NCBI GenBank assembly: GCA_050950765.1
Contig: JBMNIF010000002.1
Location: 416,001 to 480,000 of the forward strand
Direction of reading: 5' to 3'
Length of the DNA: 64,000 bases
DNA from: Bdellovibrionota bacterium
GTDB lineage: Bacteria > Bdellovibrionota_C > UBA2361 > JAAYZI01
Shown: positions 1 through 64,000 of the stretch, piece after piece
How positions within the stretch are numbered: position 1 is the stretch's first letter
How the letters are laid out: each line of letters opens with the position of its first letter
Notes under the pieces: model-generated
The model's input: the letters and a program-made list of their open reading frames with translations, nothing else
The model's database searches: none
What the model was told of the DNA's origin: nothing
Program-made: the position numbers and the translations under genes

Positions 1-1143
1 AGCAAAGTTATCTCCCGCTGCGGCGAGTAAATTAATGGACTCTAAAATACTATACGCCATTACAGGCAGCGCTGTATTAAGCTCAAAATTACTTTGTTGA
101 TTAGCAAACGTTATCGCCGTGTCATATCCGATCACTTGACAAGCAACCATAATAACGGACTCACAGATAACAGGATTAACCTTACCAGGCATAATACTAG
201 ATCCAGGTTGAATCTCGGGCAGCTTTAACTCAGCTAAGTTACATCTCGGTCCCGCCGCCAGCCAACGGATGTCATTAGCGATCTTTATTAAAGCAGAGGC
301 AGCACCTTTCAAAGCTCCACTTAACTCAAGAATAGAATCCTGCGCCGCTTGCGCTGCGAAATGATTTTCCGCTTCTGAAAAAGATCGTCCTGTTCTCTCA
401 TTTAAAAAAGCGATCACTTTAGAAGCAAACTCAGGATGTGCATTTAAACCCGTTCCTACTGCTGTACCACCAAGCGGCAAGTGTCGCACTGATATTAAAG
501 CGCGCTCTATCCGCTCCCAAGCTTGCTGCACCTGTGCTGCATAACCACTAAACTCCTGCCCTAAAGTGATCGGAGTCGCATCTTGCAGATGCGTTCTCCC
601 TACCTTAACGATAGCTGAAAACTCTTGCGTCTTTTTTATCAACGCTGCATGTAAATTTTTTAAAGCTGGAATCAATTTCCCATCACTAAGCTCCACAGCG
701 GCAATATGTATAGCAGACGGAAAGACATCATTTGAAGATTGACAGAGGTTAACATCATCATTCGGATGAATCGTTTTTTTATCGCCTTTCGGTTTCTGCA
801 AGATCTCAAGAGCTCTATTCGCAATCACTTCATTAGCATTCATATTAGTTGAAGTACCGGATCCAGTTTGATAAACATCAACCACAAAGTGTTGATAGTT
901 TTTCCCCGTCACCACCTCTTCTGCAGCCGCTATAATAGCTGCCGCTTTATCCGGCGCTAATAACCCCAGATCTCTATTAACAGTAGCTGCCGCTAATTTA
1001 ATAAACCCTAAAGCAGAGATAAACTCTCTCTGAAAACGTTTATCACTAATAGGAAAATTCAAGACAGCACGTTGCGTTGAAGCACCGTATAACGCCTCAT
1101 CAGGAAGGTGCATCTCACCCATAGAATCTTTTTCTATCCTCAT
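1..1143 (-). CDS. fumC: Class II fumarate hydratase; 3' end runs off the left edge of the window
   Basis: Manual translation from ATG at 1143 gives MRIEKDSMGEM..LYGASTQRA..NFPIS..VYQTGSGTSTNMNANEVIANR..HPNDDVN..QSSND..VGRTHLQDATPITLGQEFSGY..GSSIMPGKVNP. Absent from the ORF track because it has no stop codon in the window. Confidence 0.93.
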   Translation of the reverse strand, partial: MRIEKDSMGEMHLPDEALYGASTQRAVLNFPISDKRFQREFISALGFIKLAAATVNRDLGLLAPDKAAAIIAAAEEVVTGKNYQHFVVDVYQTGSGTSTNMNANEVIANRALEILQKPKGDKKTIHPNDDVNLCQSSNDVFPSAIHIAAVELSDGKLIPALKNLHAALIKKTQEFSAIVKVGRTHLQDATPITLGQEFSGYAAQVQQAWERIERALISVRHLPLGGTAVGTGLNAHPEFASKVIAFLNERTGRSFSEAENHFAAQAAQDSILELSGALKGAASALIKIANDIRWLAAGPRCNLAELKLPEIQPGSSIMPGKVNPVICESVIMVACQVIGYDTAITFANQQSNFELNTALPVMAYSILESINLLAAAGDNFA

Positions 1144-1156
1144 TTTTTTCACCCCC

Positions 1157-1702
1157 TCATTTTTTACGACTTTCAGCGTAACGCATAATTCCGATAATAG
1201 TCATAGCATCCTTTATCTCGCCTACGGCGATCATCTGCAACGCTTCCTCAAGTGTTACATACCTTAAACTCAAAACCTCCGTTCCATCAGGATCTTTAGG
1301 AACCTCTTCTAGATCCTCTGCAAGAAAGAGATACCCCCTTTCGTTAGTAAAGCAGTTGCTCAACATAATCTCTCCTCCGAGAGGTTGCCACTTTGAAGCT
1401 TTAAAACCGCCCTCCTCTACCAACTCTCTCTTTATCGCATCAAGGGGTGTTTCGCCAACTTCAGCGCCCCCTTCAATTATCTCCCAAGAATACTCCTCTA
1501 CGGCGTAACGGTATTGTCCAACTAAGATAATCTTCCCTTCAGCATTAACAGCCACTACTCCCGTTGCAAACCTTGCTTCTACCACACTATAAATTCCATC
1601 ACTACCATCGGGTCTAATAACACTATCTTCTCTAAGGCGTATCCACGGATTTTTATATACCTCACGACTCCCTTTTTTTACCCACGGATTCTTTTCCGAC
1701 AT
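1157..1702 (-). CDS. NUDIX hydrolase (ADP-ribose pyrophosphatase-like)
   Basis: Nudix box GGAEVGETPLDAIKRELVEEGG. Confidence 0.9.
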   Translation of the reverse strand: MSEKNPWVKKGSREVYKNPWIRLREDSVIRPDGSDGIYSVVEARFATGVVAVNAEGKIILVGQYRYAVEEYSWEIIEGGAEVGETPLDAIKRELVEEGGFKASKWQPLGGEIMLSNCFTNERGYLFLAEDLEEVPKDPDGTEVLSLRYVTLEEALQMIAVGEIKDAMTIIGIMRYAESRKK

Positions 1703-2004
1703 TTAAACCCCATTAAATAAAGTGATAAAATTAACGGACTAGATCGATAAATTACCTCTCCAAAGATTCACATCAAATACCCCCTTAATAGATTAAGATC
1801 CCGCACTCCTCTCGGCAACCTTCAAAAAACGATCCTTGTGTTCCTCTAATAACTCTTTAATAGGTGCAACTCTTTTATGTAAAGAGGAGATCTGAAAGGA
1901 TGTGGGCTTTTAGTATCCTTATAATTTACACCTACGATAAAAAAGTGATCTTAAGTGATGCTTCTACCTTACATACAAAGTTTAATAACAGAGGTGTTTT
2001 TTAA

Positions 2005-2733
2005 CTAACTAGCATTTTGCGCTAATACAAGGGTAGCTGAGCGCATCCCCTGCAAATAGACTTTTACAGATGCTAGAGAATTAAAGACAGGGCAGCCTAA
2101 CTTAATCAAATTATCGTGGTGCTGACACCCTCTGGAAACGAGTATGCAATCAATACCGAGAACATCTGCCACCTCCTTATCGTGTGCAGTATCACCCACC
2201 AACAGAATCTCACTTGCAGAAAAGTCGTTATCATTAAACCACTTTTGCCCGTTAGCAACTTTGCTGTCAGCTGCATTAGAGTGCAGCCCCTGCACATCCG
2301 TAAAGAATGAACCTAACCCCTTCTCTGTCACACTCTTAATCAAGATATCGTGGGGTAACGCCGACAAGATCGATTGACTGAGACCCCAACTTTGCAGAGT
2401 TGTTAAGATCGGAAGAGCATCATCAAAGATCTTACATTCAGGTAGACACTCTACATAACTGTTATGAAAATGATCCGTTATCTCCAAGTATGAACGCTTA
2501 CTAAAATCCACCCCGACTTCCGTATAAAAGTCCTTCATCGGATGGTGGAACTTCCGTTTATACTCATCAGGCGGTATGGCTGGCACACCACAAAGTTCAA
2601 GCTCTTTTAGACAGAGGAGGTAGCTGACAGTGGCATCATTGATTAACGTGCCGTTCCAATCCCAGATCGTATGTTTATAAAAGGTATTACTCATTATAAA
2701 TTTCTCTGATAAAAAATGGTTTTTTACAGCCAT
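2005..2733 (-). CDS. HAD-family hydrolase (phosphoglycolate phosphatase-like)
   Basis: Motif I WDWNGTL and motif IV LVGDTAHD; start may be the downstream ATG (MSNTF). Confidence 0.85.
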   Translation of the reverse strand: MAVKNHFLSEKFIMSNTFYKHTIWDWNGTLINDATVSYLLCLKELELCGVPAIPPDEYKRKFHHPMKDFYTEVGVDFSKRSYLEITDHFHNSYVECLPECKIFDDALPILTTLQSWGLSQSILSALPHDILIKSVTEKGLGSFFTDVQGLHSNAADSKVANGQKWFNDNDFSASEILLVGDTAHDKEVADVLGIDCILVSRGCQHHDNLIKLGCPVFNSLASVKVYLQGMRSATLVLAQNAS

Positions 2734-3058
2734 GAATATACAAGAGATTACGTTCTTTAGCTATTTTTTAGGAGTGCTACATTCTAAAAACTGGGAAAAA
2801 TATCGCTTGGCTTAATTAAATCAAGGTGCTAGCCCCCTTTAAAAGTATCCGTTTTCTTTACAGATAATAGTTTGATGTGACTAGCGACACCGAATCTTGT
2901 AAAATCAGGTATCCGAAAATAGTTAAACTTAAAGAGTAAGTGGCAATAAATTTTAAGAAGATTACCTATTTCGGTAAAAGTATTAGGATTAATTGAAGCA
3001 AAATATTCTTTAAGAGGATTAGAGTTCAGATATTAAATCTTTCTAAGGTCATGCTGAT

Positions 3059-3376
3059 ATGGAAAACAAAAGTTCTGAATTATTTGATAAACTGGGTCTT
3101 CAAGTAAGCTCCTGTAATGTTGAAGAGGGGAAAACATACTGGATTTACGGCTGCATCACTAAATTTATAGACGATACACCAGGCAACGTTATCGTCGAGC
3201 TTAACTTTTCAATTCGCACTCGACTCACCATACAAACTAAGGAAAAGGTCGAGCTATTAAAAGAACGTGCTTTTGAAGCAGGTATCTTCGTCTGCACAAT
3301 GCTCCCGAAAAATGATCAACTGGATGCTGATTGTCAAACAGTTGTTTTCGGACGTAAGCAGAGCGTAGTAGTTTAG
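3059..3376 (+). CDS. Hypothetical protein
   Basis: 105-aa ORF followed by a terminator hairpin. Confidence 0.7.
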   Translation: MENKSSELFDKLGLQVSSCNVEEGKTYWIYGCITKFIDDTPGNVIVELNFSIRTRLTIQTKEKVELLKERAFEAGIFVCTMLPKNDQLDADCQTVVFGRKQSVVV

Positions 3377-3402
3377 AGACCTTCCTGTAAGCTTGATCTA
3401 TT

Positions 3403-3444
3403 AACCCGGACACGCTAAAAAAGTGTCCGGGTTTTTTCTTTTTT
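3403..3444 (+). terminator. Rho-independent terminator
   Basis: aacccggacac-gctaaaaaa-gtgtccgggtt stem followed by a T-run. Confidence 0.8.
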
Positions 3445-3454
3445 AGGCAAGCAC

Positions 3455-4075
3455 ATGGATCATCTTAATGAATCTCAATCTGAAAAACAGACACAAAGTA
3501 TCGACACTGTTTCTGAAATAAAATCATTTATCAAATCAGTTATCGTCCTCGTTATCTTAATCATCATTTTACGTGGATCTATTATAGAAGCTTTTAGAAT
3601 ACCGTCGGCTTCTATGCGCCCAACCCTGATTGAACAAGATCATATCCTTGTTACTAAGTTTGATTACGGTCTACGTGCCGCTTTTTTCCCTAAAACACTT
3701 TACCAGTTTACAACACCCAAGCGTGGAGACATCGTTGTGTTTACGCAGGAAAACGAGCCGGAGACAAACATCATCAAACGTGTTATCGGATTAGCAGGGG
3801 AAACTTTTGAAGTTAAAGGACGGCAAGTTTTTATAAATGGAAAAGAGCTTCAAGAACCTGAAAATATAAAGTGGCTTGATGGCGGAAAAGAAGATTTCGG
3901 TCCCGTAACTATTCCAGAAGGTCACGTTATTGTTCTAGGTGATAACAGAGACCACTCCAGAGACTCCAGATATTGGAATAACCCCTTTCTTGATATCAAA
4001 CTAATTAAAGGTAAAGCTAAGATTATCTATTTTAACTGGGTTTCTCTAAGCAGAGCGGGAACTTTAATTAAATAA
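3455..4075 (+). CDS. lepB: Signal peptidase I
   Basis: TM segment, IPSASMRPTL (Ser), IKRVIG (Lys), GDNRDHSRDSRYW. Confidence 0.95.
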   Translation: MDHLNESQSEKQTQSIDTVSEIKSFIKSVIVLVILIIILRGSIIEAFRIPSASMRPTLIEQDHILVTKFDYGLRAAFFPKTLYQFTTPKRGDIVVFTQENEPETNIIKRVIGLAGETFEVKGRQVFINGKELQEPENIKWLDGGKEDFGPVTIPEGHVIVLGDNRDHSRDSRYWNNPFLDIKLIKGKAKIIYFNWVSLSRAGTLIK

Positions 4076-4292
4076 TCTCTGATCATAATTTGATTATAAA
4101 TAGTTAAAATACACATTCTTCTTTTATTTCAATATGTTAGCGACACGCTCTAACATTTCTTGCGTCTCTACAAGCACATAACTCATCTTAATCAGGGGGC
4201 TGTCTTATTTTACTTGAAGCGCAAAGAACGCAAAGCAGATAAGAGTAGAGTGCCCGTTATATAGAACTGAAAATATAATTCTCTATAAATAA

Positions 4293-7200
4293 ATGACAGA
4301 AACAAAGGAAAAGAAACATAAAGAGAGTAAGCCTCGAAAAAAAACGGCATCTACTTCAGCCAAAACAAAGGAGGTCAACTCTGAAACTACCGCAAAGGTC
4401 GAACAGCCGTTAGCTGCAGAAAAAAAGAGCACCCGTAAAAAAGCAACATCCAGCGCTTCAAAAAAATCTCTCTCAAAAACAGTTACAAAATCAAGAGCCT
4501 CTCTTCCGAAGTTCAAGCTTAAAATAAAACCTATTAAAGCGTTGACTTCAAAAGAGCACCTCCCTTCTGAAGAGCTTTTAGCGATTAATAAAAGTAGAGA
4601 GGAGCGTGGTCACGCTTTGGCAGATCTACTTTTTGAATATGCCAATAAAAAAAGGATATTAGATTTAGACACCTATGTAGAAGCTATTCAAGAGGCAGTA
4701 CGTGGTAAACGATCGGAGGAGAATCAAGCTATCTTAAGAGCAGCCTGCGCATACTTTAAAGAAAAGTATACAAAGTGGTGTCGTGAAAGAGGTAACAGCG
4801 TTGAGCTATTAGATAATATCGTTCGCAGAACGGGGAAAGAGACAGAGCCTTTTTTAGCTAAGCTCTTACACGGGTTTGATGTAAAAGAGATGGCGAGAGA
4901 GCTCTGGGATCTGGATGTTCAAAAGAAAACAGCAGAGTTGCGAATTGCACGGCAACAGATATACGAGCTAACAAACGATCAAGTAACGGAGCTGCGCGAA
5001 GAGTACAACACCATTCCGAGTCAAGACCTTGCAACTGAAATTCATACAGCGCTTTACGCCACTAACCTAACGGGAGAAGCACAACCTGACGTCTCTGCCA
5101 TTAAGTACGCTTTGCGTGGCAGAACCTTAAATGAAGTAAAGCAGATCGAGTTTCAATTTAATGAAAAATATCATTTCGTGTATGACGACTCCAAAGAGCC
5201 TCCTCTGCGACAACAGTTGCGTGATAAATTATCTGAAAAAGATGCGCGCGAAATTGAAAAGCTTTTAAAAGGTTTTAGCTCAAGAGAGGTGGCAGAAAAC
5301 GTACACGATCTTTTAGTTCATTGTTCGGAAGCAAGTGAAGTTATCCAAACAAAGAAGAAAATTCATCCTGATTTTTCAGGTAATTTTAGACGTGATTATT
5401 CAGCAGCTCCTGTGATAGAGCGCGAGCTGCGTGCGAGAGAAGAGATCGATCACCTAATTGAATATCTTACTCCAGCACAATTTAAAAATGTAAATCGTCA
5501 ACTTGAACAACGATTTTCAGAAAAGCTTACAGAAGGGCTTTATTCTTGCAATCATCCTTTTGATCCGCGCAAAGTTGCTATCCAACTCTTTAGATCATTT
5601 CAAAACGTTCCACAACGTAGACAGTGTCGTAAAGATCAAGATTATCTGGCGTATTCTCAGGTTCTTGAAATTAAATCACGTTTCAGTACCAGCACACACA
5701 GTGAGATAACGGAGATTATAACTAAATGGGCAAATGAACAGAAAGCTTCTGAATCTTTTCAGATAATCAAACAAGCCCTACTTCCGATTCAAGATCTAGA
5801 TCCGACACAACTTTTTTATGTTAAAAAATGGTTCTACGTCTGCACCGGTTTAACGTTGCAAAAATACATTGAAGAGCGTGTTAATTTTCTTTGCAGAAAT
5901 GATGTTCCTAAATATGTTGCTATTATTTTAAAAAACAGACTTGCTGGAACTTCTCGTTTACCACTAAAAGCAGACCTCTTTGATCTTTTCTCTACGGCGG
6001 AGCAACGCCAACAAAACTATATAAACCTAGAGCCTCAAGCAAAATTGTTAGAACAAGCTAAAGCTGATGCTAGAGCCATAGATAAAATTCTCTCGGACAA
6101 ACAGGATGCGCGCAAATCAAAAGCTTTACTAGCTTTTCTTGAGAAACGGAACAGAGATCAGAGTAATGCTATGGAAAAAGCATTTTTAGAATTGTCTAAA
6201 GGCGTTCCCTTAATAGAGGCTATCAGAAGTAAAGTTAAGTCAAAAAAATCTCAAACGGCAGCTATTTTACTTTTATCTCAATTTCATGTTTGGGAAGAGG
6301 CGAAACGTATTGATAAAGATCCTGAGCATTTATTAACACTACTAGCGGAGCCACCACGTTCAGTTGCTTTTGTGCTGCAAGAGTATAGAGCAACATACAA
6401 GAAAAACTTATCAAGTATAATTAAAAGCAGTTATAAAGGTCAGGACTTACAGGAGAAACGGTTACTTTTAAATTCCGTTCTTTTTACTCCTAACGTTTTA
6501 AAGCTGCATAAGATCTTCAAAACAACGGAGCCACTTCCAGAGGAATCTCTTCATTTTTTAACTAGACAACTTTCCCGTCCGCGTTTGGATGTACTGGCGT
6601 TTGAGGCAGCTTACAACCGCTACTTCGCACGTTTTGAATATTGCCAAGATAAACTTTACGGATCACTTTTACAGCAGTTAAGGATCTTAGCAACAGAAGA
6701 GCTTATCCCACGTCAATCTTTTGCAAGTGCTGTTCTTCTATTAGAAGATGTTGATCCATCAATTCCAGTTACGATGCAAAATCACCTAAGTGAAAAAGAG
6801 ATCGGCGGCAATGCCATTATTAAGCTGCATCAACTGTTACGCGACTTTAAAGACCACTTAAAGATCTTACAGAAAGCCTATAACGCTTTAAACGAAAAAA
6901 ATACTCTTCGCGAAACGATCTATGATCTGAAGATACCGCTCGAGGTGAAAAACAAAACTTTACTTCTGCTAGACGGTTATGATCCTGATGCGGTCGCTAA
7001 AGAGATTATCACACTACTGAAAAAAGATTTATCAGCAGAGAAACTCGGGGCTGAGATCTGCGCCATCTTAGCAACATCAACACCTAAAGCTTTTAATCCA
7101 CGCATTCCGCTGCAAGCTAACTGGATTGATGAGATGTATCATCAGATCCGTGTTAGTTATGAAGCTCAAACAGGTAGTAGACTGATAGCAGACCTACTTC

Positions 7201-7541
7201 GCAGAAACGTTCCTATGAAGGGGGCAGGCATTAACGCTATTACATATAAGCTTTACGGTGAAGTTGCCAAAACTGTTATCAACATTCGACACCTCGTTAG
7301 CTTGCGCGGAACTGCTGCCGATAAGTTTGAAGTTACGGATAGAAAAATCGTGCAAACCTTAGCGGATCTTTTACCAGCTCTAAGGGAAAGAGCTATGAAT
7401 ATGTATGATGCCTATTATTCAGATGTAGGCGGAAGTCTCTCCCTACTGGCAGAGATAAAAACCTTCTCCAATAAACTCGTCCGCCAAAATGGAATAGAGC
7501 TGCTTGAGGAAGCGCTAGTCTGGGACACTCCTGAACAGTAA
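4293..7541 (+). CDS. Large protein with a Lys/Ser-rich N-terminus and multiple annexin-like helical repeats
   Basis: 1082-aa ORF; segments such as PDVSAIKYALRGRTLNEVKQIEFQFNEKY..LRQQLRDKLS and VLQEYRATYKKNLSSIIKSSYKG resemble annexin repeats. Confidence 0.6.
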   Translation: MTETKEKKHKESKPRKKTASTSAKTKEVNSETTAKVEQPLAAEKKSTRKKATSSASKKSLSKTVTKSRASLPKFKLKIKPIKALTSKEHLPSEELLAINKSREERGHALADLLFEYANKKRILDLDTYVEAIQEAVRGKRSEENQAILRAACAYFKEKYTKWCRERGNSVELLDNIVRRTGKETEPFLAKLLHGFDVKEMARELWDLDVQKKTAELRIARQQIYELTNDQVTELREEYNTIPSQDLATEIHTALYATNLTGEAQPDVSAIKYALRGRTLNEVKQIEFQFNEKYHFVYDDSKEPPLRQQLRDKLSEKDAREIEKLLKGFSSREVAENVHDLLVHCSEASEVIQTKKKIHPDFSGNFRRDYSAAPVIERELRAREEIDHLIEYLTPAQFKNVNRQLEQRFSEKLTEGLYSCNHPFDPRKVAIQLFRSFQNVPQRRQCRKDQDYLAYSQVLEIKSRFSTSTHSEITEIITKWANEQKASESFQIIKQALLPIQDLDPTQLFYVKKWFYVCTGLTLQKYIEERVNFLCRNDVPKYVAIILKNRLAGTSRLPLKADLFDLFSTAEQRQQNYINLEPQAKLLEQAKADARAIDKILSDKQDARKSKALLAFLEKRNRDQSNAMEKAFLELSKGVPLIEAIRSKVKSKKSQTAAILLLSQFHVWEEAKRIDKDPEHLLTLLAEPPRSVAFVLQEYRATYKKNLSSIIKSSYKGQDLQEKRLLLNSVLFTPNVLKLHKIFKTTEPLPEESLHFLTRQLSRPRLDVLAFEAAYNRYFARFEYCQDKLYGSLLQQLRILATEELIPRQSFASAVLLLEDVDPSIPVTMQNHLSEKEIGGNAIIKLHQLLRDFKDHLKILQKAYNALNEKNTLRETIYDLKIPLEVKNKTLLLLDGYDPDAVAKEIITLLKKDLSAEKLGAEICAILATSTPKAFNPRIPLQANWIDEMYHQIRVSYEAQTGSRLIADLLRRNVPMKGAGINAITYKLYGEVAKTVINIRHLVSLRGTAADKFEVTDRKIVQTLADLLPALRERAMNMYDAYYSDVGGSLSLLAEIKTFSNKLVRQNGIELLEEALVWDTPEQ

Positions 7542-7599
7542 ATTTTTTCCCCCCTCAAAAACACGCCTCCCGCACTAGCCGCCCGCTCTGCCAGAACCC

Positions 7600-8955
7600 G
7601 TCTTACTAAAGGGTGGCACCTTTTTAACCTCCGTCCAGATCTAGCTAATTCGCTTTGCAGTATCAGCCCGTTCTATCGTCCCTAGTGGGTGGCACCAGAT
7701 CTGCCAAATTCTAAGCTTTTACTAACATACTGATATTATTAGCTATCGTTATTTTAGAGTCTTTTAGCACTGGTGGGTGGCACCAAATTTTCGGCACTGT
7801 TACTGGTGGGTGGCACCAGATCTGCCAAATTCTAAGCTTTTACTAACATACTGATATTATTAGCTATCGTTATTTTAGAGTCTTTTAGCACTGGTGGGTG
7901 GCACCTTTTTAACCTTCGTCCAGATCTAACTAATTCATTTTTTAATATCAGCCCGCCCTACCGTCCCTGAAGGGTGGCACTTTTTTAACCTCCGTCCAGA
8001 TCTAGCTGACTCGCCCTGCAGTTGCAGCCCGTTCTAGCGCCCCTGAAAGGTGGCACCAGATCTGCCAAATTCTAAGCCTTTGCTAACATACTGATATTAT
8101 TAGCTATCGTTATTTTAGAGTCTTTTAGCACTGGTGGGTGGCACCTTTTTAACCTCCGTCCAGACCTAACCAACTTGTTCTGCAGTTGCAGCCCGCTCTA
8201 TCGCCCCTGAAGGGTGGCACCATTTTAACCTTCGTCCAGATCTAGCTAATTCATTTTTTAATATCAGCCCGTTCTGCGGTCATTAAAGGGTGGCACTAAA
8301 ACTAACCATTTTTAGTTAGGTGCTAACATATTGATTTTAAAGACTTCGTCCTTTTAAGCTAAGATTCTGCACTGGTGGGAGATTCTGCACTGGTGGGTGG
8401 CACCAGTTCTTAGCCCGTCTTAGTGGTGGGTGGCACCAAATTTTCGGCACTGTTACTGGTGGGTGGCACCAGTTTTTTACCACCCCGTCCTATCGTCCTT
8501 GAAGGGTGGCACCAGTTCTTAGCCCGTCTTAACTGGTGGGTGGCACCTTTTTAACCTCCGTCCAGATCTAGCTAATTCGCTTTGCAGTATCAGCCCGTTC
8601 TATCGCCCCTAGTGGGTGGCACCAGATCTGCCAAATTCTAAGCTTTTACTAACATACTGATATTATTAGCTATCGTTATTTTAGAGTCTTTTAGCACTGG
8701 TGGGTGGCACCTTTTTGACCCCCGTGAAAACCTAACTAACTTGTTTTTTAATATCAGCCCGTTCTACCGTCCCTAAAGGGTGGCACCATTTTAACCTCCG
8801 TCCAGATCTAGCTAATTCATTTTTTAATATCAGCCCGTCCAACCGTCCCTAGTGGGTGGCACCTTTTTAACCTCCGTCCAGACCTAACCAACTTGTTCTG
8901 CAGTTGCAGCCCGTCCAACCGTCCCTAGTGGGTGGCAGCAAATTTTTAACCTCCA
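7600..8955 (+). repeat. Modular mosaic repeat array with 20 GGGTGGCACC(-like) cores separating A (76 bp), B (88 bp) and C (33-43 bp) modules
   Basis: Cores start at 7611,7687,7775,7808,7896,7972,8048,8136,8212,8288,8395,8428,8461,8504,8538,8614,8702,8778,8854,8930. Confidence 0.95.
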
Positions 8956-9060
8956 CCATCACTAAAGTGCGATCTCTCAATTTAACAAAGCATTGAGAAA
9001 AAAAATCTATGTCGCTATAATTATTTCACGATTTTTAAAACTTATTAAGGTGTTAGGATT

Positions 9061-9633
9061 ATGTCAGATCAAGCAAAAGAAAATGTAGTCTATGGACCTG
9101 TTGATAACGGTATCCTTGGGGTTCAGTTTAAAATATTAAAAAGCCACTATGACGACAGAGGCTTTTTTCGTGAAGTAATCCGACACAACGACCCTGTCTT
9201 TTCAGAAGGACCTTTTGCCCAGTGGAGTCATAGCAGAATGCAAAAAAACGTCGTTAAGGCTTGGCACTACCATCATCAACAGATCGATTGGTGGTATGTT
9301 CCACTAGGTCAAGTTGAAGTTGTCCTTTTTGATTACAGAGAAGATAGCCCTACATACAGGACAAAGATGATCTTTCGCATGGGAGAAAGTGAAAAATACG
9401 GAGAAGACACCCATGAGATGTGCGTCAAAATCCCTTATCGAGTGCTACACGGTTGCCAAGTTCTAAGTGATGAGGCTCACCTCTTCTACATCACAAGTAA
9501 GACCTACAACCCACAAGATGAAGGCAGGTTGCCTTTTGATTCTGATGAAGTTCCTCATAACTGGGGCGCTGACGCTATCACTTGCGAACAAGATAGACGT
9601 TTAAATAAATTAACAACGCCTGTCTCTAAATAA
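9061..9633 (+). CDS. dTDP-4-dehydrorhamnose 3,5-epimerase (RmlC-like cupin) family protein
   Basis: DDRGFFREV, VKAWHYH, LFDYREDSPTY, HGCQVLSD motifs. Confidence 0.85.
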   Translation: MSDQAKENVVYGPVDNGILGVQFKILKSHYDDRGFFREVIRHNDPVFSEGPFAQWSHSRMQKNVVKAWHYHHQQIDWWYVPLGQVEVVLFDYREDSPTYRTKMIFRMGESEKYGEDTHEMCVKIPYRVLHGCQVLSDEAHLFYITSKTYNPQDEGRLPFDSDEVPHNWGADAITCEQDRRLNKLTTPVSK

Positions 9634-9801
9634 ATTAAGCTAACCCGATCTCACCTCTCTAAAGCTTTTTTCTTAAAAACTTTAGAGAGCGTTTTTAGTG
9701 CACTTACCCCTCACCTCGAGAAGCTCCTTGAAAAGCTACCTCTTCAGATACAAGGTGCACTTTATCTTTTATTATCTTTTATCTTTTTTTTATAAACTTT
9801 T

Positions 9802-10683
9802 TTATGAAACCACCCCTTTTTCAAGAGCTGCGATACGCGCCTCCATCGGTGGATGTGTACTAAAAAGCGCACAAAGACCTTTTGCATTACCTATGCCGCT
9901 TGCTGCCATCTCTTTCGGCAAAGCCCCCATATCGTCTCGCGAGAGAGCTTTTAAAGCATTGATCATATATTGATTATTACCCATCAATTTTCCTGCACCA
10001 GCATCAGCACGGAACTCACGTTGTCTTGAAAAATACATCACTACCATGCTCGCCAAGATTCCAAAGACAAGCTCAAACACTATTGAAGAGATATAATATC
10101 CGAAACCTGGTCCTTTAGAATCATTATCACTCTGCATAACCCGATCCAATCCCCACGCCACTACCCTTGAAAGGTACACAACAAAGGTGTTCACCACACC
10201 TTGAATCAAGGTCAAAGTTACCATATCACCGTTTGCAACGTGTGATATCTCATGCGCCAAAACAGCTTCAACCTCTTGTCTATTAAGGCTCTGCATCAAC
10301 CCTGAAGAGACAGCAACTAACGAACTTGACTTAGTGGCTCCCGTAGCGAAAGCGTTCGGTGCCCCTTCATAAACTGCCACCTCCGGCATGGGTAATCCAG
10401 CACGAGAGGCTAGTTTCCCTACTGTTTCCATTAACCAGATCTCTTCTTCAGTACGTGGCTGTTTGATAACTTTTGCGCCCGTATAAATTTTAGCCATCGT
10501 CTTTGAAAGTAGTAGCGAAATTATAGATCCGCTAAATCCGACTACTGCACAAAAGATCAGCAATGCCCCATAATCGATACCAGCATCTACTAAATAATAA
10601 TTAGCTCCCGTCAAACTCAAGATGATAGAGAACACCAACATAATGGCGATGTTTGTTATAAGAAAAAGAAAAACTCGTTTCAT
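9802..10683 (-). CDS. htpX: Zinc metalloprotease HtpX
   Basis: PNAFATG, AHEISHVANGDMVTLTLIQG, FSRQREFRAD, STHPP. Confidence 0.97.
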   Translation of the reverse strand: MKRVFLFLITNIAIMLVFSIILSLTGANYYLVDAGIDYGALLIFCAVVGFSGSIISLLLSKTMAKIYTGAKVIKQPRTEEEIWLMETVGKLASRAGLPMPEVAVYEGAPNAFATGATKSSSLVAVSSGLMQSLNRQEVEAVLAHEISHVANGDMVTLTLIQGVVNTFVVYLSRVVAWGLDRVMQSDNDSKGPGFGYYISSIVFELVFGILASMVVMYFSRQREFRADAGAGKLMGNNQYMINALKALSRDDMGALPKEMAASGIGNAKGLCALFSTHPPMEARIAALEKGVVS

Positions 10684-11042
10684 CTAATTTATCTCCAACA
10701 CAAAAAAGCTGCGTTCCTTAACGCGCTGTACCTTATATACCATACCTATATAACCACCATTTAATAATATTTAAATCTTTTAAAAAGAAAAAGTATCCCG
10801 ATAAACGGTTTTTATTCAGTTGTAGCAACAAAAAAAGGTGGGTAGAATATCTTATCTTATACCTTCAGAGGAGCGCCGACAAAAAAAGGACAACCAAAAA
10901 GAGCGTATTCAGTTCTCTTTTCGATTGCCCTCACTCGCAGAAAGGATGGTGTCATGCCTAATGTATAAGAATATCGCCCGAATGGAGTTTTATATTAGTT
11001 TTTAGCGCACTTTTTTATAATATTTTTCTCTAAAGCTAAGTT

Positions 11043-12524
11043 ATGAGTATTATTAAGTTAATAAACATCAAAAGAGCTCTATTACTTCTCTCCGTTATTC
11101 TATTTTTTAATCTACCCTCTTTTGCGCAAAGCCTTACAGAGGAAGGAAGCGTTCTAAAATGTGATGCCACACCATATATAACTTTAGGCGAAGCAAATAC
11201 ACAGTCTCGCGCTAATAATCATGAAACCGCTTACGAACTTTATAAGAAGTTACTTACAGACCCAGAGACCTTTAAACGCATCGCTTCAGAAAATGAAAGA
11301 GGTCGGATAATGAGGGAAGCTTTTCGAGGTGCCTCTGAAAGTGTCAGCAATTTTAAAAAATTCTACTACGGTGGCTACGGAAGTGAGCTTGACGATTTTC
11401 TTACTGAGGTTACAGCACCTAGCACAACAGATTGGCGCATCTTACACACCGCAGGTCTGTTCTATATTGGCGGTGCTTTTCATCCTAAGGCACCCCTTGA
11501 GTTTCCTCCTAACGCTTCTAGCGGCGGCTGCCTTATCTCAGGAAAATTTTTTCGTGAATATCTTCATAATTACTATAATAACGACTCTTTTCAAAAAAGA
11601 TCTCCTCGTCTACCACACCTTGAAACTTACATTTTAAGAATGGCACAACTCAAGAACGTTACTAAATGTCTAAAAAAGGGGCGGCGTGTTTCTTCACCAC
11701 AGCGAGATCGAGTTTTAGGTTTGCAATTATTACTACGTGCTGCACGTTCAATCCCATATAAAACTAAAAGTAAGGAAGTTTGTAACTTCTATCTAGATAT
11801 CGCCGATACACTAGCAGATCAATTAATTAGTTATAGGGATCCTTTTTACTTTTCTAATAGTGTAATGAGAGGTGAGTTTTATTCTGGGAAAAATCTTACA
11901 GATCTGGAAACATTACCTGCCTATATAGATCTTTATTTTCATTCTTTAGATAGACGTCATTATGATACTTCTCTTTTCCCTCGACCACCAAGCTCTCTTC
12001 CATACCCTCGATTGGAGGTGCGATTTCGTCCTGATCCGTTATTTCCATTCTTATTACCAGATCCTCTCCCTACAAAGCCGGAAGATGTTTATTATGAACT
12101 AAGAGAAAGTTTTGAAAAAGCAAAAAACGATGGTGAAAGGTGGCGCTGGGCGTTACAACAAGTTGTAGAGCACGCTCCATCCAGAGAAGTAACAGAGTGG
12201 CAAAGTAAAACAGACTTAAGGCAAGCTGACTTTTTAGCATATAAGCTTCAAATACAACATTCCGACCTTAACAATCTTCCTAAAGAGTTAGCTTCTGATA
12301 TGCCCTCTTTAAAAGACTCCGAAACCATCGCCAAGTTTGCCACAGGAATAAAGAAAGTTACCCTTCCTGACAAGGTAAACTTTATTAAGATCTATAAAAA
12401 AATTATTGAAAGAGGCGACAGTATGAGCTACGTAGCTAGAGATTCCCTATGCCAAATTTATCGAATAAGACAGCAGCCAGAAAAGATAAAAATTTACTGT
12501 CCATCTCATTTCCAACCTTCTTGA
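11043..12524 (+). CDS. Secreted protein resembling the N-terminal region of large bacterial alpha-2-macroglobulin-type proteins
   Basis: Signal peptide; RDRVLGLQLL, NDGERWRWAL and ETIAKFATGIKKVTLPDKVNFIKIY motifs recalled from planctomycete-type MG2/A2M proteins. Confidence 0.5.
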   Translation: MSIIKLINIKRALLLLSVILFFNLPSFAQSLTEEGSVLKCDATPYITLGEANTQSRANNHETAYELYKKLLTDPETFKRIASENERGRIMREAFRGASESVSNFKKFYYGGYGSELDDFLTEVTAPSTTDWRILHTAGLFYIGGAFHPKAPLEFPPNASSGGCLISGKFFREYLHNYYNNDSFQKRSPRLPHLETYILRMAQLKNVTKCLKKGRRVSSPQRDRVLGLQLLLRAARSIPYKTKSKEVCNFYLDIADTLADQLISYRDPFYFSNSVMRGEFYSGKNLTDLETLPAYIDLYFHSLDRRHYDTSLFPRPPSSLPYPRLEVRFRPDPLFPFLLPDPLPTKPEDVYYELRESFEKAKNDGERWRWALQQVVEHAPSREVTEWQSKTDLRQADFLAYKLQIQHSDLNNLPKELASDMPSLKDSETIAKFATGIKKVTLPDKVNFIKIYKKIIERGDSMSYVARDSLCQIYRIRQQPEKIKIYCPSHFQPS

Positions 12525-12535
12525 AGTTTTTAGTT

Positions 12536-12685
12536 TAAGAAGAAGTTTTTTTAAAGCATTTGGAATGTCATCCACTAGGGACAATTGGACGGGTGGATAG
12601 TGAAGTAAAGAACTAGCTAGATCTGGACGGAGGTAAAAAAACCGCTAAAGGACGGTTGGACGGGGTGAAAGTACAGAACGAGTCC
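12536..12685 (-). repeat. Degenerate inverted A modules of the GGGTGGCACC family plus a 26-bp element shared with 44528
   Basis: gaactagctagatctggacggaggtaaaaaa is the reverse complement of the A module. Confidence 0.8.
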
Positions 12686-12820
12686 CTATCTCTTCTCCTT
12701 TTAAAAGGGAGTGAAAAAATATAAAACTTGCTTAAAGTAGGAACCGTAAGCGGCACTTTCTTAAAAGCTCTCTTTAGGAAAGAAAAAGTGGTGCGCGCTT
12801 ACGTTATCTGCAATCTATTT

Positions 12821-13408
12821 TTATCTCTGTTCGGCAACCTCCTCACGCACCTGTTCTTCACAAGAGCGCATCGCCATAATAGTATCTTCAATCAATTTAT
12901 CTAAGCTCCAGCCTAATTGTTCCGCCCCTTTTTGTATCGTATCTCTGGAGCAACCGGCAGCGAATCTCTTATCTTTAAACTTTTTCTTTACACTGGAGAG
13001 CTCCATATCTTGCACGCTCTTTGATGGACGCATCTTAGCTGCTGCCCAGATCAGCCCTGTCAACTCGTCTGCTGCAAAAAGCACCTTCTCCATCTGATGT
13101 TGCGGCTCAATATCGCAACACAAGCCGTATCCGTGACTACAAATAGATTGAATCATCTCTGAACTAACACCACCTGCGCTTAAAAGCTCTACCGCTTTTT
13201 TACAATGCTCTTCTGGAAAAAGCTCAAAATCTATATCGTGCAGCAACCCCACGATCCCCCAATACTCCGCATCATCAGCATAGCCGAGTTGATTGGCATA
13301 CCAACGCATAACACCCTCTACGGTTAAAGCGTGTAAAATATGGAACTCCTCTTTATTGTGTTTTTTAAATAACTGTAACGCCTCATCTCGTGAAATTGCA
13401 CTCTTCAT
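12821..13408 (-). CDS. HD-domain (HDIG-type) hydrolase
   Basis: HALTVE, GLLHDID, AADELTG, KKFKDKRFAAG. Confidence 0.9.
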   Translation of the reverse strand: MKSAISRDEALQLFKKHNKEEFHILHALTVEGVMRWYANQLGYADDAEYWGIVGLLHDIDFELFPEEHCKKAVELLSAGGVSSEMIQSICSHGYGLCCDIEPQHQMEKVLFAADELTGLIWAAAKMRPSKSVQDMELSSVKKKFKDKRFAAGCSRDTIQKGAEQLGWSLDKLIEDTIMAMRSCEEQVREEVAEQR

Positions 13409-13539
13409 CTTTCCTCTCTTTTATAAACAGTAAAAAATCCTCTCTCTAAAAACACTTTTCTCAAGATAGTCACAAATAAAAGAAGAGCACAAGTGCGGTG
13501 ACAAAAAAAAGTAACACAGTATAAAGACAAAATAGCCGT

Positions 13540-14214
13540 TTACGCCCCATAAACAGAAAGGTATTCTCTAATTTGCCCCACCCTCTCCTCACTTAAAACC
13601 ATCCCACTAGAGTTTTCAGTTGAAAGATATTCGATAAGTTGATGGATGGTGAGGATGGGATAAATTGAGATGTTGAGATCTTGTTGAAGTTCTTGAACGG
13701 CGGAGAGATCGCCACTTCCTTTTTCAGACCTATCAACAGCGACGATAACACCTGAGATAATAAGATCGGTAGTTTCACGTAAGAGCGGTACTAATTTTTT
13801 AAATGTGGTACCGGCTGTTATAACATCATCAACGATGACGATCTTTTGTCCTGCCTCAAGTTTTTTCCCGACGAATAATCCACCATCTCCGTGGTCTTTA
13901 ACTTCTTTTCTATCAAAGGTAACGCCAACACTCTTTTGATATTTATCGGAGAGAGCGATAGCCGTAGAGACTGAAAGGGGGATCCCTTTATAAGCAGGAC
14001 CAAAAACGATATCGCACTCTAAATTGATCCGTTGAATGTGTGCTGCATAAAAAGCACCGAGCTTACCTAAGGTAACTCCAGTATTAAAGGAGCCGATATT
14101 TATAAAATATGGAGCCTTGCGTCCTGACTTCAAGGTAAAATCTCCAAACTTCAAAGCCTCAGACTGAACCAAAAAATCAGCGAACTCTTTCTGATAAGAT
14201 TGCAACTCTGCCAT
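13540..14214 (-). CDS. pyrE: Orotate phosphoribosyltransferase
   Basis: FGDFTLKSGRKAPYF, GPAYKGIP, RKEVKDHGDGG, IVDDVITAGT. Confidence 0.97.
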   Translation of the reverse strand: MAELQSYQKEFADFLVQSEALKFGDFTLKSGRKAPYFINIGSFNTGVTLGKLGAFYAAHIQRINLECDIVFGPAYKGIPLSVSTAIALSDKYQKSVGVTFDRKEVKDHGDGGLFVGKKLEAGQKIVIVDDVITAGTTFKKLVPLLRETTDLIISGVIVAVDRSEKGSGDLSAVQELQQDLNISIYPILTIHQLIEYLSTENSSGMVLSEERVGQIREYLSVYGA

Positions 14215-14263
14215 AATTTTTCTCCTTTAAGTTATTATTAACAAATATATCTATTCACGATTG

Positions 14264-15559
14264 TTATCTGTTACGCCGTCCCCCTTTACGGCGCTGCCAC
14301 GGCTTATAGCTGCGCTGCGGACGGCTCTCTTTTTTATCGGTGTCTGCACCTGTTGATAATCTATCGATTAGACCTTGCGTTCTTTTATCGACATTTAAGA
14401 AGTTTAATACCAACTTAGCATCTTCAAAAGAGGAGTATTTATGCAAACGCCGAACGATAGCTGACCTCTCCGCTGCCGTTTCAAGCACTCTTATCATCTC
14501 CATGATATCAGTGATACGCTCCCGTTCCTTACGTGGAACCAGTAAGCGTTTAAAGTTATCGTGCATAAAAGTAGAGATCTCGTGTCTATCATTAAAATTA
14601 GTGGAAACTAACGGCGCTTCAGGATCTTCATTCGCCACAAAAACAGCCATCACGCTCAAAATTGGCGTGATACTCTCCAAACCGTTACTGAGAGCATAGG
14701 CATCAACTCTTTTTAAGGAACGCGCAAAGAGAGAGCGTGTTTGTAGCAGCTCATCTTGTCTACGGGAGATCTCAGGTAAAAGGTGTTGTAGAAGATGGTG
14801 CTCGGCGTATTGCTGCAAGATCTCAACGGCATATCCTGAAGTTAAATCTTTTTTCAATTCTTCATACAGACGCGCTCCCGAACACTGCTCTATCAGAAGG
14901 TGACGATTTGTTAACGCTGTTACACAAGACTGATCTAACTTACAACCTGCCCTAACAGCGTGCCGCACAGCTCTCAACATTCGCACGGGGTCTTCCAAAA
15001 AACGGATCTCAGGGTCTCCTATCACCCTTACTATACCGTTACGGAGGTCTTCCATCCCTCCAGTATAATCGATAACACTAAAATTTTTTAATGAATAAAA
15101 GAGTGCATTGATTGTAATGTCACGACGTAAAGCATCCGAACATTCATCACCGTAAACATTATCATCCATAAGAATTAAATCTTTCTCCTCGACCTCATCT
15201 GAGTTCAGATCTTCGGCAGTAATCTCATCGTGCATAGCCCTAAATGTAGAAACCTCAAAGAGCTTTCCGTTTCCAAAATAGATATGCGCCAGTTTGAAAC
15301 GTCTTCCGATGATTCTGCAATTACGAAAAAGTGATTTTACTCGGCGTGGTGTAGCATCAGTTGCTATATCAAAATCTTTCGGTGTCTTTCCAAGTAAAAG
15401 ATCGCGTACGGCACCGCCAACAAGATAAGCTTTATAACCGTTTCGCATCAAACGACGCATGATCTTCAAAGCATCAGAGTCTATATTTTTTCTGGACACA
15501 GAGTGTTCATCCCGTGTGTAAATACGTGGCTTAATTTTTGTGTCTTCTTTCTTTAACAT
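14264..15559 (-). CDS. pcnB: Poly(A) polymerase I
   Basis: VGGAVRDLLLGKTPKDFDIAT plus the PcnB-type IIGRRFKLAH signature, RRDITINAL, EDPVRMLRA. Confidence 0.9.
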   Translation of the reverse strand: MLKKEDTKIKPRIYTRDEHSVSRKNIDSDALKIMRRLMRNGYKAYLVGGAVRDLLLGKTPKDFDIATDATPRRVKSLFRNCRIIGRRFKLAHIYFGNGKLFEVSTFRAMHDEITAEDLNSDEVEEKDLILMDDNVYGDECSDALRRDITINALFYSLKNFSVIDYTGGMEDLRNGIVRVIGDPEIRFLEDPVRMLRAVRHAVRAGCKLDQSCVTALTNRHLLIEQCSGARLYEELKKDLTSGYAVEILQQYAEHHLLQHLLPEISRRQDELLQTRSLFARSLKRVDAYALSNGLESITPILSVMAVFVANEDPEAPLVSTNFNDRHEISTFMHDNFKRLLVPRKERERITDIMEMIRVLETAAERSAIVRRLHKYSSFEDAKLVLNFLNVDKRTQGLIDRLSTGADTDKKESRPQRSYKPWQRRKGGRRNR

Positions 15560-15890
15560 GTAAAAACGTTTTTCCCGAGTATATACAAAAAAGCGTTTGA
15601 GTGATTACCATAAAAAAGAATAAAACGCTAACTTTTTAACAAAATCAACAAGTTACACGAAAATTTAAGCACAAAGTTTATCACTATCCTAAACATTATT
15701 AACCTCTTTTTTATTATAAATTTGTATAATTTGTTAACAAATTCAACAGATAATGAACTTTCTTTTAAATAAATTGTTTTTTTAGGAGAGCTATCGAACA
15801 AAAGCACTTCCTGTTCTTATCTAATATAGGTAAGAGAAGGAGTGTAGGAAAGGACATTAAGCATAAACTTCTTTATGAGATAAGGGTTTT

Positions 15891-16514
15891 ATGGATATTA
15901 AAACAGAAATGGACAAGAGGGGGAGCTCTTGTCAAGAAACACTCTCTGCATCAGATATCGCACACCAGATAGAGCTAGTTTTATCAGGTAACAACAACGC
16001 CTTCGCTCCACTTGTTAACAGCTATAAAGATAAAATTTATAATAACATCCTTGCTCAAGTCGGAGACCCGACCCTTGCTGAAGATCTTGCGCAAAACACC
16101 TTTGTCAGAGCCTTTAAATATTTAAAAAGTTTTAGGGGTGACAGCTCTTTTTACTCATGGCTTACTAAAATAGCTTTAAATTGCGTTAAGGATTATTTTT
16201 CTTCGCGTGGATATCAACAGGCTAAAAGATTAAAAAGCCTCACCTCTACTCCAAATGACGACTCTATTTTAGAAGAGAGCTCAACAAACAACTTTGAGTT
16301 AACAGCAGAGCTTATCACCTCGATTCGATTTTATCTTTCACAACTAAGCGAAAAAAACAGAGAGGTCTTAATATTAAAGTTTTTTGAAGACCTCTCATAT
16401 CAAGAGATCGCCGACACACTTAAAATCCCGATCGGCACAGTCTCTTCTCGGATCAATCACGCTATTTTGACCTTACGTAGCAAGATGAATAACTCGACAC
16501 AGGAGGTATCTTAA
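15891..16514 (+). CDS. ECF-type RNA polymerase sigma factor
   Basis: AEDLAQNTF, FRGDSSFYSWL, SYQEIADTLKIPIGTVSSRI. Confidence 0.92.
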   Translation: MDIKTEMDKRGSSCQETLSASDIAHQIELVLSGNNNAFAPLVNSYKDKIYNNILAQVGDPTLAEDLAQNTFVRAFKYLKSFRGDSSFYSWLTKIALNCVKDYFSSRGYQQAKRLKSLTSTPNDDSILEESSTNNFELTAELITSIRFYLSQLSEKNREVLILKFFEDLSYQEIADTLKIPIGTVSSRINHAILTLRSKMNNSTQEVS

Positions 16515-16516
16515 CT

Positions 16517-18862
16517 ATGAACAGAGAAAATATCTATTCTTTTTTCTTGGCATATCTTGAGAACTCTCTTTCCCCAGATGAGCGAAAAAAATTTGATGAG
16601 ACCTTAGCCTCATCTGATAAGATACAGAAAGATTATCAAGATTTTGTCTGTACAGTTAACGCTCTAAAATCTATGTCTGACAAAACAGCTAAAGCGCCGC
16701 AAGGCTTTGACCTGTCCGTTATGCAGGCGATAGAAAAGATCTCTCCCTCACAGGCTCGTCCAACTCAAGCTGAAGAAAAGACTCGCCGCATAGATCCGAA
16801 AACTTTAAAGATTATCAAGATATTGGCAACAGTAGTTTTAGTTACGTTGACGATTACAACCTTTATCCTACTCGGAGGCACTAATATCCTTAACACTACT
16901 AAAGGTGCAGCCATAATAGTAATGCTTCTACTACTAACATTTATGTCTTCAAAGCTACCTAAAAAGATACGAGAAAGATCTTTTATCCCGTTAACACCAG
17001 CTCTCGGAAGTACTGCTGTAATTTTACTCCTAATGACCTACGTTCTGATGCCTCTTGGCATAAGCACTTTTCAAGACTCCTCTCAACAGAGAGCTATTTT
17101 AAGTGGAGAAACTTTTAGTGATGCAAATAAAGCTTTAAGTGATCTTCATTTTTCCAATACCTTCTCTAAGAGCGCTAGTCATGATGAGAAAAAAGATGTC
17201 GCTAGCAATTATAAAGATAAGAAGGCGCTCCCAGAAAAAAGATCTCCCTTAACGTTTAATTCCTATCAAGAGATAGACACACAACAGAGCGCTCAAAGCC
17301 TTCAAAAAATGGCGGTGGACACAGCAAAAAATGATGCTCAAGTTAGTGTGATAATGAAAGAGGAGGAAAATTTAGTAGGAGCTGCAAGATCTGACAGCGC
17401 AGCAGAGCTTAACACCTCTACACCCACAAAAATAGAACCTATCCAGAATAATCAAGAGGAGCATAGCGCCTCAGGCTTTAAAATCGTAGCAAAAGAGCCC
17501 CTTTCTACATTTTCAATTGATGTTGATGCAGCATCGTATTTAGATGTCAGACGTTTTTTAAATCGCAATCAGAAGCCGCCGCAAGAAGCGGTCCGTATTG
17601 AAGAGCTTATCAACTACTTTAAGTATGATTTAGCAACTCCCAAAACAAAAGAGGTTCCTTTTGCGATAACAACAGAGCTCGCACAAGCTCCTTGGGCTAA
17701 AAGTCATCAACTACTACGGATCGGAGTAAAGGGCTATGTCGGAGATGATAAAGAGCTACCTGCTAATAATTTAGTGTTCTTAATTGACACCTCTGAATCG
17801 ATGCTTAGCTTTGATAAACTACCACTTCTAAAACAGGGGCTATCATTTTTAGCAACACACCTTCGACCCCAAGATCACATCTCTATTGTAACTTATGCTG
17901 GTTCTACGGGTGTAGAGCTCTCTCCTACAAGTGGAGGAGATAAGGGCAAGATCTTAGCAGCGATAAACAATCTTCAAGCAGAGGGAGATACAGCGGAAGG
18001 GGGTGCTCTCGACCTCGCTTATCAGGCAGCTAGAGATAGTTTTATAACAGGCGGTAATAACCGTATTATCTTAGCCACTGATAATGATTTTAATGTAGGA
18101 GTTTCCAACACCTCTGAACTAATCAAAATAGTAGAAGAGAGGTGTAAATCCGGCATCTCTTTAAGTGTACTCGCTTTCGGTGCTGATAATTATAAGGACG
18201 GCAGAATAAAACAGTTAGCGGATAAAGGTAACGGCGCTTACGCTTATATCGACAACATCTTTGAAGCTAAAAAAGTTTTAGTTGAAGATATAACAACTAC
18301 CCTCTTTACCATTGCGAAAGATGTAAAGATTCAGATCGAATTTAATCCTACTTATGCTCAAGCTTATAGGTTACTAGGTTATGAAGAGCAGCTACCGACG
18401 GATGAACATTTTATCGATAATGACACTGGAGAGGTAAAAGCAGGTCACTCCGTAACAGCACTTTATGAGATAATTCCTGTTGGAGTTGAGTTAGGTGCAG
18501 CAGAAAGAGGTGATGAATTGAAGTCTCAAGAAGCGAGTTCTCTTCCCTCGAAAGAGGCATTAGACTCAGCCTCTAACGGGGGGCTAGCAACGATAAAGCT
18601 ACATTACAAACTTCCGAATGAAGGTGTAAGTAAATATATTGTGCAGACACTCTCTTCAAAAGTGGTAGAGAAGCCCTCTAACGATTTCCGTTTAGCTGCT
18701 GCTGTCGCAGAGTTCGGAATGTTACTACAAGACTCTCCGTTTAAAGGCACAGCTTCTTTCGCCGAAGCCTCTGCGCTAGTAAAATCAATAAACACCACTA
18801 CCGAAGTGGAGGTAAGAACAGAGCTTATCAGACTGATTGAGATCGGTCAGTTGCTCAACTAA
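16517..18862 (+). CDS. Putative anti-sigma / YfbK-like von Willebrand A domain membrane protein
   Basis: Anti-sigma-like N-terminus (YLENSLSPDERKKFD), TM helices, PLSTFSIDVDAASY, VRIEELINYF, LVFLIDTSES, TIAKDVKIQIEFNP. Confidence 0.85.
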   Translation: MNRENIYSFFLAYLENSLSPDERKKFDETLASSDKIQKDYQDFVCTVNALKSMSDKTAKAPQGFDLSVMQAIEKISPSQARPTQAEEKTRRIDPKTLKIIKILATVVLVTLTITTFILLGGTNILNTTKGAAIIVMLLLLTFMSSKLPKKIRERSFIPLTPALGSTAVILLLMTYVLMPLGISTFQDSSQQRAILSGETFSDANKALSDLHFSNTFSKSASHDEKKDVASNYKDKKALPEKRSPLTFNSYQEIDTQQSAQSLQKMAVDTAKNDAQVSVIMKEEENLVGAARSDSAAELNTSTPTKIEPIQNNQEEHSASGFKIVAKEPLSTFSIDVDAASYLDVRRFLNRNQKPPQEAVRIEELINYFKYDLATPKTKEVPFAITTELAQAPWAKSHQLLRIGVKGYVGDDKELPANNLVFLIDTSESMLSFDKLPLLKQGLSFLATHLRPQDHISIVTYAGSTGVELSPTSGGDKGKILAAINNLQAEGDTAEGGALDLAYQAARDSFITGGNNRIILATDNDFNVGVSNTSELIKIVEERCKSGISLSVLAFGADNYKDGRIKQLADKGNGAYAYIDNIFEAKKVLVEDITTTLFTIAKDVKIQIEFNPTYAQAYRLLGYEEQLPTDEHFIDNDTGEVKAGHSVTALYEIIPVGVELGAAERGDELKSQEASSLPSKEALDSASNGGLATIKLHYKLPNEGVSKYIVQTLSSKVVEKPSNDFRLAAAVAEFGMLLQDSPFKGTASFAEASALVKSINTTTEVEVRTELIRLIEIGQLLN

Positions 18863-18889
18863 CGGCTTAATTGATGGCACGCCCCACCC

Positions 18890-19070
18890 GATCCCTCCAC
18901 CCTTTAGGGGTAGCAGAACGGGCTGCATCTGCAAAACAGAACTAGCTAGATCTGTACGGAGGTGAACCTGCTGCACCCATTAGGGACACCTGAACGGGCT
19001 GATACTGAAAGGCGAATCGGTTAGGTTTCTACGGAGGTCAAAAATTTGGTGCCACCCACCAGTGCAGAGA
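18890..19070 (-). repeat. Two inverted A modules plus a core (ggtgccaccc at 19048-19057)
   Basis: Reverse-complement match to the A module and the core. Confidence 0.85.
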
Positions 19071-19220
19071 CTCCCTAAGAATATAGATTAAAAGAAAAAC
19101 AATTTGCGAATAAGGGTAATTCAACACCGCAAACTCTTCTTGAAAGATTTTACAACTAAAGTATTTAAGGCTTAATAATATTAAAATATTAGCGGAAGAT
19201 AGATAGCAGCTATCTTACTT

Positions 19221-20237
19221 TTACAATTCGATTTTTTTTAGTAGCTCTACAAAGAAAGCGTCTTCAGGTTGTACTTTTGTTGTAGTTTTTAAAATATAGA
19301 TACCATCTGCATCTTGTGGAAGAATTTTTACACCGTCTTTTTCCGTGCAGACCAACTTCGCACCAAGATACTTTTTCTTTAGATCTTCAATGTTTTTTGA
19401 GGTAAAGGCATAGTGATCACGAAAAGACTCCTTTGCCAGTAATGAAAACCCCAGATCATTTAATGTATCAAAGAACCTCTCCGGCTTAGCGATAGCGCAG
19501 AAAGCCACAACACCTCCCTTTTCAAGGCAAGACTTACCATCTTTTAATGAGACAACCTCTTCCGGTTTTAAATAAGACCTGAAGATGGGTAGCCCTTGCG
19601 GTATAACTTTAAATAAACGTGGGTCTAAACTCGGTAACGATGTATAATAACGTCTTGAAGCAAAAACTATCAGGTCGGCACGACGTAAGGCTTTCTCGCG
19701 TGGCTCTCTGAAACGCCCTTCAGGTAAGATCTTCCCCTGTAAGAAATCTTCAACGGCATCTGCACTTCCAACATCAATAGAAACTATATTGAGAGAGCGT
19801 CGCAAACGTCTATGTTGAAAACCGTCATCCAAGATCACAACCTGCCCTAAATTACGCTCTTTAATATACTGCGCACCTTTTAGACGGTCTCTACAGATAA
19901 CGACAGGAACATTAGCACGTCTAAACATTAAGAGAGCTTCATCTCCAACTTGCTGCGGAGTTTCTGTGCCACAAATGGCGTGCGGTCCACGCATCTTTCC
20001 GCCGTAACCTCTGGAGAGGATAACAGGTGTGTAGCCACGTTTTTTAAGCTCCTCTGCAATCATAATACAGAGGGGAGTTTTAGCATTACCCCCTGCAGTA
20101 ACATTTCCTACACTAATAACAGGGAGATCAACGCCGTAACTTTTTAAGATATTTTTATCATAAAGGATATTTCTTAACGTTACGACACCAGCATAAACTT
20201 TTGATAGAAGGTGCAACATCTCACTTCCTCCCAGCAA
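19221..20237 (-). CDS. lpxK: Tetraacyldisaccharide 4'-kinase
   Basis: VISVGNVTAGGNAKTP, LSRGYGG, GDEA, LDDGFQH, CTEKDGVK. Confidence 0.95.
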   Translation of the reverse strand: MLGGSEMLHLLSKVYAGVVTLRNILYDKNILKSYGVDLPVISVGNVTAGGNAKTPLCIMIAEELKKRGYTPVILSRGYGGKMRGPHAICGTETPQQVGDEALLMFRRANVPVVICRDRLKGAQYIKERNLGQVVILDDGFQHRRLRRSLNIVSIDVGSADAVEDFLQGKILPEGRFREPREKALRRADLIVFASRRYYTSLPSLDPRLFKVIPQGLPIFRSYLKPEEVVSLKDGKSCLEKGGVVAFCAIAKPERFFDTLNDLGFSLLAKESFRDHYAFTSKNIEDLKKKYLGAKLVCTEKDGVKILPQDADGIYILKTTTKVQPEDAFFVELLKKIEL

Positions 20238-21501
20238 TTAAAGTTTGTAACTCCTGCACGATTCTAAGACACGCCCCTCGATGTTGTTTCCAAACGGATT
20301 GCGCAGCTTTACCCATTGTTTTTAAAGATGGATCCGATAATTTTTTCAGAAGTTGTGTAGCCTCCTCTTTATTATGAAGCCAAAAGAGTCCGCCACCTTT
20401 ATCCAGATCCTCAGCAACGTTATCAATATTTTCACAGTGTCGTCCAAGCACGATAGGCACACCGTAAGCCGCTGCTTCAAGGGGGTTGTGTCCTCCGATA
20501 CCGGCAACAAGGGTTCCTCCGATAAATGCTAAGTCTGCAAAGGAATAAACCTTCTCCAACTCGCCCAATGTATCAAGTAGATATACAGAGGAGTTACACG
20601 GTTGCCCCTCCTCCTTTAGTTCAGAACGACGCTCAAATTCAATTCCGTACTCACTTAACTTACTCGCAAAATAATTCATCTTCTCTTGATGACGTGGAGC
20701 TACAACGATTGAAAGATCTTCTATACCTGAAAAACTTTTTAAAGCAGGAAACCAGACCTCCTCCTCCTTCGGTCTTAAACTACCCAAGACCAAAACAGGC
20801 TTATCTGCAACAAAGAAACTTCTTTTTAACTCCTTAGCGCTCTCACGATCGGGGACACTTGGTGTGGTGTCATATTTGGCATTACCGTTTACAAGAACGA
20901 TCTCCGCAGAAGCTCCACAAGCGATAAAACGTTCCCGATATTTTTCGTTAATAACAAAGAGTTTCGTCAAACGAGAGAGACACTGTCTAAGCACCTCTCT
21001 AAAAAAAGGCTTCCTCCAAAACCTTTCCGAGCTTTCAGAAAGACGTCCATTTACTAAGAGTAACGGCACATCTTTATGCGCTAGATATCGAAAAAGCGCA
21101 GGCCAGATCTCTGTTTCTCCAAATACGAAAGCTTTGATCTTTATACCTTTTAATGCTTGACGTATCCACAAAACATTATCGAAAGGGAGGAGACGTTGAT
21201 AATCTGTTTTTCCCGTAGCGATATCTAATCCAGTTGGTGAAGTTACAGTCAGTAACGTTTTTAAATTTGGGAACGCCTCCTTGCAGGCAGCGATAATCGG
21301 TAGCAGCCCCAAGACCTCACCCACAGAAGCACCGTGAAACCATAACACCTCATCGCTCTGTAAGCTCCAACATCCAAACCTTTCAGATAATCTGCGCCGC
21401 CCACGTGGATGGCACAGGAATCCCAGCGCTGCTAATGGTGGAAGTAAAACCCCAAGAGTCTCGTATAAGGTTAAAGCTATATTGCGCGAAGTGTTTTTCA
21501 T
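20221..21501 (-). CDS. waaA: Kdo transferase (likely start MKNTSRN at 21501)
   Basis: WFHGASVGE, ETEIWP, VNGRLS, APRH, DTLGEL, GGHNPLEAAA. Confidence 0.95.
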   Translation of the reverse strand: MKNTSRNIALTLYETLGVLLPPLAALGFLCHPRGRRRLSERFGCWSLQSDEVLWFHGASVGEVLGLLPIIAACKEAFPNLKTLLTVTSPTGLDIATGKTDYQRLLPFDNVLWIRQALKGIKIKAFVFGETEIWPALFRYLAHKDVPLLLVNGRLSESSERFWRKPFFREVLRQCLSRLTKLFVINEKYRERFIACGASAEIVLVNGNAKYDTTPSVPDRESAKELKRSFFVADKPVLVLGSLRPKEEEVWFPALKSFSGIEDLSIVVAPRHQEKMNYFASKLSEYGIEFERRSELKEEGQPCNSSVYLLDTLGELEKVYSFADLAFIGGTLVAGIGGHNPLEAAAYGVPIVLGRHCENIDNVAEDLDKGGGLFWLHNKEEATQLLKKLSDPSLKTMGKAAQSVWKQHRGACLRIVQELQTLIAGRK

Positions 21502-21552
21502 GAAGCATATCTTTAATTTTGTAGCAACGTATAACCTTTTTGAACAAAAGAG

Positions 21553-21812
21553 CGTAAAAGGCAAGAGTATCTATTTTTTTTCTTTAATTTTTTACCCTCT
21601 TTCTCTGAAACCACGCCCCGATTGAGTGCGGGGAAAAAGCGTAGAAGGCAAGAGTATCTATTTTTTTCTTTAAATTTTTATCTTTCTTTCTCTAAAACCA
21701 TGCTCCGATTGAGTGCGGGGAAAAAAACGTAAAAGGCAAGAGTAGCTATTTTTTCTTTAAATATTTACCTTTCTTTCTCTGAAACCATGCTCCGATTGAG
21801 TGCGGAAAAAAA
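21553..21812. repeat. Three degenerate tandem copies (period 87-88 bp) of the 3' end plus downstream sequence of the 21746..22009 gene
   Basis: cgtaRaaggcaagagta..ccgattgagtgcgg units start at 21553, 21640 and 21728. Confidence 0.9.
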
Positions 21813-22009
21813 TATGCTAATACGAAAAGGTAACCCGCCTGCATCGAGTTCAGGTCGTAATCAATCCATGCATAGATTAAAAAAAGTGCTAGAACGGCGA
21901 GCCCGATCTTTAATTTCATCTTAGCATCAGTAACAACAGCACCAACACCACAAGCTCCCATCGCCACAAGCAATAAAAGTCTTAGGTTTCCATTCTCCAT
22001 TACAATCAC
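21746..22009 (-). CDS. Small membrane protein
   Basis: 87 aa, about three hydrophobic segments, basic tail. Confidence 0.6.
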   Translation of the reverse strand: MIVMENGNLRLLLLVAMGACGVGAVVTDAKMKLKIGLAVLALFLIYAWIDYDLNSMQAGYLFVLAYFFPHSIGAWFQRKKGKYLKKK

Positions 22010-22014
22010 CTAAA

Positions 22015-22710
22015 TTATTTTATTCTATTTGCAAGATAAACTGTTTCCGGCCCGATACAGGTCATCTGTGCAAACTCTAAAGATTCGATATCTTCAAAAA
22101 TTTCAGCAACCACCGTTTCTAATTTCGGCATAGGTTTATTAAGTAGTAATTTACTTAGCTTTTCCTCTTGGTGTAAAGTAAGTGTTTCTGAAAAAACAAA
22201 GACTATATCCCCGTTTGCACCTTTTACTTCAGCTGTTTCAACGGTAACGCGAGAGTTTGTCCCGATACAGGTATCTGCCGATTCCTTAGCAAGAAAGAAG
22301 GGAAAAATCGTGCCGTTCCTGTATAAGTATGCGCTTAACGCTCCCACTCTAGCAGCAGAAACATCTCCAGCTTCAATCACAAGTGCAATAATTGCGGCAG
22401 CCAGTCTACCACCTGCCGCCAGTTTATGTCCGAAATTATACACTGCCTCGTTAGCGCAGCGTAGCGACTGCTCCAAGAGACGACTTCTATCTGCCTGATC
22501 CTCTTCATAACTATCAAGTATGGCTTCCGTAAAATGTTCAAGACTAAGACGCGCTGCGATCTGACTACCTAAACTTGATTTAACAGCCACAGATCCCGCC
22601 AGAACCAACCTACCTGGTTTTAATCCTGCATTAAATGAGGTGTAAGAGGAGGTATCTAGTACCGTTTTCTTCCCTCTAAAAAAGGTGCTATCAAGTTTCG
22701 TTAGTGCCAT
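22015..22710 (-). CDS. PP2C/PPM-fold-like protein, metal-binding Asp residues apparently degenerate
   Basis: GSQIAARLSLEHF, ANEAVY, AARVGALSAYLYRNG resemble PrpC-type phosphatase segments. Confidence 0.5.
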   Translation of the reverse strand: MALTKLDSTFFRGKKTVLDTSSYTSFNAGLKPGRLVLAGSVAVKSSLGSQIAARLSLEHFTEAILDSYEEDQADRSRLLEQSLRCANEAVYNFGHKLAAGGRLAAAIIALVIEAGDVSAARVGALSAYLYRNGTIFPFFLAKESADTCIGTNSRVTVETAEVKGANGDIVFVFSETLTLHQEEKLSKLLLNKPMPKLETVVAEIFEDIESLEFAQMTCIGPETVYLANRIK

Positions 22711-22779
22711 AAGATATTAAATTATAGACAAAAAGTTCAGGTATTACCCAGATATCATAGAATAAAGTCTATAAATATC

Positions 22780-23073
22780 GCCACCCTTTAAGGACAATAA
22801 AGCGGGCTGTAACTGAAAAGCGAATCGGCTAGATCTCTACGAAGGTAAAAACCCTTTAAGGATAATTAAGACGGGCTGATACTAAAAAATAAATTAGCTA
22901 GATCTCTACGAAGGTAAAAAACCTTTAATGACGATAAAGCGGGCTGTAACTAAAAAGCGAATTAGCTAGATCTTCACGGAGGTTAAAAACCCTCTAAGGA
23001 CGGTAGGACGGGCTGATACTAAAAAATAAATTAGCTAGATCTTTACGAAGGTAAAAAATGTCACCCACCAGTG
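22780..23073 (-). repeat. Four tandem inverted A modules (~69 bp) with internal cores deleted
   Basis: cgggctg..gctagatct..acgRaggt(t)aaaaa repeated four times; gccaccc and tgtcacccaccagtg core remnants at the ends. Confidence 0.88.
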
Positions 23074-23146
23074 ACAGTAGAACAGGTTATTTTTATAAAA
23101 AAACAGAGCGTTAACAACACCTTACATTTTTAAAACATTTTTCTAC

Positions 23147-23173
23147 TAAAGTTGGTTCTTTTATTGTCGATAC
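23147..23173 (+). promoter_or_regulatory. Sigma28 (FliA)-type promoter
   Basis: TAAA-N15-GTCGATAC upstream of the DUF5610-like gene. Confidence 0.6.
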
Positions 23174-23179
23174 TCTTAT

Positions 23180-23878
23180 TTGTGTCAAGGATATCTAAGA
23201 TATCCCTCAATGATAAGGAGAAACAACATGGATAGTTTAATTTCTCTCGCTACGGATGGTGTCGATAAAAAAGCAGCTGCTACCACAAAGATGCACAGGC
23301 ATATAAATAACGGTAAAAGTGGTGTCGATGCTGCTATCATACAGAACTTAAGTGCTAACAATTCAGATTCAGTTAATCTCAATTTTCAAGACCTCTACAA
23401 AAGCCTCTCCATTGAAGCTCAAGAGATACTCAACGCTATCAATAAAGAGTTAGGCAGTGCCAATGAAGTGCACACTTTAAAACCTGAAGAGTCCACTCCT
23501 GAAGCTACGGCAGAGCGTATAGTTTCAGGAGTAACAGGACTTTTTTCAGCATACAAAACTTCGAACAATAAACTCGACGATGAAGAGGTGCTCGAGGGAT
23601 TTATGAAGGCTGTCCGACGTGGCGTTAAACAAGGTTATGATGAAGCCTTTAAAATTTTAGATGGTCTCGGTGCCTTTCAATACGACGGCGTACAGAGCGG
23701 TGTTGAAAAAACTTTAGAATTAGTTAATCAAAAGTTAGATAATTTTGAGAAGACGATGCGTCAACAATTAGGCATCACCGCCACAGATGCCTCTGTTAGC
23801 GAATCAGCTTCTACTCTCACTCGCACAGAAAGCCTCTTACAAGGAGGTGCCTCACTATCGAAAGGGGCAGCTTCCTAA
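23180..23878 (+). CDS. DUF5610-like protein (likely start ATG 23228 after an aggag RBS)
   Basis: PEATAERIVSG..F..VRRGVKQGYDEAFKILDGLG..GVEKTLELV..KLDNF pattern. Confidence 0.7.
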   Translation: MCQGYLRYPSMIRRNNMDSLISLATDGVDKKAAATTKMHRHINNGKSGVDAAIIQNLSANNSDSVNLNFQDLYKSLSIEAQEILNAINKELGSANEVHTLKPEESTPEATAERIVSGVTGLFSAYKTSNNKLDDEEVLEGFMKAVRRGVKQGYDEAFKILDGLGAFQYDGVQSGVEKTLELVNQKLDNFEKTMRQQLGITATDASVSESASTLTRTESLLQGGASLSKGAAS

Positions 23879-23923
23879 ATAAATAAAAAATTATCTTTAT
23901 ATTTTATGCCTAAACATCCATTC

Positions 23924-23983
23924 TGCGGATGGTGAAAGAGCGTCATGCCACACTACACCTCTTTCACCGTTCGCACTTTTTTT
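23924..23983. terminator. Hairpin terminator between convergent genes
   Basis: gcggatggtgaaagag...ctctttcaccgttcgc followed by a T-run. Confidence 0.7.
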
Positions 23984-24512
23984 ATGCCGTGCAGATATTA
24001 TCGTTTAACAGAAAGATCTTAAGGGTATTAAGCACCGTATAAGCAGAAAGAAAACGAATTTTTGTTCTATCGCCTTCAAAAAAGTAGCTCTTGGCGTACG
24101 TACTACCTTCTGAAGAGAATCCGATACAGACGGTTCCAACACGTTTATCTTTCGTCCCTCCATCAGGCCCTGCTAGCCCCGTAACGGAAAAAGCTATATC
24201 AGCATCAAGCACCCCTCTCGCTCCCAAAGCCATCTGCTCTGCACACTGCACACTAACTGCTCCGTAATTTTTTAAAACATCTTCGGAAACATTTAAGATC
24301 TTTTTTTTCACTTCATTACAATACGAGACGATACCACCTTTAAAATACTTTGAAGCGCCTACTTCTGATACGATTAAGTTCGAAAGTAATCCACCGGAAC
24401 AAGATTCCGCAAAGCCTAAACTTAATTCCGACTTAAGTAAGAGGGTATGCGTTTCCTTAATAAGATCTTGAGAAAAGCCGCACTCCATAGGGGTATAAAA
24501 GTTCTGCTCCAT
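23982..24512 (-). CDS. CinA C-terminal / nicotinamide-nucleotide amidohydrolase (PncC family)
   Basis: AESCSGG, GASKYFKGGIVSY, GAVS, SVTGLAGPDGG, VGTVCIG. Confidence 0.92.
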   Translation of the reverse strand: MEQNFYTPMECGFSQDLIKETHTLLLKSELSLGFAESCSGGLLSNLIVSEVGASKYFKGGIVSYCNEVKKKILNVSEDVLKNYGAVSVQCAEQMALGARGVLDADIAFSVTGLAGPDGGTKDKRVGTVCIGFSSEGSTYAKSYFFEGDRTKIRFLSAYTVLNTLKIFLLNDNICTA

Positions 24513-24612
24513 CTGTAATATTTCGCCTTTTTTTCGTGTTCTTTTAAACTTTAAATATATAAAACACCTACTCCATCTCTAGTATTTTTTATACTAAATG
24601 ATCTTCATATCT

Positions 24613-25857
24613 TTATCTGAGTATTTTTTTTGCGTACCGAATAGCCTCCAACAACTGTTCGATATCTGCCAGATCTGAATAAACAGCAAGGCTAATCCTA
24701 GCTGTGGCAGAGATACCGAACCGTTTCATGGCTGGCATCGCACAGTGATGTCCCACCCTAAGTTGCACATTTAAATAATCTGCCGCAGTTGCAAAGTCGA
24801 ACGGATGAACTCCTTTTAAATTAAAAGAGATGATCGATGCTTGAGAGGGTTTAACATCTCCTGTCGCAGCTGGACCATACAAGATAACGCCATCTTCTTT
24901 TTTTAACAGATCCACACTTTGCATAAAAAGGTTTTCTTCATAAGTAGAGATGGCTTGTACTCCTAACGTTTCTAGATACTCCAAAGCGCAACCTAACCCG
25001 ATCGCTTCAACGATAGCAGGGGTGCCTGCTTCAAATCTGTACGGTGGATCGGCATAAGTTGAAGTTTTAAGTGTGACCTTCTCGATCATATCCCCGCCAC
25101 CAAAAAAAGGGGGTAGCTCTTGTAATAGTTCCGATTTTCCGTAGAGGACTCCGATCCCGTTTGGCCCATAAGCCTTATGACCGGAGAAAACTAAAAAATC
25201 AGGATTAAGCTCTTGCACATCTATCTTTAAATGCGCCACTGCTTGCGCTGCATCAACCAACACCAAGCAACCACGCTTATGGGCTTCTTTACAGATATCA
25301 GCGATCGGGAAGACACTTCCAAAAGCGTTTGAAATATATGTAACGGAGAGAAGTTTCGGCTTAAAGGTATCTAATTTTTTTATCAGATCATCAAAATCAA
25401 AAGAGGCATCGTCCTTAACATCAACAAACTCCAACTTAACCCCTTTTCGTTTTGAGAGAAGTTGCCACGGCACGATATTACTGTGGTGCTCAAGAACACT
25501 TAAAAGCACGGTATCAGCAGGAGTAAAGCGCTCACCTAAGGTATGCGCTATTAAGTTAAGCCCCTCCGTTGCACCGTGTGTAAATACAATATTATCAGGA
25601 GAAGGTGCATTTAAAAATGCAGCAACTTTTTCTCTAGCACCTTCATAGTCCTCAGTTATTTTAAGACTTAGCTCATAAGCACCCCTATGAATATTGGCGT
25701 ACTCATGCGCATAATACTGCGTCATTTTATCGATCACTACTTGCGGTTTTTGTGCACTAGCAGCGGTATCAAGATACGCCATGCGTTTATTAGCAGCAGC
25801 AAAAATGGGGAAATCATCTCTAATTTTTTCTCCGAAAGCTTTAACTTCTTTATTCAT
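24613..25857 (-). CDS. sufS: SufS-type cysteine desulfurase
   Basis: YLDTAASAQKP, ANIHRG, EHHSNIVPWQ, FSGHK, FEAGTP, RVGHHCA. Confidence 0.95.
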   Translation of the reverse strand: MNKEVKAFGEKIRDDFPIFAAANKRMAYLDTAASAQKPQVVIDKMTQYYAHEYANIHRGAYELSLKITEDYEGAREKVAAFLNAPSPDNIVFTHGATEGLNLIAHTLGERFTPADTVLLSVLEHHSNIVPWQLLSKRKGVKLEFVDVKDDASFDFDDLIKKLDTFKPKLLSVTYISNAFGSVFPIADICKEAHKRGCLVLVDAAQAVAHLKIDVQELNPDFLVFSGHKAYGPNGIGVLYGKSELLQELPPFFGGGDMIEKVTLKTSTYADPPYRFEAGTPAIVEAIGLGCALEYLETLGVQAISTYEENLFMQSVDLLKKEDGVILYGPAATGDVKPSQASIISFNLKGVHPFDFATAADYLNVQLRVGHHCAMPAMKRFGISATARISLAVYSDLADIEQLLEAIRYAKKILR

Positions 25858-26072
25858 AATCTCTCATCACATAAAAAGAGTTACCTGACAGACTCTTCAA
25901 GCATAAGGCGTTGTGCACCCTTCTTTATACACAACTTTTAAGTATATCTCACAGACTCTCTTTCTTGATAATATTCAGCTATGCTAATAATGTAAAATCA
26001 AAGTTTTTGTAACAAAAATCCGATTTTAAAAAAAACAAGGTTAGAACAAACCTCAACAACCAACAGGGTGCA

Positions 26073-27134
26073 ATGGTGTCGAATCATTATCAAAAAGGAC
26101 AAAGTGTAATAGCTACAATGCTTGTGCTTTTAACTCTTGCTCTCGTCGGCGTTGCCGCCATTGTAGGGCTTCAACTTTTTTCTGATCTATACAGACGTAG
26201 CGCTTACGCCGCCCTTGAAAAGAGTTTGAAATCAAGAGATTTAACTACTGTTAAAAACGCTCTTAACACAGTAGCAACTGAACCGCAGATCTTCCGCTTT
26301 TTTTTGAGGGAGAGCTCTTACGACACTTTAAAACAAGCGAGTTCATATTCAGAAGATGAGGGTATCTTATCTGAACTTTTTGAACTCTACACCCTTACTT
26401 CACCACACACCTCTCCGACCTACACCACCTTAAAACGTTTTAAAAATTTGCCTGAATCAGATTCTCTAAAAACACTACTTCAAGAGAGAACTCCTCCACC
26501 AAACGCCTTATCCCCACTCTCTACTTTAACAAAAAAGCTCTCTACTACTATTATCCCTATTTCAGAGGCACCCGCAGCGGTAGAGCTCGATGTTTTTGAG
26601 AGCGTTTTTAGCAGGTACCTCCACGTGATGCGTCAATTGCAACGAAAGGCAAGCGAAACGCCGTTACAGATTAACGCTAACAAAACTCACCTCTCACAAC
26701 TAAAAACTTTCCTTTTAGATCTACGGACGGATTTTGCAGATTTCTTATCCCTCTCTCAAAGTAGAACTGCTCGTAAAAAGAATACGGCGAAATCGCAAGA
26801 GTTATCTTTTTACACAAGCGGGATCTTTAAAGATCTGCCGCAACTACCAACTCTTCCAGATAATATTGAAACGGCGAAAGATCTAAGCAACCTCCTGCAA
26901 AAGCTGGGTGGCGAGGTTGCGCTTTACGGAAAGGACGCACCTCAAATTTTTGAAGATAAAATTTCAACTTTTCGTAAAGCTGCCGTAATCTATCGAGAAA
27001 AGATACAAAACTTACAGGAAGAAAATAAACGGTTGGAGGCAGAACTAGAAACCATCACAAAAGAAGCCGAACTAAGCGCTAAGGAGGTGCATTACCTTAT
27101 AAAAAAGACCTTACTTTACGTTACAAGAGTCTAA
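26073..27134 (+). CDS. Hypothetical membrane-anchored protein with a C-terminal coiled coil
   Basis: N-terminal TM segment, 353-aa ORF. Confidence 0.65.
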   Translation: MVSNHYQKGQSVIATMLVLLTLALVGVAAIVGLQLFSDLYRRSAYAALEKSLKSRDLTTVKNALNTVATEPQIFRFFLRESSYDTLKQASSYSEDEGILSELFELYTLTSPHTSPTYTTLKRFKNLPESDSLKTLLQERTPPPNALSPLSTLTKKLSTTIIPISEAPAAVELDVFESVFSRYLHVMRQLQRKASETPLQINANKTHLSQLKTFLLDLRTDFADFLSLSQSRTARKKNTAKSQELSFYTSGIFKDLPQLPTLPDNIETAKDLSNLLQKLGGEVALYGKDAPQIFEDKISTFRKAAVIYREKIQNLQEENKRLEAELETITKEAELSAKEVHYLIKKTLLYVTRV

Positions 27135-27285
27135 AAATATAACGAAATTATATTTTAAGCCGAAATTTTTTAAAGCACCCTCATTTTTTTCTTGCATATC
27201 CTCTTTTTAATGCTTATATATCTCTTTCCGCTGCACGAAACGGGCGGTGACGGTGTTGACTTTTTTTAAAAAAGTAATTTTTTTG

Positions 27286-27315
27286 TTGACACTCGGGTAT
27301 CCGTTCGGTTATCTT
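27286..27315 (+). promoter_or_regulatory. Sigma70-type promoter
   Basis: TTGACA-N18-TATCTT; the same hexamers occur in the tRNA promoter at 59421. Confidence 0.5.
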
Positions 27316-27361
27316 GCGCGGGAAATTTGAAGTAAATATGTGTGTGCGGTTAGTTTGCGAA

Positions 27362-27391
27362 CCCGCTAATAATGGTGGCGGGCTTTTTTTT
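27362..27391 (+). terminator. Rho-independent terminator
   Basis: cccgct..ggcggg stem followed by T8. Confidence 0.7.
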
Positions 27392-27709
27392 GCGCAATTT
27401 TCCGCTTAAGGTTTCCGCAAGTCCGCGAAGTATATCCGTCAAAGAGGATTGAATTAGGGGGTTGTGTCTTTCAGATATTTAGCCCAAGAGATTCTTCTGC
27501 GTCTTATCTTCGCCAGTTTTCTGTTTTTTTGTAATTGTACGTTTAAGGCTGAATATCACTCTTTTTTTGTGCATCGTTCGGCTTAGGGAAGTTTTGAACC
27601 TGAATCTGTAAGTCTTTCAGGTAAGTTTTTACTCTCGTTTGGTATAATTACGCCGTTTAAGGATTAGGTTCTTTATTTTTTGATATAGCTGATTAATCTA
27701 TTTTATTTA

Positions 27710-28027
27710 TTGGGACATTTTACTATGAAATCATGGTCTAATTCTGAAGTACAACAAGCCGGAGTATACATCCCTGAGAAACGTCTTTTAGCTGCCGTTT
27801 TACAACGTGCCGTTGCTGATTATGTTACGGGAGATGGTGATATTCGTGAAGGCGCTCGTTCTTGGTTAATGGAAAATGTCGTTACTGACGCTCCTCTCTC
27901 TTTTAAATTTATCTGCGAAGCCCTTGATCTCGATATACCTGGCTTACGCAAAGCTATCCAAGCACAAGCAGACGTTCAAGCTCACGCCATTAGTACACAA
28001 CAAACTAGACAAGCTCTGGCGTCATAA
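27710..28027 (+). CDS. Conserved-looking small hypothetical protein (likely start ATG 27725)
   Basis: PEKRLLAAVLQRAVADY..ARSWL..SFKFICEALDLD. Confidence 0.75.
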   Translation: MGHFTMKSWSNSEVQQAGVYIPEKRLLAAVLQRAVADYVTGDGDIREGARSWLMENVVTDAPLSFKFICEALDLDIPGLRKAIQAQADVQAHAISTQQTRQALAS

Positions 28028-28042
28028 TTTTTTTTACCTTAT

Positions 28043-28090
28043 AAAACCGATAACCGTTCTCTAAAATAATTAGGTTATCGGTTTTTGTTT
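28043..28090 (+). terminator. Hairpin terminator
   Basis: aaaaccgataacc...ggttatcggtttt. Confidence 0.7.
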
Positions 28091-28121
28091 ATCTACGATT
28101 TTTTTTACACGGTAATTTTTT

Positions 28122-28319
28122 ATGTCTGCCAAATGTCCGATCTGTAAAGGTGCAGTAGAAAAAGAGGGTGAGTTTTTTCCATTTTGCTCAGAACGGTGCA
28201 AAACGATTGACCTCGCTAACTGGGCTACGGGAGAATACAAGATAAGCCGCTACTTAAACGAAGAAGAGCTTTCTACTCTAAAAGATGAGTTATACATTCA
28301 ACCGTTTCAAGAGAACTAA
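28122..28319 (+). CDS. yacG: DNA gyrase inhibitor YacG
   Basis: CPIC..FPFCSERCKTIDLANWATGEYKI. Confidence 0.93.
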   Translation: MSAKCPICKGAVEKEGEFFPFCSERCKTIDLANWATGEYKISRYLNEEELSTLKDELYIQPFQEN

Positions 28320-28410
28320 CAACAAAACACTTTGACCTCTTTTAAATTAAAAAAGAGTTAAAGTGAAACACAATAAATTATAGTCTTAAGAGAACCAACG
28401 AAAAAACACT

Positions 28411-29823
28411 TTAACGTCCGTACTCATTTAACTTATTACGTAACGTTCTGATACTAATCCCTAATAATTTAGCAGCTTGCGTCCTATTGTCATTAGTTGC
28501 TTTCAGTGTTTCAAAGATCAATGCCTTTTCAACTTCTTGTACTGTCATACCAGATCCGATTACGATCTTCTCTTCTGCATTATCAGTAGTAACTTCCTTC
28601 TCTATTTTAGCTGCCAGTGGTGTGTACTGCTCTTGTGGAGCTATCTCTTCAATACTCGGTCGACCAGTGGTGTTTAGTAGAAAATCTCCTGTTTTTGGAG
28701 CTCTCCCCCTCGAGAGGATAGCCGCTCTTTGGACAGCATTTTGAAGCTCTCTAACATTACCCGGCCATGAATACGCCATCAGTGCAGAGAGTACGGTGTC
28801 ATCTACCTTTGGAGCATTTGCACCGACATATTGTTTAATAAAGAAATCCACCAACAACTTAATATCACCTTTTCTCTCTCTTAAAGGTGGTAGCGTGATC
28901 GGGATAACGTTTAATCTGTAATAAAGATCAGCTCTGAACTTTCCTTCCTGCACGGCCTGTTCAAGATTACGGTTAGTAGTAGCGACTACTCTAACATCAA
29001 TCGGAATCGGTTCTCTTCCGCCCACCCTATCAACTTCACGCTCTTGCAGGACACGTAATAATTTAGCTTGTAAAGAGAGATCCATCTCTGATATCTCATC
29101 AAGGAGACACGTCCCCCCTTGCGCCAACTCAAACTTTCCGATCTTCCGAGTTTGCGCGCCGGTAAAAGCACCTTTCTCATGTCCAAAGAGTTCGCTTTCC
29201 AATAAGTTCGCAGGTAGCGCCGCACAATTAACAGCCACAAAAGGTTGCGCAGATCTACTACTGGAGGTGTGTATTAAACGTGCTATCAACTCTTTACCGG
29301 TACCAGACTCACCTTGCACTAAAACGGTAGCATCACTTTTTGCGACAGCTTCTGCCACTTCCAAGATCCTAATCATCAACGGATCATTACTTATAATAGG
29401 TCTACCACGTTTCGATTTTTTAGCGCTTTTTTGTAGCTGTCTACACTCTGGCGACATAACTCTTTCAACAACTCGAGTTAGATCTTCTACTGAAAAAGGC
29501 TTGGTAATAAAATCAGCAGCACCTGCTTGCATCGCCTCCACAGCTTGCGTAATCGTACCGTAAGCGGTGATCATGACAAACGGGACTTCTGATTCTCGTT
29601 CCTGCAACGTTGTTAAAAGCTCTAAGCCATCCATCTCCGGCATACGTTGATCAGAGATGATCACATCAAAGCTCTCTGCATCAATCGCTTTTAAAGCCTG
29701 CTTACCGTTAGCGGCGACAGTTACATCATATCCGCTCCGCATTAAACTTGTTTTTAAGGCAAGCTGCATCTGCGTATCATCATCAACCACTAAGATCTTA
29801 TTTTGTTGCATCATAATAACCAC
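28411..29823 (-). CDS. Sigma54-dependent response regulator (NtrC family; FleR/FlgR-like)
   Basis: REC domain, GESGTGKE, GAFTGA, C-terminal HTH NRTQAAKLLGISIRTLRNKL. Confidence 0.93.
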   Translation of the reverse strand: MVIMMQQNKILVVDDDTQMQLALKTSLMRSGYDVTVAANGKQALKAIDAESFDVIISDQRMPEMDGLELLTTLQERESEVPFVMITAYGTITQAVEAMQAGAADFITKPFSVEDLTRVVERVMSPECRQLQKSAKKSKRGRPIISNDPLMIRILEVAEAVAKSDATVLVQGESGTGKELIARLIHTSSSRSAQPFVAVNCAALPANLLESELFGHEKGAFTGAQTRKIGKFELAQGGTCLLDEISEMDLSLQAKLLRVLQEREVDRVGGREPIPIDVRVVATTNRNLEQAVQEGKFRADLYYRLNVIPITLPPLRERKGDIKLLVDFFIKQYVGANAPKVDDTVLSALMAYSWPGNVRELQNAVQRAAILSRGRAPKTGDFLLNTTGRPSIEEIAPQEQYTPLAAKIEKEVTTDNAEEKIVIGSGMTVQEVEKALIFETLKATNDNRTQAAKLLGISIRTLRNKLNEYGR

Positions 29824-29910
29824 CTTTAAGTAATAAAACCTTTTTTAGCTTCCGCTCCTTTGCATCTAAATCTTTAAAACAAAATCAAAAACCACCTTTT
29901 GTTTTCCCCT

Positions 29911-30762
29911 TTATTTACGTGGGAAAACAACGGTAAAACAGGCACCTTTGCAATTCTTTACGGAGATTGTAGCACCGTGCTGATCAAGGATACGTTTCAC
30001 TATCGCCAGCCCCAAACCCGTCCCCCCCTTCTTCATACTAACAAACGGATCAAACACTTTATCTAAAAGCGTTTGCGGAACTCCAGCACCGTTATCTGAT
30101 ACCTCCATAATAGCGCCACCCTCTGCACTATCAGCATAAGTAATCTGTACCGCAGTGCTATCAGGAGCTTGTATGGCGTTAATCACCAGATTATTTATAA
30201 CTTGTTTGAGTGCTGCTTCGTTTCCGTTTAAGTACGGATTGCCGTTTAGTGTTAGATGTATTTTTGATGTATCAAATCCAGCACGCGAGACCTCTTGCAA
30301 CTGCTCTTTTAAGAGAAGGTGCATATTGATCGGTGCAAATTGCGGTTTAGTATCTTTAGCAAAATGTAAGATATTAGAGATTACATTATCGAGAGCGCTC
30401 ATGCTTTTCTCGATCTGTTGCACAAGTTCAAGGGAAGCAGGTTGATCTTTTAAATCCTGTTTCAATAAGGAGACAAAAAGTTTTATAGAACCTAGTGGAT
30501 TTCTAACCTCATGTGCGATCTCTCCCGCTGTCTTACCTAACATCGCCAAGCGTTCAGATCTCTTAACCTCTTCTTCTTTAATTGCTAGTTGATCGCGCAA
30601 AGCTTGCGCTTCTTTAACTAAAAGATCGTATTTATATTGCAACTTATGGCTAGCTTGCGTAAAAGCTCCAAATGCACTTAATAACGCCTGTGTATCTTGT
30701 GGCGTTCTTGTTTCAGAAACTACACTATTATTCATTTCTTCTCCTCTAAACGATCTTTCCAC
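29911..30762 (-). CDS. Sensor histidine kinase (FleS/FlgS-like, no obvious sensor domain)
   Basis: IAHEVRNPL, NLVINAIQA, DNGAG, GTGLGL. Confidence 0.92.
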   Translation of the reverse strand: MERSFRGEEMNNSVVSETRTPQDTQALLSAFGAFTQASHKLQYKYDLLVKEAQALRDQLAIKEEEVKRSERLAMLGKTAGEIAHEVRNPLGSIKLFVSLLKQDLKDQPASLELVQQIEKSMSALDNVISNILHFAKDTKPQFAPINMHLLLKEQLQEVSRAGFDTSKIHLTLNGNPYLNGNEAALKQVINNLVINAIQAPDSTAVQITYADSAEGGAIMEVSDNGAGVPQTLLDKVFDPFVSMKKGGTGLGLAIVKRILDQHGATISVKNCKGACFTVVFPRK

Positions 30763-31631
30763 AAGAACTCTTCAACGGCTGCGTTTAAAAGTGATAACCA
30801 CTCATCGGAGGGAGGGTATTTTTTGAGAGCCTTTTCCTGAATTGCCATAACAGAATCTTTATTATCTTGATGAATAGCGATCTGCAGCAGAGCGTAATCA
30901 ACCCAACTATCAATAAAGTGATCTGGAAAGTCGCGTTGTCCACGTGCTAACCAAAAAGCACCTTGATCGAATTTCTTTTCTTGTAAAGAGATCTCCGCCA
31001 AGCGTCGCATAGCAAATGGTGCATTCGGATGTTGCAAAGGAATATTTTCAAAACTCTCTCTAGCTTTTTCGAGTTTCCCTAATTTAAATTGAGCATTCCC
31101 CAATAAATAATAGACAGCGGGTAGGTCTGCTGAGTTTGATTCTTTTAGAGCTTTTAAATATTTATCTTCTGCAGCACCATAACTTTTTAGACGTGCTAAA
31201 GACTCTCCCCACAATAACCAAGCTTTTGATCTTAAGGGGCTAGCCTCTTTAAGAAGGGTAATAACTCTCTCTGCAAATAAGATAGCTACCCTAAAGCGGT
31301 CTTCCTGATATTCAATAATACCCCGCGAAAGTAGTAATCTAGCACGTTGAATATCATCAATAGATTTATCGCGTAACGCTTTTTCAAATTCATCAATAGC
31401 TTTTTGCGGCAGACTTAAAGCCCACGCCGATTTTGCTGCAGCCACAGTAGCATCAACCGTAACTTTCCGTTTCGGCATAGACTCATATATCTTTAAAGCT
31501 TCAAAGTAATCTTTATCTGCCGTAAGCTTCTGAACATCTGCTGGATGTTGTGCAGCAGCAGAGCTTGCAAAAGCAATGTAACAGAGAGGAAAAAGATATT
31601 TTAATAAATAGCGGTGTGTCATTTTTTTCAT
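30732..31631 (-). CDS. Secreted TPR-repeat protein
   Basis: Signal peptide and TPR-like helices (AWLLWGESL, VYYLLGNAQFKLG). Confidence 0.8.
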   Translation of the reverse strand: MKKMTHRYLLKYLFPLCYIAFASSAAAQHPADVQKLTADKDYFEALKIYESMPKRKVTVDATVAAAKSAWALSLPQKAIDEFEKALRDKSIDDIQRARLLLSRGIIEYQEDRFRVAILFAERVITLLKEASPLRSKAWLLWGESLARLKSYGAAEDKYLKALKESNSADLPAVYYLLGNAQFKLGKLEKARESFENIPLQHPNAPFAMRRLAEISLQEKKFDQGAFWLARGQRDFPDHFIDSWVDYALLQIAIHQDNKDSVMAIQEKALKKYPPSDEWLSLLNAAVEEFLWKDRLEEKK

Positions 31632-31648
31632 CCGTTAATTTTAACTCT

Positions 31649-32752
31649 TTAAGGTTCAAATAACGGATCTTCATCACCGTCCGCACTATTTTTCGGATCG
31701 CACTCCAACCCTTTTTTCTTAATCTTTTCAACTAAAGTTGTTCGATTAAGACGCAACAACTTAGCAGCTGCTTTTTTATTACCGTTAGTCCTTGCTAAGG
31801 CTGATAAGATCAACTGGTTTTCGTAATCACTGATTAGGGCGTTAAAATCAACACCTGAAGCAGGTAGCTCCGTTGTGCAATGGCAAAGCGGATCAGACTT
31901 TTGCTCATAAATATGCGCTGGAAAATCATCAGCGCCTAAGACAGTACCATCACTTAACAGAACTGTTCTTTCAATTAAGTTTTCCAACTCTCTGACATTA
32001 CCTGGCCAAGCATAATTGCAGAGGTGTCTTTTAGCATCTTCGGAGATCCGTTTCTCTTCACATCCAAATTGTTGACAGGCACGAGAAACAAAAAAATCAC
32101 CTAAAATTTTAACATCCTCTCCGCGCTCTCTGAGTGGTGGAAGTTTAATAGGGATAACTTGTAAACGATAAAAGAGATCTTCACGGAAACGTCCTGCTCT
32201 AACCTCTTCTTTAAGATCTTTATTAGTAGCTGCGATTACCCGCACATCTATTTCAATAGAGCGGGTAGAACCGACAGGTTCAACTCTTTTTTCTTGTAAG
32301 ACACGTAACAGTTTAACCTGCAACTTCGGACTCATCTCGCCTATTTCATCAAGGAAGATAGTTCCACCGTCAGCCATCTGGAAACGACCCACTCGAGAAC
32401 TAACCGCACCGGTGAAAGCACCTTTTTCATGTCCGAACAATTCGCTTTCAAGGATCTCTTCCGGAATGGCACCGCAATTTACAGGGATAAGTGGACCATT
32501 ACGACCACTCATCTTATGAGTAGCACGTGCTACTAACTCTTTTCCGGTTCCTGTTTCTCCAAGAATAAGAACTGTGGCATCAGTCCTAGCAACTTTTTCA
32601 ATAATCCCGAAGACCCGTTGCATTTTATCGCTTTGGCTAATAATTCCTGAAAAGGAGGGAGGTAATTTTTTTGAAGGCTCCCTTGTTGGAAAATTTGAAT
32701 TACATAAACAAGCGCTACTCTGTGAATCAGCTCTTGAAATAGAAGGTTGCAT
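31649..32752 (-). CDS. Sigma54 enhancer-binding protein without a receiver domain (FleQ/FlrA-like)
   Basis: [36 protein letters not shown]. Confidence 0.9.
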
Positions 32753-33083
32753 ACGCTCTCCTTAGCAAATAACCTTTAAAAATACCGCGTCTTGTTCTTT
32801 CCCCGAGAGCTCCCTGCCCCCAAATAAGGAAGAACAGACTTTAAAACGTCCTATTCCCGAACGCGTTACTACCGAAATGTCCAAGCCACACCCTAGACAC
32901 TCTGTGTCAACTTTATGGCAAGAGTCGTACCAAGTGAGGGGAAAAAATTGCTTGGTGAGTCAAAAAACCAGACACGGAGCTAATATATTGGAATTAAAGG
33001 GAATTTTTTCTATGGTTTTTTACTTACTTGAAAAGATTCATTTTTTTTGTAAAATTTTTTTCACGGCTAATTCAAAAAAGTGT

Positions 33084-33110
33084 TCAGTTTTCTACTAAAG
33101 GTGTCGATAA
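33084..33110 (+). promoter_or_regulatory. Sigma28-type promoter pointing into the repeat array
   Basis: TCAG-N15-GTCGATAA. Confidence 0.45.
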
Positions 33111-33169
33111 GTATGAAAACTTTGCGTACTTATGAAGCGCTTTACCGTATTGTGTCAATTTTTCTGTCT

Positions 33170-33967
33170 GGTGCCACCCTTCAGCAGACCCCCCCCCCCT
33201 TTAAAGTGGGTGGCACCAGTTTTTTAACCCCCGTGTAGCCGATCCGTTTTCCCGTTGCAGCCCGTTCAATCGTCCCTAACGGGTGGCACCATTTTAACCT
33301 CCGTCCAGATCTAGCTAATTCTGTCTTTAATATCAGCCCGCTCGATCGTCCCTAAAGGGTGGCACTTTTTACCTCCGTAGAAACCTAGCCGATCCGTTTT
33401 CCCATTGCAGCCCGCTCAATCGTCCCTAACGGGTGGCACCAAATTTTTGACCAGTCGCTAAGCCGTCAAAGCGACAAAAAAGAAGGGTGGCACCAGAGCC
33501 TAACCAACCCAAAAACGACAAAAATGAACGACAAAAATGAAGGGTGGCACCAAAACTGCCAAATTCTAAGCTTTTGCTAATATATTGATATTATTAGATG
33601 TTATAATTTTAGAGTCTTTTAGCACTAGTGGGTGGCACCAAATTTTTAACCCCCACCTTAAGCTGAAGGGTGGCACCAAATTTTTAACCTCCGTCCAGAT
33701 CTAGCTAATTCTGTCTTCAGTATCAGCCCGTTCTCCCGTTTCAGCCCGTTCAATCGTCCCTAAAGGGTGGCACCAAAACTGCCAAATTCTAAGCTTTTGC
33801 TAATATCTTGATATTATTAGATGTTATAATTTTAGAGTCTTTTAGCACTAGTGGGTGGCACCAAATTTTTAACCCCCACCTTAAGCTGAAGGGTGGCACC
33901 AGTTTTTTAACCTCCGTGCAGATCTAGCTAGTTCGCTCTTTAGTATCAGCCCGTCCGATCGTCCTTA
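33170..33967 (+). repeat. Second modular GGGTGGCACC array: one inverted core and 11 direct cores
   Basis: Inverted core at 33170; direct cores at 33208,33281,33357,33431,33485,33542,33630,33668,33765,33853,33891; A and B modules shared with the 7.6-8.9 kb array. Confidence 0.95.
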
Positions 33968-34567
33968 GCGGATAACGCTATGTTCATCTTCCTTAACAAA
34001 AACCTTCAGATCTAAAACACGGTCTCCTACCCTTAGCCTTTCCGCTACACCTATGCCCTTTACGACCTGCCCGAATACAACATACTGCCCATCCATATGC
34101 GGAGCTCTACCGAGAATAATTCTAAACTGACTGCCGTGAGACCTTCTGGAGTGATCAAAATCAAGGTCGTTAGGCTTTCGCACCATTGAAAGCGCACCTA
34201 AGTCATGCTTACGATTATTAAATTCCGCTGGAAGGGTATAACCTGGACCAGAATTAGCCTTCACTCCTGAAGCACCTGTTTGAATCGCTAAATTGGGCAC
34301 GTATTTATGAAACTTTAAATTTTTGTAAAAACCTTTATCCGCTAGATACTTAAGATTTGCCACGTGCCAAGGCGCCTCCTCCGGATAAAGCCTAAAATAG
34401 ACCTCCCCCTTCTCTGTATAAAGGATGGCACTACGAATCTTTAACAACTCCTGTTTGGGCGGTAAAGAAAAAGGTGGGGTATCAAGTGCAAATAATGGCA
34501 CACAATTAAGGAGTAAGAACATCAAAACTATTAACGCGAAGTATTTGTTGTGGCGAGTCGTCTGCAT
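33965..34567 (-). CDS. Cyclophilin-type peptidyl-prolyl isomerase
   Basis: APWHVANL..LADKGFYKNLKFH, GPGYTLPAEF, GALSM, GSQF, HMDGQYVVFGQV. Confidence 0.9.
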   Translation of the reverse strand: MQTTRHNKYFALIVLMFLLLNCVPLFALDTPPFSLPPKQELLKIRSAILYTEKGEVYFRLYPEEAPWHVANLKYLADKGFYKNLKFHKYVPNLAIQTGASGVKANSGPGYTLPAEFNNRKHDLGALSMVRKPNDLDFDHSRRSHGSQFRIILGRAPHMDGQYVVFGQVVKGIGVAERLRVGDRVLDLKVFVKEDEHSVIR

Positions 34568-34757
34568 TTTGTAGTTAACTCTATCTTGTTTAACGCAAAA
34601 TTAAGTTCGGCTTTTTATGCACCGAATATCAGATCGTGGCTGTTGTTAAGAACTAATCGCTAGTATAATTAAGTGATTACACTATTGGAAGTACCATATT
34701 TAAAGGCTATTGTCACTTACACCGTGACACTTATGCCACATTTATCAATATCGGCGT

Positions 34758-36878
34758 ATGAGGCTTTGGAACATTAAGCTTATTTACATAACTCTGATTA
34801 TCAGCGTGCTTTTCAACCTAAAGGCCTACGCCGCTCCTTCAGAAGCGGTCGCCACAGAAGATAAGTTGGACATCACCTTACTACTTGATGCCTCAGCCAG
34901 CATGCGGGTAACAGATCCGTTAAAGTTACGTAACGAAGGCGCTAGATTATTAATCCAGTTATTACGCCCTGGTGATAGACTCGCTATTATCGAGTTTGCG
35001 GAAAAAGCAAAGGTTTTACGTCCTCTCAGTCCATTTGAGAGAGAACAAATTCCTGCTCTTTCAAATATCATCAATACCGTTGCAGATGATGGCGCTTATA
35101 CAAATTTATTAGCTCCGATCAAAACAAGTTTACAGATCTTAAAAGAAACCGGTCGTGGTGATGCACAAAAAGCGATCGTTATTTTCTCTGATGGAAAAAT
35201 GGATCCATCTGCCGAAGATGGCACTCCACAACAACTGACAGACGAATTGTTTGGCACCACGCTACCTCAAGCTATCGCAGCACAGATAAAACTTTACACC
35301 CTCTCTTTTAGTCAAGAAGCAGATAAGGAGTTATTAGCAAAAATAGCAACTACGACTGAAGGCGAGCATTGGTACACACCAACAGCTGATCAAATTCATC
35401 AATCTTTCGCCGATCTTTTCCTAGTGGCAAAAAAACCTCAACTCCTTCCCTTAACTAGCAAAGGCTTTCTAGTTGATGAAGACACAGAGGAGGCCACAAT
35501 TTATATCAGCCGTGAAGATAAAAGTGAGATATCCCTCATCAATCCTATGGGGATGATGATAACAAAGCAATCTCCTAACCCTAATATAAAGTGGTTTAAA
35601 GGAAGCAATTTCGATGTTGTCACTATTTTAATGCCACAAGCGGGGCAATGGAGCATTAACGGCATCACCAACAATAACAGTTTCGTCGCTATCATGACTA
35701 ACTTAAAACTAAATGTTGAATGGCCGCAATCTATCATCTCCGACATACCGGTGCTAATTCAGGCTCAACTATACGACTCTCAGAAACCGATCGTCTTACA
35801 ACCTATGACGGAAACTGTTAACTATCATTTTAAGATTACGCCGATAGATCGAGTTTCCGAACCGATTATGAACGAAACGCTTTTAGATAACGGTGAAGAT
35901 GGTGATAAAAAGGCTAATGACGGGATCTTTAGCCGACGTATTACAATCGAAGATGTCGGCGAATATAGACTCGGTGTAACAGCTATTGCACCAACATTTG
36001 AACGGTACCAACAAACTACTTTCCAAGTAAAACCACGCCTTATCACATTAGAGATCGTCAGTAGAGAAGAATCTGCTCTGGCACGGCTACAAGCTTCAGC
36101 ACATCAAGGCTCCGGCGAAACTTATAATGAATATTTTAAAGTTACCTTATCGCCCGAAGCTACTGCTTTAAACAAGGTTGAAGTAAAACTAATCGCCGTA
36201 GATAAAGATAAAAATTCACTAGTCCTTCCGATAAGATCAATTGATAATTATTTCGAGTGCGAGACTGATGTTCTACCACTCGAAGGTAAATATGAGATAA
36301 AAGCAGAATTAAAAGCTAAAACAAAATCAAGAAAACGGGGTGAAAGCAACGATATTCGCGCAGAAAGTCGCCCGATTACATATTTGAAAACACACACGAC
36401 AAACACTAATGACAGAGAAGAGATTACCCTCGTCACTATGAAACCCGTCCATAAAACAAACAAAAAATCAAAAGCCCTTAAAACTTTTTTAATCAATCTG
36501 TTAATCCTATCAGTCACCATTGTCTTACTAGGCTGGGCAATTTATGTTTCCTTAAAGAAACATCAGGATAAGAGCGCATCTTCAGAATCAGCCGATCTCC
36601 AGCACCTTTCTGCATTGGATTCAACAATTGCGGCTATTATGTCTTTAGAAGCACGCTCACAAAAGGTTGACGTAGACTTAAACGATCCGATCTTTACCGA
36701 CGATCGTTACCTTGCAGCAAACGCAGGACGTAAAATTTTAAACCAAGAAGATCAGGTCGCCCCTGCTGCTCCAGCTGATGTTGACGTTGATGTCGATGTT
36801 GACACTGACGTTGTTGACACCGAAGCTGACACTGACACCGACACTGAAAACCCTGACGACACAACTGAGGAGAGTTAA
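34758..36878 (+). CDS. Exported vWA-domain protein with a C-terminal TM and acidic tail
   Basis: MIDAS LLDASASM, FSDG, LDNGEDGDKKANDGIFS loop, TM segment, DV/DT low-complexity tail. Confidence 0.85.
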   Translation: MRLWNIKLIYITLIISVLFNLKAYAAPSEAVATEDKLDITLLLDASASMRVTDPLKLRNEGARLLIQLLRPGDRLAIIEFAEKAKVLRPLSPFEREQIPALSNIINTVADDGAYTNLLAPIKTSLQILKETGRGDAQKAIVIFSDGKMDPSAEDGTPQQLTDELFGTTLPQAIAAQIKLYTLSFSQEADKELLAKIATTTEGEHWYTPTADQIHQSFADLFLVAKKPQLLPLTSKGFLVDEDTEEATIYISREDKSEISLINPMGMMITKQSPNPNIKWFKGSNFDVVTILMPQAGQWSINGITNNNSFVAIMTNLKLNVEWPQSIISDIPVLIQAQLYDSQKPIVLQPMTETVNYHFKITPIDRVSEPIMNETLLDNGEDGDKKANDGIFSRRITIEDVGEYRLGVTAIAPTFERYQQTTFQVKPRLITLEIVSREESALARLQASAHQGSGETYNEYFKVTLSPEATALNKVEVKLIAVDKDKNSLVLPIRSIDNYFECETDVLPLEGKYEIKAELKAKTKSRKRGESNDIRAESRPITYLKTHTTNTNDREEITLVTMKPVHKTNKKSKALKTFLINLLILSVTIVLLGWAIYVSLKKHQDKSASSESADLQHLSALDSTIAAIMSLEARSQKVDVDLNDPIFTDDRYLAANAGRKILNQEDQVAPAAPADVDVDVDVDTDVVDTEADTDTDTENPDDTTEES

Positions 36879-37584
36879 GAGTATCGTGAATTATTCAGCA
36901 CTGCTTATCATTATTGGTATTGTAGAATCAGGCGTCATAGCTTACCTGCTCTGGACAAAGTTGGGTAAGGTGGCACGCTCGAAGGTTAAAACTGCCAATA
37001 CCTTAAATGAAGAGCTACAAAAAAGGATCGCTCTAAAAGACCAGATCAGTGCTGCTTTGCAAAATATGATTGAAGTCCGGCAACTCCGTCTCAAAGGTGA
37101 CGAATACAAAGTTGCTAAAGAATCTCTCAAAGCAGAACGGGGGCGCATTACTATTACACAAGCAGAGTTGGAAACAGTTGAAAATCGTTTGCGCGAATTA
37201 GAAGTTATTGAACGAGAGTTGGAAGCAAGCGCCGTAGAAACTCAGGAAGAAGTTAATATCTTAACAAAAAAGCGAAATGAACTGACTGATAAAAAAGCAT
37301 CTTTAGAACAACAGCTACTAGATTCCGATAAAAAGATGAGTGACGTTATGATGAAAATAGAGCTGTCCGCTCAAATGCGTAGCACTATTGATAAGATGCG
37401 ACACGACTTGGTAAAAACACAGGAACAGATCGATGTCCTCTTAGAAAAAGTTAGGCTCGGTAATGAACAGTATTTCATCATGAAGCAACGTTATGACGCT
37501 CTTGATATCGAATACGCACAACTATACGAGAAATTTTCAGCCTCCGAACTCGCCTCTGCGTCAAATGAAGAACATCCCCAATAA
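36778..37584 (+). CDS. Membrane-anchored coiled-coil protein (true start probably GTG near 36886)
   Basis: TM segment then a long heptad-rich region; the annotated 5' part overlaps the upstream gene. Confidence 0.7.
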   Translation: MLTLMSMLTLTLLTPKLTLTPTLKTLTTQLRRVKSIVNYSALLIIIGIVESGVIAYLLWTKLGKVARSKVKTANTLNEELQKRIALKDQISAALQNMIEVRQLRLKGDEYKVAKESLKAERGRITITQAELETVENRLRELEVIERELEASAVETQEEVNILTKKRNELTDKKASLEQQLLDSDKKMSDVMMKIELSAQMRSTIDKMRHDLVKTQEQIDVLLEKVRLGNEQYFIMKQRYDALDIEYAQLYEKFSASELASASNEEHPQ

Positions 37585-37589
37585 ACAAC

Positions 37590-37673
37590 AAATTTTTTAC
37601 CTCCGTTAAGATCTAGCTGATTCGTTTTGCAGTTGCAGCCCGTTCAGTTGTCCCTGAAGGGTGGCACCAAATT
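37590..37673 (+). repeat. Single A module plus core (37659-37668) upstream of the TA operon
   Basis: acctccgttaagatctagctgattcg..cagcccgttcagttgtccctgaagggtggcacc. Confidence 0.88.
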
Positions 37674-37684
37674 CGCTTGTAAAT

Positions 37685-37704
37685 TTGTAAAATATATTTT
37701 ACAA
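37685..37704. promoter_or_regulatory. Perfect 20-bp palindrome, probable TA autoregulatory operator
   Basis: TTGTAAAATATATTTTACAA immediately upstream of the toxin ATG. Confidence 0.65.
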
Positions 37705-37714
37705 TATATAATAT

Positions 37715-38047
37715 ATGGATTTTAAAGTTAGAGAGATCGTTGTTTTAGTTGATGATAATGGCAAATGTCCATATAGAGAATGGAGAAATAACATTCGAGA
37801 TACATCATTAGGTGCAGCAATCGATGCTAGATTAGCTAGAGTTAGGAACGGAAACTTTGGAGATCATAAATCAGTTGGTGCTGGTGTGTATGAACTTAGA
37901 ATCCCAAAAGGATCTGGTCTTAGAATTTATTACGCATTAGAAGGTGATGTTATTGTAGTATTACTTGCTGGTGGTGATAAAAAAAGTCAAAGCAAAGATA
38001 TTATCCTAGCAAAAAAACTTTGGGAGGATTATCAGAATGAAACTTGA
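37715..38047 (+). CDS. Type II toxin, RelE/ParE-family addiction module killer protein
   Basis: GNFGDHKSVGAGVYELRI..G.GLRIYY..LLAGGDKKSQSKDI..AK. Confidence 0.92.
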   Translation: MDFKVREIVVLVDDNGKCPYREWRNNIRDTSLGAAIDARLARVRNGNFGDHKSVGAGVYELRIPKGSGLRIYYALEGDVIVVLLAGGDKKSQSKDIILAKKLWEDYQNET

Positions 38048-38327
38048 AAGTTATGAGAATGAAATTAAAGAAAGACTAAAAGATCCTGACTATGCCGTTG
38101 AATATCTAACAGATGTGTTAGCTAATGAATCACAAGAAACGTTCTTAATTGCATTAAAAGATGTAATTGATGCAAGGGGTGTTCAGATATCAAAACTATC
38201 TGAAGAATCTGGTGTCACACGCCAAGCCCTATATCACTTACTTTCAGATAAAGGTAATCCAACATTGACAACTTTTGTCTCTATTCTTAAAAGCTTGGGG
38301 TTTACTTTACAGATTAAAGCAGCTTAA
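38037..38327 (+). CDS. Addiction module antidote protein (HTH antitoxin)
   Basis: YL..L..FLIALKDVIDARG..ESGVTRQALYHLLSDKGNPTLTT..ILKSLG; overlaps the toxin stop. Confidence 0.92.
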   Translation: MKLESYENEIKERLKDPDYAVEYLTDVLANESQETFLIALKDVIDARGVQISKLSEESGVTRQALYHLLSDKGNPTLTTFVSILKSLGFTLQIKAA

Positions 38328-38332
38328 CGTTG

Positions 38333-39267
38333 TAAGTATTTACAAAAAGATCCCACACTACTAAAGGGCAGCATCAAATTTTTAATCACCAAGCCCTATA
38401 TCACTTACTTTCGGATAAAGGTAATCCAACATTGACCTGTTGCAGATCTGCCCTTCCGTGACGACTGCACGGGCTGAAACTGAAAAAAAGATCAGTCAGA
38501 TTTCTACGGAGGTTAAAAATTTGTGTCTGTTCTTAAAAGTTTGGGGTTCACTTTACAGATTAAAGCAGCTTAACGTTGTCCGCTCTTACTGTTGGGTAGC
38601 ACCAAATTTTTAACCACTAAGCCCTATATCACTTACTTTCGGATAAAGGTAATCCAACATTGACCTGTTGCAGATCTGCCCTTCCGTGACGGCTGGAGGG
38701 GCTGAAACTGAAAAACGGAACAGTCAGATTTCTACGGAGGTTAAAAATTTGTGTCTGTTCTTAAAAGCTTGGGGTTTACTTTACAGATCAAAGCAGCTTA
38801 ACGTTGTCCGCTCTTACTGTTGGGTAGCACCAAATTTTTAACCCCAAAATGAAACTTGAAAGTTATGAGAATAAAATTAAAGAAAGACTAAAAGATCCTG
38901 ACTATGCCGTTGAATATCTAACAGATGTGTTAGCTAATGAATCACAAGAAACGTTCTTAATTGCATTAAAAGATGTAATTGATGCAAGGGGTGTTCAGAT
39001 ATCAAAACTATCTGAAGAATCTGGTGTCACACGCCAAGCCCTATATCACTTACTTTCGGATAAAAGTAATCCAACATTAACCTGTTGCAGATCTGCCCTT
39101 CCGTGACGGTTGCACGGGCTGAAACTGAAAAACGGATCGGCTAGATTTCTACGGAGGTTAAAAATTTGTGTCTGTTCTTAAAAGCTTGGGGTTCACTTTA
39201 CAGATCAAAGCAGCTTAACGTTATAAGTATTTACAAAAAGATCCCACACTACTAAAGGGCAGCATCA
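38333..39267. repeat. Mosaic of duplicated antitoxin fragments carrying inserted inverted A modules, bounded by a 44-bp direct repeat that includes the uup 3' end
   Basis: taagtatttacaaaaagatcccacactactaaagggcagcatca at 38333-38376 and 39224-39267; gggtagcacc junctions at 38594 and 38822. Confidence 0.88.
38849..39218 (+). pseudogene. Second antitoxin copy interrupted near its 3' end by an ~80-bp A-module insertion
   Basis: Near-identical to 38037..38327 up to NPTLT, then CCRSALP*; the remainder (ttcttaaaagcttgggg..gcagcttaa) resumes after the insert. Confidence 0.85.
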
Positions 39268-41048
39268 GCCAACTCTTCCCATCTAGCATAAAGCCTTTCG
39301 ACCTCTTTCTTTGCCCTCTCCCAATCCTGAGTGGCTTGCAGAGCTGTTTCTGCATTACTCATCTGTTGCGGATCGTTAATTATCTCTTGATACTTCTGCA
39401 AAGTTTCTTCAGCAAGTAAGATCGCTTCTTCCATACCATCCAACTCGCGCTGCTCCATATAAGTCAACTTCTTTCTATCACTCTTTACGGGAGCATCTTT
39501 TTTCTTATCTATCTCTGATCTAGGTTTATCTGTTTTTAAGGGTGTACTTAGAGCGCCCTCCCACTGGGCATAATCAGCATAGGTTAAAACTTTCCCATTA
39601 TTTTGAATATCGATCCCGATAAAAGTATCACAAACTCGGTCTATTAAATAACGATCATGCGTAACCAATACCACAGCACCCGCAAACTCTTTTAAACTCT
39701 GCTCTAAAGATTCCATAGCCGGAATATCTAGATCGTTAGTCGGTTCATCCAGTAGTAACACATCCGCCGGTGTTAACATTAACTGCGCAATAGCTAGCCT
39801 CGCTTGCTCACCACCAGAAAGCTCTTTAACTTTCAGATCGATCTGATCTGCTCTAAATTGAAAACGGGCTGCCCAACCGTACAGATGAATAGACTGCCCA
39901 TTAAAAACCACACTATCACCGTGACTACATAAAGCACGACGCACGCTCCATTCCGGATCTAAGTTGGATCTATTCTGTTTAAAGGTTGCTATCTTTAGAT
40001 CAGGAGCGTGGATAACTGAACCGCCACTCGGTTGCAACTCTTTAGCAAGAACCTTTAATATCGTAGTTTTCCCACTGCCGTTCGGCCCTAACACTCCGAG
40101 ACGTGAAGTAGGAGAGATTATCAGATTCAATCCTTTAAAAACCTCTTTATCTTTGAAACGTTTTGCAGCACCTTTAACTTCTATCAACTTCTTTGTCTTA
40201 CGTTCAGATGCTGAAAATGAGATATCTGTCGAAGACTCCCTTAAGCGTTCTGAAGTTGCTTCAAGTTTATCCATCAGATCATAAGCTTGATCCGTTCTGT
40301 ACTTAGCTCGAGTCCCACGTGCTTTAATCCCTTGACGCAACCACTCCGTTTCACGGCGCACCTTATTGGCAAGCACCTCTTTTTCACGCATTTGCGCATC
40401 TAAAAAGAGCTCTCTTTGTTCAAGAAAACGTCGATAATCTCCATCAACTATCAGATACCCTTTCGGATAAGCGCGGTTTATTTCAAGAATTCTTTGGGTG
40501 GTGCGTTGCAAAAACCACCTATCGTGTGTAATTGCGATCCAAGCAAAAGAAGCAGATCGAAGTGTCGTCTCAAGCCAAAGAATACCTTCTAGATCAAGGT
40601 GATTAGTCGGCTCATCTAAAAAAAGCACCTCCGGAGATTGTACCAATGCACACGCCAAAGCTAAACGCTTTTTCATACCACCAGAAAGATCTGCTACCCT
40701 ACCTTCCGTTAAGCAGGCTTGTCTGCCAATAATAGAAACTAACTTATTGCGCTCTTCTTCTGAAAGTTTAGAACTTTTAGCGCTCTGCTCTAAGGTTGAA
40801 ATGACCTCTGCATCTTCAGGGAAAGAAGGGCTCTGATCTACAAAAGCAAGTGAGAGATCTTTCTTCTGTGCAACTACTCCCTCGTCAGGATCCTGCCTCT
40901 TACCCAAGATAGAAAGTAGGGTCGATTTACCGCAGCCGTTACGCCCAATAACACCGAGCTTCTCACCTTCGTTAATTGTTAAGGTGAGTCCTTGAAAAAG
41001 CGGATCCCCTGTAAAAGTTTTACTAATATTTGAGCACGAAATAAGCAT
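39252..41048 (-). CDS. uup: ABC-F ATPase Uup
   Basis: Two ABC domains (GRNGCGKST, GPNGSGKTT), LSGG, LDEPTN, RRETEWLRQG.KARGT linker, KLTYMEQREL C-terminal domain. Confidence 0.9.
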   Translation of the reverse strand: MLISCSNISKTFTGDPLFQGLTLTINEGEKLGVIGRNGCGKSTLLSILGKRQDPDEGVVAQKKDLSLAFVDQSPSFPEDAEVISTLEQSAKSSKLSEEERNKLVSIIGRQACLTEGRVADLSGGMKKRLALACALVQSPEVLFLDEPTNHLDLEGILWLETTLRSASFAWIAITHDRWFLQRTTQRILEINRAYPKGYLIVDGDYRRFLEQRELFLDAQMREKEVLANKVRRETEWLRQGIKARGTRAKYRTDQAYDLMDKLEATSERLRESSTDISFSASERKTKKLIEVKGAAKRFKDKEVFKGLNLIISPTSRLGVLGPNGSGKTTILKVLAKELQPSGGSVIHAPDLKIATFKQNRSNLDPEWSVRRALCSHGDSVVFNGQSIHLYGWAARFQFRADQIDLKVKELSGGEQARLAIAQLMLTPADVLLLDEPTNDLDIPAMESLEQSLKEFAGAVVLVTHDRYLIDRVCDTFIGIDIQNNGKVLTYADYAQWEGALSTPLKTDKPRSEIDKKKDAPVKSDRKKLTYMEQRELDGMEEAILLAEETLQKYQEIINDPQQMSNAETALQATQDWERAKKEVERLYARWEELADAAL

Positions 41049-41315
41049 ATCAATTCTTTATAGTTAAGAGATACAAGGAGTGATCTTACTTCACGCTTCT
41101 ATATAAAATCAATCAACTTAAAAAAGGCACCATCAGAACACACTTTAAAAGATACAAAAGGCATAAAGAACACTTAAAATATTTCAGATGACGATGCTGG
41201 CGCAAAGTGAAACAAGGGGCTAGGATATATCTTCTCATCTTTTAAATTAAATCTGTACCGCATCCATAAGTTGTTGCATAGGAACACCTAACCTATTTTA
41301 CACTCAGGTTACGTA

Positions 41316-41537
41316 ATGACTGATGATTGTTTAGATAAGAGGACTCGAGCAGAAGATATCTTACTCGGCTCAATCGGACTGGATGAAGACGCTCATATCG
41401 TTAACGTCTCCAGAACTGCAGACGGCTATCAAGGAATCGCCGTATGGAGTGACGGAGAAAAATTTAATTTTGAATCAGACGGTGGACTGACTCCTTTAGA
41501 AGAGTGGGCATTAAATATCTTTCTTGCAGGTAAGTAA
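41316..41537 (+). CDS. Small hypothetical protein
   Basis: 73-aa ORF with plausible composition. Confidence 0.6.
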   Translation: MTDDCLDKRTRAEDILLGSIGLDEDAHIVNVSRTADGYQGIAVWSDGEKFNFESDGGLTPLEEWALNIFLAGK

Positions 41538-41647
41538 CTATTATTTATAATCTCTCAATATTATAAAATTACCACCTTCATCTTCTATTTTTGAGAGGCG
41601 AGGTAGTGCTGTGTTCTATACAGCACTTAGGATGCTACATACTAAAA

Positions 41648-41682
41648 AGGACACCTACCTTGTGTAGGTGTCCTAAAAAAAT
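41648..41682. terminator. Hairpin terminator downstream of fliS
   Basis: aggacacctac-cttgt-gtaggtgtcct stem flanked by A-runs. Confidence 0.75.
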
Positions 41683-41705
41683 ATAGATCATGGAGAAGAA
41701 ACTTG

Positions 41706-42155
41706 TTAGAGAGAGATCTGAACTCTCTTAATCTCATCGTGGTCGATCTTAGGCTGTTGCATAATACCTGTTTTCTTTTCGCCTTCAATGACCTCTTTAT
41801 ATGCGCCGTAAATAATATCAAGCAAGTTAATAACTTTACTGATGCGCGCGCCATCACGGTGTAAGTTTGCTTCCGTCAGATAGAACAACATAAAATCATA
41901 AAGTCTATCTAGATCACGTGCAATCGTACCACCCTTTTCAAAATCGATGGTATTCATCAACTCCGCAATAATGGCTTGCCCTTTACTGAGGAATCGACAG
42001 AACTTCTGAATGTCTTTTTCCTCGAGACCAGCTTTGGATTGTTTGAGGAATTTAATCGCTCCCTCGTACATCATCAATAACAAACGACCGCGATCGGTAG
42101 TTGTAATTTGAACGTTTTTATATGCTGAATGAGCATCTTTCCCGTACATGGACAC
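41706..42155 (-). CDS. fliS: Flagellar export chaperone FliS
   Basis: AYKNVQITT..LLLMMYEGAIKFL..KGQAIIAEL..DFEKGG.IARDL.RLYDFM..L.EAN. Confidence 0.95.
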   Translation of the reverse strand: MSMYGKDAHSAYKNVQITTTDRGRLLLMMYEGAIKFLKQSKAGLEEKDIQKFCRFLSKGQAIIAELMNTIDFEKGGTIARDLDRLYDFMLFYLTEANLHRDGARISKVINLLDIIYGAYKEVIEGEKKTGIMQQPKIDHDEIKRVQISL

Positions 42156-42212
42156 CTCTTTTAAAAAAATCAGACTTCTTTTAAACGGATAACTTCCTAA
42201 GTCCTAAAATCT

Positions 42213-42240
42213 TTATCGACCTCAATATAAAAGAGCTTGA
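42213..42240 (-). promoter_or_regulatory. Sigma28-type promoter of fliS
   Basis: Minus strand TCAAG-N15-GTCGATAA. Confidence 0.6.
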
Positions 42241-42313
42241 GCAGAAAAATTAACCTAGCTAACAAGCTATATAAACTACTGTTTTTTCGCTCAAAAGTTC
42301 CATAAAATACTGT

Positions 42314-43111
42314 CTAACGTAGCTCTTGTGCCCGTATCTGTGCCTGTTTAATCCCTGCTTTTAAAGCCTCAAAAACACCTTTACTATCAAACACTTTAAT
42401 AGCAGCTTCAGTTGTACCTCCTTTTGATGTTACGCGTTTACGTAACTCTTCAACGGACACATCTGCACCTTCCCAAAGCTCCACTGCACCCTTTATCGTT
42501 TGAGCAGCCATTAAATGTGCATCATCTTCAGAGAATCCGAGTTCAGCAGCAGCCTTTAAAAAAGCTTCGATAAAATAAAATACATAGGCAGGTCCACTAC
42601 CAGAGAGTGCCGTAACACCATCCAGCAACTCCTCTTTTGCAACACGCAAACACCTTCCACCAGCAGAAAGGATCGCTTCCACCACCTCAAGGTCTTTTTC
42701 AGAGACAGCCGAAGATGGAAAGTACGCCGTCATGCCAACCCCGCTCTGAAAAGGTGTATTAGGCATACACCGCACGATCTTTTGATGTCCACCCAGTGCA
42801 GTTGAAATACTTTCAATCTGCATCCCAGCCATAATCGAAAGGAGTAATGTTTCAGGAGTAATCTTTGATGCCAGATCCGCACAAGCTTTCTGCATATCTT
42901 GCGGCTTTACAGCTAAAAGAAGAGGACCCCTTTTAATTTGCGGAACATCTTCTACAACACGACAAGCGAGCTTCTTAATTAAATCACTACGTCGTGCTGC
43001 ATCACGCTCAACTATTACAAGATTCTCCGCATCTACTAATTTTTTTTCGAGACAGAGGGAAGCAAAGGCAAACCCCATATTTCCACCACCGATAACAACA
43101 AACTCTTGCAT
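42314..43111 (-). CDS. proC: Pyrroline-5-carboxylate reductase
   Basis: IGGGNMG, LAVKPQ, RCMPNTP, TALSGSGPAY, VTSKGGTT. Confidence 0.97.
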   Translation of the reverse strand: MQEFVVIGGGNMGFAFASLCLEKKLVDAENLVIVERDAARRSDLIKKLACRVVEDVPQIKRGPLLLAVKPQDMQKACADLASKITPETLLLSIMAGMQIESISTALGGHQKIVRCMPNTPFQSGVGMTAYFPSSAVSEKDLEVVEAILSAGGRCLRVAKEELLDGVTALSGSGPAYVFYFIEAFLKAAAELGFSEDDAHLMAAQTIKGAVELWEGADVSVEELRKRVTSKGGTTEAAIKVFDSKGVFEALKAGIKQAQIRAQELR

Positions 43112-43172
43112 GGCGCACCCCTAAATAAAAAACACCCCCCATTAACTCTAAAAGTGCTCGTTCCAAAAGCTC

Positions 43173-43475
43173 CTACTTCTTTCCGACACAAGAACACTTC
43201 TCAACTTCTACATCTGCACCTTTTTTAGGAGGCTCTAAGTTTAAAAAAAGACACATCTGATCCAGCAAGCGATCGTAATCTCTAAGTTCTCCCATGTTTA
43301 AACGATACTCATTAAGAATCCTTATCTGAAACTCTTCTTGCCACTCATCCCATGCAGCTTTAGAGACCTTTTTATAGATCGCCTCGCCCAGTTTTCCTGG
43401 AAATGGAGCTTTTTCCAAGCCTGCCATCTCTTTACCGTATTTTACACAATGAACCATTTTTTCCTCACTAGCCAT
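43173..43475 (-). CDS. Fe(II)-trafficking / oxidative damage protection protein (YggX family)
   Basis: VHCVKYGKE..GL..APFPG.LG..IY..VSK.AWDEW....ILNEYRLN. Confidence 0.9.
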   Translation of the reverse strand: MASEEKMVHCVKYGKEMAGLEKAPFPGKLGEAIYKKVSKAAWDEWQEEFQIRILNEYRLNMGELRDYDRLLDQMCLFLNLEPPKKGADVEVEKCSCVGKK

Positions 43476-43690
43476 CTTTACCCCTTATAAATACACAACA
43501 TCACAGCATCTATACCTCTACCGTTTCCAATAAACCTTTTTTTCCTCACTAGCCATCTTTACCCCTTATAAATACACAGCATCGCAGCATCTATACCTCT
43601 ACCGTTTCCAATAAACCTTTTTTTCCTCACTAGCCATCTTTACCCCTCATAAATACACAGCATCACAGCATTTATACAGATACCGTTTTT
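43457..43690. repeat. Three tandem copies (period 81 bp) of the start codon, RBS and upstream region of the YggX-like gene
   Basis: cctcactagccatctttacccc at 43463, 43544 and 43625. Confidence 0.92.
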
Positions 43691-43809
43691 CTAACAAATT
43701 CATAAGAAAATAGCATCTTATAATAATGCACCCCCCCTTAAAGAATAACCATTCGGTTTCTACGCCTTAAAAAGCAACCTTTTTATTTATTACCCAATAA
43801 CGGTACAGC

Positions 43810-44511
43810 ATGTTTTCTTTACGCTTATTAGGGAGATCTTTTAAGCATAAACGGTTTTTTAAAGAGGTTGTTATGACGATATCAGAAAAGAGCGATTCTC
43901 AATTATTAGACGGAATAAAACGGAGAGATTCAGCAGCTTTTGAAGAGATTGTTAATCGCTATCAGGAAAAGGTCTTTCGCCTCGCTCTTCATATCACTAA
44001 GCACCAAGAAGATGCTGAAGATGTTATACAAGATACCTTTTTAAAAGTTTTTAGTAAGATCTATACCTTTAGAAATGAATCATCCTTCTCCAGTTGGCTC
44101 TTTCGCATTGCAGCCAATTCTGCCCTAATGAAGTTGCGCTCACGTAACAGACGACTTAAATCAGAACTAACTAACAGTACCGCCACAGGTGTAGAAACAG
44201 CTATCGCAATATGTAACGATTATGATCTTAATTACGCTTCAAGCTCTTACGAAATACGTAACGTTCTCCAGAAAGCCACAGACTCTCTTCCGACCGATTA
44301 TAAAATAATCTTTATTTTACGAGATATGGATAATCTCTCTAATCAAGAGATAAGTGAAGCTATGAACATAACTGTCGCCTCAGTAAAATCAAAGTTGCAC
44401 CGTGCCAGATTACGACTCCGTAAAAAGCTGCATAACTTTTATGAGGATTATAAGTCTCCAGAAATAATATTTTACAAAGAGCCGTTCACAGAACAGGCTT
44501 GCAGAAATTAA
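43810..44511 (+). CDS. ECF-type sigma factor (likely start ATG 43873)
   Basis: AFEEIVNRY, DAEDVIQDTF, FRNESSFSSWLFRIA, VKSKLHRAR. Confidence 0.92.
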   Translation: MFSLRLLGRSFKHKRFFKEVVMTISEKSDSQLLDGIKRRDSAAFEEIVNRYQEKVFRLALHITKHQEDAEDVIQDTFLKVFSKIYTFRNESSFSSWLFRIAANSALMKLRSRNRRLKSELTNSTATGVETAIAICNDYDLNYASSSYEIRNVLQKATDSLPTDYKIIFILRDMDNLSNQEISEAMNITVASVKSKLHRARLRLRKKLHNFYEDYKSPEIIFYKEPFTEQACRN

Positions 44512-44942
44512 AGTAATAGCTTCGTTATAAGAAGAAGTTTTTTTAAAGCATTTTTAATGTTGGTGTTACCCTTTAGCCCAAACTTTCCCCCCTTACGTAT
44601 GTTAAGAGGTGGTATCTCCCATTAATAAGACGTAACTCCTTTTTTTTATCTCGATATTTTGTTGCCTAATTGAGGGGATTTTTGCTTTCTTTACATACCT
44701 AAATACGTATGTCAAAACAGCGAAAAAGTTACCCCCTTTTATCGCTAATTTTTAAAAGATTTCTATCAGTTATAACAATATTGCTACTTTATAGTTACGT
44801 AAATTACAAAAAAGTTTGGGCTTTAGCTAAAAGCTTTTAAAAAAGCATCTCGACTAAAAAAGAAATTTTTAATTTTGAGGTTTTAAAAAAGTATCTCGAC
44901 TAGAGAGTAAGGCTCTTGTAATAAGAATAATAAAAAAAATTA

Positions 44943-45902
44943 CTACTCTTCAGAACCTTCACAACTTTCTTCAGCAACTAAACCGAGTTGCTTTAAAACA
45001 GCTTGAAACGTTCTCTCTAAAGCGTAATGCACTAACGGATCTCTTGAAAAACTTGAATAGAAAGTTTTCTTTAAGGTTGCTACCTTTTCCTCTACGGGAA
45101 GATCCTGCTTCTTGCTCTCTTTTATTAGATCTTCATAGCTATCTAAAATACTTTGCAAATGCGTACGAACCAAATGACCCGTGATCATCCCGATATTGGG
45201 AAAACAGATTGCAGAGATCTCAACATCATTAAAATATCTTATCGTGGTTAAGCTCTTCTCAAGGCTCCAATCTCCCCCTGGAGCAGCTAACTCTTTTCCT
45301 CGAAAATATCCGAACCCCTCATCAACCACAACAAAATCATAGGGCTCAACCACAAAAGCAAAAGACTCCTCCGTATGCCCCTCCGCCTTCACACACCGCA
45401 CCCTAATATTTTCATTGATTTGAAAAACTTCAGAATCGGGAAAAACGGTATCAATTTTTAGTGCTGCATAAAAATCTTCAAAAGAGAGTGGTTGCACAGT
45501 GGAGTCTAAATCATAAAGCGCACAGATCTCCTGATCTTGATCATAGATATCTCTGACAAAACTCTCATCATTTAACTTCTCCTGCATTAACGAGGAGCCG
45601 TATAAAACGATCTCGGAGCGCTGCTTTAAATACGGAATAGCAGCAACTCTCTCCGGATGAAGGTGTGTAATAAAGATCTCTTTAATCTGATCAGGTTGCT
45701 TGTGCAGCTCCATCTCCATCCTTTTGTATAGATACGGGATATGAATGGAGAGACCTGGATCGAAAAGGAGACAACCATCCTCTTTTTTTATTGCGTATTG
45801 GCACGATCCACCAAAAGTTAAGAGAAAGAAATCCGGATATATTTGACCACTGGCATGTATAAGCATAACTACTAAAATAGCATCAAAATTTAGTTGTCTC
45901 AA
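44943..45902 (-). CDS. Metallo-beta-lactamase-fold protein
   Basis: LFDPG, ITHLHPER (degenerate HxHxDH), EGHT. Confidence 0.7.
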   Translation of the reverse strand: MRQLNFDAILVVMLIHASGQIYPDFFLLTFGGSCQYAIKKEDGCLLFDPGLSIHIPYLYKRMEMELHKQPDQIKEIFITHLHPERVAAIPYLKQRSEIVLYGSSLMQEKLNDESFVRDIYDQDQEICALYDLDSTVQPLSFEDFYAALKIDTVFPDSEVFQINENIRVRCVKAEGHTEESFAFVVEPYDFVVVDEGFGYFRGKELAAPGGDWSLEKSLTTIRYFNDVEISAICFPNIGMITGHLVRTHLQSILDSYEDLIKESKKQDLPVEEKVATLKKTFYSSFSRDPLVHYALERTFQAVLKQLGLVAEESCEGSEE

Positions 45903-46234
45903 GTTACTTCATAAGGTGGTCTAATATACTGTAATCAGTCGACCCCCTACCTCAGAACTGTCCCAAAAGATAAAAAAGGCTCCCTCCAAATGCCCTTGTC
46001 CATTCCTAAAAATAAAAAAAGACCGTCTTCAAATGCCCTTATCCGTTAAAGGTTCCGACTTACATAATTTCCAACTTACATATTTTATTTATTAAAAGAA
46101 GTTATTGTAGACAAAATTTAATTTTTAAGGTCAAAAGAGCTCCACTCATCAAGACTTTAAAGCGCGTCCTTTTTTATCTGATTTTTTTATCTGATTTTTT
46201 TATCTGGCTTTTTATCCGAAAAGTTTAGGGAAAT

Positions 46235-46578
46235 TTACTTACTTTTTAGTAGAGGCAACTTAGCGGTGTTCCGCTATGACCGCCCTAACTTGGAGGGGGG
46301 AAAGCTGTTTTCTCCCTTACCCTTTTTAGTAGAGGCGATTTAGCAGCGTTCCGCTACGACCGCCCTAACTTGGAGGGGGAAAAACCTCTTACTCCCTTCG
46401 CTTTTTTAATATTACGGATCCCACCCAAATAAGAATTTGAATGGGATCCGCTAAGGGGAAAAAAGTTACTTACTTCCCTTTACCCTTTTTAGTAGAGGCA
46501 ACTTAGCAGTGTTCCGCTACGACCGCCCTAACTTGGAGGGAAAAAAGCTGCTTACTTCCCTTTACCTTTTTTAGTAGA
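46235..46578. repeat. ~80-bp units, each beginning with a copy of the recA 3' end, plus an internal hairpin
   Basis: tttttagtagaggc..tagcRgYgttccgcta..cgccctaacttggaggg near 46243, 46323 and 46486; cggatccca..tgggatccg hairpin at 46415-46450. Confidence 0.88.
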
Positions 46579-47673
46579 CCCTGCTGCAACACTATTAGGA
46601 GCAGTTGAGTCTTCTGAATCTAGCGCTGAATTATCTTCTTTAGCAGAGGCAGTTACGGGAACTTCACCTTTTAAGGCAGAGACGGTATCCATAATCAAAC
46701 CACGAATTTCCTGTGCAATTTCAGGATTCTCTTTAAGGAATGTCTTTGCCCCTTCACGTCCCTGTCCGAGCCTTTCACCTTTATATGAAAACCAAGCGCC
46801 AGCCTTATCAACTATCCCGTGTTCAACACCGAGATCGATAATCTCTCCGACCTGACTGATCCCTTCGTTAAAAATTATATCAAACTCAGCTTCACCAAAC
46901 GGAGCCGCTACCTTATTTTTAACAACCTTAACTCGCACGCGGTTACCAGTAACATCAGAGTTCTCTTTAATTGATGCTATGCGACGGATATCAAGTCTAA
47001 CAGAAGAGTAAAACTTTAAGGCATTTCCACCCGCTGTTGTCTCCGGCGAACCGAACATCACACCGATCTTCATCCTAATCTGGTTAATAAAGATTATAGT
47101 GCAGTTAGCACGAGCTGTTAAACCGGTTAACTTCCGCATAGCCTTACTCATTAAACGTGCTTGCATACCTGGTTGCTGGTCAGTCATTTCACCATCTATT
47201 TCAGCTCGCGGAACAAGCGCCGCCACAGAGTCTATCACTACCAACTCAACAGAACCGGATTGAATCAGAGCTTCACAGATCTCCAACGCCTGCTCACCAC
47301 AATCAGGTTGGCTAACTAAAAGCTTTGAGGTATCAACACCTAATTTTCTAGCATAATTCACATCTAAAGCGTGTTCTGCATCAATAAAGACGACAGCTCC
47401 TCCCTTCCTCTGCGCTTCAGCAGCCGCATGTAGAGCTAATGTAGTCTTTCCGGAAGATTCTGGGCCATAAATCTCAACAATACGTCCCTTCGGAAGTCCA
47501 CCAATCCCTAACGCAATATCTAAGCCGAGACTCCCTGTTGATATGGCTTCCTGTTTTTCAATCGGTCCCGAGCCCAAACTCATAATTGTGCCCTTGCCAT
47601 ATCTCTTCTCAAGGGCTCCGATAGCTGTCGATAACGCTTTTTCTTTCTCTGCTTCTGTTGCAAAATTAGCCAT
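46552..47673 (-). CDS. recA: Recombinase A
   Basis: [50 protein letters not shown]. Confidence 0.99.
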
Positions 47674-47797
47674 GCTCTTTAACTCCTAATAAATGATATT
47701 ATCCATAAAATTTTTTATTCTTAAGGTCAGATTTGTAATCTCTAAACCTCCTCCTCATACGTTAAAATCACGTTTTCTCCACTATATATCACCAACT

Positions 47798-48451
47798 CTA
47801 CTGCATCTCTCGGATAACACCGATTACCCTGCCCTGCACCGTCACACTATCAAGCGTGATCGGGCTCATAGTCGGATTAGCTGGAATCAACATAATCTTA
47901 CCGTTCTTTAGTCGCCGATATTTCTTTAAAGTTGCTGTCCCATCATCTAATAATGCAACAACTATCTGACCGTCATCAGCAGTATCCTGTTTTCGTATCA
48001 CCACGATATCACGATCGCAGATGTGTGCATCGATCATAGAATCACCACTTACTTCAAGACAATAGACCTCGCCCCGCCCGCAGATCATCGCTGGCGGAAT
48101 ATCGATAGTTGTCGCCTGCTCAATAGCCTCAATAGGGGCTCCTGCCGCAATAACTCCAACTAGTGGCACAGCCATAGGGCTTAATTCAGGGGCATCGCTC
48201 TCTATCAATTCTATAACACCGTCACCAGAGCGCTTAATAAACCCCTTATCTACAAGCCTCTCAAGGTGGAAGTGCGCCGTAGAGGCAGATTTAACTCCGA
48301 TATGTTCTGCAATATCTTTCAAGGTAGGCGCATAGCCCCTGTCTGCAATAAAATTACGAAGGAATTCAAGCGTTTGCCGCTGCACAGGAGCTAAAGTGGT
48401 TGAACGATGCGTTTTTGATTCATACCCCATCTTAGTATCACCCTTTATCAT
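47798..48451 (-). CDS. lexA: SOS repressor LexA (likely start ATG 48430)
   Basis: HTH N-terminus, GVIAAG.P cleavage site, VSGDSMI, ATLKK; directly upstream of recA. Confidence 0.95.
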   Translation of the reverse strand: MIKGDTKMGYESKTHRSTTLAPVQRQTLEFLRNFIADRGYAPTLKDIAEHIGVKSASTAHFHLERLVDKGFIKRSGDGVIELIESDAPELSPMAVPLVGVIAAGAPIEAIEQATTIDIPPAMICGRGEVYCLEVSGDSMIDAHICDRDIVVIRKQDTADDGQIVVALLDDGTATLKKYRRLKNGKIMLIPANPTMSPITLDSVTVQGRVIGVIREMQ

Positions 48452-48640
48452 TACTTTCCCCCCTTTAATATTTTAAAATCAATATCTTAAGGTTCCTACT
48501 GAGCTAAGATTTAATCTCACCGGTAAAATCACTGGTAAAACACTACCGCAGGGATTAACTCTCGCCACTCAACATTATCTTACTATATGAAAAAAAACTA
48601 GAAAAACACAATAGAAAAAAACTAAATAGCTACAAAATAT

Positions 48641-48667
48641 TAATCTCTCCCATTTCGTTGCCGATTA
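48641..48667 (+). promoter_or_regulatory. Sigma28-type promoter
   Basis: TAAT-N15-GCCGATTA upstream of the receiver-domain gene. Confidence 0.5.
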
Positions 48668-48711
48668 AAGTTGCAGTTGTTGGTTGTGGGGGTTTTCTAT
48701 GGGAGGTTTTT

Positions 48712-49128
48712 ATGTTGGGCGAACGCAAACATATACGACTACTAATCGTCAACGAAGAGGAAGCGTACTGCAATCTCGTTAAAGAGCACATCAAGCTTAA
48801 TGACTACTGCTACGATATTGAGTGTCAATGCGTTCCAAGTGGAGAGGCTGCCGTTAAAGCTATCTCAAATTGGGGTCCCAACATGGTGCTTCTTGATATG
48901 TTCATCTCGGACATGAACGGTTTTGATCTTCTTAAATATTGTAACGGCACACAAACTCCCGTCGTCGTCACATCAGAAGAGCACCTCGATCAGATCGAAC
49001 GTGAAGTGCTGGAAGTCGGTGCTGCTGATTATTTTAAAGCTGATGACGATCCTGACAATATGGATTACCTACTGGAAAAAGTGGTTGAACTCGCCACCTC
49101 CGACCAGACCCCTTTTTGGTACCAATAA
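48712..49128 (+). CDS. Single-domain response regulator (receiver)
   Basis: VLLDMFISDMNGFDLL, PVVVTS, GAADYF.K; ggagg RBS precedes ATG 48712. Confidence 0.85.
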   Translation: MLGERKHIRLLIVNEEEAYCNLVKEHIKLNDYCYDIECQCVPSGEAAVKAISNWGPNMVLLDMFISDMNGFDLLKYCNGTQTPVVVTSEEHLDQIEREVLEVGAADYFKADDDPDNMDYLLEKVVELATSDQTPFWYQ

Positions 49129-49180
49129 CAGGAGCCTCTATTTTTTATACAGTCTCAATATAAATAAAAAGGATTATTAA

Positions 49181-49573
49181 ATGTTACTCGCTTATATGCA
49201 CTGTTTTGGAGTTGAATCAGATTGTCACGACCTCTGTTTAGTAGCTGATAAGCCAGATCAATTCTCTTGTCCGGTTCGAGTTGTTACATTAAGAGAAACA
49301 ACTGCTGCTGTTTACAGACTTGGTCCGCAGGAATGCGTCAATATCGATCTAGACCGTAACGACAACGGTTTAGTAATAACCCCGCTCTACCCCGCCAATC
49401 TCTTTCTAACACCAGATCTACCGACCTATCCCGGTATGAAAACAAAAAAGATAAAAATTTTTCAGAACCAGAACGGAGATTTTACCGTTTACTATCTACC
49501 TGAAGTAGATATAGACGGTAGCTGGAAAGAGTGGATCCCTAACCGCGAAAAACGCGCTGCTACACATCTATAA
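49181..49573 (+). CDS. Hypothetical protein
   Basis: 130-aa ORF with an aagga RBS. Confidence 0.7.
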   Translation: MLLAYMHCFGVESDCHDLCLVADKPDQFSCPVRVVTLRETTAAVYRLGPQECVNIDLDRNDNGLVITPLYPANLFLTPDLPTYPGMKTKKIKIFQNQNGDFTVYYLPEVDIDGSWKEWIPNREKRAATHL

Positions 49574-49588
49574 TATAATAGTACAAGA

Positions 49589-50746
49589 TTATTTTTCTGA
49601 TCTTTCAAGATTAAGTTCTACCCAAATCAAAGCGTGATCGGAGGCGTTCTCAGGATAATAAACCAGACCACTTTTAAAGTTGCCCTTTTTACCTTTTTTC
49701 TCCAAAGCGTATTTCAAAGATTCCTTTGGTAAAAGGATATCATCCAGCCAGTAATATTTTTTTCGATACCTTAATGTGCCACTCAAAGCAGCTTCCTTCG
49801 GATCGTTTATTAAAACACTATATAGACTCCGCTCTGCTTTAGCCTTTTCTTTACAAAGTGGCATACCTTTTTTTGTAACAACACAAGCGCCGCCACGTTT
49901 AAAATCTTTAAGTGTTAATTTACCCTCTAAGATCTTAGCAGCAGCCGTGTCATAATTCCCATTCCTATCCCCAAGCAAGACCAAGATCACCTCTCCTGAT
50001 CTTACGAGCTCACCGTACTTAACCTTAACGATCTGACGCAACGCCTCTGCCATCTCCATACGCGCCGTTTCAAACTCAAGTCCCGCCGGATCACTTCCCC
50101 ATCTACTACTACGCGATTTAAAATGAATATTCTCTAGCACCAAAATCTTTTGCTGCTGTCGTCCGACCCTTAACTGCACCTCAAAAGGCCCCCTTGAAAA
50201 GCGACGCTGCTTCTGACCTGCAGAAAGTTTTGGCAATTCCGTTTTGTAATAAGAGTTAGTTTTAATTATCTGCGCACTATCCGACGCTACTAAATAACCG
50301 GATCTTAAATTAGGATCATTACTATCACCGACTAACGCTTTAAAGTGTCGTCCCGTCTCTAAGCTCAACAATTTCGCTAACCTTTCAAGAGCACGTTGCC
50401 CCTCTCTTTTTGAAGGTGCCAGCACCTCTTGCACAGCAATAATATCACAGTGCGCCGCCACAAAACGGTTGATTAAAGCACGCTCTTTTAACTCTAAACC
50501 ACTCTGCGTCATTTTTTTTGAACGCTTTTTTACATTAAAGAGAGCTCCGTAGTTTTCAAGGTTTTGACTACAAACTACGATCTGATCTTGTCCCAACCAA
50601 GTTGTTTGTTGCGGTTTTTTTCGTGAAGTTAAAAAAGCTTCTTCATTTAAAAGTAGAGCAACAACAAGTAGGATAAAAGCAACGATAAGAAGTATGAAGA
50701 TAAGAGATCTAACCTTGCGTTTTCGTATTTCGGTATCTTTACTCAC
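49589..50746 (-). CDS. Membrane-anchored endonuclease/exonuclease/phosphatase-family protein
   Basis: SQNLENY, DIIAVQEV, NIHFKS, LLGDRN, LDDIL, SDHALI. Confidence 0.85.
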   Translation of the reverse strand: MSKDTEIRKRKVRSLIFILLIVAFILLVVALLLNEEAFLTSRKKPQQTTWLGQDQIVVCSQNLENYGALFNVKKRSKKMTQSGLELKERALINRFVAAHCDIIAVQEVLAPSKREGQRALERLAKLLSLETGRHFKALVGDSNDPNLRSGYLVASDSAQIIKTNSYYKTELPKLSAGQKQRRFSRGPFEVQLRVGRQQQKILVLENIHFKSRSSRWGSDPAGLEFETARMEMAEALRQIVKVKYGELVRSGEVILVLLGDRNGNYDTAAAKILEGKLTLKDFKRGGACVVTKKGMPLCKEKAKAERSLYSVLINDPKEAALSGTLRYRKKYYWLDDILLPKESLKYALEKKGKKGNFKSGLVYYPENASDHALIWVELNLERSEK

Positions 50747-50785
50747 TTTTTAAAAGTCCTTATTCGCTATAACGCGCAATAATAT

Positions 50786-51448
50786 TCAAGAACACTGCAT
50801 CTCTGTTTTTATCTTCATAATCTGTCGCATACCGCTACGCCGTTGTCTTTGACTCTCTTCAAAAAGGGTATCCACACCTACCCCCGTTTGTTCTGCTACA
50901 TTTATACGCGTTAAAGCCAAACGCCCCACCAAGAGAGCATCTACAATATCTTGATTCTTTTTTAAATTGGTAGGCTCAACATCAAAACCGATCTTCTGCA
51001 ACTCCGCTGCATATAGGCGTGAAACACCGTGTGTTGCTATATCTTTTACCTTAACCCGACTAACTTGAGCTCCCTTAAGCCCTAAGATCTCATGTTGCAC
51101 AGATCGGGGGTGCACCCTACCTGGCACACACACCTCTCGCGATCGCGCCAACGTTTCGAACATCCCTCTAATCTGCTCAAGAATTAAGGCAGACCTCGGA
51201 TCACGCATAGTCGTTGCTGCTTCACAAACTAAAAAGTCACCCTCTTTGAGATCGACCTGCTCTAAGATCTGTACAATTCGTTCCTGAATATCAACTAAAC
51301 GTTTAGCTAGAGAGACGGTAGAGGGCAGAGACTTGACCTTTCCGACACCAAGCACATCCCCTGTCTGGATAGAAAAGAGCGCCCAGCCACTACACGTTAA
51401 GCTTGGATCTACAGAAAATAATTTTTGTTGAATAACTTTTGCTGCCAC
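50786..51448 (-). CDS. RuvC-like Holliday junction resolvase-fold nuclease
   Basis: FSVDPSLTCSGWA, LVCEA, DIVDALLVG acidic catalytic pattern. Confidence 0.7.
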   Translation of the reverse strand: MAAKVIQQKLFSVDPSLTCSGWALFSIQTGDVLGVGKVKSLPSTVSLAKRLVDIQERIVQILEQVDLKEGDFLVCEAATTMRDPRSALILEQIRGMFETLARSREVCVPGRVHPRSVQHEILGLKGAQVSRVKVKDIATHGVSRLYAAELQKIGFDVEPTNLKKNQDIVDALLVGRLALTRINVAEQTGVGVDTLFEESQRQRRSGMRQIMKIKTEMQCS

Positions 51449-51581
51449 ACCTTACAATATAGCAAGTTCGGATCTTTGTCGGAAGTCACCGAATAAAAAG
51501 AATTTACCAAAGGGTAAAAAAGAGGCGGTTATCCGCTTAATATACCATAAAAAACGAAGTTGTATCGACAGAAAGAGATTA

Positions 51582-52526
51582 TTGCATTATCCTCGCACAA
51601 CAATATTATCACGTAAATTTTATCAATATATTCTTATGGATCAGGAAGGAATCGTACAACTTTACAAGGGTATTCGACGCATTAGACGTTTTGAAGAAGA
51701 GGTTGTGCTGCTCTGCCAAGAGCAGGCACTTTCAACTTCATTTCTCTCATACCGCAACCAAGAAGCTATCGCCGTTGGAGCAACCTCCGTTATCGAAGCG
51801 GATGATTTTATTATTAGCTCCGGTTGTTGCCATGGACTCTTCCTTGCACGTGGCGGTGCTATGGCGCAACTCTTTTCGGAGCTACTTGGTAAAGAGAGCG
51901 GCTGTTGTGGCGGGAATGCTGGAATTACAAATGTTTTTGATGTAGAGCACCGTTATATCGGTGGTTGGGCGCTTAGTGCGACACAGATCCCGATAGCTGC
52001 CGGTTTTGCTTATGCTCAAGTGCATCACGCTGTCCCAAATGTAACGCTCTGTTTTTTATCAAACGCAGACCTCGCTAACGGACTTTTTTATGAAACAGCA
52101 GCGTTGGCAAAGTTGTGGGAGATACCTCTTATTTTTATAGTTCAAAACTGTCACCAAAACTTTACGGATTATCAACGTGCCCGCCCATCCTTATTAACTG
52201 CGGCATACGGCAATAATCACGAAAACATTGACGGACATGATATCTTCGCTGTTCGTGCTGCCGTCCACACTGCTGTAACGGCAGCTAGAGAAAATCGTAC
52301 TGCAACCATAGTTGAAGCACATACACTTTTATCTGATCCTAAGCTACAAGAACCTTCTAAGGTAGATCCATTATCAATACTTGCCGCTAAGATCGCAGTT
52401 TTCGGAAAAGAGGAGGCTAAAGCAACAGCAGATCAAGAGATAGAAGTAGAAATTACACAAGCAAAACACCTTGCTGATTCTGCACCTCTCAAACAAAGTG
52501 AAGAGAATAGAGGAGATCTAACATGA
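51582..52526 (+). CDS. Pyruvate-dehydrogenase E1 alpha-like protein with degenerate motifs (likely start ATG 51636)
   Basis: IRRFEE, QEAIAVG, ELLGKESGCCGG, LWEIPLIFIV, IDGHDIFAV; the GDG motif is replaced by SNAD. Confidence 0.75.
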   Translation: MHYPRTTILSRKFYQYILMDQEGIVQLYKGIRRIRRFEEEVVLLCQEQALSTSFLSYRNQEAIAVGATSVIEADDFIISSGCCHGLFLARGGAMAQLFSELLGKESGCCGGNAGITNVFDVEHRYIGGWALSATQIPIAAGFAYAQVHHAVPNVTLCFLSNADLANGLFYETAALAKLWEIPLIFIVQNCHQNFTDYQRARPSLLTAAYGNNHENIDGHDIFAVRAAVHTAVTAARENRTATIVEAHTLLSDPKLQEPSKVDPLSILAAKIAVFGKEEAKATADQEIEVEITQAKHLADSAPLKQSEENRGDLT

Positions 52527-53506
52527 GAGAGCTTTCATTTACAGATGCCGTTACAGAAGCGTTATTTGCTGCCATGTCAGAAGATAGTAAAGTGCTAGCT
52601 TTTGAATGTACTTTTGAAAGAAACACCCCCACTGCAACTTGGAGTAAACTAATAGACACCTTTTCACCACAACGTGCCCGTTCCGTTAACGGATACACTA
52701 GCGCCGTTATCGGCACAGCTTTAGGAATGACCATTGCAGGGCTACGCCCCATTGTGCGCCTTGATTCACCGGCACAGATACTTTCAGCGTATCAATTTTT
52801 ATTTGATGCCGTTAGTAAACTTCCTCAGATCTCCGGCGGTAACCTCAATTCTCCACTAATCATCACCGCCCCTAGTGGTGCGGGCACCCCTTATGGTCCT
52901 CAACACGACGTGGCTATCGATACCTTAACAGCTATCATTCCGAACTTAAGTGTTGTAGTACCTTCCAACGCTTATGAAGCTAAAGGGCTTTTGTGTGCTT
53001 CCTTTCAAGAAGATCACCCCGTACTTATTTTAGAATCACCTCTTCTATACGATTCTCTGGCAGACACCCCTCAAGAAAGCTACTCTCTACCTTTAGAAGA
53101 GACTACTGTATTACGATCGGGGCACGATCTAACCCTGATTGCATGGGGGCATCACGTTAGACGTGCTTGCTACATAGCCGATCGACTCAATTCCGAGAAC
53201 ATCAAGTGCGATGTTTTAAATCTCAGGTCTCTTGCACCATTAGACCTAGACACCATCACACTTTCTGTTGAAAAAACACACCGTGTTGCTATTATAGATG
53301 ATGGTCCAACGCAGGCAGGCTTCGGAACCATTTTAGCGGCTATTATTCAACGTGAACTCTTTTCGCACCTGAAATCCCCGATAAAAGTTATCTCCTTTTG
53401 GGAGGAGTTGCCTCGTTATTTACCTAAGATTAAAGAATATGATACAGCATTTACTCACCGTTGTTTAACGGAATTAGTTGAAGAGCGTAATAAACGCCAA
53501 GTTTAA
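52523..53506 (+). CDS. Pyruvate-dehydrogenase E1 beta-like protein with degenerate motifs
   Basis: GLRPIV, GPQH, IPNLSVVVPSNAYEAKGLL, NLRSLAPLD..SVEKTHR. Confidence 0.78.
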   Translation: MRELSFTDAVTEALFAAMSEDSKVLAFECTFERNTPTATWSKLIDTFSPQRARSVNGYTSAVIGTALGMTIAGLRPIVRLDSPAQILSAYQFLFDAVSKLPQISGGNLNSPLIITAPSGAGTPYGPQHDVAIDTLTAIIPNLSVVVPSNAYEAKGLLCASFQEDHPVLILESPLLYDSLADTPQESYSLPLEETTVLRSGHDLTLIAWGHHVRRACYIADRLNSENIKCDVLNLRSLAPLDLDTITLSVEKTHRVAIIDDGPTQAGFGTILAAIIQRELFSHLKSPIKVISFWEELPRYLPKIKEYDTAFTHRCLTELVEERNKRQV

Positions 53507-53599
53507 AAAAAATAAGATGCGACATTTACTCGATGTTATTTAGTAATTAGTAAAGTTAAAGGAAAGTTTAAAAATAATTTTTAGGAACATAGAATAGCA

Positions 53600-54478
53600 G
53601 TGACACACCTTCGTTTACAAAATACATTTTTTTTCAGTGCACTGGTGTCACTTCTACTCTTATCTGCTTGCTCATCTTCAAAAACAGAACCCCCTTTAAA
53701 TGAAGATCCTCCACAGGAAAAAGAAGCTACTACCACAAAAACCCCTTCTGAGGAGGAGTTAAATAATTTTCAAGTGACCCTTGAGGATGGTTCTTCATTA
53801 GATATCTACTATCAAACACCAACTCGTCGCGACCTCGCTATCAACGTTGCCAATATGTTGCGCGAATGCCACAACAACTTTCTGGCTATTTTTGGAGAGC
53901 TGCCGCCATTTTCTACGACTATCGTTTTAGTCGATCGAGACCTTTTCTACGCTAAAACAGCATCGCCAGAGTGGATACACGCCCTCTACCATCGCGGTAA
54001 GATCTTCATACCGATTAGCCCTGATGAACCCATCGATTATATTCGCCTCTACCGCTCCCTAAAGCATGAATACACGCACTCCGTCGTTAATGTCCTTACG
54101 GAAGGGCAGTGTCCGGCTTGGATCGATGAGGGGCTGGCACAGTGGTTTGAAGGGGCTGATAAAAAAAGTGACCATTATATCTTAGCAAATTGGCTTAAAT
54201 CGCATAGAGCTATCTCGCTAGTGCGTCTACAAAAAGGTTTTGTAACCTTAAACGAAAAACAGGCTAAGGTCGGATATGCGCAATCATTTTTTGCAGTTCA
54301 AGATCTAATTAACACCTACGGGGTAAAAAGATTCCCGATCTATTTTGAATTCCTTAGACAGGAAAAGTCTCACCCTAGGAGAGCTTTTTTTAAAGCTTTC
54401 GGTCTTACGGAAAGGAGCTATGAAAAGAGATTACGCATCAAAATGAATAGATGGGCTATTAGTTACAGACGAACTTAA
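53600..54478 (+). CDS. Lipoprotein with a gluzincin / peptidase MA-like domain
   Basis: Lipobox LLLSAC; HEYTH and PAWIDEGLA. Confidence 0.82.
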   Translation: MTHLRLQNTFFFSALVSLLLLSACSSSKTEPPLNEDPPQEKEATTTKTPSEEELNNFQVTLEDGSSLDIYYQTPTRRDLAINVANMLRECHNNFLAIFGELPPFSTTIVLVDRDLFYAKTASPEWIHALYHRGKIFIPISPDEPIDYIRLYRSLKHEYTHSVVNVLTEGQCPAWIDEGLAQWFEGADKKSDHYILANWLKSHRAISLVRLQKGFVTLNEKQAKVGYAQSFFAVQDLINTYGVKRFPIYFEFLRQEKSHPRRAFFKAFGLTERSYEKRLRIKMNRWAISYRRT

Positions 54479-54594
54479 GCAAAAAACGTTAAAAAATAAC
54501 TCCCTTTAAGCGAAAAACCCTTATAAAATTACTATCATCTGGTGCAACTCTTTTTTTTAGAGTAACATTTGAGGATTACTCTGAGGATTTTCCA

Positions 54595-54975
54595 ATGAAT
54601 GAAAAGAACGATGATAAACAGAAATTTTTAGGTGTACCCTCAGCAACGAAGTCGCAAACCCTTCGGCACATCAACCCGCTTGGGATGCGCGTTGTAGTAC
54701 GAATTCCGAAAGAACAGAACGTTACCGAAGGTGGTTTATACCTACCGGAAGGCGCTAAAGAGAAGATGAACGAAAGTATCGTAGCTGAGGTGGTGGAAGT
54801 AGCAAGTGCTGTGGATGGAGATACGCAAGAGGAAACCAATATCAGTGGCATCCCCTTAGGTGCCTCCATCTTAATCCCGCGTCGATCTGGTGTGCAGATT
54901 CCTTGGGATGAAACTTTACGTATCGTTGATACCAAAGAAGTTCTCGCAATTATCAATAATATTGACATTACTTAA
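54595..54975 (+). CDS. GroES-like co-chaperonin family protein
   Basis: INPLGMRVVV, TEGGLYLPEGAKEK, AEVVEV, IVDTKEVLAII. Confidence 0.8.
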   Translation: MNEKNDDKQKFLGVPSATKSQTLRHINPLGMRVVVRIPKEQNVTEGGLYLPEGAKEKMNESIVAEVVEVASAVDGDTQEETNISGIPLGASILIPRRSGVQIPWDETLRIVDTKEVLAIINNIDIT

Positions 54976-54982
54976 GGGGAAG

Positions 54983-56020
54983 ATGAGCGGTTTTGATTTT
55001 TTACAAGGCATCTCTTACAACGATGTTAAAGTAGCATCATTGGAGAATACTATTGAAAGTTATATCCGCTATTACGCTTCAGGCAACGGACACACTGCGC
55101 GCGCCAAGCAACTCGACCTCTCTCATTTTATGACTTTTTTAACTCGTTTGCGTGGCTACACCTCCCCAGACAAACTTAAAGTCTCCGATTGGGATGCTTC
55201 ATCGGTGCAACGTTTCGTTGATGATTCATTAAGTAAGGGCGAAGCTCCTGCTACGGTAGCACGCAGATTGGCGACCTTAAAACATATGGGGCGCACCCTT
55301 TCAGAAACTATACCTGGCTTTATAAATCCAGCACGCGAAGTAAAAACGCCGAAGACTCGAGTTTTACGACCGAAATCCCTCCTACGCGAAGAGATCGTAG
55401 CCATCAGAGAAAAAGCACAAGCTAGACTGGAAGAAAAAAAATCCTTCACCAGATTGCGTAACGAAATACTTTTTCTATTATTACTCGACACAGGGTTAAG
55501 AGCTGATGAGGTTCGTCTTTTAAAATTGAGTCAGATTGATGAAAGCCTTGAATGGATTCATAACGTTAGAACTAAAGGGCGGCAATATCGTAACGTTTAT
55601 ATCACTTCTGAGATGCGTCCACTTTTAACACAATACCTTAAAGCACGAGAAGAAAAGTTGTTACAACTTTATAAAAAACTAACCCCCGCTGAAAGTCGTT
55701 CACTACCGCTATTTATCAGTGTTTATAAAGCTGTCCCCAATAAACCAGAATCCTTCTTTATGGGAGCAAAAACTATTTGGCGTGCTATAAACGAACTTTC
55801 TACAACTACACAACTGCATCCGCACCTACTTAGACACTCCTTTGCTATGGATCTTCTAAACCACTCTACCGATATCCGTTTAGTAGCGCAGGCTTTAGGA
55901 CATAGCGATATCCGTACCACTATGCGCTACACGGAAAGACGAGAAGAAGAGATCGCACAAGCTTTAGAAGCGAGTCGTGCCCTTGCGCGCGAGAGCGATA
56001 ACCCGAAGCACCGTTCTTAG
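54983..56020 (+). CDS. Tyrosine recombinase (XerC/XerD-like)
   Basis: Intact catalytic set: TGLRADE (R), RTKG (K), HLLRHSFA, LGHSDI, TMRYT (Y); N-terminal SAM-like domain. Confidence 0.92.
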   Translation: MSGFDFLQGISYNDVKVASLENTIESYIRYYASGNGHTARAKQLDLSHFMTFLTRLRGYTSPDKLKVSDWDASSVQRFVDDSLSKGEAPATVARRLATLKHMGRTLSETIPGFINPAREVKTPKTRVLRPKSLLREEIVAIREKAQARLEEKKSFTRLRNEILFLLLLDTGLRADEVRLLKLSQIDESLEWIHNVRTKGRQYRNVYITSEMRPLLTQYLKAREEKLLQLYKKLTPAESRSLPLFISVYKAVPNKPESFFMGAKTIWRAINELSTTTQLHPHLLRHSFAMDLLNHSTDIRLVAQALGHSDIRTTMRYTERREEEIAQALEASRALARESDNPKHRS

Positions 56021-56140
56021 TGTAATTAAAGAGGTACCCTCCTACTAGCGCTCACTTCTGTTTTTTTCTCTTAAAATATCCTACACTACCCTCTTGCAAT
56101 ACCTTTAAACAAAGCATGACCTTTTAATACAGGAGCCGCT

Positions 56141-57130
56141 ATGAAAGTTGCTGTCTTTAGTAACAAACCCGATGTGCTTACATTCCTAACTGATGCTAAT
56201 AAAGAAGCTCTGCATGAGTTAGTCTTTTTCAAACATGAACTAAACGCTTCAAGCGCTCTTTTTGCGGCAGGGTTTGATGCCGTTTGCGTCTTTGTTAATG
56301 ACAAGCTTGACAAACAAGCACTTCAAACACTTCGCGATGGCGGAACAAAGGTCGTCGCTTTGCGTGCCACTGGATACAACAATATCGATCTTGAAGCTGC
56401 TAAACAATTTGGGATTACTGTTGTGCGTGTTCCTGCCTATTCTCCATACGCCGTAGCCGAATATACGGTCGGGATGTTGCTTTCTATCAACCGCAAGATC
56501 TATCGCGGATATAATCGCGTCCGTGAAGGTAATTTTTCACTAGATGGGCTAATGGGCTACGATATTCACGATAAAACGATCGGCATAATCGGCACTGGAG
56601 AGATCGGATCTATCGTAGCTAAGATTATGCACGGTTTTGGCGCTCATATTTTAGCAACAGATAAGTTTCAAAATCAGGAATGCTTAAAATTAGGTGTTGA
56701 ATACACTGATCTAAAAACCTTATTTACACAATCTGATATCATCACCTTACACTGTCCACTGCTGCCTGAAACAAAACACTTAATAAATGAAGAATCAATT
56801 GCACAGATGAAGCACGGCGTTACGATTATTAACACCGGTCGCGGTGCTCTTATCGATACAGTTGCGGTTATCAAAGCTCTTAAATCAAAAAAGATAGAAG
56901 CTTTAGCACTTGATGTCTATGAAGAAGAAGCCGGACTTTTCTTTGAAGACCTTTCGGATGTGATTATTCAAGATGATGTTTTTACCCGTCTCTTAACATT
57001 CCCAAACGTCTTAATTACAGGGCATCAAGCCTTTTTTACAAAGGAAGCTGTTCAAAATATTGCAACCATAACGATAGAAAACCTTACTGCTCTGGAAAAA
57101 ACAGGCACATGTAAAAATATTATCTCATAA
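56141..57130 (+). CDS. ldhA: D-lactate dehydrogenase (2-hydroxyacid dehydrogenase)
   Basis: VCVFVND, RVPAYSPYAVAE, GIIGTGEIG, LHCPL, DVYEEE, TGHQAF. Confidence 0.93.
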   Translation: MKVAVFSNKPDVLTFLTDANKEALHELVFFKHELNASSALFAAGFDAVCVFVNDKLDKQALQTLRDGGTKVVALRATGYNNIDLEAAKQFGITVVRVPAYSPYAVAEYTVGMLLSINRKIYRGYNRVREGNFSLDGLMGYDIHDKTIGIIGTGEIGSIVAKIMHGFGAHILATDKFQNQECLKLGVEYTDLKTLFTQSDIITLHCPLLPETKHLINEESIAQMKHGVTIINTGRGALIDTVAVIKALKSKKIEALALDVYEEEAGLFFEDLSDVIIQDDVFTRLLTFPNVLITGHQAFFTKEAVQNIATITIENLTALEKTGTCKNIIS

Positions 57131-57242
57131 AGTAAGGCTCACACAGAGAAGTTTTTAAAAGAGGTTTGCAGTCTTATCTTTCACTTTGACAGGGGGGGAG
57201 ATCACTATACCTTTAGTATGTAAAAAACTCTTTCAAAAAAAA

Positions 57243-57674
57243 CTACTCGTACATATCTAAAAGTTTTATCAAAACTTGTGTGCGGATATCTTGTTTCATT
57301 TTTTCCCTTGAAATAATTCCGTTAAATTTATTATCAGAAGTAGTAACGGTTACTGCAAGCGCATTGTGCTTATCTTTAAGAGAGCCACTAAACACCCCCG
57401 CTAATTTAAGTTGTGTCAAGATACGCAACATCTTCGCATCATTTTTGTGCGATTTTGCATTAGTTATTTTCCATGCCAGATCAGGTTTTTTCTCAGACAC
57501 CACATCAATCACAATATCGGGAAAAACCTCTCCCTTCGTTGCAACAAAGGTGTTTTCAACCTCATACAACCACTTATTATAACCAACCTGCTCTATGGTC
57601 GGAAGAGATCGCGCAGAGAACTCATAAAGAGAGAGACAGATAAGACAAGTTAAAAATAAAAAGAGGTATTTCAT
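57243..57674 (-). CDS. Hypothetical exported protein
   Basis: Signal-peptide-like N-terminus. Confidence 0.6.
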   Translation of the reverse strand: MKYLFLFLTCLICLSLYEFSARSLPTIEQVGYNKWLYEVENTFVATKGEVFPDIVIDVVSEKKPDLAWKITNAKSHKNDAKMLRILTQLKLAGVFSGSLKDKHNALAVTVTTSDNKFNGIISREKMKQDIRTQVLIKLLDMYE

Positions 57675-57808
57675 GGATAGATTAGATGTCCGCCAAACTT
57701 CTAATAAGTTTACAGAGCCCTTTTATATTTTTCAAGGAGTAGCCCCTTTTCTCCGCATAAATACTTTAATCCTCTCCACAGAACCTTTTTACCTTAAGAA
57801 AAAAAACA

Positions 57809-58015
57809 CTAGCTATTCCTTTTTCCTTCAGAAAAAAACACCTGTGCTGCCTCAATTAGTTTTTTACCCTCCCCTCAAAAAAAAGCACTAGCTATTCCCT
57901 TTTTCCTTCAGAAAAAAAACACCTGTGCTAACTCCATTAACTTTTTTACCCTCCCTCCAAAAAAAGACCACTAGCTATTCCTTTTTCCTTCAGAAAAAAA
58001 CACCTGCGCTAACTT
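57809..58015. repeat. Three copies (periods 79 and 83 bp) of the 3' end of the CCA-type gene
   Basis: ctagctattcc(c)tttttccttcagaaaaaaacacctg at 57809, 57888 and 57971. Confidence 0.9.
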
Positions 58016-59329
58016 TATTAACTTGCTTTTTTCATTTCTTTCAGGATCATCCAAGACTAGCTCTTTAAGATAATTTAAGATCTTACCAACCTCAGGCCCA
58101 GCTTTAACCCCCATAGCGAGAATATCATCCCCTGAGACAGCTAGCTTTCCATAAGCAGGCTCTTCCAACCTCTTTTTTTCCTCTTCTAAAATTTCCAGAA
58201 AAGCGTGTTTTTGCGATAAAAACTCCTCTTGCCCCATAGCGGGAGAGATATCTGCCTCCTTAAAAAGTAACCAGTTATCCAACTCACTACCGAGATCGCG
58301 CATAATCCGACGCACACCTGCTGCACCGCAGGTAAAAGACCTCATATGTTGCGCCACCAACAGAGAAACCCTCCGAATATCTTCATTCGAATAACGTAAA
58401 CGCCGCATAACGGTATTACAGATCTCCACACTTTTTGCTTCATGACAGTAAAAATGTCGTCGCCCCCCATCATCGATAGAGAGTGTTTGCGTCTTTCCGA
58501 TATCATGAAAGAGCGCTGCCAATCTTAAGATCAGATCGCGCGGAGACCTTTCAATCACGTCGAGGGTATGCTCAAAAACATCATGAATATGAAACTCATT
58601 CTGCTCAAAACCGATAGCAGGCATTATCTCCGGCAAAACCACCTCAAGTAACCCCGTTTCATATAAAAGATGAAACGCCGCCCTCGCATATTCTGAAACA
58701 AGTATCTTTGAAAACTCTTCTCGAACCCGCTCTACACTAACAGAAGAGATTAAAGCCCGAGACCTCTTTGCCGCCTCTACCGTTTCTTCCGCAACACTTC
58801 TTCCCGCTGCCGCACCAAAACGCACCATGCGCAACAACCTTAACGGATCTTCTTTAAAACGTTCTTCAGCATCCCCTACACCACGAAGTATCTTTGAACG
58901 GAGGTCTGAAAGTCCGTCATAAGGATCAAGCACCCTCCGTGTTGCAATATTAAAAGCTAGCGCATTGATGGTAAAATCTCGTGCAGAGAGATCCTCTGCA
59001 ATATCTTCAGAAAACCCAAGCACACCTCGTGCTACCCGCTTCCTAAAAGTCGTTATCTCTACGGACTCCGTTCCAACAAGAGCCGTTACCGTTCCATGCA
59101 AAAGACCTGTCTCAATAACTCGCACTCCGCAACTTTTAAGCCTCTCGCCCACCTCATCTGGTGTTAAACGTGTAGCTAGATCAATATCTCCGTCTCTCTC
59201 ACCACAAGCCACCTCCCTAATAGTTCCGCCAACTATATGCAGTGCGGCGTCTTCCCCTAACGCCGTATAAAGGGTGGCGATAGGCTCCCTTGTAGTAAGT
59301 TCACTAAGATACTTTTCCAGATCTTCCAT
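57971..59329 (-). CDS. cca: CCA tRNA nucleotidyltransferase with an HD domain
   Basis: VGGTIRE..DIDLAT, TGLLHGTV, EITTFR, EDLSARDFTINA, EDPLRLLR, ALFHDIGK. Confidence 0.85.
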   Translation of the reverse strand: MEDLEKYLSELTTREPIATLYTALGEDAALHIVGGTIREVACGERDGDIDLATRLTPDEVGERLKSCGVRVIETGLLHGTVTALVGTESVEITTFRKRVARGVLGFSEDIAEDLSARDFTINALAFNIATRRVLDPYDGLSDLRSKILRGVGDAEERFKEDPLRLLRMVRFGAAAGRSVAEETVEAAKRSRALISSVSVERVREEFSKILVSEYARAAFHLLYETGLLEVVLPEIMPAIGFEQNEFHIHDVFEHTLDVIERSPRDLILRLAALFHDIGKTQTLSIDDGGRRHFYCHEAKSVEICNTVMRRLRYSNEDIRRVSLLVAQHMRSFTCGAAGVRRIMRDLGSELDNWLLFKEADISPAMGQEEFLSQKHAFLEILEEEKKRLEEPAYGKLAVSGDDILAMGVKAGPEVGKILNYLKELVLDDPERNEKSKLIKLAQVFFSEGKRNS

Positions 59330-59420
59330 AAGTTCCTCGTTTTAAAACGATATGGAGTGATATTTTTTCTGTCAAGAGCCACCTATTATACAGATTTTTT
59401 TACTAATTTCCGTGAGACAC

Positions 59421-59449
59421 TTGACACTTAAGCGGCTCCCTATTATCTT
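59421..59449 (+). promoter_or_regulatory. Sigma70 promoter of the tRNA-Ile/Ala unit
   Basis: TTGACA-N17-TATCTT. Confidence 0.75.
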
Positions 59450-59467
59450 CCCCTTTCGTGGTGATGT

Positions 59468-59544
59468 GGGTCAGTAGCTCAGTTGGTTAGAGTACATGCC
59501 TGATAAGCATGGGGTCGGTAGTTCAACTCTACCCTGACCCACCA
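59468..59544 (+). tRNA. tRNA-Ile (GAT)
   Basis: GGGTCAG/CTGACCC acceptor stem, CATGC-CT-GAT-AA-GCATG anticodon arm, GTTCAA T-loop, encoded CCA. Confidence 0.97.
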
Positions 59545-59550
59545 TTTGTA

Positions 59551-60303
59551 CCTATGTCAACTTGGCTGCGCCAAGATTGACATTACGGGCAGGAATGTTC
59601 CTGCACACCCGTAGGCTATGCCTACTCCGTACGTTGTTTTATGTCGATCTGAGCTTTTATCAAGATTGGCATTACGGGCAGGAATGTTCCTGCACACCCG
59701 TAGGCTATGCCTACTCCGTACGTTGTTTATGTCGATCTGTTGTTGCCTATGCCAACTTGGTTTCACCAAGATTGGCATTACGGAAGAGCTTTTATCAAGA
59801 TTGACATTACGGGCAGGAATGTTCCTGCACACCCGTAGGCTATGCCTACTCCGTACGTTGTTTATGTCGATCTGTTGTTGCCTATGCCAACTTGGTTTCA
59901 CCAAGATTGGCATTACGGAAGAGCTTTTATCAAGATTGACATTACGGGCAGGAATGTTCCTGCACACCCGTAGGCTATGCCTACTCCGTACGTTGTTTTA
60001 TGTCGATCTGTTGTTGCCTATGCCAACTTGGTTTCACCAAGATTGGCATTACGGAAGAGCTTTTATCAAGATTGGCATTACGGGCAGGAATGTTCCTGCA
60101 CACCCGTAGGCTATGCCTACTCCGTACGTTGTTTTATGTCGATCTGAGCTTTTATCAAGATTGACATTACGGGCAGGAATGTTCCTGCACACCCGTAGGC
60201 TATGCCTACTCCGTACGTTGTTTTATGTCGATTTGAGCTTTTATCAAGATTGACATTACGGGCAGGAATGTTCCTGCACACCCGTAGGCTAAGATTGGTA
60301 TTA
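59551..60303 (+). repeat. Seven-copy hairpin-rich tandem array (89-bp and 135/136-bp units) between the tRNAs
   Basis: caagattgRcattacgggcaggaatgttcctgcacacccgtaggct starts at 59572,59661,59796,59931,60067,60156,60245. Confidence 0.95.
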
Positions 60304-60343
60304 CAAACAGCCAAGTTATGGCTGTTGTTTTTTAGTTTTTAGT

Positions 60344-60419
60344 GGGCTCATAGCTCAGCTGGGAGAGCATCGGCTTTGCAAGCCGGGGGTCAAGGGTTCG
60401 ATCCCCTTTGAGTCCACCA
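60344..60419 (+). tRNA. tRNA-Ala (TGC)
   Basis: GGGCTCA/TGAGTCC acceptor stem with G3:U70, TGC anticodon, GTTCGA T-loop, encoded CCA. Confidence 0.97.
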
Positions 60420-60558
60420 TCTTTTTTTTAACTCTTAACTTCTCTCTTTCACTTAAATCTTTTAAGGCTACTTAAAGCTACCCAATCCCCCTAACCGAAG
60501 CAGTTTTTTCAAAAACCTCCAACTTTAAAAAACTTCTAAAAACTCAAAAGTTAGAAAA

Positions 60559-62610
60559 CTATAAAAAAGACTCCGCCTTTAGATATATGTCAGGGTTCTT
60601 CTTTTTTATAGCGTTACCTTCACTACTAAAAACTAATACAAACCCTACAAAGATACTCAATAGACACAGCCCATAAGAGGTTCTTCTAAAGATAGTGCGA
60701 CCCACCTTCCCTATCTGCGGCGTTTCAGAAACTCTTGTAAGGCTAAGAATAGTTAAAGAAGAGAGTAACGCCAAAGAAAGTGCAAGGTCTGAAACATACC
60801 TTAGGTGCACTCCTCCCAAACAGAAATCAACAAAAGCTATAAACACAAGACTTAATAATACACTTAAAAATGTGATCTTTTTTAAATTGTTTTTATTAAA
60901 GGTGTAACCACATACAAAGATTGCTAGGTTAATCGGAAACCACAGCGCCCCCATTGAATAATACCGATAGATATAACTCCCTGTTTTCAAGCCCCAATCA
61001 TGAGATGGCATAAGATAAGGAAACGTTGTTGAAAAGTTGGGAATTTGTAAAAAATATGTAAATAGACTTTTTAAGAAAAGATCGGCACGAATAGTAAAAT
61101 ACGAAACATCCGACACCGTTAATTGATAGATCTGACCGAACTGAAAAACCGAATCAAACCTAACATAATTGTAATACATCACAAAAAGACCACCTAATGA
61201 AAGGGGAAGTACAAACGAGATAAACTCTAAAAGCCTCTTTGAAAGCTTCCTCTCTTTCTGCAACAGATTGGTGATAATTATCGGCATAATAAAGGAAAAA
61301 GCTATAAATAAGAGGTGGGGTCTACTCATAGCAACTAATACACACGAGATAGCAGCAAGTATTAACGAAAGTATGCGCAAAGGAAACCTCTTCGTATTAT
61401 AGGCAAAAAAGGTAAACGCTACTGTTCCTGCCAGAAACGTTATGGAGCTAAGCACGGGAAGATAATAAAAAGTTTGAATGCTTTCTGCCGTATAAAGTAA
61501 GCTACTAAAAACTGTCGCAATAGAAACACTTAGTAGCATACATAAACTAGCATTTTTACAAAAAGTGATCGTAAGTTCATGTAAGGCAAAAAAGATAAAA
61601 AAGATCCCAAAAAACGTTAAAATCGCCACCGCCACACCATCACTTGGAACAGTTTTGCTAAAAAAATAGACTGGATAATGCACCGTTAGAAGGGGTGCTA
61701 TCCCGAAATAAGAATAGAAGTGCCCTTTATAATAAGCTAAATCCCAAGGATAAGTAGCCTGCTTTAAATCTCTTTCACTTTTATCATACGGGTTGTTTAA
61801 GATCTTCAACTTCGGATCAACAGGACGGTCTATATGAAATTGTCCCTTTAAAAAAGCATCAAACTGCTGAACATAACAGGAATAACTGGATACGGGCTTC
61901 GCCAAAGGATACTTTATAAAATCTTCAGCACCTTGCGAACGCGCTGCAAAAAACACCCCTACGGAGATTAAGAGACAAAAAAGTAATCCACCAAGTAAAG
62001 TTATATTTGAAGAGATACTATGCGGATCAAATTTAATATCGCTATATTTTACACAGCAAAAGATAAAACACCCCAAGCAGAATAACAGCAAGGTTCTCAG
62101 ATATGAAAAAGAGAAGCCATCTGATCCATTCAAAATAATACTTTTTACAACAAGTGGTGAAAATTCGTTATTATTAAACTTAAACCTCACCGCCTTCGCC
62201 TTGCCGAAACTCCGTACAACAGCGGTTACTTTATTATACCCTTTTTTACTAGCGGGATTGTAATTAAACCTTGTAACAAAATTATAGACCTCACTAAAAG
62301 CGGCATCTTTTAACTCTATTACACCTGTATTGTATTGCTCTGCTCCTGAAAGAGAGACCTCTACCCTATTTATAGGCAGATCAAGTGCTCTAAACTCTAT
62401 AACCGATTCTCCGTAAGGAAGTACCACACCTCCCTCCTCATTAAAGAAAAGTTTTTTTTCAGAGATACCTTGACGCAGATCTAATGAAACAGTTTTAAAT
62501 GATGGATCATGACTTAAAAAAGAGGCATTAAAGATAAAAAGCTCCGCAACGACTGCCATCAGAAAGATTACAGACAGAACTAGCCCTCTTTTTTTAAAAA
62601 ACGTTATCAT
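60559..62610 (-). CDS. Polytopic membrane protein, possibly a GT-C-type glycosyltransferase
   Basis: More than 10 TM segments; NPYD..R, WDLAYYKG.FYSYFG, SRP, YNYVRFDS.FQFG..YQLT, RYVSD motifs. Confidence 0.7.
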   Translation of the reverse strand: MITFFKKRGLVLSVIFLMAVVAELFIFNASFLSHDPSFKTVSLDLRQGISEKKLFFNEEGGVVLPYGESVIEFRALDLPINRVEVSLSGAEQYNTGVIELKDAAFSEVYNFVTRFNYNPASKKGYNKVTAVVRSFGKAKAVRFKFNNNEFSPLVVKSIILNGSDGFSFSYLRTLLLFCLGCFIFCCVKYSDIKFDPHSISSNITLLGGLLFCLLISVGVFFAARSQGAEDFIKYPLAKPVSSYSCYVQQFDAFLKGQFHIDRPVDPKLKILNNPYDKSERDLKQATYPWDLAYYKGHFYSYFGIAPLLTVHYPVYFFSKTVPSDGVAVAILTFFGIFFIFFALHELTITFCKNASLCMLLSVSIATVFSSLLYTAESIQTFYYLPVLSSITFLAGTVAFTFFAYNTKRFPLRILSLILAAISCVLVAMSRPHLLFIAFSFIMPIIITNLLQKERKLSKRLLEFISFVLPLSLGGLFVMYYNYVRFDSVFQFGQIYQLTVSDVSYFTIRADLFLKSLFTYFLQIPNFSTTFPYLMPSHDWGLKTGSYIYRYYSMGALWFPINLAIFVCGYTFNKNNLKKITFLSVLLSLVFIAFVDFCLGGVHLRYVSDLALSLALLSSLTILSLTRVSETPQIGKVGRTIFRRTSYGLCLLSIFVGFVLVFSSEGNAIKKKNPDIYLKAESFL

Positions 62611-62883
62611 TTTTGCACTATAAAAAAAGAAGTGTTTTCTGCAAAGAGAGAATCGGCTTATTGAACCTTTGAGGGTAATTTGGATTTATCAGACCTATCA
62701 TCTTCATTTTTTAAAAATCTAAGCGTTAATTCAAGTTTAATATTTACCTGTTTTAGAACTACGCTTTTTATCTCTTCTAAGGCTACCTCTTCTAAGTTTA
62801 CAGTTTAACCATATTGGCAGATTCCTTATAGTATTAAAAGTTACTTTAGAAGTGAGGAGCCGTTTATCTCTAAAGGGCTTTTT

Positions 62884-63022
62884 CCTAACTTCCCAAATGA
62901 GACACTTTTTTAAAAGCTTTTAGCTCAAAAACTTCCCAACCACACACTAAATAAAAATCCTCACCCTAACTTCCCAACTGAGACACTTTTTTAAAAAGCT
63001 TCCAGCTGAAGGGGGTACCATT
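62884..63022. repeat. Direct duplication (cctaacttcccaa.tgagacacttttttaaaa) ending in the core-like sequence ctgaagggggtaccattt
   Basis: Two copies about 80 bp apart in the intergenic region between the paralogs. Confidence 0.65.
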
Positions 63023-63033
63023 TAGTCAGAAAA

Positions 63034-64000
63034 CTACAAAAAAGACTCCACCATTAGATACAGATCAGGGCTCATCTTTTTTATAGCGTTACCCTCATTA
63101 CTAAAAATCAATATCAAACCTACAAAGACGCTCAATAGACACAATCCATAAGAGGTTCTTCTAAAGATACTACGCCCCACCCTCCCTATCTGCGGTGTTT
63201 TAGAAACTTTTGTAAGGCTAAGAATAGTTAAAGAAGAGAGTAACGCCAAAGAAAGTGCAAGGTCTGAAACATACCTTAGGTGCACTCCCGCGATAGAAAA
63301 ATCAACAAAAGCTATAACCACAAGACTTAACACTACACTTAAAAATGTGATCTTTTTTAAGTTGTTTTTATTAAAGGTATAACCACATACAAAGATTGCT
63401 AAGTTGATCGGAAACCACAACACCCCCATTGAAAAATCTTGATAGATATAATTCCCTACTTCCAGATTCCAATCATAAGATGGTGCCAGATACGGAAACT
63501 TCGTCGAAAAATTAGGGAACTGTAAAAAATATACAGATAAACTTTTTAAGAAAAGATCGGCACGAATAGTAAAATACGAAACATCCGACACCGTTAATTG
63601 ATAGATCTGACCGAACTGAAAAACCGAATCAAACCTAACATAATTGTAATACATCACAAAAAGACCACCTAATGAAAGGGGAAGTACAAACGAGATAAAC
63701 TCTAAAAGCCTCTTTGAAAGCTTCCTCTCTTTCTGTAACAGATTGGTGATAATTATCGGCATAATAAAGGAAAAAGCTATCAGCAAAAGGTGGGATCTAC
63801 TCATAGCAACTAATACACACGAGATAGCAGCAAGTATTAACGAAAGTATGCGTAAAGGAAACCTCTTCGTATTATAGGCAAAAAAGGTAAACGCTACTGT
63901 TCCTGCCAGAAACGTTATGGCGCTAAGTACGGGAAGGTAATAAAAGGCGTGAACACTTTCCGCTGTATAAAGTAAACTACTAAAAACCGTTGCAATAGAA
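63034..64000 (-). CDS. Tandem paralog of the 60559..62610 membrane protein; 5' part lies beyond the window edge
   Basis: Frame stays open to 64000 (SIATVFSSLLYTAESVHAFYYLP...); long stretches identical to the neighbouring gene. Confidence 0.88.
   Translation of the reverse strand, partial: SIATVFSSLLYTAESVHAFYYLPVLSAITFLAGTVAFTFFAYNTKRFPLRILSLILAAISCVLVAMSRSHLLLIAFSFIMPIIITNLLQKERKLSKRLLEFISFVLPLSLGGLFVMYYNYVRFDSVFQFGQIYQLTVSDVSYFTIRADLFLKSLSVYFLQFPNFSTKFPYLAPSYDWNLEVGNYIYQDFSMGVLWFPINLAIFVCGYTFNKNNLKKITFLSVVLSLVVIAFVDFSIAGVHLRYVSDLALSLALLSSLTILSLTKVSKTPQIGRVGRSIFRRTSYGLCLLSVFVGLILIFSNEGNAIKKMSPDLYLMVESFL

Follow-up and report, generated by a model that had tools for sequence, protein, structure and literature searches.

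Mosaic arrays of short modules in a Bdellovibrionota genome are probably the amplified ends of a TIRtron-like Y1 HUH element

What builds a long mosaic of short, repeated, non-coding modules between two bacterial genes? The question is raised by an array in the 64,000-nucleotide stretch of a Bdellovibrionota genome analysed here (hereafter the window). The array (Table 1) is flanked on one side by a 1082-aa ORF that matches nothing in Pfam and on the other by a gene for a dTDP-sugar epimerase. It contains 20 same-strand GGTGGCA cores at 7612-8931, with spacings of 76, 88, 33, 88, 76, 76, 88, 76, 76, 107, 33, 33, 43, 34, 76, 88, 76, 76 and 76, exactly as listed in an earlier reading of the letters alone (the sequence-only reading). 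Sixteen of the 20 cores were exact copies of GGGTGGCACC. Exact copies in the window as a whole numbered 29, where 100 shuffles gave an expectation of 0.01. The A modules of the array comprised eight family members and one outlier. Module order, which had been described as shuffled, was indeed aperiodic but was partly built by block duplication. The palindrome GGTG-G-CACC that had been noticed in the core cannot fold, because its loop is only 1 nt; the hairpin that folds is GGTG-GGTGG-CACC (4-bp stem), which is possible in only 228 of the 967 exact cores of the genome.

Table 1. Repeat features of the window, in window positions. Nick positions are predicted from duplication scars elsewhere, in the source genome and in the relative G019.
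Feature	Position	Strand	Remarks
Array of 19 modules between 20 cores	7587..8955	+	repeat-derived sequence also precedes the first core (about 24 nt) and follows the last (15 nt)
First core	7611..7621	+	predicted nick after 8th base, between 7618 and 7619
Other core starts	7687, 7775, 7808, 7896, 7972, 8048, 8136, 8212, 8288, 8395	+	predicted nick after 8th base
Other core starts, continued	8428, 8461, 8504, 8538, 8614, 8702, 8778, 8854, 8930	+	predicted nick after 8th base
A module, 76 bp	7611..7686	+	family of 194 modules in 77 arrays
B module, 88 bp	7687..7774; also 7808, 8048, 8614	+	family of 40 modules in 23 arrays
Near-match to IHF consensus in B (one mismatch)	7723..7735; also 7844, 8084, 8650	-	presumed consensus
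Perfect match to IHF consensus	8324-8336		inside the 107-bp module; presumed consensus
18-nt tandem duplication	8362..8397	+	truncated core at the end of the first copy; scar of the upstream-arm class
A+B block duplication	8538..8711	+	99% identical to 7611-7784
One exact core, two A modules, degenerate cores	18925..19070	-	exact core at 19048-19057
Tandem A modules, cores deleted after GGG	22780..23000	-	similar at about 12570-12690
Second array, one inverted core then 11 direct cores	33170..33980	+	same module families
Single A module and core	37588..37668	+	module starts at CA, no upstream core
Modules ending in variant cores, with copied host DNA and an inverted A module	38274..39267	+	

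The arrays are real: short non-coding modules are joined by an 11-base motif, which is also the end motif of a Y1 HUH transposase encoded elsewhere in this genome. When 31-mers were sampled from window 4300-10700, of which the array makes up about a fifth, 0.93-0.94 of them were present in each of five runs from five studies, one of which may be the source sample. In four runs mapped on another array-rich region, unique contigs entered the arrays at the same places. Given these shared words and shared entry points, an assembly artefact is unlikely for the window array as far as tested. The runs containing the words of the region came from bioreactors and digesters, and RNA runs contained 0.06-0.13 of these words.

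The same modules had been reported to recur at about 12.6, 18.9, 22.8, 33.2-33.9, 37.6 and 38.4-39.2 kb. Modules were found at these places (38.3-39.3 kb for the last), but the A modules at 12.6 and 22.8 kb were coreless and the cores at 38-39 kb were variant forms. The host DNA copied into the modules of the 38-39 kb locus was taken piecemeal from the antitoxin gene (38037-38327); of two copied pieces, only one started at CCA. The region 37715-39267 carries genes for a RelE/Gp49-like toxin and an HI1420-like antitoxin, with a near-whole antitoxin copy at 38849-39106 that was cut short by the inverted A module. Elsewhere in the window, long ORFs without a Pfam match lay at 4293-7541, 11043-12524, 26073-27134, 49589-50746 and 60559-62610, and the Rfam matches were two tRNAs and nothing else.

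Across the source genome (2.64 Mb in 5 contigs, 94% complete) the exact core occurred 967 times, against 2 for a reversed-pattern control; the next highest exact count among 40 relatives was 51. Scans for orthologous arrays in other strains, by motif in metagenome contigs and by a single protein in genome contigs, each gave 0. A permissive search gave 1090 sites and 103 same-strand runs of three or more, amounting to 67 kb or 2.5% of the genome. The conserved stretch of the core was GGGTGGCACCA, with a variable 4-mer in front. Only 25 of the 1090 cores lay within ORFs, though ORFs cover 79% of the genome, and adjacent inverted pairs numbered 23. Between the cores we counted 908 short modules in 117 arrays, most clusters being singletons. 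The arrays had been placed mostly after stop codons, and at least one facing gene end was present in 91 of the 103 arrays scored genome-wide. The gene 3′ of the core strand was on the opposite strand in 76 of these 103, and between co-oriented genes the core opposed the genes 37 to 15. A replication-strand bias of the arrays was not clear (58 vs 45). A CRISPR array was rejected, as the core is 11 bp and the spacers are repeated and 21-300 bp long, whereas CRISPR repeats measure 24-48 bp and their spacers are unique and regular.

The sequence-only reading had proposed a non-autonomous family served by a trans-acting enzyme, with no transposase in the window. A Pfam scan of 45 proteins from 61 ORFs found none there, and a search of the genome recovered six genes matching PF01797, all outside the window and each bracketed by the core. 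The proposal was thus supported by the position of these Y1 HUH genes between cores, and by a scar, described below, that places a breakpoint inside the core. The six genes encode 322 aa and are 98-99.6% identical. Each starts 158-159 nt after a core and ends 218 nt before one, in a unit of 1345-1346 bp between two direct cores. Besides the extra direct core, all six copies have an inverted core about 204 nt upstream of the gene, 45-46 nt beyond the unit, from which an array runs outward. The six units differ at 6-28 nt, and the variable codons of the genes were synonymous in 15 cases and nonsynonymous in 3; the copies are intact and under purifying selection. When ORFs were screened for a core within 400 nt of each end, 29 qualified, these six genes among them. 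Right-end fragments of the element (414, 249, 152 and 80 nt) all end at a core and sit in arrays.

The catalytic motifs are NHFH at residues 60-63, W100 and YIYINP at 121-126, and H61, H63, W100, Y121, N125 and P126 were invariant in 41 homologs. The predicted model (pLDDT 92) had as its best structural match the E. coli RAYT 4ER8 (Foldseek E 9.6e-7; VIA-align Z 13.3, rmsd 2.8, 154 residues aligned), a match that covers mainly residues 8-228. A Pfam search at E 0.05 found only Y1_Tnp, with no match in the C-terminal part to the HTH or DnaA_C-like domain described for TnpA-Y1 subclass 2.1. The score against NCBIfam REP_Tyr_transpos was 67 bits, below its cut-off of 80.

Homologs of about 30% identity were present in 37 of the 41 genomes of the order that were searched. 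Thirty homolog loci were taken, 5 were dropped for short flanks, and in 14 of the 25 scored the inverted match between flanks exceeded the 95th percentile of 100 mismatched pairs. Their end motifs differ internally and mostly end in CCA or a near variant. Loci L021 and L036 use the core of the source genome. The enzyme tree does not unite L009, L021 and L036, all of which have this core, though its resolution is poor and L009 sits on a long branch. As to co-evolution of enzyme and motif, some sister pairs in this tree share end motifs. The closest homolog among the relatives, L034 (G010:C15), is 50% identical over residues 2-106 and appears split, with an upstream motif one base off the core.

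Sequencing depth over the transposase was about 3-6 times that of unique DNA in four runs. When four runs were mapped on the transposase locus C2:1174500-1193500, no empty site, circle or order variant was found, the strains being almost identical to the assembly; the joints seen in reads there were short-sided repeat artefacts. At L039:11951-13248 the transposase reached about 3 times unique depth in run X3 and about 5 times in X2 and X5, which hints weakly at a difference in copy number between strains.

The position at which a core is cut may be read from small duplications. Near 943 cores we found 46 exact tandem duplications of 8-40 nt. The first copy started in or after the core in 33, and the start interval included GGGTGGCA^CCA in 23 of these (21 distinct units). 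Among the 22 duplications without microhomology, 16 started exactly at GGGTGGCA^CCA. Recurrences at the ^CCA offset numbered 29, against at most 9 at any other offset, and up to 3000 randomly placed windows of 40 nt gave a background of 8 events. Scars occurred at 6 of 221 hairpin cores, 19 of 518 GAAG cores and 4 of 204 others, and the core hairpin is dispensable. A 248-nt block duplication shares the same left edge. The window array itself contained no exact ^CCA scar.

The scar recurred in a genome of another family, G019, where it was found at 12 of 50 cores, with at most 3 at other offsets. This genome has 51 cores, which lack a stem, are mostly single or in divergent pairs and have A-rich DNA upstream. 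No Y1 gene was detected in G019 by protein or Pfam match (the genome is 92% complete and several cores lie at contig ends), nor were transposase fragments found in 24 stretches of it. Scar-like duplications were also seen beside the motifs of the homologs, which were picked by eye and are uncontrolled.

Since the left edge of the scar is fixed and its 3′ edge variable, the nick would fall on the core strand, as cutting of the opposite strand would instead have fixed the right edge of upstream copies. We take the scar to suggest both the cut site of an enzyme and the mode by which arrays grow. Another class of duplication involves the upstream arm: here the second copy starts 12-15 nt before the core and the first ends variably within it. 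Such duplications, including the one in the window array, are not accounted for by a single nick. Where longer stretches of upstream DNA have been copied, the joint often lies between a few and about 20 nt beyond the predicted cut; the antitoxin pieces at 38-39 kb are examples. A model of target duplication plus insertion gained no support: the heads of next and previous modules were symmetric (223 vs 220 of 688), and a narrower comparison is confounded by plain block duplications.

We suggest that the arrays are probably the amplified ends of a TIRtron-like element, grown by Y1 nicking, extension of the 3′-OH and rejoining at the core. The 322-aa enzyme would recognise the core in trans and nick the core strand at GGGTGGCA^CCA. 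Its tyrosine would remain on the 5′ end of CCA while host enzymes extend or trim the free 3′-OH, and that 3′ end would then be joined again to a tyrosine-bound 5′ end. If this took place at the same core after 8-30 nt, the short scar would be left; if at an earlier core, or after upstream copying, a module or block would be duplicated or nearby DNA made into a new module. The many similar copies would then undergo ordinary recombination and slippage, which would homogenise the arrays and produce the patchworks seen in A modules. Occasional long-range moves would spread module families, and the whole element would move along with part of its left array. In the available text of the sources, the tyrosine of HUH enzymes stays on the 5′ end and the free 3′-OH can prime synthesis or attack the bond to that tyrosine (PMC8266576), and nicking, extension and rejoining have been proposed for the growth of E. 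coli BIMEs (Ton-Hoang et al. 2012, PMC3333891). The sequence itself shows the build of the repeats, the linkage of gene and core, an intact catalytic motif and fold, the fixed left edge of the scar and the local homogenisation of arrays. That the Y1 protein is the cutter, which strand it cuts, that extension and rejoining follow and that the system is active at present are points that we infer from the genome. Several results count against this reading: G019 has cores and scars but no Y1 match, the mapped reads gave no empty site, circle or order variant, the enzyme tree does not unite the homologs with this core, and the upstream-arm duplications do not follow from one nick. In addition, CCA was not enriched at internal module joints (5/261, p 0.48) or, in a second count, at the starts of donor pieces (1/65), the version with target duplication plus insertion gained no support, and the window array has no exact ^CCA scar.

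Compatible with this origin, the arrays could persist mainly through use by the host, for instance as IHF-bent nucleoid anchors or as transcription insulators at gene ends, which we consider rather unlikely. Matches to what we take to be the IHF consensus numbered 120 on the strand opposite the core, where 6.9 were expected, and 4 on the core strand; 107 of 118 lay at offset 35-36. In 121 distinct B heads chosen solely by their flanks, eight of the nine consensus positions were 95-100% kept, while the four free ones were 70-93% kept. Genes resembling IHF alpha and beta are present, with scores below the curated cut-offs, and the prevalence of arrays pointing at an opposite-strand gene (76/103) would also fit. 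However, the B heads derive from one ancestor, and the counts of sites are therefore not independent; the site also overlaps a weak hairpin. As a feature of the whole family it was rejected, since it was not enriched beside homologs in 32 loci and was absent from the one transposase unit scanned. Moreover, the 40 sampled relatives live without these modules, weak matches to those of the window being found in only 3. Because of the shared ancestry of the B heads and the lack of enrichment at homolog loci, the predicted IHF-like site at a fixed offset in B modules is a lead only.

It is also conceivable, but unlikely, that the enzyme only seeded the cores long ago and that slippage and homologous recombination have since grown the arrays with no enzyme step at the core. 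Homogenisation was strongly local, as this would predict: 104 of 162 A modules had their nearest relative in their own array, where 3.3 would be expected, and the best match was within the same array for 22 of 34 and 20 of 28 modules of the next two largest families. Whole blocks have been duplicated, and the A modules (mean identity 75%) form a patchwork of 28 variable two-state sites, in which 374 of the 378 site pairs passed the four-gamete test and r2 dropped with distance, a signature of recombination. The G019 genome, with no detectable Y1 gene, also fits. Against it, 16 microhomology-free duplications start at one base and the preference was replicated in G019, whereas slippage would depend on microhomology and favour no particular base; the transposase copies, moreover, are intact and under purifying selection. 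No conserved structure was found in the A modules by alifold or covariation. A profile search gave 487 A copies genome-wide, of which 141 had no core on either side.

The sequence-only reading had modules added or shuffled at the core. Free movement of modules between arrays as cassettes was unsupported, and integron-like traffic, in which modules would be cut out as single-stranded circles and inserted again at any core as the main route of array change, is distinctly improbable. Consistent with such traffic are the direct orientation of the cores, the spread of the A family over 77 arrays and of B over 23, some modules that start at (C)CA straight after unique DNA, and circle excision as part of the BIME model in the available text of PMC3333891. 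Yet array growth was mostly local: among 663 distinct modules with a length of at least 45 nt only 11 occurred identically in two arrays, and few blocks of at least 130 nt were shared between arrays once transposase and IS copies were set aside. Array ends usually fell inside modules. The enrichment at array-start junctions (C in 25 of 49, A in 22 of 49) was modest and is confounded by an internal look-alike motif.

That a different enzyme cuts the core (an IS110/Piv recombinase, like that of dRS3 in Neisseria, an Ssn-type GIY-YIG nuclease, an IS91-type Y2 enzyme or a host nuclease), with the Y1 genes as passengers, is very improbable: two other IS types do lie inside arrays, and in G019 cores occur although no Y1 gene was detected, but the source genome had no match to the IS110 families PF02371 and PF01548 (controls matched in 6 of 14 genomes), its only GIY-YIG match lay within a 634-aa frame with no small Ssn-type gene in the 94% complete assembly, a Y2_Tnp search was uninformative, matching neither this genome nor any control, and Y1 homologs elsewhere have their own motifs with similar, though uncontrolled, scars.

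Set against known systems, as these are described in the available text of the cited papers, the arrays and the Y1 gene appear to be a variant of TIRtron- or BIME-type systems. The gene and its ends fit the TIRtron/TIRYT of Di Nocera et al. 2013 (PMC3733652), without GGGGWSAS or a detected HTH tail. As in TIRtrons, a Y1 HUH gene lies between inverted short repeats that are not REPs, the motifs NH[YF]H, Y---NP and SS are present, and the end repeats occur elsewhere as singles, dimers and clusters. Quentin et al. 2018 (PMC6006769) link TIRYTs to TnpA-Y1 subclass 2.1, and TIRYTs are also equated with Group 1 of the RAYTs in Bertels et al. 2017 (PMC5581495). The protein had the class 2 features (HuH, the conserved W, Y---NP and the RAYT fold) and three of those published for subclass 2.1, namely NHFH, S142-S143 and an H61-Y121 distance of 60, where near 60 is expected. 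Subclass 2.3 was rejected: there is no 55-aa insertion and the HuH-Y distance is 60 rather than about 110, although the length of 322 is near that subclass median of 325 (PMC6006769). Unlike most TIRs, the core is GGGTGGCACCA and not GGGGWSAS, though unrelated TIRs are allowed for (PMC3733652), and about 1000 repeat copies are present here, whereas the reported TIR families have moderate numbers or none. Six near-identical genes, arrays of shared modules and a cut position readable from the genome also set the element apart from described TIRtrons. In the text available, Quentin et al. (PMC6006769) give no REP-like sequences for subclasses 2.1 and 2.3, Bertels et al. (PMC5581495) report Group 1 flanking 16-mers at about 12 copies, and the groups that RAREFAN gives as associated with repeats are Groups 2 and 3 only.

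The parallel with REP/BIME/REPIN mosaics drawn by the sequence-only reading holds in that a mosaic is tied to a Y1 HUH enzyme. These are not canonical REPs or REPINs, however, since there is no GTAG-footed hairpin, the hairpin is not needed and the cores are direct. REP, REPIN or BIME membership with a Group 2 or 3 RAYT was rejected on the absence of a stem-loop with a GT[AG]G foot, the rarity of inverted pairing (23/1090) and the six copies of a gene that should be single-copy, or else divergent and not duplicating; the high copy number and extragenic position (25/1090 cores in ORFs) do agree. The system may work like BIMEs and TnpA-REP, but it falls outside the REPs on hairpin, orientation and gene copy number. 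Like E. coli BIME-2 and atypical BIMEs (Ton-Hoang et al. 2012, PMC3333891; Corneloup et al. 2021, PMC8266576), the arrays lie between genes and combine one fixed motif with a small number of linker types in a mosaic. Tandem BIME copies are likewise alike within a locus, a nick-prime-rejoin proposal exists for them, and one linker class has an IHF site; the predicted site in B modules parallels this linker of BIME-1 (PMC3333891). Unlike BIMEs, with C|T cleavage sites at variable distance, inverted motifs and GTAG-footed hairpins, the present cores are direct, lack that hairpin and have one fixed predicted cut inside the motif. The TnpA-REP of BIMEs is single and domesticated, whereas the Y1 gene is multi-copy and apparently mobile.

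In architecture and scale, the closest match is the neisserial NIME arrays, which are also long and intergenic, with a short core between more than 100 families of 20-200 bp modules (Bentley et al. 2007, PMC1797815). Their core dRS3, in contrast, is a 20-bp palindrome, and their enzymes, a phage recombinase and SsnA (PMC1797815, PMC11893778), belong to families not found here. The IS200/IS605 elements IS608 and ISDra2 share the HUH Y1 fold and near-identical copies within a genome. Unlike them, the protein is twice as long, with class 2 Y---NP, the ends are inverted and replication-strand bias is not clear.

A wider reading, possible but offered tentatively, is that this TIRYT-like clade would be a site-specific nick-rejoin recombinase with a hairpin-free target of 10-11 bases, probably in dsDNA, where IHF-bent B modules pair the cores. 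Such an enzyme would build and reshuffle arrays and copy host DNA next to them, as at the antitoxin gene, and across the order its targets would vary while the cut before CC is conserved. If true, this would be a distinct mode of HUH transposition, neither peel-and-paste nor REP-hairpin, and would offer a family of small tools for site-specific DNA ligation. The amplification of REP/BIME-type arrays in living cells is still a model. For the TIRYT, subclass 2.1 or Group 1 branch, the available text reports no mapped cut site and describes it as without abundant repeats. With a member that appears active by its sequence, about 1000 cognate sites and a nick predicted to the base, the source genome makes the nick-prime-rejoin model testable. 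It also provides NIME-like mosaic arrays outside Neisseria together with a candidate builder. We found no literature on the motif, the clade or the scar; subscription papers and supplements (Fig. 9 and the alignment of Di Nocera et al., the additional files of Quentin et al.) could list related motifs.

Some further repeats were observed. The two other IS types inside arrays are present in two copies each, one at C2:811965 and C2:1182217 (478 aa) and the other at C2:37927 and C2:896861 (548 aa), and one of the two types was at about 3-fold depth. Module families 6, 9, 20 and 30 share a sub-module with a second core-like motif on the opposite strand (GGGTGTCC); it is joined to many heads and starts mostly at CCA or CA. 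Tandem arrays of the homolog's own end motif were found upstream of the homolog in L012, L038, L031 and L011, with at least 21 copies in L038.

Follow-up and report, generated by a model that had tools for sequence, protein, structure and literature searches.

Abundant short extragenic repeats that cluster in arrays characterise the REP/BIME elements of E. coli and the REPINs of Pseudomonas, which are imperfect palindromes of 20-40 nt, often with a GTAG or CGTC head, arranged as inverted doublets and, in the REPtron, flanking in inverted orientation the gene of a Y1 HUH transposase (RAYT, or TnpA-REP). REP-type repeats are described as overlapping gene ends and at times lying inside genes (PMC3733652), and RAYT genes as typically single-copy and vertically inherited (PMC5581495). 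In the TIRtron, a RAYT-like gene encoding a TIR-associated tyrosine transposase (TIRYT) is bounded by short terminal inverted repeats, which may belong to moderately abundant genome-wide families found in dimers or clusters and carry the motif GGGGWSAS in the main published group (Di Nocera, De Gregorio and Rocco, 2013; PMC3733652). Enzymes of the same superfamily are encoded by the IS200/IS605 elements, including IS608 and ISDra2. These elements move as single strands by 'peel and paste', in which one sequence serves both as target and as left cleavage site. REP-associated joints of duplications and excisions in enterobacteria were reportedly described by Shyamala et al. in 1990. Some joints of duplications and of F′ formation are documented to lie at REP sequences with short homologies (Slack et al., 2006; PMC1428787), and enterobacterial joints in imperfect short repeats have been read as template switching or inter-repeat recombination (PMC1428787; Kofoid et al., 2003, cited there); amplicons in those cases span kilobases, and only a minority of joints involve REPs (four junction sequences in that study).

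Here we examine a toxin-antitoxin (TA) locus within a stretch of DNA of 64,000 nucleotides, the window. As judged from its sequence, the locus is a type II TA operon at the edge of a REP/TIR-type repeat array region, with the following features:

37588-37668, plus strand: repeat-family A-module immediately 5′ of the TA operon, with the canonical core GGGTGGCACC at 37659-37668; family D1, 83% to the reference copy
37669-37714, plus strand: canonical 8-nt post-core AAATTCGC and unique TA leader, read from the sequence
37715-38047, plus strand: toxin gene, 110 aa, RelE/ParE superfamily (HI1419/Gp49 type), assigned by profile models
38037-38327, plus strand: intact antitoxin gene, 96 aa, HTH (HI1420 type), assigned by profile models
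38328-38376, plus strand: spacer copy and last 16 nt of uup, ending in the degenerate core GGGCAGCATC (38366-38375); 48/49 identical to 39219-39267
38377-38603, plus strand: composite unit 1, with post-core AAATTTTTAATC first and core GGGTAGCACC (38594-38603) last
38604-38831, plus strand: composite unit 2, 93% identical to unit 1, with the insert at 38665-38747 and core GGGTAGCACC at 38822-38831
38832-39218, plus strand: post-core AAATTTTTAACCCC and second full-length antitoxin copy, broken by the insert at 39082-39164 (from alignment)
39219-39266, plus strand: native spacer and degenerate core GGGCAGCATC (39257-39266), overlapping the uup stop and last 4 codons
39252-41048, minus strand: uup-like ABC-F ATPase gene, 598 aa, convergent with the TA operon and ending ...RWEELADAAL*

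The toxin and antitoxin genes are co-oriented and adjacent with an 11-nt overlap, and each passes a curated cut-off: the toxin scores 26.6 bits against PF05973 (cut-off 23.9) and 109.6 bits against TIGR02683 (cut-off 62.85), and the antitoxin 60 bits against PF21716 and 57.5 bits against TIGR02684 (cut-off 53.7). By BLAST, the toxin gene is single-copy in the genome (1 match) and all antitoxin matches fall within the TA locus. The leader opens with a post-core found directly 3′ of 38 of the 967 exact cores genome-wide, and contains a perfect 20-nt palindrome, TTGTAAAATATATTTTACAA (37686-37705), which is a probable candidate for the operator or promoter. In the models passed, the overlap and the upstream palindrome, the operon resembles the HI1419/HI1420-type type II pairs (HigB/HigA-like, RelE/ParE superfamily); unlike these, it is followed downstream by additional antitoxin copies that are promoterless and broken. 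An Rfam search of the window gave two tRNAs as the only matches and none in the array.

The breakage has a common form. At the point concerned the intact antitoxin reads ...CCAACATTGAC-AACT-TTTGTCTCT, and in all three downstream copies the alignment places 83 nt in place of AACT, within the same codon (38437-38519, 38665-38747 and 39082-39164). A previous, sequence-only reading had recognised here a segment of some 80 bp containing an inverted A-module, and both statements hold: the three inserts are mutually 91.6-92.8% identical, and 78-81% complementary over 74 nt to the A-module 5′ of the toxin (37588-37661). Each insert comprises the inverted A-module, its core, which lacks 6 nt, and 9-13 nt from the start of the next module, such that GGAAGGG^CAGATCTGC aligns to the canonical ...GGGTGGCACCAGATCTGC without TGGCAC. 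Because TGGCAC is absent from its core, the insert reads as a patch of array rather than as a clean unit.

The composite unit measures 228 bp, stands twice in tandem and consists of the 3′ half of a broken copy with family sequence at either end. In unit 1, antitoxin nt 186-233 (38389-38436), the insert (38437-38519) and antitoxin nt 238-291 (38520-38573) are followed by CGTTGT, the module end CCGCTCTTACTGTT and the core GGGTAGCACC (38594-38603); this 3′ cap, CCGCTCTTACTGTT-GGGTAGCACC, matches the canonical module end at 22 of 24 positions. The second full-length antitoxin copy is 98% identical between 38845 and 39081 to 38033-38269, but its open reading frame (38849-39106) terminates after 85 aa, and neither a toxin gene nor a ribosome-binding site of the native kind precedes it. 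The duplicated pieces meet, as had been proposed, at core-like sequences: GGGTAGCACC then AAATTTTT at 38594 and 38822, and CTAAAGGGCAGCATC then AAATTTTT at 38361-38383. Every unit joint in the locus thus has the family form of a core and then post-core AAATTTTT, the most frequent post-core 8-mer (207/967 exact cores). At two variable sites the units show all four combinations (T/T, C/T, T/C and C/C), a gene-conversion mosaic, which indicates homologous exchange, so that tandem copies could arise without site-specific cleavage.

The family to which these cores belong is genome-wide. The exact core GGGTGGCACC occurs 967 times in the 2.64 Mb genome, against 1.3 expected, and within the window the core pattern is matched 39 times where 2.37 matches would be expected. 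The modules are about 20-100 nt long and all end in this invariant core, with AAATTTTT or AGATCTGC among its flanks, and 212 of 239 core clusters keep a single orientation; the cores follow no consistent replication-strand pattern when set against GC skew. An A-module starts behind a core with at most one mismatch in 224 of 323 cases, and at the other 99 the upstream 10-mers are close to the compositional null and show no core-like target. The sole signal at unique array starts is a C before AAATTTTT (21 of 30 cases), which may belong to the module itself.

A putative enzyme for the family is present. A RAYT-like Y1 (HUH) tyrosine transposase gene of 333 aa occurs in six full copies, 98-100% identical, and as one C-terminal fragment, and its translation carries HFH (HUH) and YIYINPVKAGL motifs. 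It scores 32.5 bits against PF01797 (cut-off 23 bits); its best NCBIfam model is NF047646, REP_Tyr_transpos (E 1.2e-18), at 67.3 bits under a cut-off of 80, and its best PDB match is 4ER8, the E. coli TnpA-REP (E 5e-5). The gene is laid out like a module (core, AATCCCAATC...ORF...ACTGGT, core) and bracketed by cores in 6/6 copies, with inverted ends, ACTGGTGCCACCC on the left and GGGTGGCACCAG on the right; the inverted core pair at the left end forms a hairpin with a 13-bp stem (-13.6 kcal/mol, z -4.9). Since each of the six near-identical copies stands between cores, mobility of the repeat family, or at least its association with an enzyme, is very probable, and the RAYT-like gene is likely to encode that enzyme.

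Set against the described systems, the family shares with REP/BIME and RAYT the abundance and clustering of short extragenic repeats, their overlap with gene ends and genes, and a RAYT-like Y1 HUH gene with inverted repeats at its flanks. It differs from REP in that its conserved part is a 10-nt core lacking a GTAG or CGTC head, in that arrays are mostly direct instead of inverted doublets, and in that the commonest module forms no hairpin (z about -0.5): A-module and core together fold no better than shuffles (z -0.51), and the core with CTGGT...CCAG flanks yields a 6-bp stem only (z -1.4). Unlike typical RAYT genes, the transposase gene is multi-copy and scores under the curated cut-off. With TIRtrons it has in common a RAYT-like gene that carries at its ends short terminal inverted repeats of a genome-wide family, although the core fits GGGGWSAS at 6/8 positions at best, some 1,000 cores far exceed what PMC3733652 calls moderately abundant, and modular direct arrays are not among the TIR features described in the part of PMC3733652 available to us. 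IS200/IS605 elements share the enzyme superfamily, PF01797 being passed, but the model of the IS200-type TnpA, NF033573, gives 18.2 bits, below its cut-off of 55, and most modules lack subterminal hairpins. In contrast to the kilobase-long enterobacterial REP duplications, units here measure 228 bp and every joint lies at a core within the array region. Overall, the pattern looks like a variant of REP/RAYT-TIRtron biology and not a new kind of element.

The joint upstream of unit 1 is of particular interest, as it is a copy of the uup 3′ end. The sequence-only reading saw in this end a chromosomal pseudo-core that had served as a site of recombination or cleavage. That GGGCAGCATC matches the core at 7/10 positions and is followed in the copy by the usual post-core was borne out, and the resemblance exceeds chance: in an end-anchored alignment to family module ends, spacer and GGGCAGCATC score 14, which 4 of 700 random non-array 48-mers reached. 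An unrelated look-alike used as a substitute site is nevertheless quite improbable. It would agree with the match and the CTAAA pre-core standing precisely at the joint, with the position of ADAAL* in the variable part of uup (orthologs end 3-9 residues past RW.EL), for which a foreign origin is unproven, and with the spacer, which without the core is not significantly family-like (58/700 controls) and in free local alignment does no better than shuffles (105/200). However, the identical GGGCAGCATC-AG, with CCCCCACTGAA 5′ of it, occupies the forward-core place in a clear relic of a transposase-unit left end (C1:300850-301030), comparable near-core 15-mers number 98 in 5.29 million positions, many of them decayed array cores, and array starts generally need no core-like target. 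Because the variant 10-mer and its flanks recur in the C1 family relic, the uup-end site is more likely a decayed genuine core than a chance look-alike; as the spacer alone is not significant, this conclusion leans mainly on the shared 10-mer and flanks.

Our preferred explanation, to which we assign a probability of about 0.5, is that of a TA locus at an array edge whose spare antitoxin was broken by a family patch and duplicated at cores by homology or template switching. If the site overlapping the uup stop is a decayed family core, the first joint too would be an ordinary array joint. Illegitimate recombination or template switching, within a few nucleotides on the 3′ side of cores, would have produced the first mosaic joints. 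Later copying of the 228-bp unit, and continued mixing among the copies, would have proceeded through unequal exchange, slippage or gene conversion, with the 20-25-nt direct repeats of core and post-core, and also the units themselves, as substrates. The RAYT-like transposase would most likely spread and maintain cores genome-wide without being required for the local duplications. Three considerations weigh against homology: ten identical nucleotides are short for RecA-type exchange; the first-joint crossover lies at the extreme 3′ edge of the degenerate core, past its last variant letter and outside the longer CTAAAGGG identity, as cutting at the core edge would predict; and the six core-bracketed gene copies make it plausible that a core-cutting enzyme is active. 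No stepwise history of the locus is complete, and each scenario requires at least four events.

Transposition of modules by the transposase itself is possible, if somewhat unlikely. Following IS200/IS605 logic, with the target doubling as left cleavage site, the enzyme would nick single-stranded DNA beside a core, lift the DNA between two direct cores and paste it behind another core; where target and right end are the same core, direct arrays would result. The 228-bp unit, the transposase gene and a 708-bp segment (core/AAATTCGC...toxin-antitoxin...CTAAA-GGGCAGCATC) would all be modules. The six module-like transposase copies and the single orientation of most core clusters suit this mechanism, as do a TA operon that begins after a core and 8 nt of canonical post-core and ends at a core-like site, a first joint exactly at the 3′ edge of the degenerate core, and a second array-embedded gene fragment that stops 6 nt from a core. 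A site-specific enzyme would be expected to break DNA at a constant distance from the core or pseudo-core, but at five joints unique DNA begins 6, 8, 12, 14 and 9-13 nt past a core. The antitoxin insert is ragged with a damaged core; neither the toxin gene nor the 228-bp unit has a dispersed second copy; 99/323 A-module starts lack a core-like target upstream; the cores show no clear replication-strand bias; and the putative enzyme falls below the curated RAYT cut-off. As an explanation of the amplification, homology-driven exchange at core repeats is thus at least as good as cleavage by the transposase. The proposal that the family is mobile and drives local rearrangement is sustained in part, by the core-bracketed gene and by joints that all lie at cores. 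Two further near-cores were considered at breakpoints. The left breakpoint of the antitoxin fragment is 2-6 nt away from the minus-strand GTGTGACACC in the antitoxin (8/10, 38211-38220), which was given little weight, with a chance of about 2% (a rough estimate allowing for both strands and this tolerance) and an orientation opposite to the joint; GGGAGGATTA, at the left breakpoint of the second antitoxin, matches at 5/10 and is within chance.

Mis-assembly of tandem units from a repeat-rich region is hardly credible. The public runs do consist of short unitigs that end at each repeat, none spans the whole locus and unit number is not readable from them; their uncovered parts (e.g. X13 38353-38514 and X7 38596-38757) carry no information, and many unitig joints with sides <40 nt derive from other family copies. 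Yet part of the stretch is present in 20 run rows from 12 studies, and runs X1 and X3 contain the unit-specific sequences in unitigs free of errors. The joint of core′, post-core and the start of the second antitoxin copy is bridged by a unitig from a diverged strain (X13, record 13, 38778-38892, 3 differences), and one from X7 (38347-38527) carries the uup-end joint, its left side of 30 letters being one below the bridging rule. The X13 strain has the core variant GGGCAGTGTC, and its uup end resembles the core less closely. After the first joint, the X7 unit has the unit 2 letters at 6/6 differing positions, which would fit either one unit fewer or conversion between units. A scan of metagenome contigs with uup yielded only a relative with 28% identity, and among 30 relatives, all of other genera, neither uup nor the spacer had a DNA-level match and the DNA downstream of uup was unrelated.

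Two broader expectations found limited support. Duplication breakpoints had been predicted to be enriched at core-like sites; among 165 low-copy duplications of ≥150 nt genome-wide, only 9 end close to a core on any side, and 21/660 endpoints (3.2%) lie near cores against 1.5% of random positions, only about a 2-fold excess. Duplications thus do not break at cores as a general rule. Capture of gene fragments as new modules is matched by one further array-embedded fragment (C3:398126-398361), the only other case found; the other long low-copy segments between cores (C2:941838-942043, C1:302600-302860 and C2:1191400-1192060) had no coding relative in tblastx and look non-coding.

How REP-type repeats multiply and affect neighbouring genes is still argued, and we know of almost no documented in-vivo products of RAYT/TIRYT enzymes. 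This genome is an unusually rich case, with some 1,000 invariant 10-nt cores, direct modular arrays, a multi-copy, module-like transposase gene and two sites where gene pieces joined arrays. If the rearrangements are purely homology-driven, the locus is an instance of ordinary repeat-mediated instability. It is rather unlikely, in our estimate, that the RAYT-like enzyme takes any DNA between direct cores, including decayed ones in or near host genes, as cargo to be copied behind other cores; if true, this would be a single-strand, HUH-driven cassette system that has mobilised its own gene six times, in which a whole toxin-antitoxin operon would be movable and gene fragments would become new repeat modules. 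The canonical core, GGGTAGCACC, GGGCAGCATC and the strain variant GGGCAGTGTC offer substrates for cleavage assays, and the locus illustrates how repeats may erode and multiply an antitoxin gene while a working pair survives.

The toxin-antitoxin (TA) locus lies in a genome of 2.64 Mb (40% G+C, five contigs; the window is C2:416001-480000) and consists of an operon with a RelE/ParE-type toxin and a helix-turn-helix (HTH) antitoxin, followed by rearranged antitoxin copies that converge with uup. Both proteins score above the curated cut-offs (toxin 109.6 bits against TIGR02683, antitoxin 57.5 bits against TIGR02684) and have Pfam matches, to PF05973 and PF21716 respectively. The toxin gene is single copy genome-wide, and antitoxin matches in a search of the genome are confined to this locus, which is laid out as follows (window positions):

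37588-37668, + strand: A-module, the commonest module type of the repeat family, ending in the core GGGTGGCACC
After this core, 5′ of the toxin gene, + strand: canonical post-core AAATTCGC (8 nt), then unique leader
37686-37705: perfect 20-nt palindrome TTGTAAAATATATTTTACAA in the unique leader, 10 nt 5′ of the toxin start codon
37715-38047, + strand: toxin gene, 110 aa (TIGR02683, PF05973)
38037-38327, + strand: antitoxin gene, 96 aa, overlapping the toxin gene (TIGR02684, PF21716)
38328-38376, + strand: 32-nt spacer, then the final 16 nt of the convergent uup in copied form
38377-38603 and 38604-38831, + strand: composite units 1 and 2, 228 bp
38845-39218, + strand: second full-length antitoxin copy
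39252-41048, - strand: uup ORF, its genuine end reached after the native spacer

Judged by its sequence, the palindrome at 37686-37705 is likely to be the operator for the HTH antitoxin. In alignment, 83 nt replace AACT of the intact antitoxin gene at the identical point in all three downstream copies, as the sequence-only reading had proposed for an insert of about 80 bp. The net gain of 79 nt means that the frame is lost in the broken copies, and the ORF of the second full-length copy ends after 85 aa. The three inserts are 91.6-92.8% identical in pairwise comparison, and 78-81% complementary to the upstream A-module over 74 nt. The joints had also been read correctly: those of the units are GGGTAGCACC followed by AAATTTTT, at 38594 and 38822, whilst the first joint (38361-38383) is CTAAAGGGCAGCATC followed by AAATTTTT and copies the spacer and natural uup end at 48 of 49 positions. 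The 10-mer at that end, GGGCAGCATC, equals the core at 7/10 positions, and the sequence after its copy is indeed the usual post-core, AAATTTTT standing directly after 207 of the 967 exact cores.

The rearranged locus is not merely a product of assembly. Part of the stretch is contained in 20 of 22 rows of public sequencing runs, from 12 studies, and unitigs were compared at the locus in four runs (X1, X3, X7 and X13). Unit-specific sequence is present as unitigs without errors in X1 and X3, both of which may be the source sample. In X13, a diverged strain, a unitig covering 38778-38892 with three differences spans the joint into the second antitoxin copy; in X7, the unitig 38347-38527 has the uup-end joint, with a left side of 30 letters, one below the bridging rule.

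The repeat family is abundant: 967 cores are exact, where 1.3 would be expected, and sites with one mismatch add only 200 more. These 1,167 cores (at most one mismatch) form 239 clusters of 1-28 cores, 212 of uniform and 27 of mixed orientation, and the inter-core modules are 60-90% similar. The 20-mer of core and post-core occurs in 211 copies here and in none of 30 relatives of other genera. The commonest module shows no significant folding (z -0.5), and a GTAG head is absent from the family. Four further short tandem arrays in the window, of three copies each with 80-87-nt units (21547-21807, 43447-43689, 46242-46570 and 57792-58020), are unrelated to the GGGTGGCACC family as judged by eye. 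The tRNA genes at 59468-59541 and 60344-60416 are separated and surrounded by repeats of 135-138 nt that reach 100% identity (59468-60416). Elsewhere, one end of a 6.4-kb duplicate (C1:432801-439163 and C2:1098481-1104847, 99.5% identity) adjoins a one-mismatch core (GGTTCCACCC).

A search of the genome with PF01797 returned six copies of a 333-aa protein, 98-100% mutually identical and each encoded between family cores (C1 to C5 denote contigs):

C2:6166-10164: stretch holding a transposase gene copy
C2:892201: transposase gene copy
C2:1186599: transposase gene copy
C3:210798: transposase gene copy
C5:7945: transposase gene copy
C1:184282: transposase gene copy

An extra C-terminal transposase fragment, 84% identical, is located at C2:8863-9087. 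The protein bears the motifs HFH and YIYINPVKAGL, reaches 67.3 bits (E 1.2e-18; cut-off 80 bits) with the NCBIfam model for REP-associated tyrosine transposases, and fails the IS200 model; among solved structures, E. coli TnpA-REP (4ER8) is the closest. The left flank of every copy consists of ACTGGTGCCACCC, 36 nt and a forward core, and on the right the ORF is followed by ...ACTGGT-GGGTGGCACC-AG, so that the gene occupies the position of a module, with a direct core on either side and an inverted core farther out. The left core pair forms a hairpin with a 13-bp stem (z -4.9). Of 30 other genomes of the order, 27 carry relatives of the long transposase at 25-34% identity, often several per genome. 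The 333-aa protein, a RAYT-like Y1 transposase, is the likely enzyme of the repeat family.

The sequence-only reading had taken the uup end for a chromosomal pseudo-core used as a recombination or cleavage site. Its core-likeness does exceed chance: spacer plus GGGCAGCATC (48 nt), in end-anchored alignment to 816 distinct family module ends, scores 14, and just 4 out of 700 non-array 48-mers taken at random do as well, which makes a chance breakpoint on such a site unlikely. The spacer without the core gave no significant match to family modules (58/700 controls), nor did free local alignment of the spacer region to the family rise above shuffles. The best-aligning partner is the module preceding the transposase gene (...CCATCCCCACACTAAAGGGTGGCACC). 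Moreover, GGGCAGCATC occurs eight times in the genome, and the copy at C1:301006 falls within an unmistakable relic:

C1:300850-301100 (stretch L028): gene-less left-end relic of the transposase unit, both cores decayed (GCTACCAACC and GGGCAGCATC)

In this relic an inverted A-module of the same subtype, a core that is inverted and decayed, and the 36-nt spacer are followed by ...CCCCCACTGAA-GGGCAGCATC-AG, with GGGCAGCATC, identical to the uup-end site, standing where the forward core would be; at the uup end the sequence is ...CCCACACTACTAAA-GGGCAGCATC-AG. Because the three transitions and the flanks match a certain family relic, the uup-end site is probably a decayed true core rather than a chance look-alike (a probability of about 60%). 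It contains the final four codons and stop of uup, whose orthologs (37-46% identity) terminate 3-9 residues past a conserved RW.EL, which leaves this tail free to vary. In the X13 strain, for which cover excludes the copied site at 38372-38373, the uup-end site is GGGCAGTGTC, with C>T and A>G at 39263-39264 (...DAAL to ...DTAL), changes that lower its core-likeness.

It is possible that an enzyme cuts or joins at cores. The first joint falls 3′ of every variant letter in the degenerate core, outside the longer CTAAAGGG identity; most clusters keep one core orientation; the transposase gene has itself been copied as a core-bounded unit; and another gene fragment has become part of an array:

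C3:397380-399330 (stretch L029): second gene piece in an array, copies at C3:397600-398361 and 398496-399260

Here a 766-nt segment, 97.8% identical, repeats with an 896-nt period and contains four family cores, a promoter region and 236 nt from the 5′ end of the gene that begins at C3:399026. The upstream copy of this promoter and gene start ends ...CAGGA/GGCACT-GGTGCCACCC, the fragment stopping 6 nt from an inverted core. The proposed capture of gene fragments as modules thereby gains a second case; a look at three other long inter-core segments yielded no further one.

Several observations argue against a fixed cut. The distance from core to unique DNA is short but variable, at 8 nt in the TA leader, 12 nt in units 1 and 2, 14 nt in the second antitoxin copy, 6 nt in the C3 example and 9-13 nt at the insert's distal end. 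The 83-nt insert is itself a ragged array patch, made up of an inverted A-module, a core without TGGCAC, and CAGATCTGC from the module that follows. Units also exchange sequence: two variable sites among the four antitoxin copies occur in all four combinations, and an X7 unitig joins the unit-1 left flank to unit-2 letters at 6/6 differing positions, indicating one unit fewer, or conversion. A preceding core is lacking at 99 of 323 A-module starts, where the upstream 10-mers resemble the null. Genome-wide, low-copy duplications were collected by self-BLAST and endpoints at most 12 nt from a core were counted as near. In pairs of at least 60 nt, 206 of 1,560 endpoints were near a core, compared with 1.5% of random positions, nearly all in array-internal modules; in pairs of at least 150 nt, near-core endpoints were found in 9 of 165 pairs (21 of 660 endpoints, 3.2%). 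Most duplication breakpoints are therefore unrelated to cores, an outcome that the sequence-only reading had itself named as counting against its proposal and that holds here in part. Cleavage at a chromosomal look-alike is possible, but it is not the best reading.

In the most likely history, which we infer in five steps, the TA operon would have been flanked by a family core and by a decayed core abutting uup. The antitoxin region would then have been duplicated, a step placed before breakage because a spare copy is needed to break one without freeing the toxin. An array patch would have entered one antitoxin copy, template switches near cores would have joined family ends to the 3′ half of the broken copy, and unequal exchange between the 20-25-nt repeats of core and post-core would have multiplied the 228-bp unit and kept its copies alike. 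An alternative fits equally well, in which a 708-bp segment running from post-core AAATTCGC to GGGCAGCATC entered a canonical joint of core and AAATTTTT as a single 'module'. Every scheme takes at least four steps.

Shyamala et al. reportedly found REP sequences at duplication joints in 1990. For E. coli, published work places REP sequences at the joints of duplications and of F′ formation, with short homologies and template switching (PMC1428787). RAYTs are typically single-copy partners of REPINs (PMC5581495), and TIRYT and TIRtrons have also been described (PMC3733652). As its commonest module does not fold and a GTAG head is absent, the present family, though REP-like in behaviour, is nearer to the TIRtron description than to classical REPs. 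Overall, the repeats form a REP/TIRtron-like system that includes a multi-copy RAYT-like gene, and it is this that provides the stronger evidence for mobility.
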